The position numbers were made by a program, and so were the translations under genes. 64,000 bases of DNA, from assembly GCA_965202585.1 (NCBI GenBank), contig OZ241826.1, positions 71,610,001 through 71,674,000 on the forward strand, written 5' to 3'. The notes under the pieces are model-generated. The model made no database searches, had not been told where the DNA came from, and saw only the letters and a list, made by a program, of their open reading frames with translations. Below are positions 1-64,000 of the stretch, piece after piece (position 1 is the first letter of the stretch; the number at the start of each line of letters is the position of its first letter). The DNA is from Thalia democratica. Its lineage: Eukaryota.

Positions 1-586
1 AACCTACACAATATAATTTTCAATACAAACTATTCAGTACGAATGGATTTTGAAACTTATAAAAAAAAACAAAAGCTAAACTTGATATTTAGTTTAAGTA
101 CTTTAACAGGATTTATTAATTTTTTTTAGATATGATCTAAATCAACGTGAACATAAATACTTTAAAAAAAATTCGCTTTTAGGCTTTTACAAAGTTAAAG
201 TATTAAGATTAAAAAAATGTTTGAAACCTTTAACAAACTCACAAAGACAAATGTAACTACCACTTTTAAAAATTTAAATTAATTTTAAGAACTTCAATAT
301 ATAAAAAGTTAAACTATTTGTGAAGAAAGTTAGTTAGTGAGCAGTGAATCTTTTTTTTGTAAAACTTTATGAAACGATATTATGTACCAAAAGGGTATAA
401 TTAGTTTAAAACAGGGTTTTCAATATTGGGCGATATCGCCCTTTTTAAAAAAAATTTTTGGTACCAAGGGCGATAAATAGTAAGGAAACGCTAAAATAAA
501 TGAGTAATTGACTAATAAACTATTTAAGGGACGTTATGTAATGAAAAAGGGAAATTCTTTATTTAAATTTTATCGACTGGGAGATT

Positions 587-1320
587 CAGGGTTACCAAAG
601 GTTTTTAAGAAATTTCTTCCAGGTTTTCAAAAGAAAATTTTTTGGGTCTATTTTTAATATTAAAATAAGTTTAAGATAAAAACATTATCATAGTTAGTAT
701 AAAAACATAAAAAAGATAGTGTTAAGTTACTTTAAACGTGTTTTTAAAAATAGAAATTAATAATTACAAATTTTATTAATCTGTATGAAAGATATTTTGT
801 GCCAAACCGAAATTTTAGCACTTTACTTGTAAAAATTGTATAAAATTCCAGGTTTTTTATAGGTACAGGGGTGCCACTCGTTTTTTCAAAAGTTTTTCCA
901 GGTTTTCTTAAGTACACATTTTTGGGTCTATATTTAGTTTAAAGTTAAGTTTATGTAAGAAACTCTTTTCAATAGTAAAGACATTGAAAAGACACTGTAA
1001 AGCTACTTTAAATATGTTTTTTAATAAAAAAAGTTTTGATGATGATAATTTTTTTTTATTTATATGATAGATTTTTTGAGTTAAATTAAAATTTCACTAC
1101 TGAAAATGTGAAAATTGTTAAAACTCCAGGTTTTTTTTTGCCTAAATTGTTAAATTCCAGGTTTTTCCAGGATTCAAGGTAAAGTGGCAACCCTGTAGGT
1201 ATTATAGTGATTTTGGTTCCAAACTCAAGTTTTTTTAATTTTGCAAATTCTATACTTTTTCAGATATTTTTAGCTTAAATTGTTAAATTTCAGGTATTTC
1301 CAGGTTTTTTGGTAACCTTG
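587..1320. mobile_element. CAGGGTTGCCA-family MITE with 6-bp TSD (middle element of nest)
   Basis: TIRs CAGGGTTACCA / TGGTAACCTTG. Perfect 6-bp direct repeat GAGATT at 581-586 and 1321-1326. Internal sequence is homologous to the copies at 866, 3699 and 16811, with repeated subterminal TTCCAGGT motifs. Confidence 0.85.
866..1195. mobile_element. CAGGGTTGCCA-family MITE, 330 bp (innermost element of nest)
   Basis: TIRs CAGGGGTGCCA / TGGCAACCCTG. Perfect 6-bp TSD TAGGTA at 860-865 and 1196-1201. Confidence 0.85.
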
Positions 1321-1508
1321 GAGATTATGAAAATGAATTTGGGAAACCCTGGTTTAAATGTTGTAATTAGTGAGTATAAAAAAACACAGCTTTGCATATG
1401 GAAAAAATACAGATACTACAAAAAGAGCTTTTCTTTAATAATCTTTTTCTCAAAAAATCGCTCTAAAATGCACCTTTTGTTTCTTTTTGCACAAATAAAT
1501 AATAAAAA

Positions 1509-4500
1509 TCAGTTTGAACCGCTCTGCTGTTCCCTTCTGAACTTCTCGTCGCACTCCTGGATGAGCCTCTTTATGATGGTGGTGCAAGTTCCGGCATCGG
1601 GGATTATATACTTGTCGGTGGCCACTACCTCGATCTTCCTGCCCTCCGAGAACTCCGTCATGTCGCTCATCTGCTGGGAATCCCCGAACCTGAACGTGAT
1701 CAGTTCGGGGAAGGACTTCTTGGAGGTGATCCTCACCACCGCCCTCAGCGTCCTGCCCTCCATCGCCCTAACTCGTATCACTTTGGGGGGATTTCCTTTG
1801 TTGGTGCGCGGGTCGACTTCCAGCAGGCAGGTCATGGTTGTCGGAGACAAATGTAAATGGGCGTGCATCAGCTGCCCGTCGCCCCGCACCCACTGGCACT
1901 CGAAGCAGTGGCGCGTGTCGGACCTGCGTTGCCATGACGCCAGGCTGGCGACCTGGTGCGACTCGTCGTCGGCGTCGTTTCCGTCATCGGAAGACGATTC
2001 GTCGCCGCCGATGCTGAACGGGTCGTTAGAGTCATGTGACGTCACTTGCTTGCTGGTGGATGGCCTGTGAATTAGTTTAGATTTTTTATATCATATCAAA
2101 AAGTCGGATGTTTTATAATAATTAAAAAAGATTTTTCCAAAATCCTTTATTCTTTTAATTAGGATAATTTAATTGTTATAAAATAAAAATGAAACTTAAA
2201 ATTAATAAATTCTGTTTAATAAATAAACCTTCCGGATTGATCCCATTCTTCCTCTGTGTTCTCAATTAGCTTGCTCATTTTTTCCTTCAGGTTAAATTTC
2301 TTCCAACCGACAGATAACTTATTCATAAAATTTGACTTTTTGTCTCCCTTTTGCAAATTTTCTAACAAGTTTGAGTTAATTTAAATCTAATTTTTAAATG
2401 TTAAAAAGATACACACTCTAGTTGAGTATTTTTATGTTTTTTAAACTTATAAAAAGAAGTGAAAACTATTCATTACCAAAGTAAGTAATTTATTCATATA
2501 ATGTACACATTTATCAAGTTTTTACACCTGTTAAGATGTTAAAAATAATTAGAATACCAATAAGATAAATACTTAAAACACCACTAATGCTTAGTAAACA
2601 CAAATTACTTTTTTCCTCTGAATTCCGTGATCCGACGATCCAATCTGAGATGTCGATGTCTTTGACGTCGTGGAAATACTCCATGAGGGACTTGTACCCT
2701 CCCGATACCACGCTGATGTAGTTCTTCCTCTTCTGAAGAAGATTGGCGACCACCATGAACATGTACTGATCTTCAATCGCGCTTCCGCTTCCTATTCAAC
2801 GTAAACTTTTTAAAGCTAAATAACAAAGTAAAAGTATTTTTATTGAAATGTGCATAGTATAAGGTTTTAACGTTTGTCTTGATTTGTAAAATTGTTTATA
2901 TCTTCAATTGAAAAAGTTTATCAGTGATAAACTAATAGCACTGTTTAAGGAAGTTTCGTATAGATGCACGATATACAGAATGAACTTTTTTTTGTAAATT
3001 TCTTTTAGGATTTCTAGTTTTATTCCAAGTTTTTTAGAAAACAAGTTTGCTTGTCCCTTTTTAGTAGAAAACTAAATTTAAGGTAAATAGAGTGTTTTCG
3101 ATACTTTTAAATGAGTAAAAGGGTTCCGTACTGCTTTTTAAAATGCGCTTTACTTCATTGCAACCTGTAATAGTTTTTCAATCAAGTTCGCAAAGTCCTT
3201 TGTATAAGATTGTTTCAGAGTAGGTGTGGGCCAAACTTGTAATAATCACTGTGTATAGTGTTATAAAATCCCCGGTAACAGGACTTAAGTTATTATTTTA
3301 ATTAACTGAAATTCTACTGCCGGAAAATTTTTAACACGGTGCCTTAATTTTAAATGACTTGCTTTATATAAACCACATTCCAGTGGTTTTTAGAAATTGC
3401 TTTTTTAAAAGGAAAAGCCTACATAGTCGGTGGTTAATTTTCACATTTTTTGCTACTAATATTACAGAAGTGATGTATTAAACACTTGCGGGTTTTATAA
3501 TATTACGTCACTATGATCAAGCTTTTACTTATGACGCCATAAAAATTAAATGCTTTTAAGTGTTTGATATTTTTCTAATATCAAAACTAAAAAACTGGAT
3601 AGTAAATTATGGAGAAAAAATACTCTATGCATTATTGTATTTCTAAACTAAGGTCATAGGTATCTGATATTTTCAAAAAATAACAGTGGCTTTTACATCA
3701 GGGTTGCTAAATGTTTTGAGAAATTTATTCCAGGTTTTATGACTTTTTCAAGATTTTGAAAGTACAGTGCTTATTTTTTATCCGGACACGTTGGGCAATA
3801 TTTTTCTGTAAACATGTCCGGATAACCAATATTCCGGATAAATACAAAAAACTAAATTTTCATATAATAATATAACTGCTGCATTTAAGAGAAAATGTAA
3901 GTTTAGTTTTTCTTTGAAAACAAAAAATAATGTAAAACTATCTCTCTAAAAAAAAAAAAAATCTAAATAAAGAAAAAAAATAGACATAAAGAAAAACAAA
4001 AAACTTTGACTAAGTTTAAAGTTAATTTAACAGAAACATATCACTCCTAACAAACTAGTTTTTAATGGAAGTTTTACTAAAATAAGATAAAATAGAAGTT
4101 TGTTATATAATTTTTTCACGTTTTTCAGCAGAACACTCACAGAATTCAATAAGTTGTGAAACTTTTTCTGGTGTGACTTCTGGCTGACAGCGATAATAAT
4201 TTAGTTACCAATAAAAAACACTTCGAAAGTTTAAATAAAAAACTAAAAGTTATGTTTTAAATAGCATTGTTTTAAAAATTTCCAAACTGACTTACTTTAC
4301 ATGCAAAGGTTTTTGATAAATAAACTAAGTTTCAACAAAAATAGAATGTAATCTTTAGTATTATTAATTATTACATCATAGAAATGAACAAAATTGTAGA
4401 ATTTATAAAATAACTTAAAATTTTCTTACAGCATGAAAGCTTAAATGTTTGTATCATACAAAAATTTTAGTGTCTAATATTGAAAATTGTTTGAATTTTC

Positions 4501-7500
4501 TTCTGACCGAGGCTGTCCGGATAAGTGAAGTCCGGATAAGTGAATAAGCACAGTACACGTTTTTAGGTATATTTTTAGCTTAAAATCAAGTTTAAGGTAA
4601 AAAACTGTCTCCTATAGTATAACAAAATTGAAAAGATAGTGTAAAACTACATTAAATCTGTTAAAAAAAATTGATGATGACAGTTTTTTATCTATATGAT
4701 AGGTTTCTTGTGTCAAACTGTAATTTACTACTTAAAATGTAAAAATTTTCGAAAATTTCAGGTTTCTTAATTTATTTTAGCCTAAATTGTAAGATTCCAG
4801 GCAACCCTGTTATATGTATAATTAAAATAATTACAGAATTAAAATAAATAATTATTCAATGAGTTTTTATAGTGTATAAAAGTTTAAATTAAATTTTGTA
4901 AAAAAGTTTATTAGAAATATATGGATCTCAACATTTTTATTCTAAATTTTCTTAGAATTTTGAAAGTTTACTATAAATATAACTAATGTTCTACATTATG
5001 AGCTAGAGATTTCAGGTATTCAAGAAATGTTACTTAAGTAATTTTTAAAACATGACAAATTTTAAACTAAAATAATCTTATACTTGAAACAAGGAACTTT
5101 TAATTTAAAAGAGTTTTTAAAATTTCATTAAAAAAAATGTTAAACGAGCCTTAGAAATCATAAAAATATTGTTGAAAAATAAATTAGAACATAGATAATA
5201 TGTAAAATAGTCTTCTTTTACATATAAGTTTGTACTTTCTATAAATAATTTAGAAAAATGTCCTGCTTTGATCTCTTAAATCTCAAAAAATACTTTGAAA
5301 TTGGTAAAAAATTCTGACAGTTTTGACTCACAAAATAAAATCAACTTGTAAAAGACAATAGCGCCTTGATTTTTATTTCATTAAAATACTTTGATTTCGA
5401 TTTCATATTAGTATAATATAAAACAACCTAACTATTTTACGAACAAACTGAAAGTAAAGTTTAAATTTTAACAAAGACATAAAATACTGTTGCTTCAGTT
5501 TAGGTGCAACCAGTACAAAGTAGAAAAATAAAAGAAGTGTCATAATTGGACCGAACGGGATTTTTTTTATGCTCCAAGTATTTCATTAGTTATAGAAGTT
5601 TGATATTAAAATTAAGTTGTTTCTAAAATAAAATTTCTAACAAACAACTTAAGTTCTAATAAAAATTATGGTAGGATTAATAAAACTATTTCGGATTAGA
5701 CAAAACACTCATGAAAAACCTCTAATCAACCTGATTAAAAAACATCCAAAAGGCTATAACATCTTTTAAAAAACTTTAAACTATACTGAATTAATAGCAA
5801 TCTTGTAATAAAATAGCTTAATATATACTTAAAAATTGGTACTATTAAATAGTGGGTAAATGAAAAAAATATAAAATTGTGTTTTAAAAACTTATAAACA
5901 TGTGTTTTAATTGTTTTTTAATTACAAGACATGATAGAAGAGATAATTAAATTACTTTATAACATGACTTTACACACTTCACTAAAAAGAAAAGATATTT
6001 AAATACTCAGCAATAATAAGTTTTTTGTAAAATTTTCAAACACTAGTATAAGTTTTATATGTTGGTAACAACCATTTCTATCTGATGCTATTAATAAAAT
6101 TCAATTGATTTTTTTTCTATGTACTATTTATTTCATAAGATATATTGGTTCATAGCAATATCAAGTTAAGTAATTTTACAGCTTCTGTAACTTTTCTGTT
6201 TGTTAATTTTAGAAGTAATTCAATTGAAAAAGTGTTTGATTGTGTTTATTGACAGGTTTTTATTCATTATTAAAACAGTTAAGTTCATGCATCATAATTA
6301 TTAATAACAATTTATCTAATACTATTAGAAAATATTATTATCTTTTTTTAAAACTTTTTAATTCAATTCATTCAACAGTAATAAAAATGTATCAAACCGA
6401 TGAAGCAGAGGTGCTGTCCACCGGCGGACGACCCGGACTTGATCGCTTGTTCCTGCGCGGCGAACAGGGAGGTGAGGGCCTCGTCGAACTCATCAGGCTC
6501 GCTCAGCATGAGCGTGGCGTCCAAGTGGAACGCGGTCAGCAGGTGCTCCTCGTTGTACCTGTTGTTTGGAAACTTCCAATCACTAGCAGTTCATTAACAA
6601 GCATACTTTGATGTTTTTTTAGTAACCGAAATCAAACGGTCAAAAGTGTGTTGATAATTTTGCTTGAACAGTTTAAACTTTAAATGAGTGCATTAAATAA
6701 GTTGTAAAAATAGAAAATTACAAACTTGTCAGCAGGCCTGCAATCCACGAGAAAATATCTTATTTGTGTTTCCTCCTCTTCTTCCAAGTCGTCTTGAGGC
6801 TGGCTTGATAGCAACAGCTCGGGTATTGAAATCTGGTATTTGTAAGATTTTCTTAAAATAAACTAGATCAATATTTTTTAATGATTCTTTTAACTTTATA
6901 TACTTTTACTTTTTTACAAACAAAAATATTACTTTCAAATATTTTAGTAACAAACCATATAACTAAGAAGCTAGTGTTACATGCTCCAACAACTTTGTGA
7001 TATTTTAACTACATTTATTTTAATCAACATTGCTTCATAAGTTAAACTAATATCTACAGGTATTGAAAAAATTTAAGATCATCAGCAAACTCAACCACAA
7101 AACTAAGACAAAGTTTCAAGTTACTCACATTGAAGCAGAATGAATTTTTCAGCTCTGAAGCGACTTCGTTCAACTTGGAAGAGGAAGTGATCATGGCCCG
7201 GCTGTAGAAGCAGGCTGCCAGGTCGCGCTTGAACGAGGACGGGGTCCGGTCGCTGTAGTAGGACGCCAGCTGGCAGAAGTCGTCCACGTCCCCGGGGCTC
7301 AACACCGACGGCGCTGTTTGCAATATTTTCACCGTTTCGTCGCGGTCCGGCAGCTCTCCGCTGGTTACTATCTGATTAATTAAAGTTTGTTTTAAACTAA
7401 AATAACAAGTAAAAAAAATACTCAATTAAAAATATTTTAATATACTTTATTGCTTGTAAGAAGTTTAAGTTTCTGTCAATAAAACGAACATACACTTTAT

Positions 7501-10500
7501 CATATAAGTCTTACAACATTATTCAGGAAAAAATAAATAAAGTTAATAAGAACTCATAAGTTAATAACTTCACAAACGTTTTTTTTTCAACCAAATAATG
7601 GTGATATCAAAAAATACTTACTTGCTCTTTTGCATTTACAAGGATCACGAGGCTCAGGAAGAATATGAAAAACGGATCGGAACGCTGAAAGTAGATGTCC
7701 CACAGCGCGCAGCACACCTTGTGGCTGCAAACGGCCGTGAACAAGCTGGAAAACCACGTCTTTGTGAAATCTTCCGGCGTTATCTTGCACGTGTCCAAAA
7801 AATTGCACAGCTCGGGGTCGTGATAGAGCAGGAGGAGCCTCAACAAGTTGTACGGCGCCTCGGTGACCTGGGGGGACAGGTCGGTGCGCGGGACGAACCT
7901 GGACTGGATGGCGTAGAAGCAGTTGTAGAGGGAAGTGCAGTCCAGTCCCATGCGCACGAGCACTGAAAGCACGTTCATGCATTCGGAATCGGGCTTGTAC
8001 TTGACGGCCCTGGACTTGCAGTAGAACGTCACCACCGATATCGCGTCTTCCAAGCACTGCTCCTTGTTCAGCTCGCATCCGGAGTCCACGAGGTCTTCCA
8101 CAAGCCGCTTGCAGTCCGAATTTATTGTTTCCTGCTCCTGCAAGTCCAGTTTTTTGTCCCAGGACAGCATGGAGTTGTTCCGGTTGTTGATGTTGAGGCA
8201 CAGCTTCCAAACTTGCAGTCTATTAAAATCAAAACAAATTTATTTCTAAAATAGACATATCAAAGCTAATACAAATAATAAGTCTAGTAATAAAGTTAGT
8301 AATAACGTAGATATACATAATATTTTTAATTATACTAATCATATTAATAATAACAGTAATAATATAAATAATAATTCTAATAGTAGTGATAATAACAGTA
8401 GTAATGATGATAATCCTAATAATGGTAATTTTAATTATGGTAACCATAATGTAAAACATATTTAAACTTTAAACATTAAAGATATAAGCTGTAATGATAA
8501 TTTAAATATTAATGATAATGAAAATATTCATATCAATAGTACTAATAATAGTGTAGATTATAATAATCAACGTATAACTAGAAGTATTTCTAAAATTATA
8601 AATGAAAACTTAGAACAAGTAAGTGATAATAGCGCTAAAAGTATAAGTAAAATGCATAACAATAAAACTATAAATAAATATTCAAAACCAACTAAGCCTA
8701 ATAGTGATAAGTTAAGTAATATGCCTAAAATATGTAATTGCCGTAAAATAAATAAAGATAACTGCCCATTAAAAGGTAATCGTTTAATTTAAAATGTAAT
8801 TTATAAAGTTAAAGTTGAAAGTAAGGGCCCAGATAAAATTTATATCGGAAGTACAGCAGGCAGTTTCAAGGATAGATATGCTAACCATAAACATACTTTT
8901 AAAAATATAAATAAAAAACAAAGCACACGTTTATCGGATTATGTCTGGACCTTTTTTCACAGGTACGGTAAAAGGCCAAACATGGAGTGGAGTATTGTTT
9001 CAAAGATCAAACATGCATCCAACGGAGTAAGTAGAATTTGCCCAACTTGCAATACAGAAAGAGCAGTAATTGCAGCAGAAGATAAAGACCTACTTCTGAA
9101 TAAACGGCAAGATTTATCGAATATTTGTCCCCACAACCAACGATTCTACTTTAAATAACTATGTCTACTTATGCACTTATTTATTTCACAATATCCACAT
9201 TTACAATCACAAACACTTGCAAATTTAATACTTCATGTTTTTAAGCTGCATAAATTATTGATCAATCTGTTAAATTTATTATGACGTAACGTTTCTGCAC
9301 AACTCAATTTAATTTTCTTTTTAAAAACTTGCCTACACTTAAAGCTTTTTGAGATTAGTGTTTGCTTTTATTAAATTTGTATTTTTGTAGACAATTTTAT
9401 AGTTTTATGTTTTTATTCCACATAAACACCATACATAATTATACATGCTTTTTTTCTAGTGTGTGTTAATATTTTATAGACTCCGTAGATCTGTTCTTAA
9501 ATTTATTTGAGAGCAGTGAAACGCCGTTAGTCGGAATAAAGTTTTAACACAAAAACATCTGTGGTATATATTCCGATGAGCTTAGCTTATCAGGATCTCC
9601 AGGATTTAACGCCTTTTAACGTTACATCTTATACATATATTGATAGATTTATAATTTGTAGTAATTAGTTTATAATAATAAGTATTTACAAGATCTAAAT
9701 AAACATAACTGAACACCATAATGCTAATACTATAGCACATCGTTTGTGTTCAAGCACTACAAATACTTCTCCAGTTAGAATCTACTAGATTTAATTACAA
9801 TTTTAGCAAACTATCATGACATCAGTAATGTAAACGCAACTTTATATACTAAAAGACATTTTTTTTATAAAGCAAACACTTTATTTGGTATAACTATTTT
9901 GAAAACAATTTCAGATGAAAAAAATAGTAGTTAAAAATATAACTTTTATTAATAATTTTATTTAAACTTTTTTTCTTCTGAAGACATTTAAAAAAATTAA
10001 TGTTTAAACTGAAAGTATACCTGAAAAACAGTTTCCAAAGTATTGTTCATATGGGTAGCTGTCAAATTTGCACGAAGACAATTTTTCACGATTGAATTTT
10101 TTAAATTTAATTAAGTTTTTTTTTATATATTTTACTATCACTGTTACCCCTAACCCTTACCCTTGGTGAGTAACTTTAAAAAATTTTTTTTTTATTACTG
10201 TTAGCCTCCGTTGGTAGCTTTTTTTTTTACTTAATTTATTGTTATTTATCCATTTTTCTAGTTTTTTTTTTTATAATTATTTTCATTAGTCATTTTTACT
10301 ATCACTGTTACCCCTAACCCTTACCCTCGGCCAGTAACATTTTTTTTAAAACTAAATCATCTTTTAGTTTTTTATTTCTGTTTTTATTTTCGTTCTCATG
10401 CAAAAATGACCCTCTGTGCAAAATTGTAACTAGTGCAAATTTGACCCTTGGTGCAAAATTGTCTTCGTGCAATTTTGACCCGTTTACGTTCATATACATA

Positions 10501-11091
10501 CATTTTTCAAATATAATATACAGTAAACAAAATATATACTCAATTTTACTTTAAACATGTTTACTGACTGAAATATAACAGTATTTGAAGCACATACACA
10601 CTAAAAAAACTTGACTAAATTAGTTTAAAATAGGAAGTATACTACAGGATAAACTAAAAATATAAAAATAACTGACAAGACACAACAAAAACTTAAACCA
10701 AACAGAAAAATAAAAGTTAAACAGCGTGCTATATTTTACTAAAAATAACTGCAACAATAATAACAAAAAAATACCTATACTGATCAGGCACAACTCTAAA
10801 CTTGCAAATGGACTTGACTATTCCGTGGTCAACGTAATCACCATTGAGGGCGTTATCGAGCTCATCGTGCCACAGGAAAGACTCAAAATTTCCTTCCTCC
10901 TCATTGAAGCTTTCTGCATCATCAATGTTGGCTGAAAAGTTCTCACTTTCGGGCTTGTTGGTTTCATCTTCAGCGAAATCTTCCCCTTCGTCACCTTCTG
11001 TTGTGTCATCGATGACAAACTCGTTCAAATCATTGGAGAGCTCCGACGCTATTTCAGACACTATCACAGCATCCGAGTCTGTTTCATCCAT
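1509..11091 (-). CDS. TBC1D23: TBC1 domain family member 23 (TBC, rhodanese-like and C-terminal PH-like domains), about 765 aa. Exons: complement(join(1509..2064,2229..2361,2609..2791,6398..6558,6726..6832,7129..7371,7622..8219,10775..11091))
   Basis: Translation matches remembered TBC1D23 motifs: LQVWK, VTFYCKSR, LYNCFYAI, LLLYHDPELCNFLD, DPFFIFFLSLVILVNAKE, FLVDCRP, AFHLD, HLCFIGSG, VSGGY, RITSKKSFPELITFRFG, YIIPDAG. All seven introns are GT-AG with consistent phases; total 2298 nt. Confidence 0.95.
3699..4809. mobile_element. CAGGGTTGCCA-family MITE in TBC1D23 intron 5, interrupted by a second MITE
   Basis: TIRs CAGGGTTGCTA / GGCAACCCTG. Flanks TTACAT and TTATAT (5/6-matching 6-bp TSD). 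After removing 3765-4553 the remainder aligns with the copies at 866 and 16811. Confidence 0.8.
3765..4553. mobile_element. Tc1/mariner/pogo-like non-autonomous element
   Basis: TA|CAGTGCTTATTTTTTATCCGGAC ... GTCCGGATAAGTGAATAAGCACAG|TA, with repeated TCCGGATAA subterminal motifs. Inserted at the TA of the host MITE motif AAAGTACAC. Confidence 0.75.
8250..9155 (+). pseudogene. Disabled GIY-YIG endonuclease ORF with Asn-rich N-terminal extension
   Basis: A single frame runs 8250-9155 with in-frame TAA stops at 8463 and 8790. A usually conserved Cys (CPLxGxC) reads as Arg (CGT). Absent from the ORF track because of the stops. Confidence 0.8.
9473..9540 (+). ncRNA. Candidate type I hammerhead-like ribozyme with variant core
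   Basis: Stem I GACT(9479-82)/AGTC(9529-32) plus TTTAT/ATAAA. Core CCGTAGA (canonical CUGANGA). 11-bp stem II 9491-9501/9506-9516, then GAAAC, minimal stem III ACG-C-CGT and a GTT triplet. Lies at the 3' end of a PLE, where hammerheads are known to occur. Confidence 0.45.
10053..10487. mobile_element. Foldback/MULE-like MITE with 8-bp TSD and internal telomere-like motifs
   Basis: TIR GTCAAATTTGCACGAAGACAATTTT / AAAATTGTCTTCGTGCAATTTTGAC. Perfect TSD GTTCATAT (10045-10052, 10488-10495). 33-nt internal direct repeat containing CCCTAACCCTTACCCT at about 10131 and 10295. Confidence 0.8.
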
Positions 11092-12007
11092 TTTTCGATT
11101 TAACGACTAAATTTATTTAAAAATATTCTGTCTAACAATGACTAGGTTTATTTTAACTTATTTGCTTAGAAACTTTAATACAAATTGAATTTATGGTATA
11201 ACAAAATTATTTCACCTCTTAAAAAAAGTGGTTAAAATATTGATACATTACAACTAAATAACTTCCAGATTAAAAAAACTAAAACATTTTTAAATATTAA
11301 AGTTGTAAAAATAATTTGCTGTTATAATTATATAAGTATTTCATTTATTAAAAGAATAATAAATTTTCGAAATTCAAAAATATTCAATCAAGTTAACTCT
11401 ACAATAGCGTCAATAAAATAAAATGACTCCACTTTTAATTTTTCTACTAAAGCAATTTTAACATTTTTTGTTACAAAAATTTTATTTAAAAAAAAAAACA
11501 TAATAATTTCTGTTTAGAAATTTTATTCTTTTAAATATTTATATAACAGCACAAAATTGCTTCACAAACTTTTGAATTTTATAGGGCTTAAAAAGATTTA
11601 AGACAAATGAATTTAGTTAGAATTAAGTTCAAATAATAAATAAGATTAAAATAAAAAAGTCCATAAAAATACTGCAATTTCACCGAAGTATTTGAAAAAG
11701 CTATACTTATACACATAGCATGCATTAAACAAAAAAATATAAAAACTCATGACAGTAGAAAACAGATAAAATAACTAACAAAAATTTCCTAAATATTTTA
11801 CATAAGTAAATATTATCTGCTTAAAAAAGATATTTCAAAACATGATACTTCAACTTGAATTATTTAAAATATCAAAAATCAATTGTGTATAAAGTTCAAA
11901 AGAGTTAGAAGTAGGTACTACTATTTGACGTGTGTAAAAATAAATACATATAAATGTAAACTAAAAATGTTTCAAGAATAGGAACCAAAACAATGTTTTA
12001 TAATTTT

Positions 12008-13411
12008 TTACTTAAAGCATGGCTGTACAATTTCATCCCAAGCTTTAACCCATGTTCTGCCTCTAAATCTATCAACTTCAAGCCTGAACTTGTTGGCCTT
12101 TGTGCTTTTAGCCTCTGTCATATCAACTAGCAAATCACATATTTGCTGTTTGAGCTCATTGGAGTTTCTAAAAACATAACCATTTTCACCATGGCGCACT
12201 AGCTCATCTAGACAATTAAAATCAAGTGCAAGAACTGGAAGTTGTGAGCCAAACATGTCAACAACTTTCATTGGGAGGTCCAAACCACTAGAAGACGAAT
12301 GCAAACTCACACCATAATCTGATGAAGCAAGTATCTTGGGATAATCATCTGCTTCAAGCCACGGAGTAACAATCTCAACATGATTCCAATTTTTTGTTTC
12401 TATAATTTTTTTGTAATAGGCCTTTTTAGGTCCTTTACCAGTAACAACACAGAGCACATCAGGCAACTTGTTTGATGTTATTTCACTGTTTTCTGCATCA
12501 AACTTGTCTAAAGCATCAATAAGAATTTGAAAATCTTCATCTTCAGTCCAACTGGTACTGCTAATTAAAATTACAGGACATTTTTTCCTACGTTCAACTT
12601 CATCCTTTTCATTAACAAAAGTAATTTTATTGTTAGACAGTTCATCATTGCTTTGAAACTGGGGATAGTTTTGAGCAAGTTTTTCAAACAAATCATGCTT
12701 CTCTCTCAAAGATATAGGTTTGAATAAGGGCCCTGGTCTATCATGCATAACTGATGCACTTATTTTCCAGTTTCTATACAGATCATCACACATAGCTTTT
12801 GTTACACACAAATTAGCAGAAGAAAGTTGACCCAATAATTCTTCATATATTTTAGAAGCTCTTACCAAAAGATGATCAATTCCTAATTTCAAAGCAAGAA
12901 TGGAATAGCCATAGTTATGCCAATCAATAATCAGTTTGCTTCTATTTACCATAGAAAAAAGTAAAGAAACTAAAAGCCCAGGAATGCACGGGGGATTTTG
13001 AATAAGTATGTACTCAGTAGGACCAATATTAAACAGTGTTGCGGACAAATAACATGCTTGTAGTATAAACTTCTCAACATATGCTATTACTTTTGGGCGA
13101 GAATTTGAAACAACAATTTCTTTCACATGAGCCTGTTGAATTTTTTCACAGTTCATAATAGAGCTGTGAGGCGTTGATCCTGCAAAACCAACCAAGTTAA
13201 CATCGTAATTGTGAGACGCAAGAGAAAGTGCATGGTACTGCATACGAGGACTTCTTCCAATATCACCCAAAACTACCACTGCCACTCTGTTCTTGCCCAG
13301 TTCAAAACACCATACTATAATTCTCCAAACAAATACTACTCCAAAAAAACAGGCAACAAACTTAACCACCAAAAACAAGAGGTAGAATATCAAAGTAAAC
13401 AATGTTATCAT
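12008..13411 (-). CDS. ALG1: Chitobiosyldiphosphodolichol beta-1,4-mannosyltransferase (GT33), 467 aa, single exon
   Basis: Uninterrupted ORF with an N-terminal hydrophobic anchor and ALG1 motifs VVLGDIGRSPRMQYHALSLA, IQNPP, IIDWHNYGYSIL, SSTSWTEDEDF, VTGKGP, GVSLHSSSSGLDLPMKVVDMFG and ELVRHGENG. Confidence 0.96.
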   Translation of the reverse strand: MITLFTLIFYLLFLVVKFVACFFGVVFVWRIIVWCFELGKNRVAVVVLGDIGRSPRMQYHALSLASHNYDVNLVGFAGSTPHSSIMNCEKIQQAHVKEIVVSNSRPKVIAYVEKFILQACYLSATLFNIGPTEYILIQNPPCIPGLLVSLLFSMVNRSKLIIDWHNYGYSILALKLGIDHLLVRASKIYEELLGQLSSANLCVTKAMCDDLYRNWKISASVMHDRPGPLFKPISLREKHDLFEKLAQNYPQFQSNDELSNNKITFVNEKDEVERRKKCPVILISSTSWTEDEDFQILIDALDKFDAENSEITSNKLPDVLCVVTGKGPKKAYYKKIIETKNWNHVEIVTPWLEADDYPKILASSDYGVSLHSSSSGLDLPMKVVDMFGSQLPVLALDFNCLDELVRHGENGYVFRNSNELKQQICDLLVDMTEAKSTKANKFRLEVDRFRGRTWVKAWDEIVQPCFK

Positions 13412-14432
13412 TTAATACTGTTTAAAATAACTGAAAAATGTTTGAAGTGCAATTTGAAAACAGTATAACATTAAAAAAACTTGAATTGCTTTATTTACAT
13501 TACGTATTGTTCAGTTATAACTTTAAATTCTTAAGAACATATAGTCTAATAACAGCAGTATAATAACTAGAATGAAGTCTAATGAAACAAATCATGATCT
13601 ATAATAAATAATTATTAATAAAGAACAAGATTTGCATATTTAAGTATCAAACTATTATTATAAGTATTTTTAAGATTGTAAAAATGACTTTCTTAAATAA
13701 CATATAACTTCTTGACTATTTTCTAGCAGGAATAGTTTGCTTATAGTAAATCATGTATAGATAAATATTTACAAATAGATGTTGTTTGTTTGTAACATTT
13801 AAAAAAATTCTTACTTTAATTAAAGGTTTTTTTGTATTTAAATAAGAAATTAATTAAAGAAGAAGGAAAACTTCAGTATAGACTGTACAGTACATTATAC
13901 TATTAAAAAGATTTTTTTTGTATCCCTTTAAAAACCAGCCAAATACTTTTTTAATTTTATAAAAGTTTATTTATTTTTTATAAAGATAAATCATACTCAA
14001 GTTTAAATGTTTACATTTAGTCAGGAAACAAGTAAGGACTATCTATAACTTTTCAAAATTAACAAGCTAAAGTTTAATTTTTAAAGCATTTTTTATTATG
14101 TCTTTTGGATTTCTGAATAGTGATAATCATATTTTAAAGAATCAAAATTAATGTTACATTTACTTGTAAAACTGGACAGTATCTACCAAAATGTATTAGA
14201 AAAAAAATAAAGCAGCTTAATAAAAAGAATAAGGAAATTAGTTACCACGATTTTTATACTAGTCATATTAGTTTAAGAATTTTAAAATTTGTCAAAATAT
14301 AGCATATTTTTAGATTAAGTAGTACAATATTGAGACTTGTTATTTTATTTCTAATACAAAATCAAATTAAATAATTCTAAGCTGTATAATACCTAAACAC
14401 AATATAAAAATATTTTATAATATTAAAAACCT

Positions 14433-14434
<2 letters not shown>

Positions 14435-14468
<34 letters not shown>
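14435..14468. repeat. (AT)17 microsatellite
   Basis: Directly visible perfect dinucleotide run. Confidence 0.95.
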
Positions 14469-14471
<3 letters not shown>

Positions 14472-15426
14472 AGTTTAAATAAAACAAGTACCTTGTTGTT
14501 ATTTTATACAACAATATTTTATTGGTTGGGTTTTATTCAACAAACATACAAGAAATTTCAGTATAAGTAAATCTATATAGATAGATACATACTTATTTCA
14601 GTTTTAAATTATTATTTTTTAAATCTTATTGTATAACAACAGAGTAGCCTGAGGGACCAAAAACTAGCCTGAGTTTATTAAAATTCTCCACAACATTTTT
14701 TTGCCTACAATGCGATTCTTTTTAAGCTAGAATGCATTGTGCCCATGAAATATATTTCAGTGTGCACAGAAAACGTTTAAGATGGAAATATATGCTTAAA
14801 TGTTTGCAAAACCTTCTTGTTATATTTTATACTAGTTTTGATATATGATGCGACTATTAACATAACTAGACCTTTGATTTTTTTTCATCAATTAAATTTA
14901 AATAAAATAAGCTTCTATGCACAAAACATGTGATTTAAAAAAATTTAGGTGTTCAGAACCATGGCTTTTAGATCATTATATTTATATGTTATTTATAAAT
15001 CACTGAGAGCAGTAACATAAGTATATGCTTTTATACTTTTTTTTTACAAAAATATATGAAAAATATTTCTGTTATAATTAAGTAGACGCTCTACGTTAAT
15101 ATATTAAATTCTATATAACATTTCTTCTTCTGTCTAGCTCTACTGTAGAGCAACATATAAAAACTAAACTCAAGATTGTAAAATTAACAAAAAAGGAACA
15201 GCAGAAAATAAAATAAATATAAGATACCAAAATATCAAAAAATTAATCAACTCAAACTCATTTACAACATTACAAAAACTAGCCTGCTTAAAAAAAAAAT
15301 CAAACTAGCATGAGAGTGTGGCAACCCGGTAGTAAGTAATACATTTTAAAGTTAGAACAAAATAAATTAGTTTTATAAAATGTCTTGATAATTTTTTTAT
15401 GTTTTCTAATTTAAGTTTAAACTAAG

Positions 15427-15868
15427 CAGGGTGGCTACTGATTTTAGAAACATCTTCCTAATTTTCTGACTTCTTCCAAGCTTTTATTGAAACTTTTTTT
15501 TGTGTCTTTTTGTAAAAAAAAAAGATTAAAAAAAATGTTTCTAGTAATATAAATTTATGGAAAAGATACTGTAATAAATTGTTTATTGAGTTACAAAAAC
15601 AAGCGCTCAAAACGTTTTATCCAAGAACCTGGTGCACAAAAAAACCTTTTGCTTACCCACGTTACAATGGATACAGTTTAATGTCTTATCCAGGACAGTA
15701 ATGCTACTTTCAATATGTTTTATAATAAAAACTCTGAACAAAAAAAAATCAGATATCATATAAATCTTATCTAAATTTCATCATTTCAAATATTAAAATT
15801 GTTCAAATTTCTATGCATTCCAGGTTATTTTTAAAAAGTATCAAATTTCAAGTAAAATGGGCAACCTG
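15427..15868. mobile_element. Degenerate copy of the CAGGGTTGCCA-family MITE
   Basis: Left end CAGGGTGGCTACTGATTTTAGAAA matches the 16811 copy, and a putative right end TGGGCAACCTG is present. No TSD is recoverable. Contains the short structured repeat at 15575. Confidence 0.45.
15575..15696 (+). repeat. Short dispersed repeat, copy A
   Basis: Aligns with 28705-28830 and 60665-60757 (GCGCTC..., CTGGTGCAC..., GGATACAGTTTAA..., TCCAGGA). Confidence 0.7.
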
Positions 15869-16095
15869 TAAAAAGGGCTACTTAAGAAACATATAAATTT
15901 CTTGTTAAGATAAAAAACTTATGTAGTATCCACCAAAAAAACTGTAAAGCAGAGTTGCCAGAATAATAACTTTGAATAAAAGTTTACTTGTTTTAATTTA
16001 GAATGTCATGTTTGAATAACTGTGTCATTTGTTCTTAGAAATCTGGCAGATATGCTGTAAGTAAACATTTAATTGCAAATATAAACAATAGTTAA

Positions 16096-16781
16096 GGCCA
16101 TAGGGGGGGGGGGTAAAACATGTTTTTTATAAGTTGATCTTATTTTAGAGAGTTTTTTTTTGGCTTGAAGATGCTTTTTATCGTTTTGTAAAATTCAAAT
16201 TATTTTTTGAGATATGACCAGTCAAAGTCGGGCCGCATAAGAGGTTTCCTATGGGAAGGGAAAACTAAAACAGCGAAAAAAGACTACTTTATTTATAATC
16301 TATCTCCTCCTACATTTTTGAAGCAATCTTCTTCAAACTTTTACAGTCTAATCATTTTACAATAAAAAAAACATTACTTTGGAATTAAAAAAAAAATTTG
16401 TAAAAATATTTTTTTTTGAAAAAAAAACACTTTTTTTTTAAATTTTTGTAATAAAATTTTTATTTTTTTACATTATACAAATTCTAAAATAACGTTTTTT
16501 CCTTTTAATATAAGGAACATTTCCTGAAAATTTGAAGAAGATTGCTTGAAAAATGAAGGAGGAGATAGATTTTTAGTGAATTTTTAAATTTCCGAGAAAA
16601 TTGACCCCCAACAATTTGCGGTTCGTATTGGAAACTTTTTACAAAAAATAAAATATCTCAAAAGTTAAATGATATTTTTGAATTCTATAAAAACAGGCTT
16701 GTAGTTTGTATATAAAGCTTTCATATAAAAACCAAAGTTACTTTTTGTAAAAAAAAAATCAGACCCCTCCCCCCTATGGCC
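16096..16781. mobile_element. Kolobok-like MITE (TTAA target, GG...CC termini)
   Basis: TTAA|GGCCATAGGGGGGG ... CCCCTCCCCCCTATGGCC|TTAA. Also has an internal inverted repeat of about 45 bp (about 16300-16345 vs 16525-16570). Purine termini argue against piggyBac. Confidence 0.8.
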
Positions 16782-16810
16782 TTAAGTTTAAAAGTTTGAA
16801 GACATATAAT

Positions 16811-17117
16811 CAGGGTGGCCACTGATTTTGAGAAATTTCTCCCAGGTTTTTGAAAGTACTCGTTTTTGGGTCTATTTTAAGTTAAAAATTAAGTTTAAGG
16901 TAAAAACTGTGTTAAAAAGTATAACAGCATTTAAAAGATACTGTAAAGCTACTTTAAATATTTTTTTATAAAATTTCTTTTGATGAATACAAAATATTTT
17001 AATCTTTTAACATATGAAAATTGTTTAGAAATGTTTTTTCTGTAATTTTTAAACAAAATTCCAGTTAGTTTAGCCTAAATTGTCAAATTACAGGTTTTTC
17101 CAGAATATGTATCCTTG
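16811..17117. mobile_element. CAGGGTTGCCA-family MITE
   Basis: Left TIR CAGGGTGGCCA and decayed right TIR TGTATCCTTG. Flanks TATAAT and TATGAT (5/6-matching 6-bp TSD). Internal homology to 866-1195. Confidence 0.75.
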
Positions 17118-18135
17118 TATGATAGAAAACAAGCTATTTTTGAATCTTTTGTATTAAATCTATTAAAATTAATAAGCCTTATTTGACAAAAACTAATTTA
17201 ATTTTGTAAAGACTATAAATTAACAAGCTTTAGTAGATTAGGTAAAAACTAAAAAACAAAACAATTGTAAAAAAAAGGTAGGTACCCTTGAAATGTTAAA
17301 TAAAATCAATAACTCTTGAGTAAGAGGAAGTGAAAATTTGCTATTAACATTAGGTTTTTAGTAAGTTAAAATTTATAAAACTAAAAACTAAGTGTTTGAA
17401 TTTATTTAAGGTTTTTTGCTTGTCTTTTTTTAAAATCATAGTTTAAAGATTAAAAAAATCAAAATTTTAGAATCTTAATTTATTAACTAAAGCATAAACT
17501 TTCAAAATAAAATATATTGTAGTTTTTTTCTAAGATCAAAATGTATTGAAAGATTATTAGAAACTAAAAGTTATTTTATTTCAGTAACTGCTTATGTAAA
17601 AATTAAGCTTTACAAAAGAAAGAAAATCAATCAGTTTCTTATCAACCAAACCTTTTATTTTAGATTTACATTAAATTAATGTCTTATAAGTAGATTCTGT
17701 ACATACTCAGAAAAGAGTTGTAGTATTTCAAATATTATTGTTTTGAAATGATATCCAGCATGATGTGGAAATGAGCTTTGAGCTTTATTATGGTTTTTGG
17801 AATGGTTTTGTTGTTTAGCAGAGAGTTTTACTAATATTTAGAATAAAATTTATAAATACTTAAAAAAACACTTATACTCAGAAGACTTAAAATAAAGTTA
17901 AATAAAACTTTTATATCGTTATCAAAAAAGTATAAACTTTAGTCTTCAAATTTGAAAACGTTTTGAACTTTATCTAAGTAGTAGACTATGAATTAAAACT
18001 ATCAAAATATAATTATTTTAATTGTTTTATAGTTACAACTTTCTCAAAGTCTAATAAAAGTTTTTTTGAGATATTTATTGCTAAATATTAAGAAAATAAA
18101 GATAACTATACAGCTTTTAATGTAAATAAACTAAA

Positions 18136-18638
18136 CAAAAACGGGTCACAAATGCTCTTAGCGTCACTTTTGCACGAGTTTTATATGTTATAACTTCAAG
18201 ATGCTTTCCGAAAAAAAACTTGCTTTTTCACTTGAAGCTAGACTTTTTTACTGAAAAAGTAACGCTTCGTGCATTTCTCACGACTAGTCAAACTAAACAG
18301 TTTTATTTTGTTTAGTTAAAGTGTAAATCTATAATGTTTTTATATGCTAGTATTGTTAAATAAGTGTTTGTCAGCTGAAAATACAAGGCGCTTCCAATTG
18401 GCTTAATTTTTACTTTTTTCTATTAGAAGTTTTAGTTAATAAAATTTCTTTTTAATTTATTTTTTATATGCTTGTGTAAGGTAAGAAGGGTTAGGGATAA
18501 AGATCGTAAAAGTAGTTAGGGGTAGGATAGGGTTTATATGTTATCAATATACTGCTGTATTATTAACATATCTCATTTGCATAATGTTATCAATTAAAAG
18601 ATTTAAAAAATTTACAACTGCAGTTGACCCAATGAGTT
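18136..18638. mobile_element. Decayed relative of the 10053 foldback element
   Basis: AAACGGGTCA...TTTTGCACGAG at the left, TTGACCC at the right, and GGGTTAGGG/TTAGGG motifs at 18488-18521. No TSD found. Confidence 0.35.
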
Positions 18639-18864
18639 TTGTTTGTATTGTACCCTTTTAAGTTGTTTTTACTATATGCAAAACTCTAAAATATATGAGA
18701 AGTAAGATAATTTTTGTTTTAAAAAATAAACAAATAAACACCAAAAAACCTAACTTTCTTAAGTTAAAGATAATAACATTTCGAAAGGTTATAGTTTTTG
18801 ATTTTGTTTAACATTTATTTTTTATTAAACCAAAAGTAGTATGCTAATTTAGTGTTGACCACAC

Positions 18865-19288
18865 GGTTACATGACAATTCAAATTCGGACAACTCAAATT
18901 CCGTCAGTTCAAATTCTTAAAAAAATATTTAAAAGACTATATCTCGTTAAGTAATATAATTTTGACAAAAACAAAAAATATGTATGTAGATCTTATTAAT
19001 ATCTACAAGCCACTTTTTTCATATTTTCAAAATCGAAAATACTTTTAAAGATATTCTAAAATTACTAAAAACTACTATGTTTTTTACTTTATTTAACTTA
19101 TATCTCAAAAAATATTTAATGTTTTGCGAAAAGAAAAAAGTGGCTTGCAGATATTAATACAACCTATATATATATTTTTTATATTTGACAAATATACATT
19201 ACTTTTTTATTTGTGACTGTTTCACTTTTTTTTTAAGAATTTGAATTGTCGGAGTTTGAATTGTCGGAATTTGAATAGTCGTGCACCC
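18865..19288. mobile_element. Foldback MITE (MULE/Merlin-like) with 8-bp TSD
   Basis: Perfect TSD GACCACAC (18857-18864, 19289-19296). TIRs with tandem AATTCAAATTCCGAC-like units, plus a second internal inverted pair (ATTAATATCTACAAGCCACTTTTTTC / GAAAAAAGTGGCTTGCAGATATTAAT). Confidence 0.85.
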
Positions 19289-21282
19289 GACCACACAAAT
19301 GTATTTTTATAACAAAGTGCTAAACTTAAAATTTTGAAATATATTCAGTTGAGCCAGTATACTGAGTAAATTTAAAATGGTTTGAATCTGTGATTACTTT
19401 TACCTTTAGATTCTGCTGAACTAAGTTTAGTTGATATTTGTCATTTGGTTAAACTTAGTGTATTGTAGGTTAGTTTTGTGTATGTTATACTTGTTTAAGA
19501 TTAACTAGTTTTGGTTTGTTGACAAAAAAAACTTACATGTGTAGTTATATTAGTATGCAAACGTTTGTATTTACTTATTTCTAGTTAGTCAGATTTTGTT
19601 TACTACTTTTTTAAATGGAACTTATTTAAAAAGTCTTTGTTTTAGTTTTTGACTTGTTTAGATTTGTTTTAGTTGAACTTTATAATGTTTAGATGCTTCA
19701 GCTTTTTTAAAATATATATTTTCATTAGTGTGATTACAGTAAAATAGTTGTATATTCATCTTCTTTAATTCTTTCAATTTAAAGTTTAAAAACTAAAACT
19801 GAAGTTTATTAAAGTTTGTACAGTAAAAACAAAAAAAAAAACTGACTTGAACGACCAACTAAACTTAGCTCTTAGGATGTTAGTTTGATGAACCCTAACA
19901 TAAAAATGTAACTTACGTCATAAAAGTTTAATAACTTTGAAACAGTTAATAATACTTTAAAATTTTAACAATTAATTTGTGCGCTTTTGTTTGTATTTAA
20001 TATTTAAATATGCTGCTAAGCTAAATTTTTCTGTGAAATAATTGTAAATTTTCTTTTAATAACTAAAAAAAAAAACTCTTATAAAATTTTTGATTAAAAA
20101 AAGAAAATTTTATTTATTCTTCTATTTTTTGAAGTATTTGTTCTTATTTAATACTTTTTTTCTTACTTAATATTAAACATTTGTTATTAATTAATAATAA
20201 TATCTCATTTAACTACTTTTAAATTTTTTAATAACTTATATATTTTATATAAGGGAATAACAGTTATGGTTAAAAAATCTAAATAAGTAAGCAAAGTTTT
20301 ATAACACTGTTATAAATAAACAACAAAATGTAACAGAATTTTTTTTTTAATTTAAGTAAAATGTTTATCTTGTGTATTAAGCTTCAGAAAATATTTATTC
20401 AAAGAGTTTTAATTTCAAAAAGATATGAACTGTGTTTTTTATTATTTATAGATAACTCATTATAACAAATACATTAATTTTTTTTTATTATAACAAATAC
20501 AATAAAATAATCTACTTACGTGATCTTATATCTGCTATTTACATTTTATGCAATACAAATTAAAAGAAATATTTAGGATCTTTTGTTTTGGATACTGAAA
20601 AATAGATTGTTTAGTAACTAAATGACTGTTATTCATTTAAAACTTACAGAAGTAGTTCCAATTTATGAAAATTTAGACCGATGATACAATCAAAATTTAC
20701 AATACGTTCTAAACTAAAATTGTTTTAAACCAAAATTGAACTAAATTTCAAAGTTAATAAAATTATATCTGTAAACATTTACAAATAAACATGAGTTAAT
20801 GTAATAAGTTAGTATGTAATAAGTTAATGCGATTACTGGTATAAAAATTGATGTCTTTTATAGTAAATCAAAGTAAGATTTACGTAAGTAAGTTAAGATT
20901 TTTATTTTTTGTTGTTATATACTTATCGTGAAAGTTAAATGTGAATAAGTAAAAATAAAACAAGTAACTAGTATTTTTTAGAGAAAAGACAGTTTTAAAA
21001 ACTACTAAGCTATACATAAATTGCAATATAAACAGTATAAGCTTATAGTAAAACCATTTTTGATATTACGTTTCACTATGTTACTATTATTTGTTTACAA
21101 ACATGTTTGTGGAATTTTTTTTGTAGGTCAACTTTTATAACAAAAAATGATTTTAATCAAGCTAACAATGAAAGGAAGTGTTTTAGTATTTAAAAAACTT
21201 TATATGATAAAATTTTTCAAACACACAGACATTATTCAGTATTTTTACTGTATAAAAGTTAAAAATATGATAACAAGGATTA

Positions 21283-24200
21283 TTAAAAGCAAAGTGCACC
21301 AACACAGTCTTCAATGTCTATTATGTTGTTTCCACTATCTACAAATTCCTCATGTTTTTCTTTTAAACTTCTATGAAAATTACTTACTATGTAGTTAGCT
21401 TCAGTACTATTGAAGTTATACCTGTCAAGTTTATTTCTTATAAAATTTGTAAATGATAAAAATAAGTTATAATAATTTTACGGTTTATTTTGAGAGCGGT
21501 TTATTCGCAAATACCCAAGCTTTTGTAGTTATTTATAATTTGAAAATACTTAAAACAAAAAAAGATATCTTTTTTATTTAAAACATAAATAAAGTTTAGA
21601 TAGATGTTTATATAGATAGATAGTTGTTTTTGAAGGTTTATTCGACAGTAAATTAAAACTTGATTGTACGAAAATTTTTTTTAAATAAAGTTGTCTATAA
21701 ATTCTAAAGACAGTAAAAAGTAATTGATCCACTTCCGGTAAAGAATGTACTATTTGGTAAAAAGTTTAAACGTTTGTACGCTTTTAGAGATAAGTTTTAA
21801 AATGTTTTCGATGAAAAAAATAAAATGAATTAAAAATGTTTTAAAGGTTACAAATTTTGTAATAAACCATTTCATTATAAAGTTTTTTTTTAGTAGCAAA
21901 ATAGTACTTTAAATTTTCAACAATAAATAGATTTGATATGAACCTTGTATCAAGCTCATTTAAAACTTTTTATGCTAGCATAAAATAAAATTGTCATAAA
22001 ACATAATATTTTCTATTCTTACAACTAACTGTATTTTCATGATCGACAAGTCAATAAAATATGATGAGTTGAATCTCACAAATGTATTAAAAAACACTTG
22101 ACTCCGAAAAAAGTCTGTTTCATCGAAAAATTCCCAACCCTCATCGAAATCTTCCATTGATTCCTCACCAAATAAACTTTTCCTTAAACCGAGGAGTTAT
22201 AAATTTGAATAAGCATTAGTTTGTAAGAATATAAAATTTCTTTTTGAATTAATTGTGTTATACAGCAAAAAATAAAGAACTCATCACGAAATTGAAAGTA
22301 TTACAAATATTTATTTTGCTATTTTAGAACGAACTTTTGGAAAACTTTTTAAAACTTGTTTTGTTCATTTAAAGTTACAAAAAAAAATTTGATTTAAAAA
22401 GTTTCTGATGAACTTCTAATAAAAGAGCTTTATAAATTTTTTAGAGCTTAGTAATCTTTTTGAAGTTAGTAATTTAGAAAAAAGGTTATTTTAGTACTTA
22501 AGTATAAAAAACGTAAATCTTTTTACATGATGTAAATTTAACTTATTGTCTTTTATTAATGTCTATAAACATGCTAGTTATTTTTTCCTTTAATACTATT
22601 ATGCTGTAACCCACCGCATAACCATACATCCGTGCTTTCTAGCAAAATGCTTCAAGTAGCTTTCGTGATCGCAATAATGGACGATTCCGTTGTTCCAAAT
22701 CAACGTTGCTATCACTTCTAATGGATCGTATCCTTGCAACCCCGGGATATGTTCTGTTATTTTGTTGACTATCCCATCACAGTTTAGTCCAACTCTTGCG
22801 TCTAGCTGACGTACAAAGTCATAAACGATCTCGTAGTACTATTAAGCAAAAAAGGAAGTTTAAAAGTACATCATTTAAAATAATATTTTTTTAAAAATTT
22901 AGTTTTGTCATTTTGGAAGTTTTTGAAGGAAACATCAAATTAAAAAAGTATGTGAAAAATGTTTATGTAAATATATTACTGATAATTTTTAAATTTTATC
23001 TTAATTTTGTTTTAGGCTCATAATTTTTCACAAACTTAATCATATAAAAGTTTTGTAAATTAATTTTGATAAAAACTTATCATTTTCACTTGATCGTATT
23101 TATTATGTTAAACTTTTGCTTAGAAAAATGATTAACATAATACCATTACTTTTGTGACAAACAAATTTAATTTTGACCTCACTTAGAAACCTGTCATATG
23201 GAAACTGAGGCCTTAATTTTCTTTTAAGAAATTTATCTTTAAGGAAAAACTTTTCTGTCGTCTCTTTTATATTTTTCAAAAAGTAATGATTACTAGTAGG
23301 CATGCTCAACCAAGGTTTCAACCATCTTTCGCTCAAGTAGTTGTGATTGTCCGAAGACTTGCAGTGCTGTTTAATTTATAAAAAAAAATTCTAAAGAAAT
23401 TTTAGATGTGTTGCAACAAAGTTAATATCAAATCTTCGCTCGTATTTTGTTGTATAACTTAAACAAATATATTTTGCTTATATTTTTTATTCGAACAAAA
23501 ATACAATTACCTTTTTTTTGTTATATTTTAAGAAGTTTTATTAAAATACTAATTCGTTTTTGTTGTACTTTCGTAAAATATTTTGTATTTAGAATTAATT
23601 ACAAATCAATTTGAATTTTAAGTTACAAAAGTATGATAAAAAATAACCTAAAAACAAAATTAAATTATTAATAATACTAGTTTTTAAAACAATTAACATA
23701 CAAACAAAGCCTTGTGGTTTATATATTCCGTGAACCTTGTGTGCGGTTCAAGCAACTTTCTCAATGTGCTTTTATCTGCGAGATATTCTCTGACCAAAGT
23801 GGCCATTAAAGTTGGAAACATGAAATGAACGTGGTTGTGGGCATTACCCGGTGCATAGAAAGTCAACTGGACCTACATAAATAGTTTAAAAAAGTTTTGG
23901 TACATGTATAAATAAGTATAACAATTTTTTAATACTTAACAATAAAGTTAAACTGATAAATAAATCAGCAGAGTAATTATTTACTTAAAAGTAGTTTAAG
24001 TTTTGAACTTAAAGTTGTTTTTATTTACACAAGATTACGAGTAAACTGTTTTTGTTTTTATATTCATGTTTATTAGTGTAAATCTAAAATGAATGTTTTT
24101 AATGTTAATACACAATAATGTTTTTTCTTTATAAAGCAAGTTTTAAAAAGAAACAAAATTGATCATAAAGTATTTATTTAAAACTAAAATATTTAGCTTC

Positions 24201-27200
24201 AAACAACGCTATATTAGAAAAATTGTTACTTGTAAAATTTATTGACATTACTATAAAGAAATAATCAATAAAAATACAAAAATTAAGCATTATTTACTAT
24301 CTAATTTAAAAATGATTGAAAAAAAAAGTGCTTTTACTTAACCGATAAAATTTAGGTAAAAACATTTTGTCTAAAAAGAATTGAATTAAACTAACTTGCG
24401 CATGGGCTTTTGCAAGTCTCCATTTTTCATGTTTAGTTGTGTAAACATTGCATCTTCGATCTTTGAGTGATATTTCCTTGTTTTTATGAATCCTCAGCTG
24501 CTTCAGATCCCAGTAGAAGCCATCAAACAGTTTATAATCTTCAATGGGAAAATTCAAAACCCATTTTATTGAGGTGTCCGGTTCATCTGTAAAAGGAAGC
24601 AATAGTTATTATGACTGTTTAATAAAAAAAAAAAAAAATCAAAGGTTAGTTTTTAGAAATACGTTAAGCTAATGTAATAGCAAAATAGTTATTTTTTAGA
24701 AACAATATTAAAGTAAAAATTCTAGGCATCGCAATAAACAGTTTAACTTGATTTTTGTTTTAAATATTATAATAATTTTGATTTGGTATAAGACTTTTTT
24801 TGACGATTAGACAGTAACTAGCAAATGTTACATAGAGATAAAAGCTTTGTGATATGAAAACTTGTTTTTAATTAAAAAAGTATACAAAATTTTTCAGATA
24901 TTAGAAAAAAATTATCAGTTTCTAAAATTTTTAAAGGTAAACTATTAAACTCAATGTTTATCTTACTAAAATAACAAAATTTAATACCTTAATTTTAGGT
25001 GCATAGGGCTAAGGTCATTAAGTTAAATACAACTAATTTAATTACACACTAATTTAATATGCTCTTTTCAATTTTTCTTCTTTGATTTAGACTAGTTTTG
25101 CTTATAATCTTAACAATGTATAACTTATCACACTAACTGTAAAATTTAAATACTCTCTATGTTAAAAAACTCTTTACATATGAACTTTTTAGGAAATATA
25201 GCTACAAAGCTATAGCAAATGTTTATTGTAAGTTTTTTTTGTTACCACAACATCGTTTTGTTTTACAAATGTGTATTAGCTTTTAACTTTTAAAAATTTC
25301 TAAGAAAGATAGTTTCAAAACTTTTATAATAATATACAAGCTAGAATACTTTTCAAAATGTATAAATATACTTTATTATGTTAAGATTTTTTTTAAATGT
25401 TAGTATATAATTAAATAAACTATTTAAAAAGTTTATAACAAAACCTAAAGTGTTTTTTTAGTTTTGATTAACTTCACGCGCGCTGAAATAACAAAACAAC
25501 TTTCAGTTTTTCTTACCAGCAGAAGGTGGCTCAAGGCATCCGCACAAAGTTGTTTTCATGATGGACTTGTACAGCTGTTGGTCGCCCACCAGTGGGCACT
25601 TCTGCTTCCCGCCAACCAGCTTGGTGAATTCCCACAAGCTGCCAAAAGACACTTCAAATATGTAAGTAGAGTTTCGGTGCAGAAGGAAGTCTAAAGTGGA
25701 AGAAGATGACACCTGAGACACTTCTACCATGGGCCCTCCTTTGTATTTTGAGAACTTTGCTGTTTAAAGTTTGTGTGTGACAGTCATAATTTATTAGTAC
25801 TATATTTAATTCAAATTTTACTAAATAAAACTGTTGTTAATATTTTATTATTGTATAAAGTCGTTAAAACAACCTTTTGAAAATAATAATTTGATAGTCT
25901 TGCAAAAAAGACTCATACTTATTTATTAAAAACGATATTTAAAAACTAGCGACACTTTTAGTTGCTAGCTTAATTATATAGCTCTATAAGTTTACAAATT
26001 TGTAAAATCTAGAAAACAAATCAAATATGTTGAGTATTTAAATTTTTTTTTTACGTTTTTGTTTTGTTCATATTATAATATCAAACATGATTTACAACTA
26101 CCTAATCATACTATGTTGGTCTAATATCAATACGCACTAGTGCTAATAAACCTTATTTTATAACTTTACTAATAAACTAACAATATAGTCCAATAAAATA
26201 ATTATTACTTCGTCAAAAGTACATATAAAATTAAAAAATAAAAACTACAAAGAACAATCAATAATATTTATTCAAATTTTAAGATTGATTAAAAAACTAG
26301 TTTGTAGTAGTTGTTAATAAGAAGCTAATGGATATATTTTTATAAATTAATTTTTATAAGATATGGAACAATCTAAAATACACGTTTAAAATTTTATGAA
26401 GTCATTTAAAATAAACATAATATCAAAAAAACATAAGCCTTAATACTTTTCCGGAAAATTTAAAGCTTAGTTTTTTAAAACTTTTTCAACAAATAACTAA
26501 TGGATCAATATCTTGTAACTTGATCCTATAAGTGATGTCTTGAATTTAATATCTAAGTAGTAGCAGTACAAATTAAGATACTGATTTGAAAATGTTTACT
26601 TAACTGTAGTTAAGACAAGTATGTATTAAAATACTTCTTTAAGAAAAATACAATTTGAACCAAAATTTTGCTTTACTCGAAGCCACTTATAAACTGACAG
26701 ATTGTTTTGAAAGATAAGAGGTCAAATTTGAAAAAGTCTTATACTTACAACGTAACTTATATTTTTCAGTTCAGTTTTCAGCGTAAACATCTTTTGTAGA
26801 AATTAAAAAATTCGCGTAAAACATCTGTAATTTTTCAAAAATTTGAGGAAACTAAAATCAATTGCTAGATAGAAAACTAAAAATTAATCGATTAAGAAAT
26901 CGTGGCGCCAAAATGCATAAAAACTACATGTCGAGTTTGTTAAACTATATGTCGAGTTTATGCAAAGAAACGAATGCATAACAAAATCGATTTAATATTT
27001 TGCATTTTGTTTAAAGTTTTAGTTCTTTTATACTTAAGCTAAAAGTCTAGTTAAAATTATATAGGAACAAGTTATACTTACAAGAAGTTAGTTTCTTCGT
27101 CAACACCTCTATTATTTCAACAAACAGCATCAAGTGCAAGAAAAGGAACCATAACAACGTCGGTAACAGTCCAATTGAAAATACTGTTAATTGCTTTATT

Positions 27201-27235
27201 TTACTACATAGAGTTGTTCGAAGTTTTTGTTTCAT
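21283..27235 (-). CDS. Divergent lipoxygenase-like protein, about 487 aa. Exons: complement(join(21283..21421,22030..22182,22615..22838,23178..23366,23702..23872,24396..24586,25517..25759,27082..27235))
   Basis: The spliced translation gives LOX-ordered motifs: KWRLAKAHAQ (WxxAK), HNHVHF...LRKLLEPHTRFTEYINHKA, FPYDRFLSEYYEIVYDFV, IWNNGIVHYCDH (H-x3-H), and a C-terminal FHRSLKE...CVGALCF*. All seven introns are GT-AG and phase-consistent (1464 nt). Exon 1 is the least certain. Confidence 0.8.
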
Positions 27236-28704
27236 TGAACAACTTTTTATGAATCTTTTTATTAATGTTTTTACTTGTTTACCTTTAAAAACGTTACTTA
27301 ATAATCATAGATTATAGCATTAAAACATCTAAAAAGTTCTTAAACTTTGAACTTTATACATAAAATGATTTGAAGATTTATTCATTTCTTTCAATTATAA
27401 TTTTTTACTACTTTTTTGTTCATAAATTTCAAAAATAAATAACTAGAATTTTTTGTCTATAGTCGGGATTTCAGATTAGCAGTAGATGTTAAACTTAAAC
27501 CAAAACTAAAATAATGAACTAGTCCTGCTTGGTTTGTTGTTCTGAAAAGTATTTTTTGCAAAAAATGGTTTTAAACTCTAAGGCTATTTGAAATATACAT
27601 GTCTTTAGATATTGCATCATAAATAAAATAATAAGCTTAGTTTGAGTTTTACCTTAGCATTGGTAAACATTAATTAAATTACTAATTATTTTAAAAATTA
27701 TATAGCTACTTTCAAACTAACTTTGTAAAATATAAAAACTAGTTTATTAACCTTTAGCTAGCTTTTATAACATATATTTTTTCGTATTTTTTCTTATAGT
27801 ACAAAAAATAAAACTTTAGTATCTCCAAAACTATTAGCGAAACATAATTTAATCAAATATTTATATTTCTTATATTTTAACATTAGTTTTAACTTAAACA
27901 AACATGTGCTGACCTTACATACTGCTTGTTTTACATTTTGTAGTATATCATTTAAATGCTTTACAAATTAAATAATAAGTTTAGCTTAAGTATGTACTTA
28001 AACTTTTCTACTCATTTAGAAATATATTTTTATATGTATATACACTATGCAGTCTCTGGGAAAGTATATGCTCCAATTTAAAGTTTGTTGTAAACGATTT
28101 ATACTACAGTTGATGAGAAACATGCAAAACAAGAAAGTAATTTTTATAATTAAAATATAATAAATTGTTTGAGGCTGTAATCAGAGGGATTTGTTGTTAC
28201 GTCATTTATATGTAAACAAACATTAGGAAGTCTGGTGACAGAGCTATTTAACTTTTGGAATACAGGACTGCATTCATATGACTATGCTGTTTGTTTGTTA
28301 TTACTTTAGTCTTTCACTGAAATACTTATTCATAATGAGTTTGGAACAATGTTGTTTTTTATTAAATGCCTTTAAAAATATTAAGAATTTAACTGAATGC
28401 ATTTCGGGCACAACAATGTTTGAAAACATTAACCACCATATGGGTTTAAACTTTAGCCTTTTACAACAACAAACTTTTTAACATTTTCGATAGGCTTCAT
28501 AAAAAATTGTAATTTTTATTCTTAATTAAAAGCTATCCTGTATAAACAAAACAACAACATTTAAAAATCTAAAGAATGTTTTTCATTATGTTCAAAGTTT
28601 AACTTTACTACTACTAATCACTAAAAAAACATAACTTTTCTAAAGATCATACTTTCGATTTTATCTATTATTTTTGTGTTTTAAAGCAATACACTGGTAC
28701 AAAC

Positions 28705-28830
28705 AACAATGTTTGTTGAACAACAAAAAAAGCGCTCCAAACAATTAGTCCTAGGATCTGGTGCACGAATAAACCTTCGGTTATCGAGTCGTACACTTGT
28801 TGGATACAGTTTAAAGTCTAGTCCAGGATA
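28705..28830 (+). repeat. Short dispersed repeat, copy B (best preserved; hairpin with cUUCGg loop)
   Basis: GTGCACGA-ATAAAC-CTTCGG-TTAT-CGAG-TCGTACAC fold-back; homologous to copies A and C. Confidence 0.7.
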
Positions 28831-31800
28831 TCACGTTAAGTTTGTATATAAAAGGTTTGAAAAATATGCATAGGTTTGATCCTGTGTAAGATTAAAAAGT
28901 ATAATGCATATCTGAGTTGTTGTTACAAACTTCTTTACATGTGTTTTTTAAACCATTTCGCCTATCATAAAACTATTTAACACGTGGCTACGAAATGTTT
29001 CTAATTATAAAAAGCTTTTTTTATAGCTACTGTTCCACGAAACACAATGCATTGAATATTCTTTCTAGTTTTAAATCTAGCGAGATACTACACCATAATA
29101 AAAAAATTTAAGGGTAACTACAGCATTAAAATTTTTAAATGCGTAATTTTATTAAAACTTGATATAACACTCATTGAAATTTAAACAAAAAGCAATCCTG
29201 GTTAGTAAAAATACTTTGTAAGGAAGGTGTAAAAACTATGAAAACTATATGTTTTAAAACTTAATTGACCTTTTTGTTTATTTTAAGTAATAAGTAGTTC
29301 AAGTATGTTTCTTTATTAAATTACTGTTATTCAATATTAATCATCCAAATAGCACACATAATTAAGTAAAAATAAAGAAAAAAAAACAAAATTCCTACTT
29401 TGATTCTTTTGGTTTTTGTTGTTTATTTCTATATTTGCTTTAGCGTAACTATGAAAATGAACTATAAATTGATACAAAAATAAGTTAGTTAATTAAATTG
29501 TACTTTAATTCAAAATTCTTACTTTATGCTAATTTATTCTACTACAACTTTTAAATCATAAGCATACAAACTTAAAAGATATTATTTTTATAGTTGTTGT
29601 TGAAAAGTTTTTTTTTTAAGTTTCAGTTATAAGTTATCTGCTCATATTACAAACTTAATTTTTCAGCTTTTTTAGTTTGTTCTCAAATTTATAACAATTT
29701 TTTTTAAATTTAAGCAGTAGTTAAGATTTACTAACATTATCTACAAGTTTAGCAATAGTCAGTGATTAAATTTTTAGTTGTTGTTACAAAACATAACTTG
29801 TATAACTCTAACAACATGACTAACATGACTTTTTTTTCAGATTTATTTATTTATATTTATGAGGTTATTAAGCGAAGCACATTTTATGAAATAAATTTAA
29901 GAGAAAAAAAAACTCTGCATTTTAAAACATGCGAACTTTTACTGTTAAGCTAGGTTTATTCCATTATGATGATCAATTCGTTGTTTAACTAGCTCATCAG
30001 GTGTAGTCAAAATTATGATCTAAAGCATACATAAGTTAAGTAAATTAATGACATATGTATTATAAATCATAAATTGTTCAATCGCTGATTATAAATGGAT
30101 ATTATGTAAAAGTAATCAAATAAAATATGTTTTTGCTTAAAGCTTAAAATATACAAAATAGTTCATGGAAAAAACAAATAGTTCTTACTTATTTACTTAA
30201 AGTTTTAATTATTGCTATCCTGAAGCTACAAGAAAAATTAAAAAATGTTTTAACAAAATTTTGCTAACAAATAGTTTTTCTTCAAGAAAACTTTATTAAT
30301 CTTAACAAGATTTTTACACAACAAACATATATGACAAGCATTTTCCTAAAAGTAATGCCCATATAATTTTTAGTTTGACTGTCAAGGATTAATTTTACAG
30401 TATGTATTTTAGGTTAAAGCTAACTAATTTAAGCTTTAATAAAAAACCATAACTTTTCTTATAATTTAATCTTGTTATTAAAGTTTAATCAAGAATACGC
30501 TTTACTCTTACGTAAAGTATTAGCAAAACAAGTAATAAGATTGTTTTCGTAAACAAAGTACTAATTGTTATTTATTTATGAACAAATTTGTTTTGATTTT
30601 TTGAAATTTAGGCAGAAAAGTTTTTTTTTTTTTTGTATTCTTTACATGTAATATAAAATAAATTATATTTCGTTTAAAGTATATTGATCAAAACGATGCT
30701 TAAATCGTAGAACTGTTTAGATTATATAAAACACTGTATTCTTCTAGTAAATAACTTTTTACTGAATATCAGCTTTTTTTTTTTTGCAGGTCAGCAGTTT
30801 AAATGATTATTATACTGTTATAAGAATATTTTTACGACAACAAACAACGACTTGATTTGAGTAAAAGAAATTTTACTGTTTACAAAAAGTATATTTTAGA
30901 AAAATAAAAAAAAATCTTAAAAATAACAGAAAGTAATTAAATACGTTAATTAGCTTCAAACGTTACCACAAAATAGCTTTTAAAATTAATTAGACTTATT
31001 TTGGTCATAATTTAAGATTTAGAAATGACAAGAAATCATAAAACTAAAAACAGCAGTTTATTAATAAGTTACGTAGCGTACTGCACACTTTTAGTTTAAT
31101 AGTTTCGAAAAACAATTTTACTCTTCTTCAGTTAATCTAGTTGCAAGTTTTTAAATTGATTAATTTTTTCGTCAAGTCTTTTAAGATTTATGAAAAAGCG
31201 TTTACTCATAATTATACCATAAATATAATTAAACTCGAGATAAATTTTTGCGAGTTGAGTCTTTTTCTTAATTTACCCGAAAAAATTGCCAGATAAAACC
31301 TTTCAGAAAAAGATAAATGAGTCTCGTTAATTTGGTTTTAAATAGTTGTGCTGCATTTATCTACTAAAGCGTGAAAAATATTCTTTTTTTTACGTTAATT
31401 ATGCTATGTAAACAGTGTTGTTCTTTTATATTAAATTTTGAAAAGTTTACATATTTTGGTAAATTTATATAAGTTTGAGCTTTAAAGAAAAAGACAGTTT
31501 TTATTAAAATTTATGATTGAAATTGTATAAATTTAAAACAGGTAATTAAAAAACTATTTTTAAAATGATTTGAAAAACTTAACTTAAAAGCCAAACATTT
31601 TTGCGCACTAATCAAAAAACACTCATAGATAAAATAAAATGTTTTAATTATAGACTCCTTAAAACAAATTGCATTTTTTTCTAATAGTTTCAGTACCTTA
31701 CTCGTTGTAATAATTTTCGAAACCATGCTTATAACGATTTGACAAAAAACAAAGAGTTTACGAAATCAACAACTTTATAAGGTTGTAGCATGTAGTTTTA

Positions 31801-32713
31801 TTTAAATACATTTCTAGTATGAAGTATTCATTATTGTTCTTAAATTTAGTCTTAAGGAAATCTTGTTTAATAAAAAAAAGTAAAACAAAACTTTGTATAT
31901 GAAGCAATGCATACAAGGATGGTTAGTAAGGATCTTTTACGTTGATAAATTGTTTTAACTCCAACTAAAAGTTCATTCTTGTTGATTTAAAAAAAAAAGT
32001 ATTTAAAGGTTTTTTATGGAAAAGCACATGTAAGAATTTTATCATTTTTATAAGCTTTCTAAAATGTATAATAAAAACATCGAGTAGTAGTACAATCTAT
32101 CTTTTATTTAGCTACTGTAGAAAAATATTTTTTTTTATTCATTTCAGTGTCTGATCTAATTCTTTCTAAGTAAAAATAGTTTTAAAACTGTTGCTATCCT
32201 AACTACATATATGTCAACAGGTAAACTATATTAATCTTTATATATAAATTTTAAGTCAAATTAATACTATAAATTTTGTTAACAGTTCTCAGAGTATATT
32301 TCTATACTTTTATTTTTAAAAGTAACAGAGCTTTCAACTTGGGCTCAAGAAGATAAAAAAATAATATATATCAAAGAATTCCGTTATAAAAAATATTTTG
32401 CCATATTATAAATTTTCAGTTATGAAATAGTTCTGGCAACTAAAACAAATATAAATATAGATATAAATGCATACTATATTTAAATTTACAGAATTTACAG
32501 CCTGTATTTAAAACAAACAAAAAACTAGAAAAGTTCTTGAAACTACTTAAAGCAAAACTATCAGAGACATTTATTAAAAATTACTTAAAGGTCTAAATAA
32601 ATTATCATAACTTTTAAACTTTTTAAAAAGGCTAACAAATTTAAGTCTAGAAAGGTTGCAAATAAAAACTGGTTTATATACTAGTTACTGAATCAGTTAT
32701 TAGTAAACTAAAC

Positions 32714-33066
32714 CAAGGGTCGGCAGCCTTTAATAAGTAACGGGTCAGTTTTCCTAGAAAAGTATAGCCTTGTATCGCAAAATTTATTTTTGCAAGCTAT
32801 TTAAAAAAAAAAGTAATGTTCTAAAACAAAAAATATTTTTTAAACTAAAAATGTGATTTAATATGCAAAAATAAATCATCAGTAACTACTTATTGTTAGA
32901 CTAAGAGCCAAAGTGTAAGTTTATATCTTAAAACTATTATTTTAATTCTTTTTGATTTATGAAATAAGTATAAATCATCAGTCAGTGCAGTTAAATGTTA
33001 TGTAATAATCAAAAAATGTATTTTGATAAAAGATAAATAAATTAGTCATGTTTTTTGTTGACCCTA
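32714..33066. mobile_element. Possible decayed hAT/Charlie-like MITE
   Basis: CAAGGGTCGGCAGCC left end and TGTTGACCCT right end; TSD not clear. Confidence 0.3.
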
Positions 33067-36000
33067 TAAAGCAGTTGGAACTTTAAAAATGTTAGTTTTA
33101 TTTATATTTTTAGTTTTAATTCTTCAAACAACTGCTTGGATTTAAATACGATACTAATCGTTTAAAGTACAACTTATACATATTCTTTAAGTAGCTATCT
33201 TATTGTTTTTACTTTTTAAGTTTAATTTATTTAATATTCGGGTTAAAACTTGTCTGTCAATTTAAAAAAGTTATATTTTAAACTGCTCTGCAATATTTTG
33301 ATGAAACAAAATTTTTTTCGTTAAAATGTTTGATAAGATTAATTTAACTGTGCGAAAGTTTATCTACTTTGGGTGGTCTGTTGATAAGAAAAAAAAATAG
33401 TAAAACTTTTTAAAGTATTTTTAATTTCTACAAAATAAATTATTAAACTAGTCAATTATTAATTATCAGACGCTACTAGCTATCGTAAAGTTATTTTTGT
33501 ATAAGACCCTTAATAAATTACGTTGCAGTGATACAACGTACATTGTAAACAAAAATGACAGCTTAATTGACATGAAGATATTTTTAAGATAATGATGTTT
33601 ATCAGCAGCTAACTGTGTATCGGCTTTTCAACAGTTTATGCTAGACCATGCATTTCGTATAAGCATAATTCAAAGGTTTATTTTTCATATCTGCTCTTAC
33701 TACCGCCGTTTTGATCAGTTAAAACTACTTTTACAAGATTCTGTTTTAGTTCTTAATCCCTATTCGATAGTTTAAGGCGTTTTTTATTTCATTTTACACC
33801 AACAAATTATTCGTATAAACATACTTAAAATCTATAATGAAGTTGAAAAACTATTTTTAGTTTTATTTCTTGCAAATAATTTTTTCATTGATTGAATTTG
33901 ACCAAAATTGAAATAAAAATATTTTAAAAGCTATATGGTTTTGTTTAAATGATGATCTTTTGAAGAATATTTTACTATTTAAAACTAACTAGTTATAAAA
34001 TAACTATTTAACAAAAATCTTATATATATATATATACTAAAAATAAGTTTAAGTAAAATTAGTTGAAATAAATTAAACATTAACTCCAAAGTTTCAAAAT
34101 AGTTTAATATTTACTAGCTAAACTTGATTTAACTTGACCAGTTTAAAGAAATTTTAAAAATATTTTTAAACTGAACTGATCTTCACTTATGAACTAAATA
34201 AAGGTCATTTGTTAACTAGTTTATACATATGTACATATTTTTTTAGCTAAAAATTAATACTTTCTGTAAATTTTGAATTTTAATACATTAGATTACCTAC
34301 GTAATTATGTTTTCAATTAATTCATAAGAGCCCAAACGTGTATTAATGATTAAAATTTTTACACACTGTCATAACTTTAAAAAAATTTAAAAAAAGTTCA
34401 AATTTAGTTTGTTTTACAATAAAAAATTATGCAAGTTTTTAAATATAAGTAAATATATTTCTTAGAAATTTCATTCAGTAATTTCTTTCGCAATAATAAA
34501 GAAATAAAATCATTGATAAATGACATGCAACTAATATATAGACAATGAAATCGTGCAAAAATTTTAATAGAGAACGATAACTGTTAATACCTAATAAAAG
34601 TGTTTAATCATTTGGGCTGTGTTTGATATATTTAACTTTAAAGTATATCAGTAACAGATCTATAAATATAAATACAAAGATAACGCTGCTTATAACATCC
34701 ACTTCTTGGAACGCTTAGCATCTAGACATCATGTAACATTACAATTCTCTTCAAATTATCCGTAAATATTTTTTAATCCTAAAGTTTAATCTTTATTAAG
34801 TTTTCTAGACCATTGTTGGCCAAACTTTACTTAAAACGTAAATATATTTTGCAATTTTGATATATCTTAACCCATTCAAAAATATTTTACATATAAAACA
34901 ACAGCTTTAAAACCAACTTTTTGTTGCTTTTTGCTATTAGTTTTTGTTATATCAACGCTAATATTAAACTAAAAAAGCGTATTCATTTCGTAGGTCCGAA
35001 CTAGAATTATAAGAGTTAATTAAGAAAAATGTTTAGTCTTTTATTTTAACTTACGTCTTATCATAGTTTAGTTAATAAATAAGTTTAACGATTAAAGCAA
35101 AATTTTGTAAAAGTGTGTGTAGATAAAAATAAAATTTATAGTTTTATTATAACCTAAAAGAGCTGTTATGAAAATGTTAATGTTTAAAGATTTTTATTAC
35201 TTATTTATTATTTAAAATCTATTAAATCTTATTATTAATAAAATAAGGAGTTTATTAATTAAATATATGTTTTTGATCAAAATTAGAGTATTTCATACTG
35301 AAAATTATCAAAATAAAGTTTTATATTTTTATAAATACTTACTTTTTTTTATTTCATGTAACTTTCAGTTAGTTTTTAAAATTTTTGAATGATATTATTA
35401 CTTATTATTTACTGTACTAAGACTTATTGAAATCTTTTTAATTGAAGAAAAGTTATTACTATTGTATGGCCTCGTGACTTGATTAGTCTTATGACCAGTA
35501 CTTTGAAAATAAAAATAAACGTTTATCTTGTAGTTTTTTTTTTGATTAGCATAAAAAATCATAAGGGTTACTGTCAAACATACAGATTAGATTTAAATAT
35601 TATATGACATTCTGAAAAGTTGATAACAATAACTGTTTCGAATATTTTCTTATTGTTTGCTTTATTTGCACGTTTATACAAGTTTTAAGTTTTAGAAGTC
35701 AAAGGTAGTACTACTGAATTATCAAGATTATACTGTTTAAATTTCAAGTAAATTAAAAGTCGATGATAGTTTTCTTCAAGTTTTTAAAAACAAAGTGCAT
35801 TACGTTTGTTTCAAATAACTAAAATAGAAAAAGGTTATTAATCATTTTTCGATAATAAAAATAAACTATAATTATAAATTTATTTAAAGAAATGGTTATA
35901 TACTATTTAAAAACCAAAATAGCAATAGTTTTTAAGTAGAAAAACAATAAAAGATCTGTGGCAAGTAATATTAAAAAAACTGTTCGTTCAAGCTTATATA

Positions 36001-39000
36001 AAAATAAAATACTTTTAAACTTTATATAGTACAGCAAAATTTAGAAAGTAACAGGTAGCAACAATACTAAAGAACTTTTCTAATAATGTTTAAAACGTTT
36101 TAAAAGCTATAAAGTAAGTTTACCGTTGTTAAAAAATCATTAAGTGTTAAATAAACGAAAGCCGTGAATTAAATAAGCTTATGTTATTAATAAGCAAAAT
36201 AATAATAATTTTTGAATTTGAAGAAGTTTGTTCTAACTACTTTAATAACATTTGAGAATAAATTATTTAAACTTTTTACTTAAGCAAGACCTTCTAAATC
36301 TAAAAAATTAGCTCAAAAAACTTTACTCAAGATCAAATCCTGAAGAAGAAATGGAGCCAGTATAGAGTGAGATAGTTGTAAGTATAGAAATAAATATACT
36401 GTTAGTAGAAAATTATATGATATAAATAAATTATTAAACTAAAGGTATATTTTTACGTTATTTTTTTTAGATAAAACAAAGTTTTGCTTAATAGGATTTA
36501 TTGGTAAAAAAAAAGTCTGAAAAATTTTATATATACTTGTTGAAGATATAAAAAGCAGACACAAAACAAAAAAAAAAGTGTCAAGTAAAATAAAACATGG
36601 CTAAGAAGGTTTTTATAAAATATTTAACTTTTATAAACTAAAAATGTGAAAGCTGTTATCATATTTAAAGTCCTTTTCGGACGAATGATAAGAATTAACT
36701 TTAAAAAAAATCCTGACTTTACAAACTTTTTTGTTAGACTGTAATATCTTAAATCTGTGAAATAATCCTTTAAAATGAATAAGATTTAAGGCTGTGTTTT
36801 TGTAGCTCTAAATTAGTATTTTTGGAGTTACAAATACAACTAAATCATAACACTCGTAGCTTTTGTACAGTTTTGTATTTCCTTACTACCTAGTTTGAAC
36901 TTTTTTTTGCTTTAAGAATAGCTGTGCACCAGCTATAAAAAATTAGGAAACCACTTATTTAGTCTAAAAGAAATAAAAAATTAAGTATCTTAAAAACAGT
37001 AACTTAAACACAGAAGATAAACTTTATTTAAAGATGTTTGAGGTAACATTTTTTGAATATAAAAATTACATTTTACTTTATTTGTCAGCTACTATTTACT
37101 ATTTTATATTTTTGTAGTCATTATACAAACTTATTAAATATGTTTCTCCAGATTTACTAATAACCTAAAAATATAAGTATAAATGTTTGTAGATAAAATA
37201 CTAGAGTCTAATGTATTGATGTAAGCATAAAATTTTGTTTTTTAAAGAAGTTTTTATAGATTAAACTCATACAACTTAGTTCGCTTACATATAGTTAACT
37301 AAAGTTAAATAGATAAAGTTAGAACATTGTTTAAAAAACCTGTCGCATGAACTACCTTTGAAAATTCTTGAATTATAGTTGTCAAAAATAATGTTGTGGC
37401 ATGTTATATGAAAGAATTATTGTTTTATGTTAGACCTTTTGAACCTTTAATATCAGTTTAATTTTTTTGATAATTTACTAATTAAAATGAATATCAAATT
37501 TTTTAATGTCATTCTTACGAAGCATTACTTCTTAAACATGTAGTAAAGTCTTCATTTACTTGAAATTATGATAGATCTGACAGTTACATTGCTAATTAAA
37601 ACTAAAAGGTATTTATTGATGATAAATTTCTGTTTTTTTTACAATCAATTCTTTGTAATTTTAAAATTAAGGTTTTAACTTTACGTACTATTTTATGTAT
37701 CAAAACCAGATTAAGTAAAGATAAAAATATCAATTAAACTTGAGTTCAGTAATCGTTTTATATAAGAAGTTTAAAACACATTCACACATGTTGTAATTTC
37801 AGTGCTGAAGCTGCACCCTTTGAATTCATTTTTAAAGCTAAGTTTTTAGTTTATGTTTCATTAGTAAATAGTATTGAATACTACACTCATTTTGATACTT
37901 ATTATTTCAAAATTAAACTTATAACACTATTGAGACAGTATACTCATAACATAAGACATAAAACTCTACTAATTTTTTTTTTACTTAATAATAAAAGATA
38001 TAAAAAATGAAACTTTTTTTTTTACCTGGTCAATGAACTTTTAATTGAAATGTTTAATTTAAACTAGATAAAGCAAAAATTGTGCATAAATAAGTATCTT
38101 AGACAATATTTAAAGAAATGCTTTATCTACAAGAACTTTTTAATGGTAGAGGAAAAAAAAAGTTTTTAAAAGAGTTTTATATATCTATTGAATGTTATTA
38201 GAAAAAGAAGGTATTACATCAGTATAAGTTTGATCTACTAAAATAAAATTACCTTTCAAATTAACCTTACTAAGGTCTAATAAACTAAATTTTCCCATAT
38301 AATTACACGAAGAATAGTTTTTATAATAATTGTTTATACATCAACACTTCAAGTACATATAAAATATTTGTGCTTTCATGTTTTAGCACCAACTTAAACT
38401 TGTTAAAGTTGTATTTAGTATACAAATAAGAGCAGTGTTTTATGTTAACTAAAATTTTGAGGGAAAACTTCAAGTAACCTTAATCATAAATAGAATTCAA
38501 CTTCAAAAATAATACACATGAAAACAACCTGTATTTTTATATCAACACTTTAGTGTTCATTATCACTTATGTATTAAAATTATAGCTCAGACTCGATAAT
38601 TTGTTTTGAAACGTGCAATTTACACTTTAACGCGTGTTAAATAAAATTTAGCTGGTTTTATAAGCATTACTACGATAAAATGCATTTTGCGTCAACTTCA
38701 AAAAACTTGTAGAAATCAAACTAAAAAACAAATGAATTATTTTATTGGTTACCTTGCTTTTGGTAGATTTTGAGAACTCGGGTAAAATATATGTTAAGTT
38801 AAACTGCACATTTTTGTTTAAAGAAAAAGGTTTAATATTAATTCCTTATTTGTTAATCAACGTTTTATATGTAAACTTTTACTTTGAAAATTTATATATA
38901 AACTCTAGCATTAAACCTAAAGATTCTAAAACTTTCTAAATCTAGGTAAATATAGTTATGATTAAGAAGTTATGATTAGAGATTAACTAAGTGTTAAGTT

Positions 39001-40379
39001 TATAGCTTTTGTATCATCTTGTTGAGAAATAACACAAATTTTCAGTTGACCGATTTTAAGTGTGAAAAAGTTAAACCAGAACAAAGTAGTTTGATAAGTT
39101 GCCATTAAAACAATCTTTAATATTTAAAAGAAATTCCTAACAATTGAAAAGTGTTAAAATATTATAGTAATCTTTAAGTAAACTAAGTTAGGGTTAACTA
39201 AGTTAATGAATATTAAAGTTAAACGAAAAACGTGATAATTTTTGGTTTTGTTAGAAGTAAATAGTAAAATTGCAAAAAACAAATAATTAAGTATAGGTTG
39301 AGCGATTAAAAAGTTTTTGTAATACTCAAAGTATATAATAAGTATGCATATCTAAATCTGTTTAAATTTTCCATTTAAGTTATTTGTAAACAGTAAAAAA
39401 AGCTAGAGTTATTTTAGTTATTCTGTTAAGTTTATTATAATAATTATAAATTGCTTACATTTTTGGTGTTTTTATAATAAAGAAAAACTAATAATAAGAG
39501 TTTAGTAAGACCGAATATATCTTATGAAGTTAAAAAAAATGTATTTATAACTACAAGGTTTTCCAAATTAAGAATAAAGGTAATGCACCAGATTAATATA
39601 TTTTTGTTAACTAATGAATTATCAATTGAACCTCGTTAAAAAATATGCCATTGACTTTAAATTAAATTAGAAAAAATTATTCAAGTCCTAATGATACTTT
39701 AAAATGAAATTATTTAAACTTGAATTAGTCATACAAAGCAATATTGTTTTTTCAGTTTTTCTAATGAGCTAAATGAAAAATAATATATTTGTTACGTATT
39801 TATTACTTTTATCATAACATCTAGTAATTTCAGTTTAGTACGAAATATTTAAGGTTAATAAAAGCATATATTAGTAATATTAACTGTCAATAAATGATGC
39901 ATAGTCTAGTTAAACGCATTTAGTAAAACAAACCACCATAATAATTTTATAGGCTGTTTCGCGACAGTAATTGTATAATTATCTTTACCATACAATGTGT
40001 ACATATTATTTTTTCAAATGAGTTTTGTACCTACATATTGTTCTTAGTCATTGTTAAATTATTCATCTTTCCGGTTGATTACAAAAATAAGAAAAATTTA
40101 TGTCTAGCTACAATTTGGTTGTTTTGATAAACATTGAATTAATTAACAAGAACTTTTATAGGAATTTTAAATAAACTTAACTTCAATTGATTTACTTAAA
40201 GTAGGCGTTTGATGTATAGTTGTATTTATTCAACTGAACACAGTAGCTTTTGTTTGAAGCTTAAGTAGCATGTATTCTATACAACAAGTAGCTTAAATTG
40301 TATCGCTATAATTAAAAGCATATCCTGTTTCAAAGACGTTGTTTTGGAAGAAAACTCGCAAGAGTAACAATAAAAATAT

Positions 40380-40700
40380 TTTTAATCAATTACCGGCACT
40401 AGTACCAGATAAATTAAATCTGGGTGGTCGCTCGCTAATGAAACTTGAAACTTTGAAAATTTATAATTATGCTTTTAGCGGTTAATGCTGCAAGAATTCT
40501 CGACACGACCTATTTGTCTCACTTGCGTTTAAATGCATGCTAATGAAATTAGTCTTCACTTATGGGATTTGCTCGGTAAGTAGGTAAACTTCATTACAAG
40601 GCTATTCTGGCCAGTTTGCACCGCTGCTCGCAATGTCAATAAAACTATCAATTTTCTCACGTAGAGAAAATAGCAGTTAGCTTGTTTTCAAAGTTGAGCT
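40380..40700. promoter_or_regulatory. GC-elevated non-coding island, candidate enhancer
   Basis: Local GC and CpG rise with no ORF; clustered TAAT and ATGCTAAT motifs. Inference only. Confidence 0.25.
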
Positions 40701-43700
40701 TTAAATTAAGTAGCTTAAAGCTTTTGCTTTCCTTAGCTTTGAACACTATTAGAACATCTGTTGGTAAATAAAAGGATATACATTTTTGGAACAGTGATAA
40801 GTTCTAATTAAATAACAATTTAGTTCAATTCGGTTAATGTTTGTACAGCACGTTTCAGATCATAAACTTGAACGGGCAGCCCTGTGTAAGTTTCTAAACA
40901 ATTTAGCATTGAAAAATTCAAGATATTAGAAATGCTGTCGGAATGTTTTACTCACTAAAAACAAGCACGATTTACAAGTAAACTTTGTATAAATCAATTC
41001 CTACTAAAAACTTTATCTCGAGTTTATATCAAAGTCTGCCTAATTTTAGCTCAAAAAAGCTTGCAGGAATTCAATGTATATGTAAATCCAATTTAATTCA
41101 TAAAATTATATGTCACTAAAATTTTTTTTTTAAACCAGTAAAACATATTGAAAATACATTTTTTAATACTATTTTTTTATAGTTTACTTGTGTTCTAATT
41201 ATAATTTTTAATTTGATAAGTTATTAAACAAAGTCTAATTTTGATTTGATTTTAAGTCGTGCAGTTTATACTTTATATTGTAACATAATAAATTTAGAAA
41301 AATATCTAGAAAGACTTCTAAAAAAGTTAATAACCTGTTTAAAAATAAAAGTTTAAAAATCGAGTAGCAAAGTAAAACAAAAGTCTTAATAAATGAATTG
41401 CAAGCAGTTATTTTTTGTCCTTTGTCGTAAAAATTTTTTTTTTAGTAAAGTTTTAGTTTAAAAGTGTACCATAAAACTTTCATTTTAAGAAAGGTATAGT
41501 CCTATGAATTCTTTTTTCATAGTTCAGACTATATCTATTAAAACATATATAAACATTGAGAGAAATCAACTGTTATTTTATTGTTGAAAAAAATTCAATA
41601 TTTATATCTAAAGTATAAAATGTATATTATTAGCATATTTCAAGTAAAACTTTGTTTAATACCAAAACAAGCATTTTAAAAAATTATAATTAAATCCGAA
41701 AATATGAAAGAACACTTTATTTAAAAGCATTTTAACTAAATTAGTAGCTTGAAAAAAAGATAATTAAAATACTTAAATGATAAAAAACGATAGCTATTTT
41801 AATTAATTTTATTCTTAAAGATGTATTTATAAGTTTTTAATCGCACTTTAGGTTTGAAAAGCTACAATTTGTTCCCTACATCTTGTTTACTTTTGATAAA
41901 GTTGTTACACGACAACAAAAGCTTCTTTTGAAGTTATCTATTTATTTAAAAAATTAAACTAAAAGCTTAACTTAAAAATTAATAATTCAAAATATTTTGT
42001 TACTAAATTAAAATTGTTTACAATTTATCCATCTTAATATCTTGTACCTAAAAAAATCAAATCATTATTACTTATATTAGCTCGGTTTTTGTTTTCCGGC
42101 TTTTAATTATAATTTTGATAATTTTATTATTTGTTTTTGTTGATTCATATGTAACCTTTAGTTTTGCAATCTTAAACTTGTACATAAAGTATTCGATCAA
42201 CTGTGGAATTTCGTTAGTTCAGTATAAAACATACACTGCTAAAATGTTTACTAACTTGCTTACTTCTTTGTTTAAGCAATCATGACACTAAACTAAATAT
42301 TTGTTTTTAGTTCTTTAACTATCTGAGCTATTAACTAAACTATCAGTTGTTATTAAAACAGTTTTTACCTTGTCAAAAAAAATTGATTATGGAATCATTT
42401 TAAAGTGTTGAAAGATATAACAGTATGTTCAGCCAAAAAATATATTTTTTTTAATTAAATTAATTATTTCACTTAACAATATGTCTAGTATGATTCGCTT
42501 GAAGTTATCTTACAAACAGAGTTATTTTTTAAGTTAAGACATAAAAGTTTCAATTAAGCAAACATTTTAAATTAAGGTATTTTTTATATGCAAGTAAGTT
42601 TATGAGACGTTTATAGAGCTTTTTTAAATTTAGCACAATTTTTTTTGTTAGTTTAATTTTTAACAGAACCGTTTCTTTTCGCTAGAATTTTAATTACTCT
42701 TTAGTTGAAACTTTTTTGTTTTGAGAAAAGTAAAAGCTTGTACGTTCGTTTGACGTTGATTATAGTTATTTTTTAATATAGGTTAGTGGTTATGCATCTG
42801 TTGGGTTTCAAATGTTATAAATATAAAGTTTTCAAGTGAATATAAAACTAAAAGGAAACTTTATGTTGATTTTAAATTTAAGCATTTACATAAAGAAATA
42901 ACAAAAAAAACCTTGAAGTAAAACAACCAAATTGTGTAAGTTACTGATTCTTTATAAAGTTATACAGGTCTTTCCTGTAGTTTTTCGTAGTATTAAGAGT
43001 TTAAAATTTAGTAACTAAATGTACACACTTTAGGTAGCTTATTTTGTGAAAGTGTAGTATGACAGTTTATAAAAAATATTTAGAAATAAAAATTTATTTT
43101 CCCAGAAAATAAAAAATATTTTTTTTTAACAAGTTGCATTAGCTTACCATGCATAATTTGTTGTAGGAGCTAAAATTACTTAAAAAAACTTGTTTTGGAA
43201 GAAACTTAAAATCTCATTTAAGTTGTTTTCAAACATTAAACGTACTTAATACTTTGATCATTAAGCTTTCTTTTAATTAACGAATATCCCTTAATTTTAG
43301 AGGGTAAACGTAATTTATTGAATAAGTTTCATAAGTTTTTATCCTTCAATTTTAAGGTAACAAGATAACATTTATTAAAAAATCCACTTGTTCTTTACTT
43401 AAAAATCTTACACACACTTTTCTTTTTGCAAACTTAATACCTCTGTATTTTAAGTAGTTAAAAAACTTATTAGGATAAATAATTTCGAGTAATTTTAATT
43501 TACTTAAATCTACATTACATTTAGAGTAAGCAACTTTATAAACAAAAACAAAAACATTTTGGTCTAACCTAGTTAACGAAAAAAACTATAACTATTGTTT
43601 TGTTAAATAGGAAATTATTGTTCTATATTTTTTGTAGAAAAGTTATCCAGTTTTGAAACATAAAACTAATAAATACAACTGTACTATTAAATTATCTAAA

Positions 43701-46249
43701 GATTTGTAATACTTTTTTGAAGTATTTACACGAATGATTCTAAGTTAAATGCTTGGTGTTAATAAAAAAATATGTTTGCTAGTTCATTTGTATCATTTTA
43801 AGTAAACATTAGTGCATTAAAAATAATTAAGTAACCAGAATTTATTTGTTAATACTAAGACTTTGATAGTTTCTGTACAATTTTACTTTAACTAAGCAAG
43901 TGAACAGTAAAACTTTTTGCAAAAGTTTAAAACTTTGATAAACTTTATACAACAAAACTTTATAAAATGGTTACATAAAATTGGTTAAATACTATATTTT
44001 AACATTTGTTCAAAGTTCTATTTAAAAAAATCAGAAAACAGAAAGTTAATCACATAAATTTTGACCAAGAAGTAAACTTTCATAAAACTATATATATACC
44101 TTGTTAAAATAGGCAAATTGTTAAAGTTCAATAAATTTTAAAGTATAAATAAATTTCTTTGATACGTTTTATTTGCTTTTGATACGAGTTTATTTTTAGA
44201 AAACATACTGTATAGAATATGTCATATTTAAAATAAACCAACATTAAAAAAATTATTCAAATAAATGTTTTTGTATTATGCGGTTTATTTATATTTACAT
44301 TCTTTTAAGTATTTAGTGGTTTGTTGTTTGCATAAACACGACCAAAATATAACATATTGGACAATGGCATTTTTTAATTGTAAAATTTATTATATTTAAA
44401 ACTATTAAACGGTTTTATCGCAATCATTGCTTAAAAAACAGCTAAAAATTAAAACCTTAAAAGTATTTTTTGATGTAATTAATTTCATGTTAACAACTCT
44501 TGTCAGTAAAATACTTTTTTTTAACTAAATCAAAACAGACATATAAGTAAAGTTAATTAACGTTAAACACTTTACAAGAAAAAACCTGAAATAAAACAAT
44601 TTTTAGTTGAAAGATCACTTTAAAATAAACCAGTTAAGCTGATCAAAATTGTAAGTTTCAAACGAAAAATTTAAACTTTCTAATAAACGAATTCTTACTT
44701 ACGGCACGCCAGATATACGATAAGTCGATTAAGCCGAGAAAAAGAGCAAAAGTGTAAACAGCTAAAAAGTATTTTCACCTTTGATCTGCCTTCAAAGATG
44801 TACAACCGTCTGTTTTGTTTATATTCTGCTAATCAATAAACATTAACCTTAAAACATGCTTGTAGGAGGTGCAAACTTTGTATGCGTTATTTTATGAGAG
44901 TATACATCAAAAGGTTTTGAGCTTGATGCATCAGTGTATCATTTTTGGCTGCATCATATCAATCTTAAGATTTCAAAACTTATTTTATTGAATATTTTCT
45001 ATTTTATCTTACTTGAACACATTTACTAAGTAAATAAGGTTCGAAGTTTTCAACATTAAAAGGTATTTTAAAGTTTAAAATCTATGTGAAAATTTTAAAA
45101 TATCAAAAAATTAAAATCAGTAAATTTTTATATCATTTTAATAGCTTACTAAAACAAAATTATACTTTTTCTATAACAAAATAACACATTAATGTTATGT
45201 TTTTTAATATCTCCTTTAACAAAATTCTAACAAATTTGTCTACAATCAATAGAATTGTTGTATTGAAAGTAGACCGTATGAGTAGTAAAGTTATTTTCCT
45301 TGTCATGACTAACAATTTCAAAGCAGAAACAAGCATGTAACCAAAATTAATAAATTAAATGTTCGTGTCCGCTTTGGTCTACATTGTTTTTTAAAGTAAA
45401 ACACTGCTTTCAACGGAAAGTTTGTTTATACACATATACTTCACGCTACCAATTTAATTTATGACATTTTTATGTTTGTATAGTTGACACCGTTTAGTGC
45501 GAGATTCGAATAGTTGTACAGTGTTTTATTGTTTTCAAAAATTTTGCACGCTTTTTTATAATAAAAGTTTTTTTTTCAAGCTTAATAAAGCTAGTCTGTT
45601 TATTTTGTAATTTTTAATACTTGCAATTATCTGTACTTTAACCTTTTTTAAGTAGTAAAAAATGCATTTGTTAGTAATAAACGAGCAATAAATTGAACGC
45701 TTTGAGTTTTGTTAAAAATAAGCTTTAACATGCTAGTTTTTTTATTGCCACAATAAAAGCTTGATTGTATTAGTTATACATTTAAACATTGTACGGTTCT
45801 ACAAGTGTATTTCTGAAACACAAATATGCTTTTACCAAGACATCATGTTTTAAAATTAAGTTTGATAAAATCTGAAAAAAACTCTAACCAAGCTTGAAAT
45901 AAAATGTAGCAAAGCATACGTCCGTGCTTGTAAACTTTAAACTTCAAAGCCACGGTTTAGATTGACATTTTTGTTTATGCATTTAATAGTGAACAACCGC
46001 TATTAAGTAGTTTACTGCTTAGTTTTGAAATATCTCCCTTATCAAATTTAATGCATTATTAAATATGTACCGAAAAATTATTTAAACTATAAGATTTGTC
46101 TCGCGCTTTAACAATGATTATAGTTCGAAATCGAAAACATTTTTTTTTAGCAAACTCGAAAAAGGTCATTTTCATGTGTATAAATATAATGAAAAATAAA
46201 AGTTTTGTACAATATTTTATAAAAGAAAAGTTTTGACTTTATATAAAAA

Positions 46250-47450
46250 TTTAAACTCGTCAATTCGAACTTGCTCTCTCAAATTTTAGCGCCTTTTTCA
46301 TACAATTGCAAGAAGGCAAGCTCTCAGCGCTTAGTGAAGAGGCGTCTAAATCAATGACAGAGTAAAAGGTGTATTGAGAACGCTCAGCTAGTTAGTAGTG
46401 CTTTGATTATTATTAGTAGCATTTAGTTATGATCACAACAAGCTATTTGTGTAGTTTTAATATATGTGTTTTTAATAGATCAAAGGCTTGGTTTTGTATT
46501 ATGCTACGGCATGCTTGTACGCTCATAAACCTTCAGCAAAAAGGTTGTTAGCATTTAAGGTGTTTTTATAGGCAAAAACCGCGCCTTAGATTTGCGATTT
46601 TCAATCAACCAGAAGCAATCACTTTTGTGTATTTAGGCCGAATTAAATCAAATCAATCAGGCTTCAGCGTGTAATGTAAACTGCGCTCGCTGAATGCGGC
46701 TCTCAGCAATTACAACGGCTTAGCGGCGAGCGTGAAGGTAAATTGAAATTGCCTCACAATAGAAAAGAAAACACATGAAGTTATGTATTTTGTTGAAGTT
46801 AGTGTAAACAAGAGAGAAATGTATTGATGAGACGAAGTCGCAACATTGCTGCTGCGTTCCATCACAACGCCAGCTTACCAGTGGATTAGCTTTCAAGTGG
46901 CTTGATTTCGCCACTTTTTTGCCTACACACAGTCTGAGGTAGCCGCGTCGTTTGTTTGATAGATGAGATAATAAGTTTTATTCGTTTTTATTTATTCAGA
47001 GATGGATTTGGATGAATTTGAACTTTAGAAGTTGGTGATTAATTTGTTCGCATGTCGGTGTGTGGTTTTTTAAGTTGCAAATAAACATTTGCATGATTCT
47101 TCGTTTTATCATAATTTTCTGCGTTTCACGACTTAAACATTTTTCTTGCCCGCACCGCAGAAGGCTAGATTAATAAGTTAAGCATTTATCAAAAGCTGTC
47201 TAACGCTCTCAGCTTTTCGTAAACAACCTGGACAATAGATGGCTGCAGCTGTTGACGGACATATAAAGTCACCTGCTCCAGCTCGGTTATGGGTGATTGA
47301 TTGCATTTTTCATCAAATGGCCGTTATCATCTTGACTCAAGGTTATCAATATCATTATCATATCTCAGGCTTCGGCTTAATAAGTATCACGAAAAGAAAA
47401 TAGGTCAGCGATGAGTTTTAGACGAAAAGTTGACAATCCTATTACTGCAG
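46250..47450. promoter_or_regulatory. GC-elevated non-coding island, candidate promoter/enhancer upstream of the LRR gene
   Basis: CpG-retaining block in the AT desert with E-boxes (CAGCTG, CACCTG, CAAATG) and ACAAT Sox-like sites; no convincing exon. Confidence 0.3.
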
Positions 47451-49899
47451 ATATGATAATTTGTAAATAAAGATTAAGGTCTTATCTGAAACGTATTAGT
47501 TTTCTAGCTGGTGAATGACAAGACTGGTTTTGCTCTTTTTAGGTTTTTTTTTAAGGAAAAGTATTCTTATCTTATTTCGACTTAAAAGACATCCAGCAGT
47601 TTCTTACCTTTGAAAGATAATAAGATAAGATCTAAATCATAATATGTCTCACTTTACGCCCAAACCCAAGAGTTAAAAGATCAATTTTGTAATTTCAAAC
47701 CTTTTGACGTTTTGTAATAAACAGTAAGATCCATTCAAAGGGAAGTCATAAAGTAACTATATGAAGTAAGAAAGTGTTTGTTTCCTAAGAAACTTTTATT
47801 ACAGCTTAGTTTTATTTTAACTTAACGTCTTTCAAGATTAATTCTCTTATCTTTAACTTTTCCCACAATAGCACAAAGGTACCAATAGAAACTATTTAAA
47901 TTTTTTTAAAGTAATTTGTTATGTAAATACTTACCTCAAGAAAATAAATAGCAGCTTTTAAGCTAAAGTTCCTAGCACTCATGTTACTAACTGACCATAA
48001 TTTTCCAAATGATATAATAATGAAAGAAATACTTTTAAATGCAAAGGCAAATATTTACTTTCAAAATACACATTATATTTTTTTACCATTACGATTTTGA
48101 AAGTGCCCAGCCAGAAGTGTATTTGTAGAACACTTAAAAGCTAATGTTCGTTGAAAGGTTTTAATGGTGGTTTAGGCTTCGTGCTTTTCATTTGCTAAAG
48201 CTGCCAAAAAGGTGAGAAATTAACTTCAAAAGATTAGCTAAACGGTGAAAAGAAATTTGTCAAAAGTAACTTCGAAAGTTTTTGTTAAAAGTAATTTGTT
48301 TGATAGTTTTATGATAACAATAGAGTAGCAAAGTAGTGAGAAAGTATTTTATAAAAAGGAAGGAAAAATTTAAAGAAATTAATTTTAAGCATAAAATTCT
48401 AACATTTAGTAGTTTCTTAAATAGATTAAATTAATGCACATATCAAATATGTGATTATATTAAAAAAAATTAGCCAAAGACAAGTAATTTAAACATATCC
48501 TAACATGACACTTTACAATTTAATGGTGTTTGATATTGACATCCAGTTTAACTTTATAATTTATTTTATAATTCTAAAAAAACTAAGTTCTAGTTTTGTA
48601 AACTATTATTATAACTGAAAAAAATTATTTATTGGTTAATATTTAATATTAGTTTATGAGATTTAAACTGTTTTTTCACATAGTTATTAAACTTTCATTT
48701 GATTTATTTACAAAGAAAATATTATTTCGTTTTTTTTTGTGAATGTTTTATAATTGTTTATAAAATACATATTTTATAACTTAACTTTTAGATTCAAGTT
48801 TGAAAATGTAAACTTTAGAATTTATATTTTTTGAAATTGTATAAAAAAAATTTTCAAGTTAATTTATTTGTTTAAATTTTAACACTATTGTCAATTTAAG
48901 TAAAATAAATTCAAAAAATCACACTAATTTCTGATAGAAAATAGATAAGTCACGTGTCCATCACTAGCTTCTGTGAGCTGGACTTCCTGTAAGTAGCTGT
49001 GAAATTTTCTCAATGCTAAAGCACTAAAGCTGTTTTACTACTACGTATTAAAACTTTATTTAAACTTTTTGCTTTTTAAGTAGTAATTTTCTTAATTAAA
49101 CATTATCAGATTATTGGCAATAAGCTAGCAACAGTTAGGTGATTGATTAATATAAAAATGCTTAAAATTTACTAATTTAGCTTTTATTTTTCTAAATTGA
49201 TTAGTACAATGTTTTTTTGTTTGTTTAAGGAAAACCTTAAACTTTAAAGCTTAAGTATTTCAACATTTAGAACTTAAATTTTTACAACAGCTTTCTTTAA
49301 TGTATTTGTGTTGGTTTTCTAACCAGCTAAGTCAAATTTTTAAGAACACGAAAGCTTGCGTTAGTTTAAGAAAAAAACTTATAACAGTATAATAGTAGAA
49401 GAATAAGTAATGGTTTTGTCATCATTCTAATTGTTTACAACTCATATCATTATAGTAGTTTTAATTGTTTCTAGTTTAGTATAAAGTTCAGTTTTTATAT
49501 TTAAAACTTATTCGGCTACTTTCAACAAAAATGTGTTCATTACTAATTTTTTTAAATTAAAAAAGCAATAAAGTTGAAATCAATTTGTACTTCTCTGTTA
49601 TTTTCACCTGGAGTTTTCTAGTTTGGAGATGTTTATACCTAAGATTAGTTTTTTATGGAGAACTTTTAGAACTTGATTTAGTAAGAATATAGTTTAATCA
49701 GAATGATATTTATTAAACTTATTATTGAAACAAGCTAAGCTAATCATGAATCATCACAGTTTTTACAAATACAAATGAAACACTTACATCACTAAACGTT
49801 TTTATACAATGAAGTAAGGTTGAATTTCAAAAATTGTTTTAATCATCTTTTATCATATAAAAGCCATCTTTTAAAACTACTAGTAGGTTTAAAATACAA

Positions 49900-50330
49900 G
49901 GGACTTCACAAGCAGTGAGCAAGGCGCACAGTTGATGCTGAACAGACTTTCGAGCCACCCCTTTGAGCTCAAACATTAATATTGGCTTATACCCGGCCCC
50001 TAGCATGAGTCAAATTTCATTGAGCGATCAATCTCACTTGACCTCGTTCGCAAACAGATGGTCACCTTATAAATTGGCAAACAAATTCGCTGTGCCTTTA
50101 TCTTGAAGCGTTTGGCCGTTATCTCCATCTATCCAAATGTCAGCAGCTAAAAGTTGAGCAAAAAAAAAAGTTGTTGTAGAAATATTTTGATTTTATCGAC
50201 ATGTTATAATGAAAATTCCATGTTATCGACCGAAAAAGCCCTTTTTCTGCATCATTTGGGCTGCACTAATGCGCCGCTGTTTTAATGGCTTTCTCAGACT
50301 TAAATATTTGAACTTCGGGGACAAAGGATC
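49900..50330. promoter_or_regulatory. GC-elevated island about 0.5 kb upstream of the LRR first coding exon
   Basis: E-boxes CAGTTG, CAGATG and CAAATG, and an AP-1 motif TGAGTCA; the position is consistent with a promoter or enhancer. Confidence 0.3.
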
Positions 50331-50782
50331 GTTTTTTAATTTTATTTTTATATATTCAAAGGAAAGTTATATATTTATATATATGTTTTTAGTATGAATA
50401 TAAAAGTAAGTAATTTGTTAAAGCAAAATATTTTAAAGATATTATAATGTATATTTATAGTTAGCTATATTGTTGTTGCAGTTATTGTTATTCTAAAAGT
50501 CAGAAAAACTTTATCATTAAAAATTTAGTTTAGATTTAAATAAAAATATGCATTTTTGTTAATTTTTTCAAGCTAAATTTAAACCTATTAAGACTGGCTT
50601 TAATTTCGACTAAAGTAGCAGGTATAATTTAATGCGTGGTGTAGATATTTTACCGATTATAAAACAGTTTTAACGGAAATTTTAATGTTTTAACGAAAAT
50701 TAACTAAATTTGTTGCAAACTAAATGTTTTTTGCAGATTAAATCTTGTTTACAATCTATTTAAAATGATATAGCAGAACATC

Positions 50783-53700
50783 ATGAAATCATTTAATAAG
50801 GCGAAATCACGTTACAAATGTTTTGCTTTACATTTGGTTAGTGAAAAAAGATTAGTTTTACTTGTTTTCGCTTGTACAAAACACCAATTAAATTTTTCTT
50901 TAAAGTATTAGAACTTCTGTTTTAATCTTATGACTTGTGGTTAAATAGTAATAAAAGTTGACCAGTAAACATTTTCAATAGTCACTATTTTGTTTTGTTA
51001 ATTTTATATTATGTATTTGAAGTATAATTTAGTTTTTATCTATTTTTTTGTTAATTTAAAGTTTTAAATAGTTTGAAAAATAATGTTATTTATACACAGC
51101 CCTTTAAAAAACAATAAATTGCGTCATACCAAAAAGTTAAATATGAATGTAAAACTGTTTTAAATGTATCTAACAAGTAAGGCGGTTTACAGTAGATTGA
51201 TTTTTATTTCAAATAAAACTCAGGTAGAAGATAGTTGAAATAAGTTTGAACTTGTAAACCAAAACTTTTAAACTGCCTTATTTTAAAGCAAAAACTAAAC
51301 TTGAATAACATTATTAACAATGTTAACTTTAGTAAAGTGATATAACAGCTAATTTGAACAAAGCTAAGTTATGCAATACTTAAGTTTTGATGAATTAAAG
51401 TTTTATGCTTTTGAATAAACTTATAGTTTTTTTTTTATTTCCCCAATATCTGCCTAAAACTAACTGTTCGTCAAACTAAAAACTTAAACTGCGCCAAAAA
51501 TTGCGATTACGTTTGTATTGCATTGTGTCTTTGACATAATTTTACTTGTAAACTAGCTTTAACTTACTTAAAGTAAAAATGAAAAAATAAGTGTTGCTGA
51601 AGTTTCTTTTACAACTATTACTACTTTTAAATATTATAATAAATATATGTACATATTAAACTACTAAAAAAGATATAAGTTATATTATTATATTTGAAAC
51701 TAAATAGTTATAAATAAATTTCAATAGAAATTATTATCCGCTTCTTGTTTAGCGCCAATTTTAAAAACTTTCTAAAAATTAAACAGGTATTAAATCGATT
51801 TTGATTATTAAAATTACTGTTTACATATTAAGACTTTGGTAGTTGAAATTTATAAAAAAAGTTGCTATCAAAAGATAAAAATGTTACATTGCTTACATTG
51901 AATTTTTTTGTCAAAATCATTTTTACGTAAGATCAAAGTTATTTGATCTTTTTGATTTTTATTATTTACTTAACAATTAATTTACCAAAAGCTTATTTGT
52001 GTATTTAAACAGTATTATCCAACAAATAAAAAGCTTTTATAACGAAAGTGACTAGTTTAAGTAAATAGTATTTTTAAAACTATTTAGGTATTGTATCTTC
52101 AACTAAAAATAAGATACATATTTTATTAACCTATATAATGACGATCTGAGGCAATTTATGTTACATAACATAGTTTACAACAGTATTAAAATACAACTTA
52201 AAGTTACTACCGTTTAAGTAGGTTATACAGAAAAATAATAATAAAAACTACTTAAACGTTGAAAAATGATAAAAATCTTAGTAAACAAATGTATTAGTAA
52301 GTAAACAAAAACCCATTAGGAAAGAGTTCATAACGAAAATGTAAAAACTGTGCCTATAAAATAAAATGCTGTTTATAATTTTTTAATAAAAAATAGTAAT
52401 ATACTTTATTAATTTAAACAATGGATTACTATTTGTCTACATTGAATCAGATTAATAAGTTTATATTTCACTTATTATAAATAATTTGAATATAATTTCA
52501 AAACAAGTTATGATATAATAAATTTGTAAAAAGGTTTAATCAACACAAAAAGTCATACTTTAACACTAAAGTTTTGCAAAACCGCAAAGTTAATTATCTT
52601 TCATAAAACTTTACAGCTTTACTGTATCATCAATTGGAATATTAATTAACAAAAATCTTTTGTTTACACTCACATACGCGTAAATAATAACTCGCATTCT
52701 TTTATTAAGCTTACCTTCATATACACCCTCAGGTTTTGTTGCTGTTATCAGCGGACGGCGCGCTAAACCTTGGTTGCGTTCCAATGTGCCGATGCAAGTT
52801 AGAAGAAAATCAATTAGCAGTCAACTGCTCCGCAGCCGGATACGAGCGCGTTCCAGCGCAGCCAGAAGAAATAAAAACAAAAGTGATTGTAACTATTGTT
52901 TTTTATTGTTTACTAAACGTATAAACGGTAATTTTTAATAAGAGAAATATTTTGAATGCTTTTGAATTGGCAATTTGACTAGAAAAGTTTCTCTGTGCGG
53001 TGTAGAGTTTCTTTTGTAATACAAAAGATGAAAAACATTTCTGTAAACTTTTCAAATGGTTCTATAAATAGGTATAAGGTAGTCATTTATTTTAATTCAC
53101 GATTTTCTCAACTTTAACAATTGAACAGTTAATTTACGCTAAATTTTAATTTTATATATGAAGAATTTTTGTGTTGTTCATCAAATTCTCTATTAACTTT
53201 TACAATGTTCAAACGGCTCCACACTGCGTTCTCATTTAAACTCTACGAATTACTTTTATAGATGTAGTATAAGCAAAGAGCAGTGAACAAATAATCAATA
53301 ATGCATGGAAATTTTTTCCTTTGTTGTAAGATTTAAGTTTATTTGCAAAGTTATAAAACTAAGCCCCGAACTTGAATTGAAATTTACAGCACGAAGCATC
53401 AAATTTCAAACGAAACATATTCCGGCTCGATATTTTTAGTTTTCGCTTCAATAAATTAGATTAGTTAACAAAAGAATTTATTGTAAAAAAATAGAAAGAT
53501 AAAAGTACTGCATTATCCTATAATTGCCCCTATTCAGTTAAAACGTTCGAATGACATTGTTTTTAGCGTAAAACGGTCGGAAAATACCGTAGATTTTAAA
53601 TAATCATGTTTCATTTACGGATGATAATTTTATTGATATAAAATTTAACGAAACGCTGTTTTTGATTTATACCTCTCTTTTGTATTGCTTTTATAAAAAA

Positions 53701-56700
53701 CGGTAAAACTTTTACTGCAGTAAAAATTCAAGGCATACTTTATGATAAATAACTTTTTTAACATAATTTGTTACCGTTGTTATTAAGTATAAAGTGTTCT
53801 TTAAGTCTGGGTTGATAAAGTAGCTTTTTTTTTGCAAACCTTGTAAAATACAGTTTTTATTGTGCTAGTTATTGAAATTTTTCACGTAATACGTCTATTG
53901 TGTTTACATCATAGTAAAAAAAAGTAAATTGATCAAACTTAAATGTTATGTTGAATTATAAATTAGGTATGTACTTTATAATATATGTAGTTTAAACGAT
54001 TAAGAACAAAAAACAGGCGGTGCTTTATTGAATAGGAATTTTGTCATATAAAATTTACTAGTGTGAATAATTAATATACAACTGTGGCTGGTCGTAAATA
54101 AATTAAACTTCAACTTATCACTGGTAGTAAAAAAAATAGTCTTTTTTACGTTTTTCATTATTTATAAACATCTACTTTTTAAAAGACTTTAGCACATCAT
54201 AAAAAAGTAATAAATTAAGAATTATTGACTTTTTTAAATTATGTAGTGTAGTAATCGAGTTTAATTACACTCATTAAATTTAAGTTTGAAAAACTTTTAG
54301 CCAAATCCTTTTTTAATTAAAAAACTTCTAGGTAAACAAACTAGTTTTGGATGACAATAAAATAACACATATTGCAAAGTATGATTTTGAAGGATATGAC
54401 TCACTTGTAGAATTAAGCTTAAAAAACAATGGGCTACGAAGTATTGAAATTGGTTCTTTTATGCATTTTTTAAAGTTAGTTTTGAGTTTTATACTTTTTT
54501 TGTTGTCATATATATTTTCCAAGTCATGTAATTATAAAGTAAAGTTTAGTTGTTTTATTATAATATTTTTTTCATTTATCATATCCTTTTTATCTTACCG
54601 TGAACTTAAAAACTTCATTACATTATTTTTAATTAAAAAACTTTAATTAAAATATGTACATGAAACAATGTTTACGTGCTTTTTGAAACCAAACAAACTT
54701 ATTTACTGTGACCTTTATGTAAAAAAGTTAAAGATTAACTCGAGTTTTTAATCATGCGAATTCTTAGAGTTCAAGTATGTCATCGTCTACGTCTTGTTAC
54801 TCAACTTTAAAATATTTGCGACAACTATGGTAAAAATCCGAACATAAATAATTTTTCAATCTCGTGAATTTTATTATTGTTCGTTCACATTAGACAGGGA
54901 AGCTTGACTACGCTAGACTTGTCAGGAAACTACTTAACATCCTTCGATGAAGTGGACCGCGTCAAAACATCACTCGAGTATTTGTCGCTCGCATACAACC
55001 AGATTCGTCACATACCCGAAGGACTGCACGAAGCAAAAAACCTTCAGGTGATTGATCTCAGCCACAACGAATTGCAGATTATTCCGTCAAGTATGTTGAA
55101 GCTTTGTTCGTGAGGAAGTAGCGAAAAGTTTTAAAGTTATGCTTAAATTGTTCATACTTGTTTACTTTCAAATACTTGTCATAAACAAACTCAAAACGTT
55201 AATTAGCGTGACTGCATTGCATCACGTGATGCCGCAATTTGAAAAGTATTTAAATTGCGAAGGAAGTTTTTATCTTGAATTAAACAAGCTTAATCGACTT
55301 GGTAATTGAAAACGCTTCTTTGTTAATAGTTTCTTTTTTAGTAAAAAAATACTTTAAACTAAAAGTACATGAGAACCGAAGCGGACGCTCGCATTGATTT
55401 CTAAGATAACATTAGTCTCTCAAGTCTCAAACGCCGCCGCAATTATAAATCGATTATAAACAAAATTAAAAAGCCAACTCTAATAAGTTTCGATAACAAT
55501 AAAAGTTGATGAAGCAGAGCAAAACTGGTAAATAGATGTGGGTCAGCGCTAGATTAGCTCGTACAAGCTTATTTAGATAATTCCCATTTAAACAAACACT
55601 TTTGTTTGCTTAATTCAATCACTAAAGAGATTACGTCGTAAATAGAATGCAGTCCTTTATCTAGAAAGACATTAGTTGATACATTGTTTGGCATAGAGCT
55701 TTTGCTTGAGTTTGCTGCTAAAGTTTGCTTTTAAACCGCTAAATGATTCGGTACTTTGAAGATAATTTTAAAAGTAAACCTGCTTTAGTTTTATATTAGT
55801 TTTTTTTTCAATACTATTGTTATTAATGAAGTAATAAAAACCATGTGAGTAATAAAAATAGTTAACTATTTGTTTTGTAAATTTCAAATTCAAATAGATC
55901 TAAAACTTCAATAAGGTTTTAAAATTCTTGCTTCAACTAATCAAAGGTTTTAAGTTCACTTCATGACTTATAAATAGTTTTGTCAACCATTTAAAGTAAT
56001 ATGTTTTTATTAAACTGTCAATTAAACTATTAAATATCCTGTCAGCATTTTTTTAAGCTACAGTTTTAAGTTATTTTAAAATAATGACATATGCTAAATA
56101 AAAAGTGTTTTATTTGAGTTTCCGAAAATTCTTTTGCAAAATCATTATTCAAAGAAATCTTTGTTACTTATAACAGGAAGTTTTAGTATGATTACGATAC
56201 CAAATCTAAACTGATTTAATTTAGCCTAATTTACTTCTATATTAGCAAAAATAATCATAAATAAAAGTTTAAATCGAGTACCATCATTCAACTAAAAAGT
56301 ATGCTGTTAAATTTCATACATCTAAATTAATAAATTGGTAGACACACCTCTAAATAAGTTTTATAAACAAATTTATCAACAGCTTTAATACATTTTAATT
56401 TATTTTGGTCTAATTTATTAACTTATCGTTTTTACTTTAAAAAATACTTTTAAGCGGAAACAAAAATTGAGTTAGGATTTCTTATACATTTCTAAGTGTA
56501 ACAACTAATTGTATTAAGATAAGTCTAATACAAAGTCTATATATAACTAAAAAAATTAATACCACTTCTCAAAGTCTTACAAATAATCTTAAAATATTTT
56601 TTTATATATAAATACTTGTACTCTGTTTTATCCTTTATTAAGAACTTAAGGGTTGATATTTAAAAAGTATTTTTACTCTAACTATACTTGCTTATAGTAA

Positions 56701-59700
56701 TTTAAACACATTGCTATAAACATAATCTAATTTTAATAGCCAAATCTAGAAAAGTAACTTTTTAATGTTGACAGGTTAATTAAGTGCGTGTATGTTTATC
56801 TTAAAAATTTTGAAACACGATTTTAAACTATGTCCAACTCTGAAAGTTTTATGAATTTTACGGGTTTTAATAGGCGTTTTTTTAGATTAAACAGTGAACT
56901 TTTGAAGCTTTTCTATCTAAAAAACTAAACTTAAACTTGCATTTTTCAATAGACAGAAGTAATAAACTAATTAATAATTTGCACCACAAATACATAATAA
57001 TTACATTGCGGTGGCCTGTTCTAATTGACAATGCAATAGATATGCCAAACTGCTGGCGTTATCAACGAAAACGATTAGTGTTGATATTAGCAGGCGATAA
57101 TTGATGAGGTAGTGTGCAAAACATAAAACAATGTCTTTTGAGTACATTTCAAAAACTTTAATACCGCACAGCTTACATTTCGTTTTACCCTTTTCTTTCG
57201 AGTGAAGCTCACACTAATACTATAATACCTCCAACAAATGCTTGAAAATTTTTAATTTTCTTTTTAACTTTCAGATTTTTTACCACCATCGTTACTTGTT
57301 GTAAATCTTTCGTTCAACGCATTTAAGAAGATTGACAACTTGGCGTTTGGAAACAATGAAAAATTGCGAGTGCTTAACGTGAGTAATAACCTTGCAACAA
57401 GTTCGGAGTCTATTTTCGACGATCGAACTTTTAAGCCGATGGTTAATCTGAGAAACCTCGACTTATCAAACACCTACTGCGGGTCCATTCCCAGGAACGC
57501 GTTTTCATTTTCAAAAAAGCTGCAAAAGTTAAACTTGAGGAACACGTACCTCAGAAAGCTTCCTTTGTTTAAAGCAGCTAGCAAGCAAACTTTTTCTAGT
57601 TTAGAAAACGCCAGCATCGGAATCGAAAACGAAACTTTAACGCGAGCCGAGTGGAATAACCCGGTCTTAAAAGTCTTGATCTTGTCAAACAATAGACGCT
57701 TGAAGCTCAAACAAACTTTGTCCGAAGTTTCGTTTCCGCCGAGCTTAGTTCACTTGGACTTGAGCGGAGTTCAGTTTCAAACAATTAACTCAAAAGTTTT
57801 CTCCAATTTGAACAACTTGGAAGTTTTACGCTTGAACAAGTGCTACATAACCTCGATAACATCGAATGCGTTATCTGGTTTGGACAGTTTGGTGGAGTTT
57901 TCCGCTTTCACCAACGGGCTGAGAAAAGTACCGGGCCTGCCGAAAAACTTAAGAGCTTTGAATTTGTCAAACCACAGAATAACGACCTTAACAAATAGCT
58001 CAATTAAACCTGGCATTTCAGACCTCAGCAAACTTACGTCAATCGATCTGAGTTTGGGAACAATTAAAGAAATATATGATTCAACTTTCTCTGAAATGTC
58101 AAAGCTTGAAACATTGAATTTGTCGACGAACCATATTTGTACCATAACAAAAACGACGTTTAAAATAAAGTGAGTTTTTATATAAACTTTTTGCGTAATG
58201 TAAAAAAGTCCTAAAATTTAAAGCTCTATTGTTTTGCTTAATTCTTAAATGTTATGAATTAAAATTAAAACTTAAAATTTATAGGTTTTTCAATGTAAAC
58301 TAAATCTTTCAATCAAATTTAGTTTTAGTTTCGTTGTTTAAAAAATATTACACGTATTGAAGCTTTAAAAGTTTAGATTTTTGTAAATGCAATGCTTTTA
58401 ATTTTTATCAATACAAAACCATACTATTATATGAGTAAAGCAATTAAAGCACTTAGAGGTAATTAAAGATGGTTTTATAGACAAAAAAGTAATTTTTATG
58501 TAGTAAACAAAGGAAATTATAGTTTATTTTACAAAATTTAAGTTTTGTAGCAAACAAAATATAGACGAGTACTTTTTTGAATTAACTTACTAATTAAAGT
58601 TTTTAAAATGTTCGTAACAATTTTATTCATTTAACAGTATTATTTTAAACTTCAACTTTTAATTTTACTATATTAAGTCTAAAATAAGTAAATGAAAGTA
58701 CCTTTTTAAGTATATATATGATCTGTTTTGATGTTTAAATTTAAATCTGTTATGATGAACCCGGTTTACCCAACTTAAAACCAATTAAGTCTTTTTGAAG
58801 CTATTTTTCACGTTGACCAGTCAAACTTAAAATTGAAAAGCATACTTTCACACATCTTTTACTTCCACGCACAGCAATCAATCAAACTTAAAGTCGCTGG
58901 ATCTGTCGAGCAACAGGATAAAAAAGCTGCAAGCCCATCCGTTCAGCGGCCACGGAAAGCTCACCCAGTTGCACCTGGAAGGCAACAGAATTGCAAACAT
59001 CGACGACACGACGCTACACGGCTTAGAAGGTCTTCTGCGGCTCGACGTGTCCGACAACAACTTGAAGAAAGTGACACTTGGAGCGTTCGAAAGCCTGTGC
59101 AATCTGCAAGTGAGAGAGATTTGTTGTATTATGTTGAATTGGCGCGTGCGTGCTGTGTATACAGACCAATACACCGTTTTCAGTCGTAAGAAGATTTGCT
59201 TGACGTTAATGACAATAACTTTTTTGCCAGGTCGAAACAGCTTAATCGTTTTAAAAGCCTATAACAACACAAAGTTGTATTGTGCAAATTAAATTTTCCT
59301 TATTAAAAAAGCTTTTACAGCATTTTTTATTTATTTACTTTTTTATTGTGATTCCGACCACTTTAAATCATTTTATTGTATACCGCGCAAACCTATTATG
59401 TAAGTCAAGTCATACAAGTAGTACTTGTCAAGATGTATGCGAAAAATAACATTAAAGGCTTGATTTTATGCTATTAAGTATTTATTTTGACTCATACACT
59501 TGAACGCTTTCACTTTTTATTTGATATCTATGACGTAAAAACAAAGCAGTATGTGTATAATAATCGTAACGAATTAAAGTGATGTATACTTGTTGAAATA
59601 AGAGTGTATAACTTTTTAGTGATTTATTTCAACATACGTTTTTCACTTTTTAACCAAGTTCAAATGTATAGCTATTCAGGATAGATTTGAAAACAAAATT

Positions 59701-62126
59701 ATTAATTGTAGTATAGTCAATAAATGAAAAATAAAGGTAATCATTAAATTTATTCAACTTCGACAATTTAAAGATTGATAATTACAAGCTGTTTAATTTT
59801 TCTTTTTATAATTTGCGTTTAACAGACCTTTTCCAAACTGTATAAGAGCCCAATCACGTAAAATTAATAAAAAATTACTTCTAACGTCATGAAAACAAAA
59901 ACAAATGCGAAAACTTTTAAAGAAATTCTAAATATACAAAAAAATATTTTCAGGTGCTTTTTTTGAACAATAACAAAATTAAATTCATCACAAAAAAACA
60001 TTTTACTTCTATGGCAAATCTTCGCAACATCGAGCTTTACAATAACATGTTGGAAAAATTTGAGCCTGAAAGACCATTAAATCATTTGGCTAATCTAGAT
60101 TTGAGCCAAAACAGAATTGTTAAAATGCCGAATCTAGAGGCACCCAGTTTAAAAAGATTAATCCTCAAGAACAACTCCTTAACGGTGAGTTTGAATTAGA
60201 GTATTTCCTAACAACGTACACAAGTTTTTAATAAAGACTATTTACACATGTATATATACATAGAAAATCACTTCTCAAATGTTTTTTGGAACGAGAGCTT
60301 TGAAGTACTTGGACCTAAGTGAAAACAATAAGCTGAAAATAAAAAGTTTTAACGTGTTTAAACCACTGAAGTATCTTGAATATTTAGACACGTCGAATAT
60401 AAGAAAATTATCTGGTTTTGTAACCTTTGAGATGCCTCATTTGAAAAAACTTAAAGTTGAGGAAACACAGGTTAGTATATTATAATTTATTTTTAAACTG
60501 TAAACACTTGCAAAAAACAAGTTTAAATCAACTCGAATGTTTTGAAATTTTTTATAGTTAAGTACTGATAATCAAGTTAGTGTATTTGTATAAAATTACT
60601 AGAAAAAAAGTTCAATAGAGTTACTCACTTAAAAGATATATTTTTAAATAAATAAAACATAATATGTTGTTTATTGAAAGATAAAAAAAAAATGCTCAAA
60701 AAGTTTGATCTAAGGACCTGGTGTACGAAAAAATCTTTCGGTTATCGAGTCATATAGTCTAAGTTTATTTTAGTAAACAAAATTAATGAAACTTTGCTAT
60801 CAAAATAAAGTTTGTTTGAATATTTTAATTCCTGATACTTTAAAATTTATAATTAAAAATGATACTTATCCTGTTAAAAAACTCTAAAGTCAAAACTTAG
60901 GAATGAAAATTAATTTTGATCATTGAACAACAAATTTTCTTATCAACATTCAGTTTTAATGAAAAAACTTTATTTATGCAAAAAGTATGCGGATTTAAAA
61001 TTGCTTTAAATTATCAGTATATATGAGTTTACTAATTAAAAACTGAAGAAAAAAATATGTAAGTCTGATTTTCATTATCCTTAATCACTAGATTGATCTA
61101 GTACTACGTAAGTTGTTTAAATATTTATTCGTCAAAGTAAAAAGCTACAGTATGGCATCTTTTTAAAGAGACTAGCGTTTTACAAAAAAATAAGTTGTTC
61201 TATTTTTGCTGTGTAACTAAAAGTATATTTAGTAATAAACTTTTTAAAATTTTTAAACTACGTTTTTCAGACGCATAATCTTCTTTTTTACAATTTTTTA
61301 AAAATTGTGCTAATAAATAGTTTTGAATTAAGTTTTACAACACTAATTAACTATTAATTTTTATCGAAAACAGATTGATGACCGTTTGATTTACAGTGCA
61401 AAACTCAAAGATCTTTTACCAAATCTTGAAGTACTAAGTTTGTTATACAACCAAATCACCATTATCAAGCCTCATTTTTGGAACAACCTGCCAAAGAGTA
61501 TCGAAACAGTTGCACTCGGTTGGAATCATTTCGACTGCAGTTGCGAAATTGCTCCGTTTGTCAATTGGATATATAGTGGAGACCAACTAACATACGCTTT
61601 TATTTCCAATGATCAATACCTTTGCGTCGGAAAACACTTCGGATTTTCGATGTTTGAAGTTTTTGCCGATCTGAACTGCACGACGGAAAGCACTACGACT
61701 TTTCCGTCACCTTCAAAGGGTCCTCCCTTCGTATCCTCGACAAGCGCTTCGAATGTAACAAGCAGTAAAGTTGCTATGAGCCTCACAACCCACGCAACAG
61801 CAACGATCACTACGAAACCTAGGAGCGCTTTCGACAGCGGTAACGTCTATCTCATCGGAATAATTTTGCTTTCTCTTTCACTTACAGTTCTACTCGTTTT
61901 GCTGATACACCGTTTTTACAAGACCCGAGCTGCACAATCATCACCGGCTGTCGACGCCAAGTTGCCAAAGGAAAACTTCGAGCTAGAAAAGCTCAACCCT
62001 CTGAAACAAGCTTCTTCTTCTGATGAAAGCATCACTATAACTTCAACGAGCGACGGCAATGACTCAGGCAATGCTAATTTTATTGAAGTGAGTGTCAACA
62101 AACAACGTAGCTTACTTGTTTCGTGA
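50783..62126 (+). CDS. Type I membrane leucine-rich-repeat protein (Toll-like ectodomain, no TIR), about 954 aa. Exons: join(50783..50836,52733..52882,54332..54474,54894..55090,57275..58169,58875..59109,59954..60184,60264..60470,61374..62126)
   Basis: Signal peptide MKSFNKAKSRYKCFALHL|VLLLLSADGA, LRRNT (CVPMCRC...VNCS), more than 20 LxxLxLxxNxL repeats, LRRCT (WNHFDCSC...YLC...LNC), Ser/Thr-rich stalk, TM (VYLIGIILLSLSLTVLLVLLI) and a tail of about 70 aa. Eight phase-consistent GT-AG introns. Confidence 0.9.
60665..60757 (+). repeat. Short dispersed repeat, copy C (3'-truncated), in the last LRR intron
   Basis: GGACCTGGTGTACGAAAAAATCTTTCGGTTATCGAGTC matches copy B. Confidence 0.7.
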
Positions 62127-63534
62127 AAAACTGTAAAGTTGCGTTGGTTACTTGTAGGCAATTAGTTTTATTATCTTTAGCATTGCTGGTCAATGAAAGT
62201 TCAAGTTTGTACACTACTCTAGCACATTGTTTGTTTTGTTAAGTACCTTTAGATTTTTAATTATTGTAGCACAAAAGTTAGTTGACTTAGTTGGAAAAGG
62301 TTTAAAACTTTAAAAAGCTCTAACGACAGTTTTGTAGTCTAAATTATAAATTCAAAGTACTATCTGCTCTTTATTTTTTACATAAGTTCGCTAAAAACTC
62401 AAACCTTTGCAAGAAAAGTTCTCAGCTATAAACAAAACACGCTTGTTATTTATCTAAAACTTATTAAGAAATAAAGATTTTAAGAAAGGATTACTACATT
62501 TCATTTTGTTCAAACTAAGTTATATTTTTACTTTATGAATTAAAAAATTTTAGGTTGCAGTATGTAAAAAAAAACAATAACTTTTCGTTGTTGTAAAAGT
62601 TCGAAAACTATTTGAAAAAAAAAAGTTGTTAGCTGTAAAATATTTTGCCGTTTTCATTTATTTTGTTCAAAAATTTATGTATGCACTTAATCAGGAAACT
62701 GTTTAGTATTTTAAGTTAATTTATTCGATTTTTAGTATTTATTTTCGTTTAAAAAAATTATCAATGTACATTTCAACTTCTTTATTTTTTTTTACTCAAA
62801 ACTGCCAAAACTGCTTATTCCATGAAATAAACTTTGCTGCTTGAACTAAAAGTTGTTGTTTTTTTAGAAGAAGTTTCGCATAGACTAAATATGTAAATTT
62901 AAAATAGCTAAAAGGTCAAGTATTATGTAATTTTAACTTGAAATTCTCCTGACACAATTTGTTTAAAAAAAAATCGTTCATTTTGCCTTAAGTGTAAACA
63001 TTTTATGCTAGTTTACATAACCAGCTAATCGAAATTTCAAATTTCTTCTTTATATAATATCAATGTTTTAAATTAAATCAAACTGTTTTAATAAAATGTC
63101 CATTGCGTAAGCTATCTTTTAATACTTGAGCATAAAGCATCAATTTTATTAAAGTTTTCATTAAAAGTTTAAATTAATAAGTTTCTGCGCAGCGGTAAGC
63201 AATTTGCAAACCACTCATCTATAAGATCAAAACTTTAATATAAGTCTTTAATGAATCGTTTTATATTTATTTTTTGTAATATACTTAAAGGACTAATCAA
63301 CCAACGCTCTCATAGATGATAAATATTAAAAATCGCGATTAATGAAAATAATTAAGTTTGATATATTGAAAAAAACACACTATAATATATTATTATCGCA
63401 CTGTAAGTTTAGTTGTTTGATTAAAGCTTTTTTATACTAAAATTTACTTTGAACACTTATATTGTATCAACACAAAGTTTTAGTATACATTTATGCATTA
63501 TAAGTGTATAAATTAAATATTAACAGTAGTCAAT

Positions 63535-63753
63535 ATGCGGCCAGCGAGGTACAATTAAGCTTAAAACAAGCGTTTTTGAAATAAAGTTTAAAGGTCTTTC
63601 TATTAAAAACTTACCATTACCTACTTTATCAAATTTTAGTTTAAAACAGTACTTTTGTATTGATTACAGTATACTTACTTTAAATAAATGCGGCCCTCGA
63701 TAACTTATGATCAAAAAATTGGCCAACGACTTATAAAATTCTGCTGACCCATG
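63535..63753. mobile_element. hAT/Charlie-like MITE right end
   Basis: Repeated ATGCGGCC(A/C) subterminal motifs and a TGCTGACCCATG terminus; the left end and TSD are not resolved. Confidence 0.4.
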
Positions 63754-64000
63754 GGCTAAAGCATCGATTCAAAAGTATTAACTAAAGGTATAGTTTCCAG
63801 TATTTACTCATATGTAGCAAAGTAGATAGATAAATGCTTAGAAAGTAATCCTAAAAAGCTATAATGGTTAAAATGTAAGGCTCATTTAATTGCAAAATTA
63901 CAAATTAGGGTCAACCAAGTTTGGTTTGAAAAATATAGGATAAACTTTGCCGGGAAACTAGATTAAGTAAACATTTTTTTATCTAAAAGTTTTGTTGACT

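Follow-up and report, generated by a model that had tools for sequence, protein, structure and literature searches.

A tunicate gene for a predicted membrane-anchored lipoxygenase-fold protein with an altered metal-ligand helix and bacterial relatives

The 64,000-nucleotide stretch of Thalia democratica DNA analysed here (the window) contains an intact, transcribed and selectively constrained gene whose product is predicted to have a complete lipoxygenase catalytic-domain fold. Within the lipoxygenase superfamily, the protein is part of a distinct clade made up of tunicate proteins and a rare group of Myxococcota proteins. The clade is defined by an N-terminal hydrophobic helix, the motifs H-x3-H-F, PH.RF(T) and H-x2-D-H, a chain end at C-[FY] and a length of ~470-610 aa, and the window protein carries every one of these features. 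Taken together, our results favour an intact gene for an anchored lipoxygenase-fold protein that is likely a metal-dependent lipid oxygenase of bacterial origin, a reading we hold with reasonable though far from full confidence. The literature searched contained no account of this family; new here are a five-locus family, the occurrence of both of its tunicate subfamilies in ascidians, and close Myxococcota relatives of the same architecture.

The gene lies on the minus strand at 21283-27235 (Table 1), and its eight exons are joined across GT-AG introns of matching phase into a coding sequence of 1464 nt for a protein of 487 aa. An earlier note on this DNA had placed the locus at 21283-24586, which is correct for exons 3-8, but the gene begins further upstream with two additional exons. 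The motifs that the note had quoted (GNAHNHVHF, INHKA, HYCDH and ALCF followed by a stop) are all on the minus strand where it had read them. The spliced model is borne out by spliced contigs from an RNA library, in which five of the seven junctions are present. The coding sequence is also under purifying selection, with ratios of synonymous to non-synonymous differences of 13:2, 6:0 and 12:1 against three runs from related samples. The window protein aligns end to end with other tunicate proteins, at 34-38% identity to the short subfamily and 26-29% to the long subfamily.

Table 1. Features of the lipoxygenase-fold gene, in positions of the window
Feature	Positions	Strand	Evidence or remark
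Exon 1	27082..27235	-	run X1 RNA contig covers 27082-27178, spliced to exon 2
Start codon (exon 1)	27233-27235	-	first Met of the open frame
N-terminal hydrophobic helix, aa 16-42 (exon 1)	27110-27190	-	aligned with N-terminal helices of the family
Exon 2, aa 52-132, start of lipoxygenase-fold domain	25517..25759	-	both junctions in RNA contig; AG/GT sites and intron phases consistent; A1 profile match C1:71635530-71635766, E 3.7e-13
Exon 3, aa 133-196	24396..24586	-	RNA contig junctions; A1 profile E 6.4e-11; ends in LAKAHAQ, the beginning of the long ligand helix
Exon 4, aa 197-253	23702..23872	-	RNA contig junctions; A1 profile E 2.2e-24
First metal-site helix HNHVHF (exon 4)	23822-23839	-	candidate ligands His208 and His212, then Phe213
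PHTRFTEYINHKA with Ala251 at the Coffa position (exon 4)	23708-23746	-	INHKA in the same exon
Exon 5, aa 254-316	23178..23366	-	RNA contig junctions, including weak GTCAAA donor at 23177
Exon 6, aa 317-390	22615..22838	-	5' junction in RNA contig; 3' donor GTGGGT at 22614 from intron phase and collinear family alignment
Second metal-site helix HYCDH (exon 6)	22665-22679	-	His370, Asp373, His374
Exon 7, aa 391-441	22030..22182	-	3' junction to exon 8 in RNA contig; 5' acceptor from phase and alignment
Exon 8, aa 442-487 and stop	21283..21421	-	RNA contig continues through into 3' UTR
Chain end GALCF, Cys486 and Phe487 (exon 8)	21286-21300	-
Stop codon (exon 8)	21283-21285	-

The assignment to the lipoxygenase superfamily is carried by structure prediction and profile comparison. 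We ran AF2 on the homologue P0005, which is 35% identical to the window protein, with an alignment of 20 sequences, and obtained a model with pLDDT 91.9 and pTM 0.91. In VIA-align, this model matched h12-LOX with Z 26.0 and an rmsd of 3.0 A over 413 residues (model 46-481 on 138-663), and among the matches listed 50 of 50 were lipoxygenases. In the superposition, the last residue of the model falls on the C-terminal Ile ligand in the solved lipoxygenases, the matched range running to model residue 481 against solved chain ends at 663, 676, 673, 839 and 1066. An earlier model of lower confidence gave the same fold answer, and an ESM Atlas model reached TM 0.78 and 0.77 to lipoxygenase clusters. 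Profile A5 searched against PDB returned 52 matches, every one a lipoxygenase (best E 5.9e-6), and hhalign against bacterial lipoxygenases gave a probability of 96.8% (E 2e-10, 184 columns) in an alignment that matches four His to the four ligand positions filled by side chains. The proposal of a divergent lipoxygenase family made in the earlier note is in this way upheld by fold model, profile and hhalign alike.

Pfam recognition is poor across the clade. PF00305 gave no match on any single exon and none at E<=1 on the full-length tunicate relatives, so the Pfam comparison proposed in the earlier note came out negative. It reached E<=1 on only four of 20 clade members (best 4.6e-4), with all tunicate members below its gathering threshold of 23.6 bits, and a scan of the same genome with it found about 15 canonical lipoxygenase loci, none of them here. 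The A1 profile, in turn, scored at most 17 bits on any solved lipoxygenase. Single exons searched against Pfam and PDB (the latter by phmmer) returned nothing, as these pieces are too short. The C-terminal half alone gave no lipoxygenase match by profile against PDB, and in hhalign it was collinear though at a probability of 0.9%; the mapping of the second metal site comes from the wider alignment only. An hhalign run with a tunicate-only profile was gapped and lost ligand 1, and the ungapped and one-deletion alignments were preferred. Matches of exon 6 alone were also discarded. ATP-grasp N-domain clusters in the ESM Atlas, all below 0.9, are unrelated hits of a query that is too short. Eight phmmer matches in a database of 1.8 billion representatives (P0001, P0002, P0006, P0010, P0011, P0015, P0016 and P0019) are tandem-repeat proteins, and we regard them as false positives because their scores are summed over many stretches and the H..DH motif is absent. 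Overall, the structural and profile evidence outweighs the missing PF00305 match.

The N-terminus differs from the canonical arrangement. A hydrophobic helix at aa 16-42 is preceded by five Lys/Arg and has a Kyte-Doolittle maximum of 2.27 at aa 27. In P0005, residues 1-44 are one hydrophobic helix, of which AF2 builds residues 2-41 as helix. The structural alignment begins at about residue 45 of the model and about residue 138 of the solved chain, past PLAT, and the PLAT or C2-like beta-barrel of animal and plant lipoxygenases is absent. The N-terminal helix is predicted to serve as a membrane anchor in place of the PLAT domain.

Conservation of the metal-site motifs was measured over 20 homologues from tunicates and bacteria, in the residue numbering of P0005. 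H363 and H367 are invariant, while H201, H205, F206 and D366 are each at least 90% conserved. C480 is likewise at least 90% conserved, being kept in tunicates and the bacterial group bacA, with Gln at this position in the group bacB. All tunicate and bacA members terminate exactly at C-F or C-Y, and the terminal Phe to which the earlier note drew attention belongs to this conserved terminus. This positional conservation from tunicates to bacteria indicates that the quoted motifs are not due to chance. For the first ligand helix, the earlier note was right that the canonical H-x4-H is altered. Its description as H-x-H-x-H does not extend to the family, as the middle His is variable, other tunicates having Asn, Thr or Tyr there and bacterial relatives Trp. 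The conserved pattern is H-x3-H-F, shared by all 20 clade members, and relative to lipoxygenases one residue is missing between the first two His in both the hhalign and the MAFFT alignment.

The alignments to known ligand sites are consistent across methods. The exon 4 helix aligns with the lipoxygenase ligand helix by HMMER, hhalign and an ungapped profile scan (z 8.1), and the AK anchor at the end of exon 3 aligns with W.LAK of lipoxygenases by HMMER and hhalign. The exon 6 site, H-x2-D-H across the family and HYCDH in the window, fits the third and fourth ligand pattern H-x3-(N/H/S). It was matched to the lipoxygenase H-x3-N/H by hhalign, HMMER domain 2 and an ungapped scan (z 5.4, the top segment of that scan), and aligns with HAAVN of bacterial enzymes and HSSNH of porcine 12-LOX. 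In the ungapped scans, both sites fall at the true ligand segments. With H-x3-H, a second H-x3-H and the chain end, all five canonical metal-ligand positions would be occupied. The predicted ligand set is four His plus the terminal carboxylate, as in mammalian 12/15-LOX, with Phe487 the putative supplier of the carboxylate; the earlier note's likening of the second site to the mammalian enzymes holds on this basis. Its placing of Ala at the Coffa position holds as well, since Ala251 aligns with Ala416 of ALOX15B.

This conservation bears on whether the protein is an enzyme at all. The earlier note had allowed for a pseudoenzyme, and a membrane protein of lipoxygenase fold that lacks metal and catalysis and instead binds lipid or partner proteins would fit with the failure of Pfam to recognise the protein. 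It would also fit a paralogue in the same genome (C6:20711934-20713756) that has lost the H-x3-H motif, indicating that the scaffold can persist without it. Against this, Myxococcota and both tunicate subfamilies have kept the five ligand positions and end the chain at exactly the same place, and the window gene is under purifying selection. A working metal site predicts this pattern, and we therefore consider a pseudoenzyme decidedly improbable. An active metal-dependent lipid oxygenase is the most likely function to be drawn from these data.

The site is nonetheless unusual enough that its chemistry may have changed with the fold and clade assignment left intact. The compressed H-x3-H, an Asp beside the fourth His and a Cys beside the chain end would then build an altered site that uses another metal (Mn, Cu or Zn), carries out another reaction, such as that of a hydroperoxide isomerase or epoxyalcohol synthase as in eLOX3, or acts on a non-lipid substrate. 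Consistent with this, the ligand spacing is unlike that of every solved lipoxygenase matched, and neither Asp366 (clade-wide) nor Cys480 (tunicates and bacA) has a canonical equivalent, the positions being held there by Val and by Ser/Asn/Ala, respectively. The separation from canonical lipoxygenases is long (100/100 split), and a genome that already has about 15 canonical loci has no need of a redundant function. On the other hand, the iron 12/15-LOX enzymes have the same ligand set of four His plus a carboxylate, the protein keeps the Coffa-position residue and, along the substrate channel, the PH.RFT..IN motif, and no particular alternative is indicated by the sequence. We accordingly judge a changed chemistry unlikely, though it deserves serious attention. 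In the favoured reading of a lipid oxygenase, the N-terminal helix would anchor the protein in the membrane, with the PLAT-less catalytic domain following. The putative site would most likely bind iron, or possibly manganese, and polyunsaturated lipids would most likely be oxygenated at the membrane by the usual lipoxygenase hydrogen abstraction.

The distribution of the family points to bacteria. It comprises five loci in this genome in two tunicate subfamilies, both of which are found in ascidians, with members in Ciona such as LOC100183334, and six bacterial homologues were found. The tunicate A1 profile matched a Myxococcota ORF with E 1.4e-39. On the bacterial protein the family profile reached 136 bits, whereas no animal lipoxygenase in PDB scored above 17-29 bits, and in the ESM Atlas, too, the nearest clusters come from bacteria. 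The bacterial genes are intronless, have 62-70% GC and sit on long contigs with other bacterial genes around them. A patatin/NTE phospholipase beside the homologue in genome G100 was dropped as genomic context, as it is missing from two other contigs. A tree with canonical bacterial lipoxygenases as the outgroup resolved as (canonical bacterial LOX),(bacB,(bacA + tunicates)). The clade is separated from the canonical enzymes by the 100/100 split, bacA and tunicates group with support 97/95, and the window protein falls inside the short tunicate subfamily (99/99). Tunicate monophyly has support 65/53 with an AU p of 0.44, and bacA stands in a polytomy with both tunicate subfamilies.

Because the closest relatives are tunicate paralogues and rare myxobacterial proteins, these data suggest that tunicates acquired the gene from bacteria in an old transfer. 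The earlier note missed this sharing with Myxococcota and, probably, a gene transfer into tunicates. Most likely, a bacterial gene was taken up before the sampled tunicates diverged, and it then gained introns and duplicated. The opposite history would have the family descend vertically from animal lipoxygenases, with loss of PLAT and fast divergence, and the Myxococcota copies arising by tunicate-to-bacterium transfer or contamination. Tunicate genes do evolve fast, and the weak tunicate monophyly, the bacA polytomy and a tree without animal lipoxygenases leave some room for such a history. It is countered by bacB, which has H-x3-H-F and H-x2-D-H and falls outside the group of bacA and tunicates (100/97 and 97/95), and by the base composition, gene structure and neighbours of the bacterial genes, the difference in profile scores and the bacterial ESM Atlas clusters. 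Vertical descent thus appears to us a poor prospect. It is tempting to join bacterial acquisition to changed chemistry, such that in an ancient transfer a myxobacterium-like donor gave tunicates an anchored oxygenase with a different metal or a chemistry unlike any characterised lipoxygenase, retained and duplicated for a function that the canonical loci cannot supply, but we regard this combination as doubtful.

Few non-heme iron enzymes have been studied as thoroughly as lipoxygenases, for which the H-x4-H of the central helix is taken as a family signature. A clade conserved in bacteria and chordates alike that retains each ligand position, with two of them one residue closer, would offer a natural test of how far coordination geometry can shift while the fold is kept. 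To our knowledge, this would be the first known animal lipoxygenase-fold protein without PLAT and with its own membrane anchor. After cellulose synthase, it would also be another candidate for the co-option of a bacterial gene in tunicates. Genome annotations call these proteins 'uncharacterised' because Pfam misses the family, and the Ciona members make its function testable there.

Among known systems, the mammalian 12/15-lipoxygenases (rabbit ALOX15, porcine and human ALOX12; PDB 2p0m, 3rde, 8ghb) share the fold (Z 25-26, rmsd 3.0 A, ~410 residues), the ligand types, with H-x3-H in the second helix, and Ala at the Coffa position. They differ in having H-x4-H on the first helix, a C-terminal Ile, an N-terminal PLAT barrel and no membrane helix, are recognised by PF00305 and show a sequence identity of only 14-17%. 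The bacterial 'mini' lipoxygenases (Cyanothece CspLOX2, PDB 5med; Nostoc mini-LOX; and Pseudomonas PA-LOX, PDB 5ir4) likewise have no PLAT domain, at ~450-570 aa, match the P0005 model with Z 24.8-25.4 and are alike in bacterial ancestry. In contrast to the window family, they have H-x4-H, H-x3-N, a C-terminal Ile and a PF00305 score, and none combines H-x3-H-F, H-x2-D-H and a Cys-Phe/Tyr end. The uncharacterised Myxococcota proteins P0026-P0031, one of which is hypothetical protein JNG84_04405 of an Archangium sp. MAG, are of the same length class (471-472 aa) and have the same N-terminal hydrophobic helix, with a Y..LLP motif, the same H-x3-H-F, LL.PH.RF and H-x2-D-H, and the chain end LIR[SAC]ICF. 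They differ in being bacterial and intronless with 68% GC, in having Gly at the Coffa position and in their 20-25% identity to the tunicate proteins. Finally, tunicate cellulose synthase is a known bacterium-to-tunicate gene transfer and is alike in being restricted to tunicates among animals, with bacterial nearest relatives, introns now present and integration in the genome; it differs in belonging to an unrelated protein family, and the transfer proposed here is drawn from a small tree.

The window is gap-free with a GC content of 26%, and on its minus strand six open pieces between 21283 and 24605 contain GNAHNHVHF, INHKA, HYCDH and ALCF plus a stop, the strings quoted in the earlier note. 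The span proposed there, 21283-24586, consists of real coding exons, but it covers exons 3-8 only and exons 1 and 2 lie outside it. Exon boundaries were obtained by combining RNA contigs, GT-AG sites and intron phases. The RNA contigs, from a marine metatranscriptome (run X1), are 95-99% identical to the window; one is spliced as 27082-27178 / 25517-25759 / 24394-24586 / 23702-23870 / 23178-23366 / 22713-22838, and a second as 22028-22064 / 21283-21419, extending into the 3′ UTR. These bear out the spliced model except at the exon 6/7 junction, the sole one without RNA support, which was set by intron phase and a collinear homologue alignment (GCMVMRKSLFGE versus GCIAMRKPLVGY). The eight exons sum to 1464 nt, or 487 codons and a stop. 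Compared with contigs from three runs, the window shows synonymous to non-synonymous counts of 13:2, 6:0 and 12:1; with nearly all differences synonymous, the reading frame evolves under purifying selection. The gene is both transcribed and under constraint. An A-rich simple repeat occupies 24612-24649, in the intron directly upstream of exon 3, where reads seem to be cut.

Exons of the lipoxygenase-like gene (window coordinates) and family loci in the same genome (G000; C numbers are its contigs)
Feature	Position	Strand	Basis
Exon 1	27235-27082	-	RNA contig, GT-AG, phase
Exon 2	25759-25517	-	RNA contig, GT-AG, phase
Exon 3	24586-24396	-	RNA contig, GT-AG, phase
Exon 4	23872-23702	-	RNA contig, GT-AG, phase
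Exon 5	23366-23178	-	RNA contig, GT-AG, phase
Exon 6	22838-22615	-	RNA contig, GT-AG, phase
Exon 7	22182-22030	-	RNA contig, GT-AG, phase
Exon 8	21421-21283	-	RNA contig, GT-AG, phase
Family locus 1	C1 (gene under study)		tunicate profile
Family locus 2	C2:4855xxxx		tunicate profile
Family locus 3	C8:4765xxxx		tunicate profile
Family locus 4	C9:1919xxxx		tunicate profile
Family locus 5	C6:2071xxxx (G000:C6:20711934-20713756)		tunicate profile

The protein is not a lipoxygenase by Pfam, but is one by every other test (profiles, hhalign, AlphaFold2 with Foldseek and VIA-align, and the ESM Atlas). The PF00305 match proposed earlier as a check failed on the exons and on full-length tunicate relatives, and only 4 of 20 members of the clade, the H-x3-H-F proteins of tunicates and related bacteria, match at E ≤ 1. 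Against the PDB, lipoxygenases are 12 of the 14 matches to a tunicate profile (best E 0.015) and all 52 once bacterial relatives are added (best E 5.9e-6). Against four bacterial lipoxygenases, hhalign gave a probability of 90%, rising to 96.8% (E 2e-10, 184 columns) with a wider alignment. For P0005, a Clavelina homologue 35% identical to the window protein, AlphaFold2 reached a pLDDT of 68 from nine sequences and 91.9 (pTM 0.91) from twenty. All of the best 50 Foldseek matches of the nine-sequence model are lipoxygenases; VIA-align gave Z 21.8 with the first model, then Z 26.0 (rmsd 3.0 Å, 413 residues), with only lipoxygenases among the matches listed for both models. An ESM Atlas model agrees (TM 0.78). 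The anticipated structural match thus holds by way of the P0005 models, whose predicted fold is that of lipoxygenases. Residues 46-481 align with the catalytic domain that follows PLAT (for example, human 12-LOX 138-663) and residues 1-44 form a single long hydrophobic helix, so the protein would be a PLAT-less catalytic domain with a membrane anchor. With an anchor of this kind, its substrates are probably membrane lipids, or it acts at the membrane surface; positive charges preceding the helix weakly suggest a cytosolic N-terminus.

Searching exon 6 against 1.8 billion representatives with phmmer returned genuine relatives of 480-590 aa, which a word-indexed search identified as uncharacterised ascidian proteins (Clavelina, Phallusia, Styela, Ciona), one named 'Lipoxygenase domain-containing protein' in UniRef. 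Aligned end to end, the window protein shares 34-38% identity with a short tunicate subfamily and 26-29% with a long subfamily. Clavelina has members of both, as does the Thalia democratica genome, where the tunicate profile finds five loci (Table). The C6 paralogue (L023:3860-4249) lacks an intron at LAKAH.Q and has lost H-x3-H-F, its sequence there reading ...AKAHVQAQLTVYGSLVLGARTRLKGG...; it may represent a pseudoenzyme or a pseudogene copy. A PF00305 scan of this genome misses the gene under study but recovers about 15 canonical lipoxygenase loci, which carry H-x4-H and H-x3-N. The Coffa residue, which predicts stereochemistry in characterised enzymes, is Ala (INQKAR) or Gly (INQKGR) in canonical loci L001, L002, L004, L006 and L017 (C2, C9); the open frame of another, L018:1837-2052 (minus strand), has a putative chain end IPNSVGS, not Ile. 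Elsewhere in the window, 12008-13411 (minus strand) is one unbroken 467-aa ORF encoding a glycosyltransferase group 1 domain (PF13692 6e-12, PF00534 1e-11), unusual because this animal genome is intron-rich and here 26% GC; possible explanations are a retrocopy or a further gene of bacterial type. A 277-aa open piece with leucine-rich repeats (57340-58173, plus strand; LRR_8, 3.4e-25) probably represents a single LRR-gene exon.

Because the nearest ESM Atlas clusters are short bacterial lipoxygenase-like proteins, the tunicate profile was run on 301 Myxococcota genomes. One encodes a 471-aa ORF (E 1.4e-39) with an N-terminal hydrophobic helix and matching Y..LLP pattern, the motifs GHAWSHFWLP, LLAPHTRFT and VAHAADH, and the end LIRSICF. 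Five further such proteins occur in public data, one from an Archangium MAG, and together with the first they form bacA, the close relatives; two other genomes encode more distant ones (bacB) with H-x3-H-F, H-x2-D-H and the end S-[IV]-Q-Y. The bacterial loci are intronless with 62-70% GC, and the copy in the Myxococcota genome G100 is surrounded by bacterial genes. There, on contig C16, a cNMP-binding NTE/patatin phospholipase (L039:5759-7903, minus strand) follows the lipoxygenase-like gene on the same strand, a pairing absent from two other contigs with homologues. Trees rooted with canonical bacterial lipoxygenases, and containing no animal ones, gave (bacB,(bacA + tunicates)); the inner clade has support of 97-98/95-96, and the branch separating the whole group from canonical enzymes has 100/100. 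Within the clade, bacA and the two tunicate subfamilies form a polytomy; the trees give tunicate monophyly no support, yet an AU test does not reject it (p 0.44). The simplest reading, which we consider likely, is transfer from a bacterium to an early tunicate, then intron gain and duplication. P0012 (251 aa, Logan), a partial, divergent member with VLHSSDH and the end AQSICF, forms a long, solitary branch inside the bacA + tunicate clade and may widen the range of the family. Full-text literature searches found no description of the H-x3-H-F family or its locus names, nor did a term search of a 2026 review of bacterial lipoxygenases yield anything on an H-x3-H type.

HMMER, hhalign and MAFFT, with an ungapped profile scan, provide three independent and agreeing alignments of the first helix. 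His208 of the window protein (H201 in P0005), the first His, occupies ligand position 1; the second, His212, stands one residue before canonical ligand 2, and an invariant Phe falls in that column when aligned without gaps. This amounts to the loss of one residue between the two ligands and the gain of one right behind them. H-x-H-x-H does not survive as a family motif, as its middle His varies across the alignment. The other local readings of the earlier note stand: HYCDH is an H-x3-H site, H-x2-D-H aligning onto the H-x3-N/H of lipoxygenases; INHKA has its Ala at the Coffa position, matching Ala416 of human ALOX15B in the alignment (every tunicate member has Ala here, close bacterial relatives Gly); and Phe replaces Ile at the chain end, which lies at an identical position, as Cys-Phe or Cys-Tyr, in all tunicate and bacA members. 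In the high-confidence P0005 model, this final residue overlies the C-terminal Ile of all solved lipoxygenases ranked near the top of the matches. Judged by alignment, the ligand positions are conserved, which makes a pseudoenzyme unlikely, even with the C6 paralogue's lack of the His motif in its favour. The protein would bind Fe or Mn and oxygenate polyunsaturated lipids; a different metal or a different reaction is a live alternative. The earlier observation was real and its interpretation partly right: the finding gains interest from a conserved clade of probable bacterial ancestry, and is less odd in that the ligand set appears complete, with spacing alone changed. From these alignments and the superposition, the window protein would resemble mammalian 12/15-LOX in keeping four His and the terminal carboxylate, and differ from it in the spacing of the first helix.

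Follow-up and report, generated by a model that had tools for sequence, protein, structure and literature searches.

The stretch of DNA analysed here (the window, 64,000 nucleotides of the Thalia democratica genome) contains an expressed lipoxygenase (LOX)-like gene. Its 487-aa product is probably, at odds of roughly 80%, a membrane-tethered, PLAT-less LOX-fold protein that belongs to a small tunicate family and is likely to be a non-haem metal enzyme with membrane lipids as its substrates. In the final model, the gene has eight exons on the minus strand, arranged with the first intron as follows.

27082 to 27235, minus strand: exon 1, with the start codon, the basic N-terminus (aa 1-15), the hydrophobic, putative anchor segment (aa 16-42, with the invariant Pro25) and the start of the basic linker; RNA 27178-27082 is spliced to 25759, a homologous exon is found in paralogs C2, C8 and C9, and the exon aligns with the N-termini of tunicate homologs.
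25760 to 27081, minus strand: intron 1, GT-AG, 1322 nt, absent from the RNA contig and recognized by its splice sites.
25517 to 25759, minus strand: exon 2, basic linker and start of the predicted LOX-fold domain (aa 52-132), covered by the RNA contig and 44% identical to Clavelina P0006.
24396 to 24586, minus strand: exon 3 (aa 133-196), with a LAKAHAQ motif at its end, from the RNA contig and the alignment.
23702 to 23872, minus strand: exon 4 (aa 197-253), with the His-rich helix HNHVH (H208/H210/H212) and the PHTRFT..IN motif common to LOXs, from the RNA contig, the profile alignment to ALOX15B 362-429 and the three paralogs.
23178 to 23366, minus strand: exon 5 (aa 254-316), with a weak donor, GTCAAA, confirmed by an RNA piece (23178-23366) joined to 22838.
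22615 to 22838, minus strand: exon 6 (aa 317-390), with the second His motif HYCDH (H370, D373, H374); RNA covers 22838-22713, and the inferred 3' end, 22615, was placed with the help of paralog C2 and of the conserved CMxMR.
22030 to 22182, minus strand: exon 7 (aa 391-441); RNA contig 1 runs from its 3' end directly into exon 8, and its inferred 5' end, 22182, was placed according to paralog C2.
21283 to 21421, minus strand: exon 8 (aa 442-487 and stop), with the conserved C-terminus ...LCF, from RNA contig 1; the penultimate Cys is invariant, and the terminal residue is Phe/Tyr in full-length family members.

The gene is real and expressed. The RNA consisted of assembled spliced contigs from a marine metatranscriptome (run X1), in which contig 2 (1017 nt) joined 27178-27082, 25759-25517, 24586-24394, 23870-23702, 23366-23178 and 22838-22713. 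The 27082/25759 junction proposed in the preliminary description was thus seen directly, and the coordinates given there for the first two exons (27235-27082 and 25759-25517) and the length of 487 aa agreed with the final model. Since contig 2 begins at 27178, it covers residues 20-51 of exon 1, including most of the hydrophobic segment, and not the ATG. The ATG at 27235 is preceded by an in-frame stop at 24 codons, with no intervening ATG. Exon 1 has a GTAAGT donor, and exon 2 is flanked by an acceptor ending in AAACAG and a GTAAGA donor. Contig 1 spans the exon 7-exon 8 junction. Six of the seven splice junctions were seen in RNA; the exception, 22615|22182 between exons 6 and 7, was placed by homology with the chromosome-2 paralog C2, where a clean GTAAGA donor stands at the corresponding position. 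The GC content was 38% in the exons versus 21% in the introns. Thirteen of the 15 coding differences listed between the RNA and the window were synonymous, and the coding sequence is under purifying selection.

The product is, as judged from the predicted fold of a homolog, a very divergent LOX-fold protein. Its description as a LOX was borne out by remote profile similarity and by this predicted fold, not by Pfam. The LOX model PF00305 matched no single exon of the gene, and in a six-frame genome scan it had no match at the locus at E <= 10, whereas about 15 canonical LOX loci matched with up to 65 bits. The full-length homologs P0006, P0011 and P0015 did not match PF00305 either. Searched against the PDB, the family profile A1 gave 14 matches at E <= 10, all of them LOXs; the best, to human ALOX15B, reached only E 0.0067 and 18 bits over about 68 residues covering the His helix. 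The top HMMER matches of exon 6 alone, P0001 and P0002, were spurious, being low-complexity repeat proteins.

The structure was predicted for the full-length Clavelina homolog P0006, which is 34% identical to the window's protein, from only 10 sequences. The AF2 model had a pLDDT of 74 and a pTM of 0.78, with the C-terminus below pLDDT 50. The best 50 Foldseek matches of this model were all LOXs (E 4.5e-8, TM 0.60-0.67), as were its structural neighbors in AFDB and the ESM Atlas. In the VIA comparison, model residues 45-481 were aligned onto rabbit 15-LOX residues 138-663 with a Z of 24.8 and an rmsd of 3.2 Å over 413 residues; residues 1-44 aligned to nothing. The predicted likeness to canonical animal LOXs (ALOX15, ALOX12, ALOX5 and ALOX15B; coral 8R-LOX) extends over the catalytic-domain fold, from about LOX residue 138 to the C-terminus (Z 24-25), and includes the LAK...H helix, the PHTR(Y/F)T..IN motif, the first helix-9 His, HxxxH on the putative second ligand helix and a functionally constrained C-terminus. 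The tunicate family differs from them in having no PLAT domain, no PF00305 match and an N-terminal hydrophobic anchor, and its catalytic domain appears about 90 residues shorter.

The absence of the PLAT domain, already proposed in the preliminary description, was upheld. PF01477 (PLAT) had no match within the window or near the paralogs, whereas nine canonical LOX loci of the same genome have PLAT exons at a distance of 3-9 kb from the His-helix exon that was matched. In the RNA, exon 1 is followed immediately by exon 2, and the P0006 model covers the catalytic domain only (15-LOX 138-663), indicating that the N-terminal PLAT/C2-like beta-sandwich of canonical animal LOX architecture is absent. 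PLAT mediates membrane binding of LOXs; in some bacterial LOXs, an additional alpha-helix takes over this role (PMC10889196). The bacterial and cyanobacterial PLAT-less mini-LOXs, such as Cyanothece CspLOX2 and Pseudomonas aeruginosa LOX, resemble the tunicate protein in lacking the beta-barrel, in similar size and in predicted fold (Z 24.1). They have an N-terminal helical element in place of PLAT, which in some has been reported to mediate bilayer binding (PMC10889196; PMC13319228). However, the mini-LOXs are soluble or peripheral, have canonical iron ligands and match Pfam, whereas in the tunicate family the N-terminal segment is fully hydrophobic and of transmembrane length, introns are present and the ligand pattern is changed, and the GTDB motif scan found no close bacterial relative.

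The basic stretch and hydrophobic segment of about 27 residues previously described for exon 1 proved to be a real spliced exon and a conserved N-terminus. The best 19-residue Kyte-Doolittle mean was 2.27, at residue 27, and the next best elsewhere in the protein was 0.83. A basic-plus-hydrophobic N-terminus is present in all three paralogs of the genome (C2, C8 and C9) and in all eight full-length homologs (Clavelina, Phallusia, Styela, Ciona and unnamed transcripts), always with the Pro. Across 12 sequences, the central Pro is invariant (12/12) and the hydrophobic span is 25-35 residues. The segment thus has the length of a transmembrane helix, is probably uncleaved and is conserved, which supports the N-terminus as a hydrophobic anchor that would insert into a membrane. 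A cleaved signal peptide, releasing a soluble secreted protein, would fit the N-terminal position and the basic n-region. This is very improbable, as the hydrophobic region is roughly twice as long as a signal-peptide h-region, and the residues after it form a conserved basic cluster instead of a small-x-small cleavage site.

The orientation of the anchor bears on which side of the membrane the LOX-like domain would face. The preliminary description took the segment for a type II signal anchor (N-in/C-out), which would place the domain in the ER or Golgi lumen or at the cell surface, where it would make extracellular oxylipins. The N-flank of the window's protein is indeed strongly basic (+5 in 14 residues), but the C-flank is equally so (+5), and the N-flank lacks the excess of positive charge that the positive-inside rule expects of a type II anchor. 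In the family as a whole, it is on the C-flank that basicity is conserved: its K/R charge is +4 to +5 in 9/9 sequences, while the N-flank ranges from +1 to +5, and in eight of nine the net charge of the C-flank equals or exceeds that of the N-flank. This is a weak pointer away from type II. In favor of type II, 40-65 residues precede the segment in some members of the long subfamily, and an N-terminus of this length would be more difficult to translocate; secreted LOXs are also known in fungi and bacteria. On the other hand, the homologs do not share the three N-x-S/T sequons of the window's protein, conservation of Cys is limited to two columns, indicating no conserved disulfide pattern, and long hydrophobic anchors tend to insert N-out. 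The type II orientation is a possible but not the likely one, and the lumenal or cell-surface location deduced from it was not supported.

A cytosol-facing domain, held either by an N-out/C-in anchor as in microsomal P450s or by a hairpin, appears somewhat more likely than a lumenal one from the flank charges. Microsomal P450s have one hydrophobic segment at the N-terminus, with a basic cluster after it, by which their lipid-oxidising catalytic domain is tethered to the ER. The tunicate flank pattern resembles this arrangement; the fold and cofactor are unrelated, and the analogy would concern architecture only. The hairpin would be a monotopic, proline-kinked re-entrant anchor, comparable to those of ER and lipid-droplet proteins, and would keep the domain at the cytosolic leaflet or at lipid droplets. 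The invariance of the central Pro in all 12 sequences, the basic residues on both flanks and the 25-35 hydrophobic residues agree with such an anchor. Nevertheless, the arm ahead of the Pro has only about 9-10 residues, and the AF2 model of P0006 gives a single helix at 2-39, with low confidence, making the hairpin on its own rather unlikely.

In LOXs, the metal is bound by HxxxxH on one helix, HxxxN/H on another and the carboxylate of the C-terminal Ile. In the profile alignment, the first helix-9 His of the family is aligned with the LOX ligand position, and the second lies one residue earlier (HxxxH versus HxxxxH). HYCDH, aligned by eye, places H370 and H374 at i and i+4. The C-terminus of the P0006 model superposes on that of LOX (481 onto 663) in a region with pLDDT below 50, and the family ends in Cys-Phe/Tyr instead of the LOX Ile. 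The retention of His residues at or near the ligand positions suggests that the protein is most likely a non-haem metal enzyme. With the HxxxH spacing and the Cys-Phe C-terminus, dioxygenase chemistry is not assured.

Homologs in public databases are uncharacterized tunicate proteins, one of which is automatically named 'Lipoxygenase domain-containing protein'. Protein database searches found no named homologs outside tunicates and did not find the window's own protein. The proteins form a small family, named so far only in tunicates, with two subfamilies that are each present both in this genome and in ascidians. No published description was found in the literature on the family, on tunicate LOXs, on membrane-anchored LOXs or under the gene identifiers of the homologs. 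The earlier suggestion of an undescribed system was overstated, because homologs had already been deposited.

The gene had also been suggested to be possibly an old horizontal acquisition. In such a reading, a bacterium whose LOX-like gene was short and lacked PLAT would have been the donor to a tunicate ancestor, and the introns and the anchor exon would have been gained later. In the ESM Atlas, the clusters closest by features consist of bacterial proteins that are about 450-580 aa long, PLAT-less and only partly Pfam-positive (score 0.95). The best structural Atlas row is a 500-aa Myxococcota cluster (TM 0.78/0.75), the top AFDB cluster match is an unnamed 506-aa protein, and the restriction of named homologs to tunicates would also agree with a transfer. 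However, animal LOXs score equally (Atlas TM 0.77; VIA Z 24.8 animal versus 24.1 bacterial; human ALOX15B as the best PDB profile match), and the Atlas tool carries its own caution that gene transfer should not be read from a row belonging to a different domain. In GTDB genomes, nine stretches matched the family motif and none was confirmed. Both subfamilies bear introns, and this gene and the long-form gene of Ciona have at least one intron at approximately the same position. The introns around the His-helix exon are placed differently from those of the genome's canonical LOX genes, with boundaries differing by about 8-9 and 14 residues. This difference has been counted in favor of transfer; with regard to vertical descent from canonical LOX genes, the mismatch neither supports nor opposes it. 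Since identity to every LOX is only about 10-15%, no trustworthy tree can be obtained. Nothing favors bacteria over animals, and a bacterial origin is considered improbable.

To our knowledge, all characterized animal LOXs are soluble enzymes that have a PLAT domain and associate with membranes reversibly. In the membrane-tethered enzyme proposed here, the hydrophobic segment of exon 1, with its central Pro and the basic cluster that follows, would hold the protein permanently on a membrane. It would thereby take the place of the PLAT/C2-like targeting found in canonical animal LOXs, which is reversible and depends on Ca2+. Residues from about 45 to 487 would form a trimmed LOX catalytic domain that ends at the conserved C-terminus as LOXs do, with H208, H212, H370 and H374 at or beside the LOX metal-ligand positions. 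The substrate would be membrane lipids, either their polyunsaturated acyl chains or hydroperoxides of these. A more far-reaching proposal is that the family is a lineage-restricted, membrane-embedded LOX branch in which the re-spaced His residues and the invariant C-terminal Cys form a novel metal centre for non-dioxygenation lipid chemistry on or in an organelle membrane, perhaps after an ancient bacterial transfer; this is speculative and, taken as a whole, unlikely.

This branch of the LOX superfamily escapes Pfam-based surveys altogether. If the proposed reading is true, a chordate family with an integral anchor in place of PLAT and with altered metal ligands would widen the known architecture of the superfamily and would offer a natural way of testing the purpose of PLAT-based regulation. 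It would also point to unexplored lipid chemistry in tunicates, for which direct genetics would be possible in Ciona.

The stretch at 25517-27235 comprises exons 1 and 2 and intron 1 of a minus-strand gene encoding a lipoxygenase (LOX)-like protein. The preliminary description had placed both exons there and predicted about 487 aa; the exons were confirmed by the final model and by RNA, and the final eight-exon product is 487 aa. The ATG is at 27235, with an in-frame stop 24 codons upstream and no ATG between. All introns are GT-AG, and the GC content of the gene is 38% in exons versus 21% in introns, in a very AT-rich genome (20 to 37% GC in the window).

Exons of the LOX-like gene in the final model
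27235-27082, minus strand, exon 1
25759-25517, minus strand, exon 2
24586-24396, minus strand, exon 3
23872-23702, minus strand, exon 4
23366-23178, minus strand, exon 5; weak donor GTCAAA, seen spliced in RNA
22838-22615, minus strand, exon 6; 22615 end placed from the paralog on contig C2
22182-22030, minus strand, exon 7; 22182 start placed from the same paralog
21421-21283, minus strand, exon 8

A single marine metatranscriptome, RNA run X1, yielded two spliced contigs of the gene. The first (1017 nt) aligned to 27178-27082, 25759-25517, 24586-24394, 23870-23702, 23366-23178, and 22838-22713, starting at codon 20 within exon 1, past the start codon. The second joined 22064-22028 to 21419-21270. 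The 2-nt offsets from the model reflect a GT that fits either side of the junction. Six junctions were thus present in RNA: 27082|25759 (contig 1), singled out for checking in the preliminary description, and five others. The junction between exons 6 and 7 (22615|22182) lies outside both contigs and was taken from the C2 paralog, because the homologous sites of that copy show a GTAAGA donor and a CAG acceptor without ambiguity and because the family-wide CMxMR motif is thereby restored. A few percent of positions differ between the contigs and the window, and, of the coding differences listed, 13 of 15 leave the amino acid unchanged, which shows the reading frame to be under purifying selection. 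The transcripts (aligned to 21270-27265) are 97 to 98% identical to the gene and come from environmental marine RNA, indicating that plankton-type material contained this species, or one very close to it, expressing the gene.

Pfam gave no match to single exons of the gene or to full-length homologs. A six-frame whole-genome scan for Pfam Lipoxygenase (PF00305) found about 15 canonical LOX loci and left this locus unmatched even at E ≤ 10. When a profile of ten family members was compared with the PDB, all 14 matches at E ≤ 10 were lipoxygenases, the best being ALOX15B (E = 0.0067), and the match spans the iron-binding-His helix and the PHTR(Y/F)T..IN motif. For structural comparison, an AlphaFold2 model (pLDDT 74, pTM 0.78) was used of P0006, a Clavelina homolog 34% identical to the window protein over its full length. 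Its top 50 Foldseek matches were all LOX catalytic domains (E values down to 4.5e-8), and VIA-align placed model residues 45-481 on residues 138-663 of rabbit 15-LOX, which run from just inside the catalytic domain through the last residue (Z 24.8, rmsd 3.2 Å, 413 residues). AFDB clusters and the ESM Atlas agreed with a LOX fold. Family identity to every LOX is around 10 to 15%. The initial lipoxygenase call holds as remote homology, from the PDB profile and the predicted fold of P0006, and not by Pfam. The short LOX-fold matches among AFDB clusters included a 423-aa fish protein, 'Si:dkey-17e16.9' (A0A3P9N3A2, E = 8.5e-5).

The family conserves H208 and H212 (HNHVH), H370/D373/H374 (HYCDH), and a C-terminal Cys-Phe/Tyr. 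H208 aligns with the first LOX ligand, gap-free to the KLL..PH motif, against both the LOX exons of this genome and ALOX15B. H370 and H374, aligned by eye, are spaced i, i+4 like the second pair of LOX ligands. The ligand-aligned histidine is kept, but the canonical HxxxxH is HxxxH in this family, with the second His one residue earlier; a metal centre other than the canonical LOX one is therefore plausible, and dioxygenase activity cannot be assumed. The canonical LOX loci L001-L010 of this genome carry W-x-Y-H-Y-L-Y-T-H at the iron-ligand helix, the exon beginning directly before the Trp; many canonical copies are clustered on contigs C2 and C4.

The protein was described initially as lacking a PLAT domain and probably anchored in the membrane, and both points were supported. 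In a genome scan for PLAT (PF01477), nine canonical LOX loci had PLAT exons 3 to 9 kb away from their matched His-helix exon. None was found near the three paralogs or in the window; on the contig of the window, the nearest is about 345 kb off in the 3' direction from the gene. Residues 1-44 of the P0006 model align to nothing, all later residues aligning to the catalytic domain, and in the RNA the anchor exon is spliced straight to the exon that opens the domain. The exon 1 product starts with a basic stretch (5 K/R in 14 residues), continues with a hydrophobic run free of charged residues (L16-I42, including Pro25), and ends in a second basic stretch (5 K/R in 15). Kyte-Doolittle averages over 19 residues peak at 2.27 in this run and reach at most 0.83 in the rest of the protein. 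A cleaved signal peptide would have a shorter hydrophobic core than these roughly 27 residues. An upstream exon of the same layout is present in all three paralogs, and the layout recurs in 8/8 full-length homologs from other sources, always with a Pro within the run. The layout is thus a family feature rather than one specific to this gene. According to reviews, eukaryotic LOXs bind membranes through an N-terminal beta-sandwich that most bacterial LOXs lack, and some prokaryotic LOXs are instead attached to bilayers by an additional alpha-helix lying outside the catalytic domain (PMC10889196; PMC13319228). The tunicate family resembles the bacterial arrangement in layout, but its segment is long and hydrophobic enough to be integral.

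In the preliminary description the segment was taken for a type II anchor, which would place the enzyme in the lumen or at the cell surface. This orientation was not supported, since the flanks of the run are equally basic in the window protein and the K/R cluster after the run is constant (+4 to +5) in nine family members, the N-flank varying from +1 to +5. By the positive-inside rule, a basic flank marks the cytosolic side. The flank charges mildly favour a predicted N-out/C-in orientation, the arrangement of microsomal P450s, or a hairpin whose two flanks are cytosolic; a hairpin anchor would fit the invariant central Pro. N-x-S/T sequons are not conserved across the family, and no conserved disulfide pattern was found among aligned members. 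The probability that the catalytic-fold domain faces the cytosol, by either arrangement, is estimated at about 0.5; a lumenal or exoplasmic domain is judged less likely, the remaining weight being undecided.

Old horizontal acquisition, raised initially as a possibility, was not supported and is rated as unlikely, with evidence on both sides. In its favour, the Atlas clusters nearest by language-model features consist of bacterial LOX-like proteins that lack PLAT and are similar in size, and a Myxococcota cluster of 500 aa gives the best structural row (TM 0.78/0.75). Against it, that search also gave TM 0.77 for a chordate 5-LOX cluster. VIA Z scores for animal (24.8) and bacterial (24.1) LOXs likewise tie, with fungal (around 20 to 22) and plant (around 20) LOXs lower; the best PDB profile match is human (ALOX15B), and no genome in the GTDB scan encodes the family motif [VT]H[FY][CSA]DHx[ST]Y[LI]. 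The introns flanking the His-helix exon differ in position from those of the canonical LOX genes of this genome, which would fit deep divergence accompanied by turnover of introns as well as their independent gain.

Elsewhere in the window, an uninterrupted 467-aa open reading frame matches glycosyltransferase group 1 domains and is a GT1/GT4-type gene without introns, although the animal genome around it is rich in them; possible explanations are a retrogene, a horizontal acquisition, or an ordinary single-exon gene. Two further frames are probably exons of one or two leucine-rich repeat (LRR) genes.

Other open frames in the window
12008-13411, minus strand, glycosyltransferase (PF13692, E = 6e-12; PF00534, E = 1.1e-11)
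57340-58173, plus strand, long frame with leucine-rich repeats (LRR_8, E = 3.4e-25)
61386-62126, plus strand, long frame with a weak LRR match

The LOX-like gene has three paralogs in the genome, and every one of them carries an anchor exon.

Paralogs of the LOX-like gene
C2:48555485, in G000:C2:48553000-48562999 (L018), recent duplicate, 81% identical in exon 4
C8:47659096, in G000:C8:47651000-47670999 (L016+L019), longer subfamily
C9:19192426, in G000:C9:19184500-19204499 (L017+L020), longer subfamily

All named homologs are from tunicates (Clavelina, with three genes, Phallusia, Styela, and Ciona), the others being unnamed transcript or metagenome contigs. The named ones are annotated as uncharacterized, save one automatic 'Lipoxygenase domain-containing protein', and no description of a tunicate anchored PLAT-less LOX-like family was found in the literature. 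A maximum-likelihood tree resolved two subfamilies (support 100/100): a short form of about 480 to 530 aa, with the window gene and the C2 paralog, and a long form of about 570 to 610 aa, with the C8 and C9 paralogs and the Ciona gene, also represented in Clavelina. Intron positions of the Ciona long form match the boundary between exons 3 and 4 and probably that between exons 4 and 5 (from HSP ends, to about ±3 aa), indicating that at least some introns predate the subfamily split. As both subfamilies occur here and in ascidians, both arose before the lineages of this species and of ascidians separated. Within the LOX superfamily, the family forms a divergent, anchored branch that Pfam does not recognise and that is apparently restricted to tunicates.
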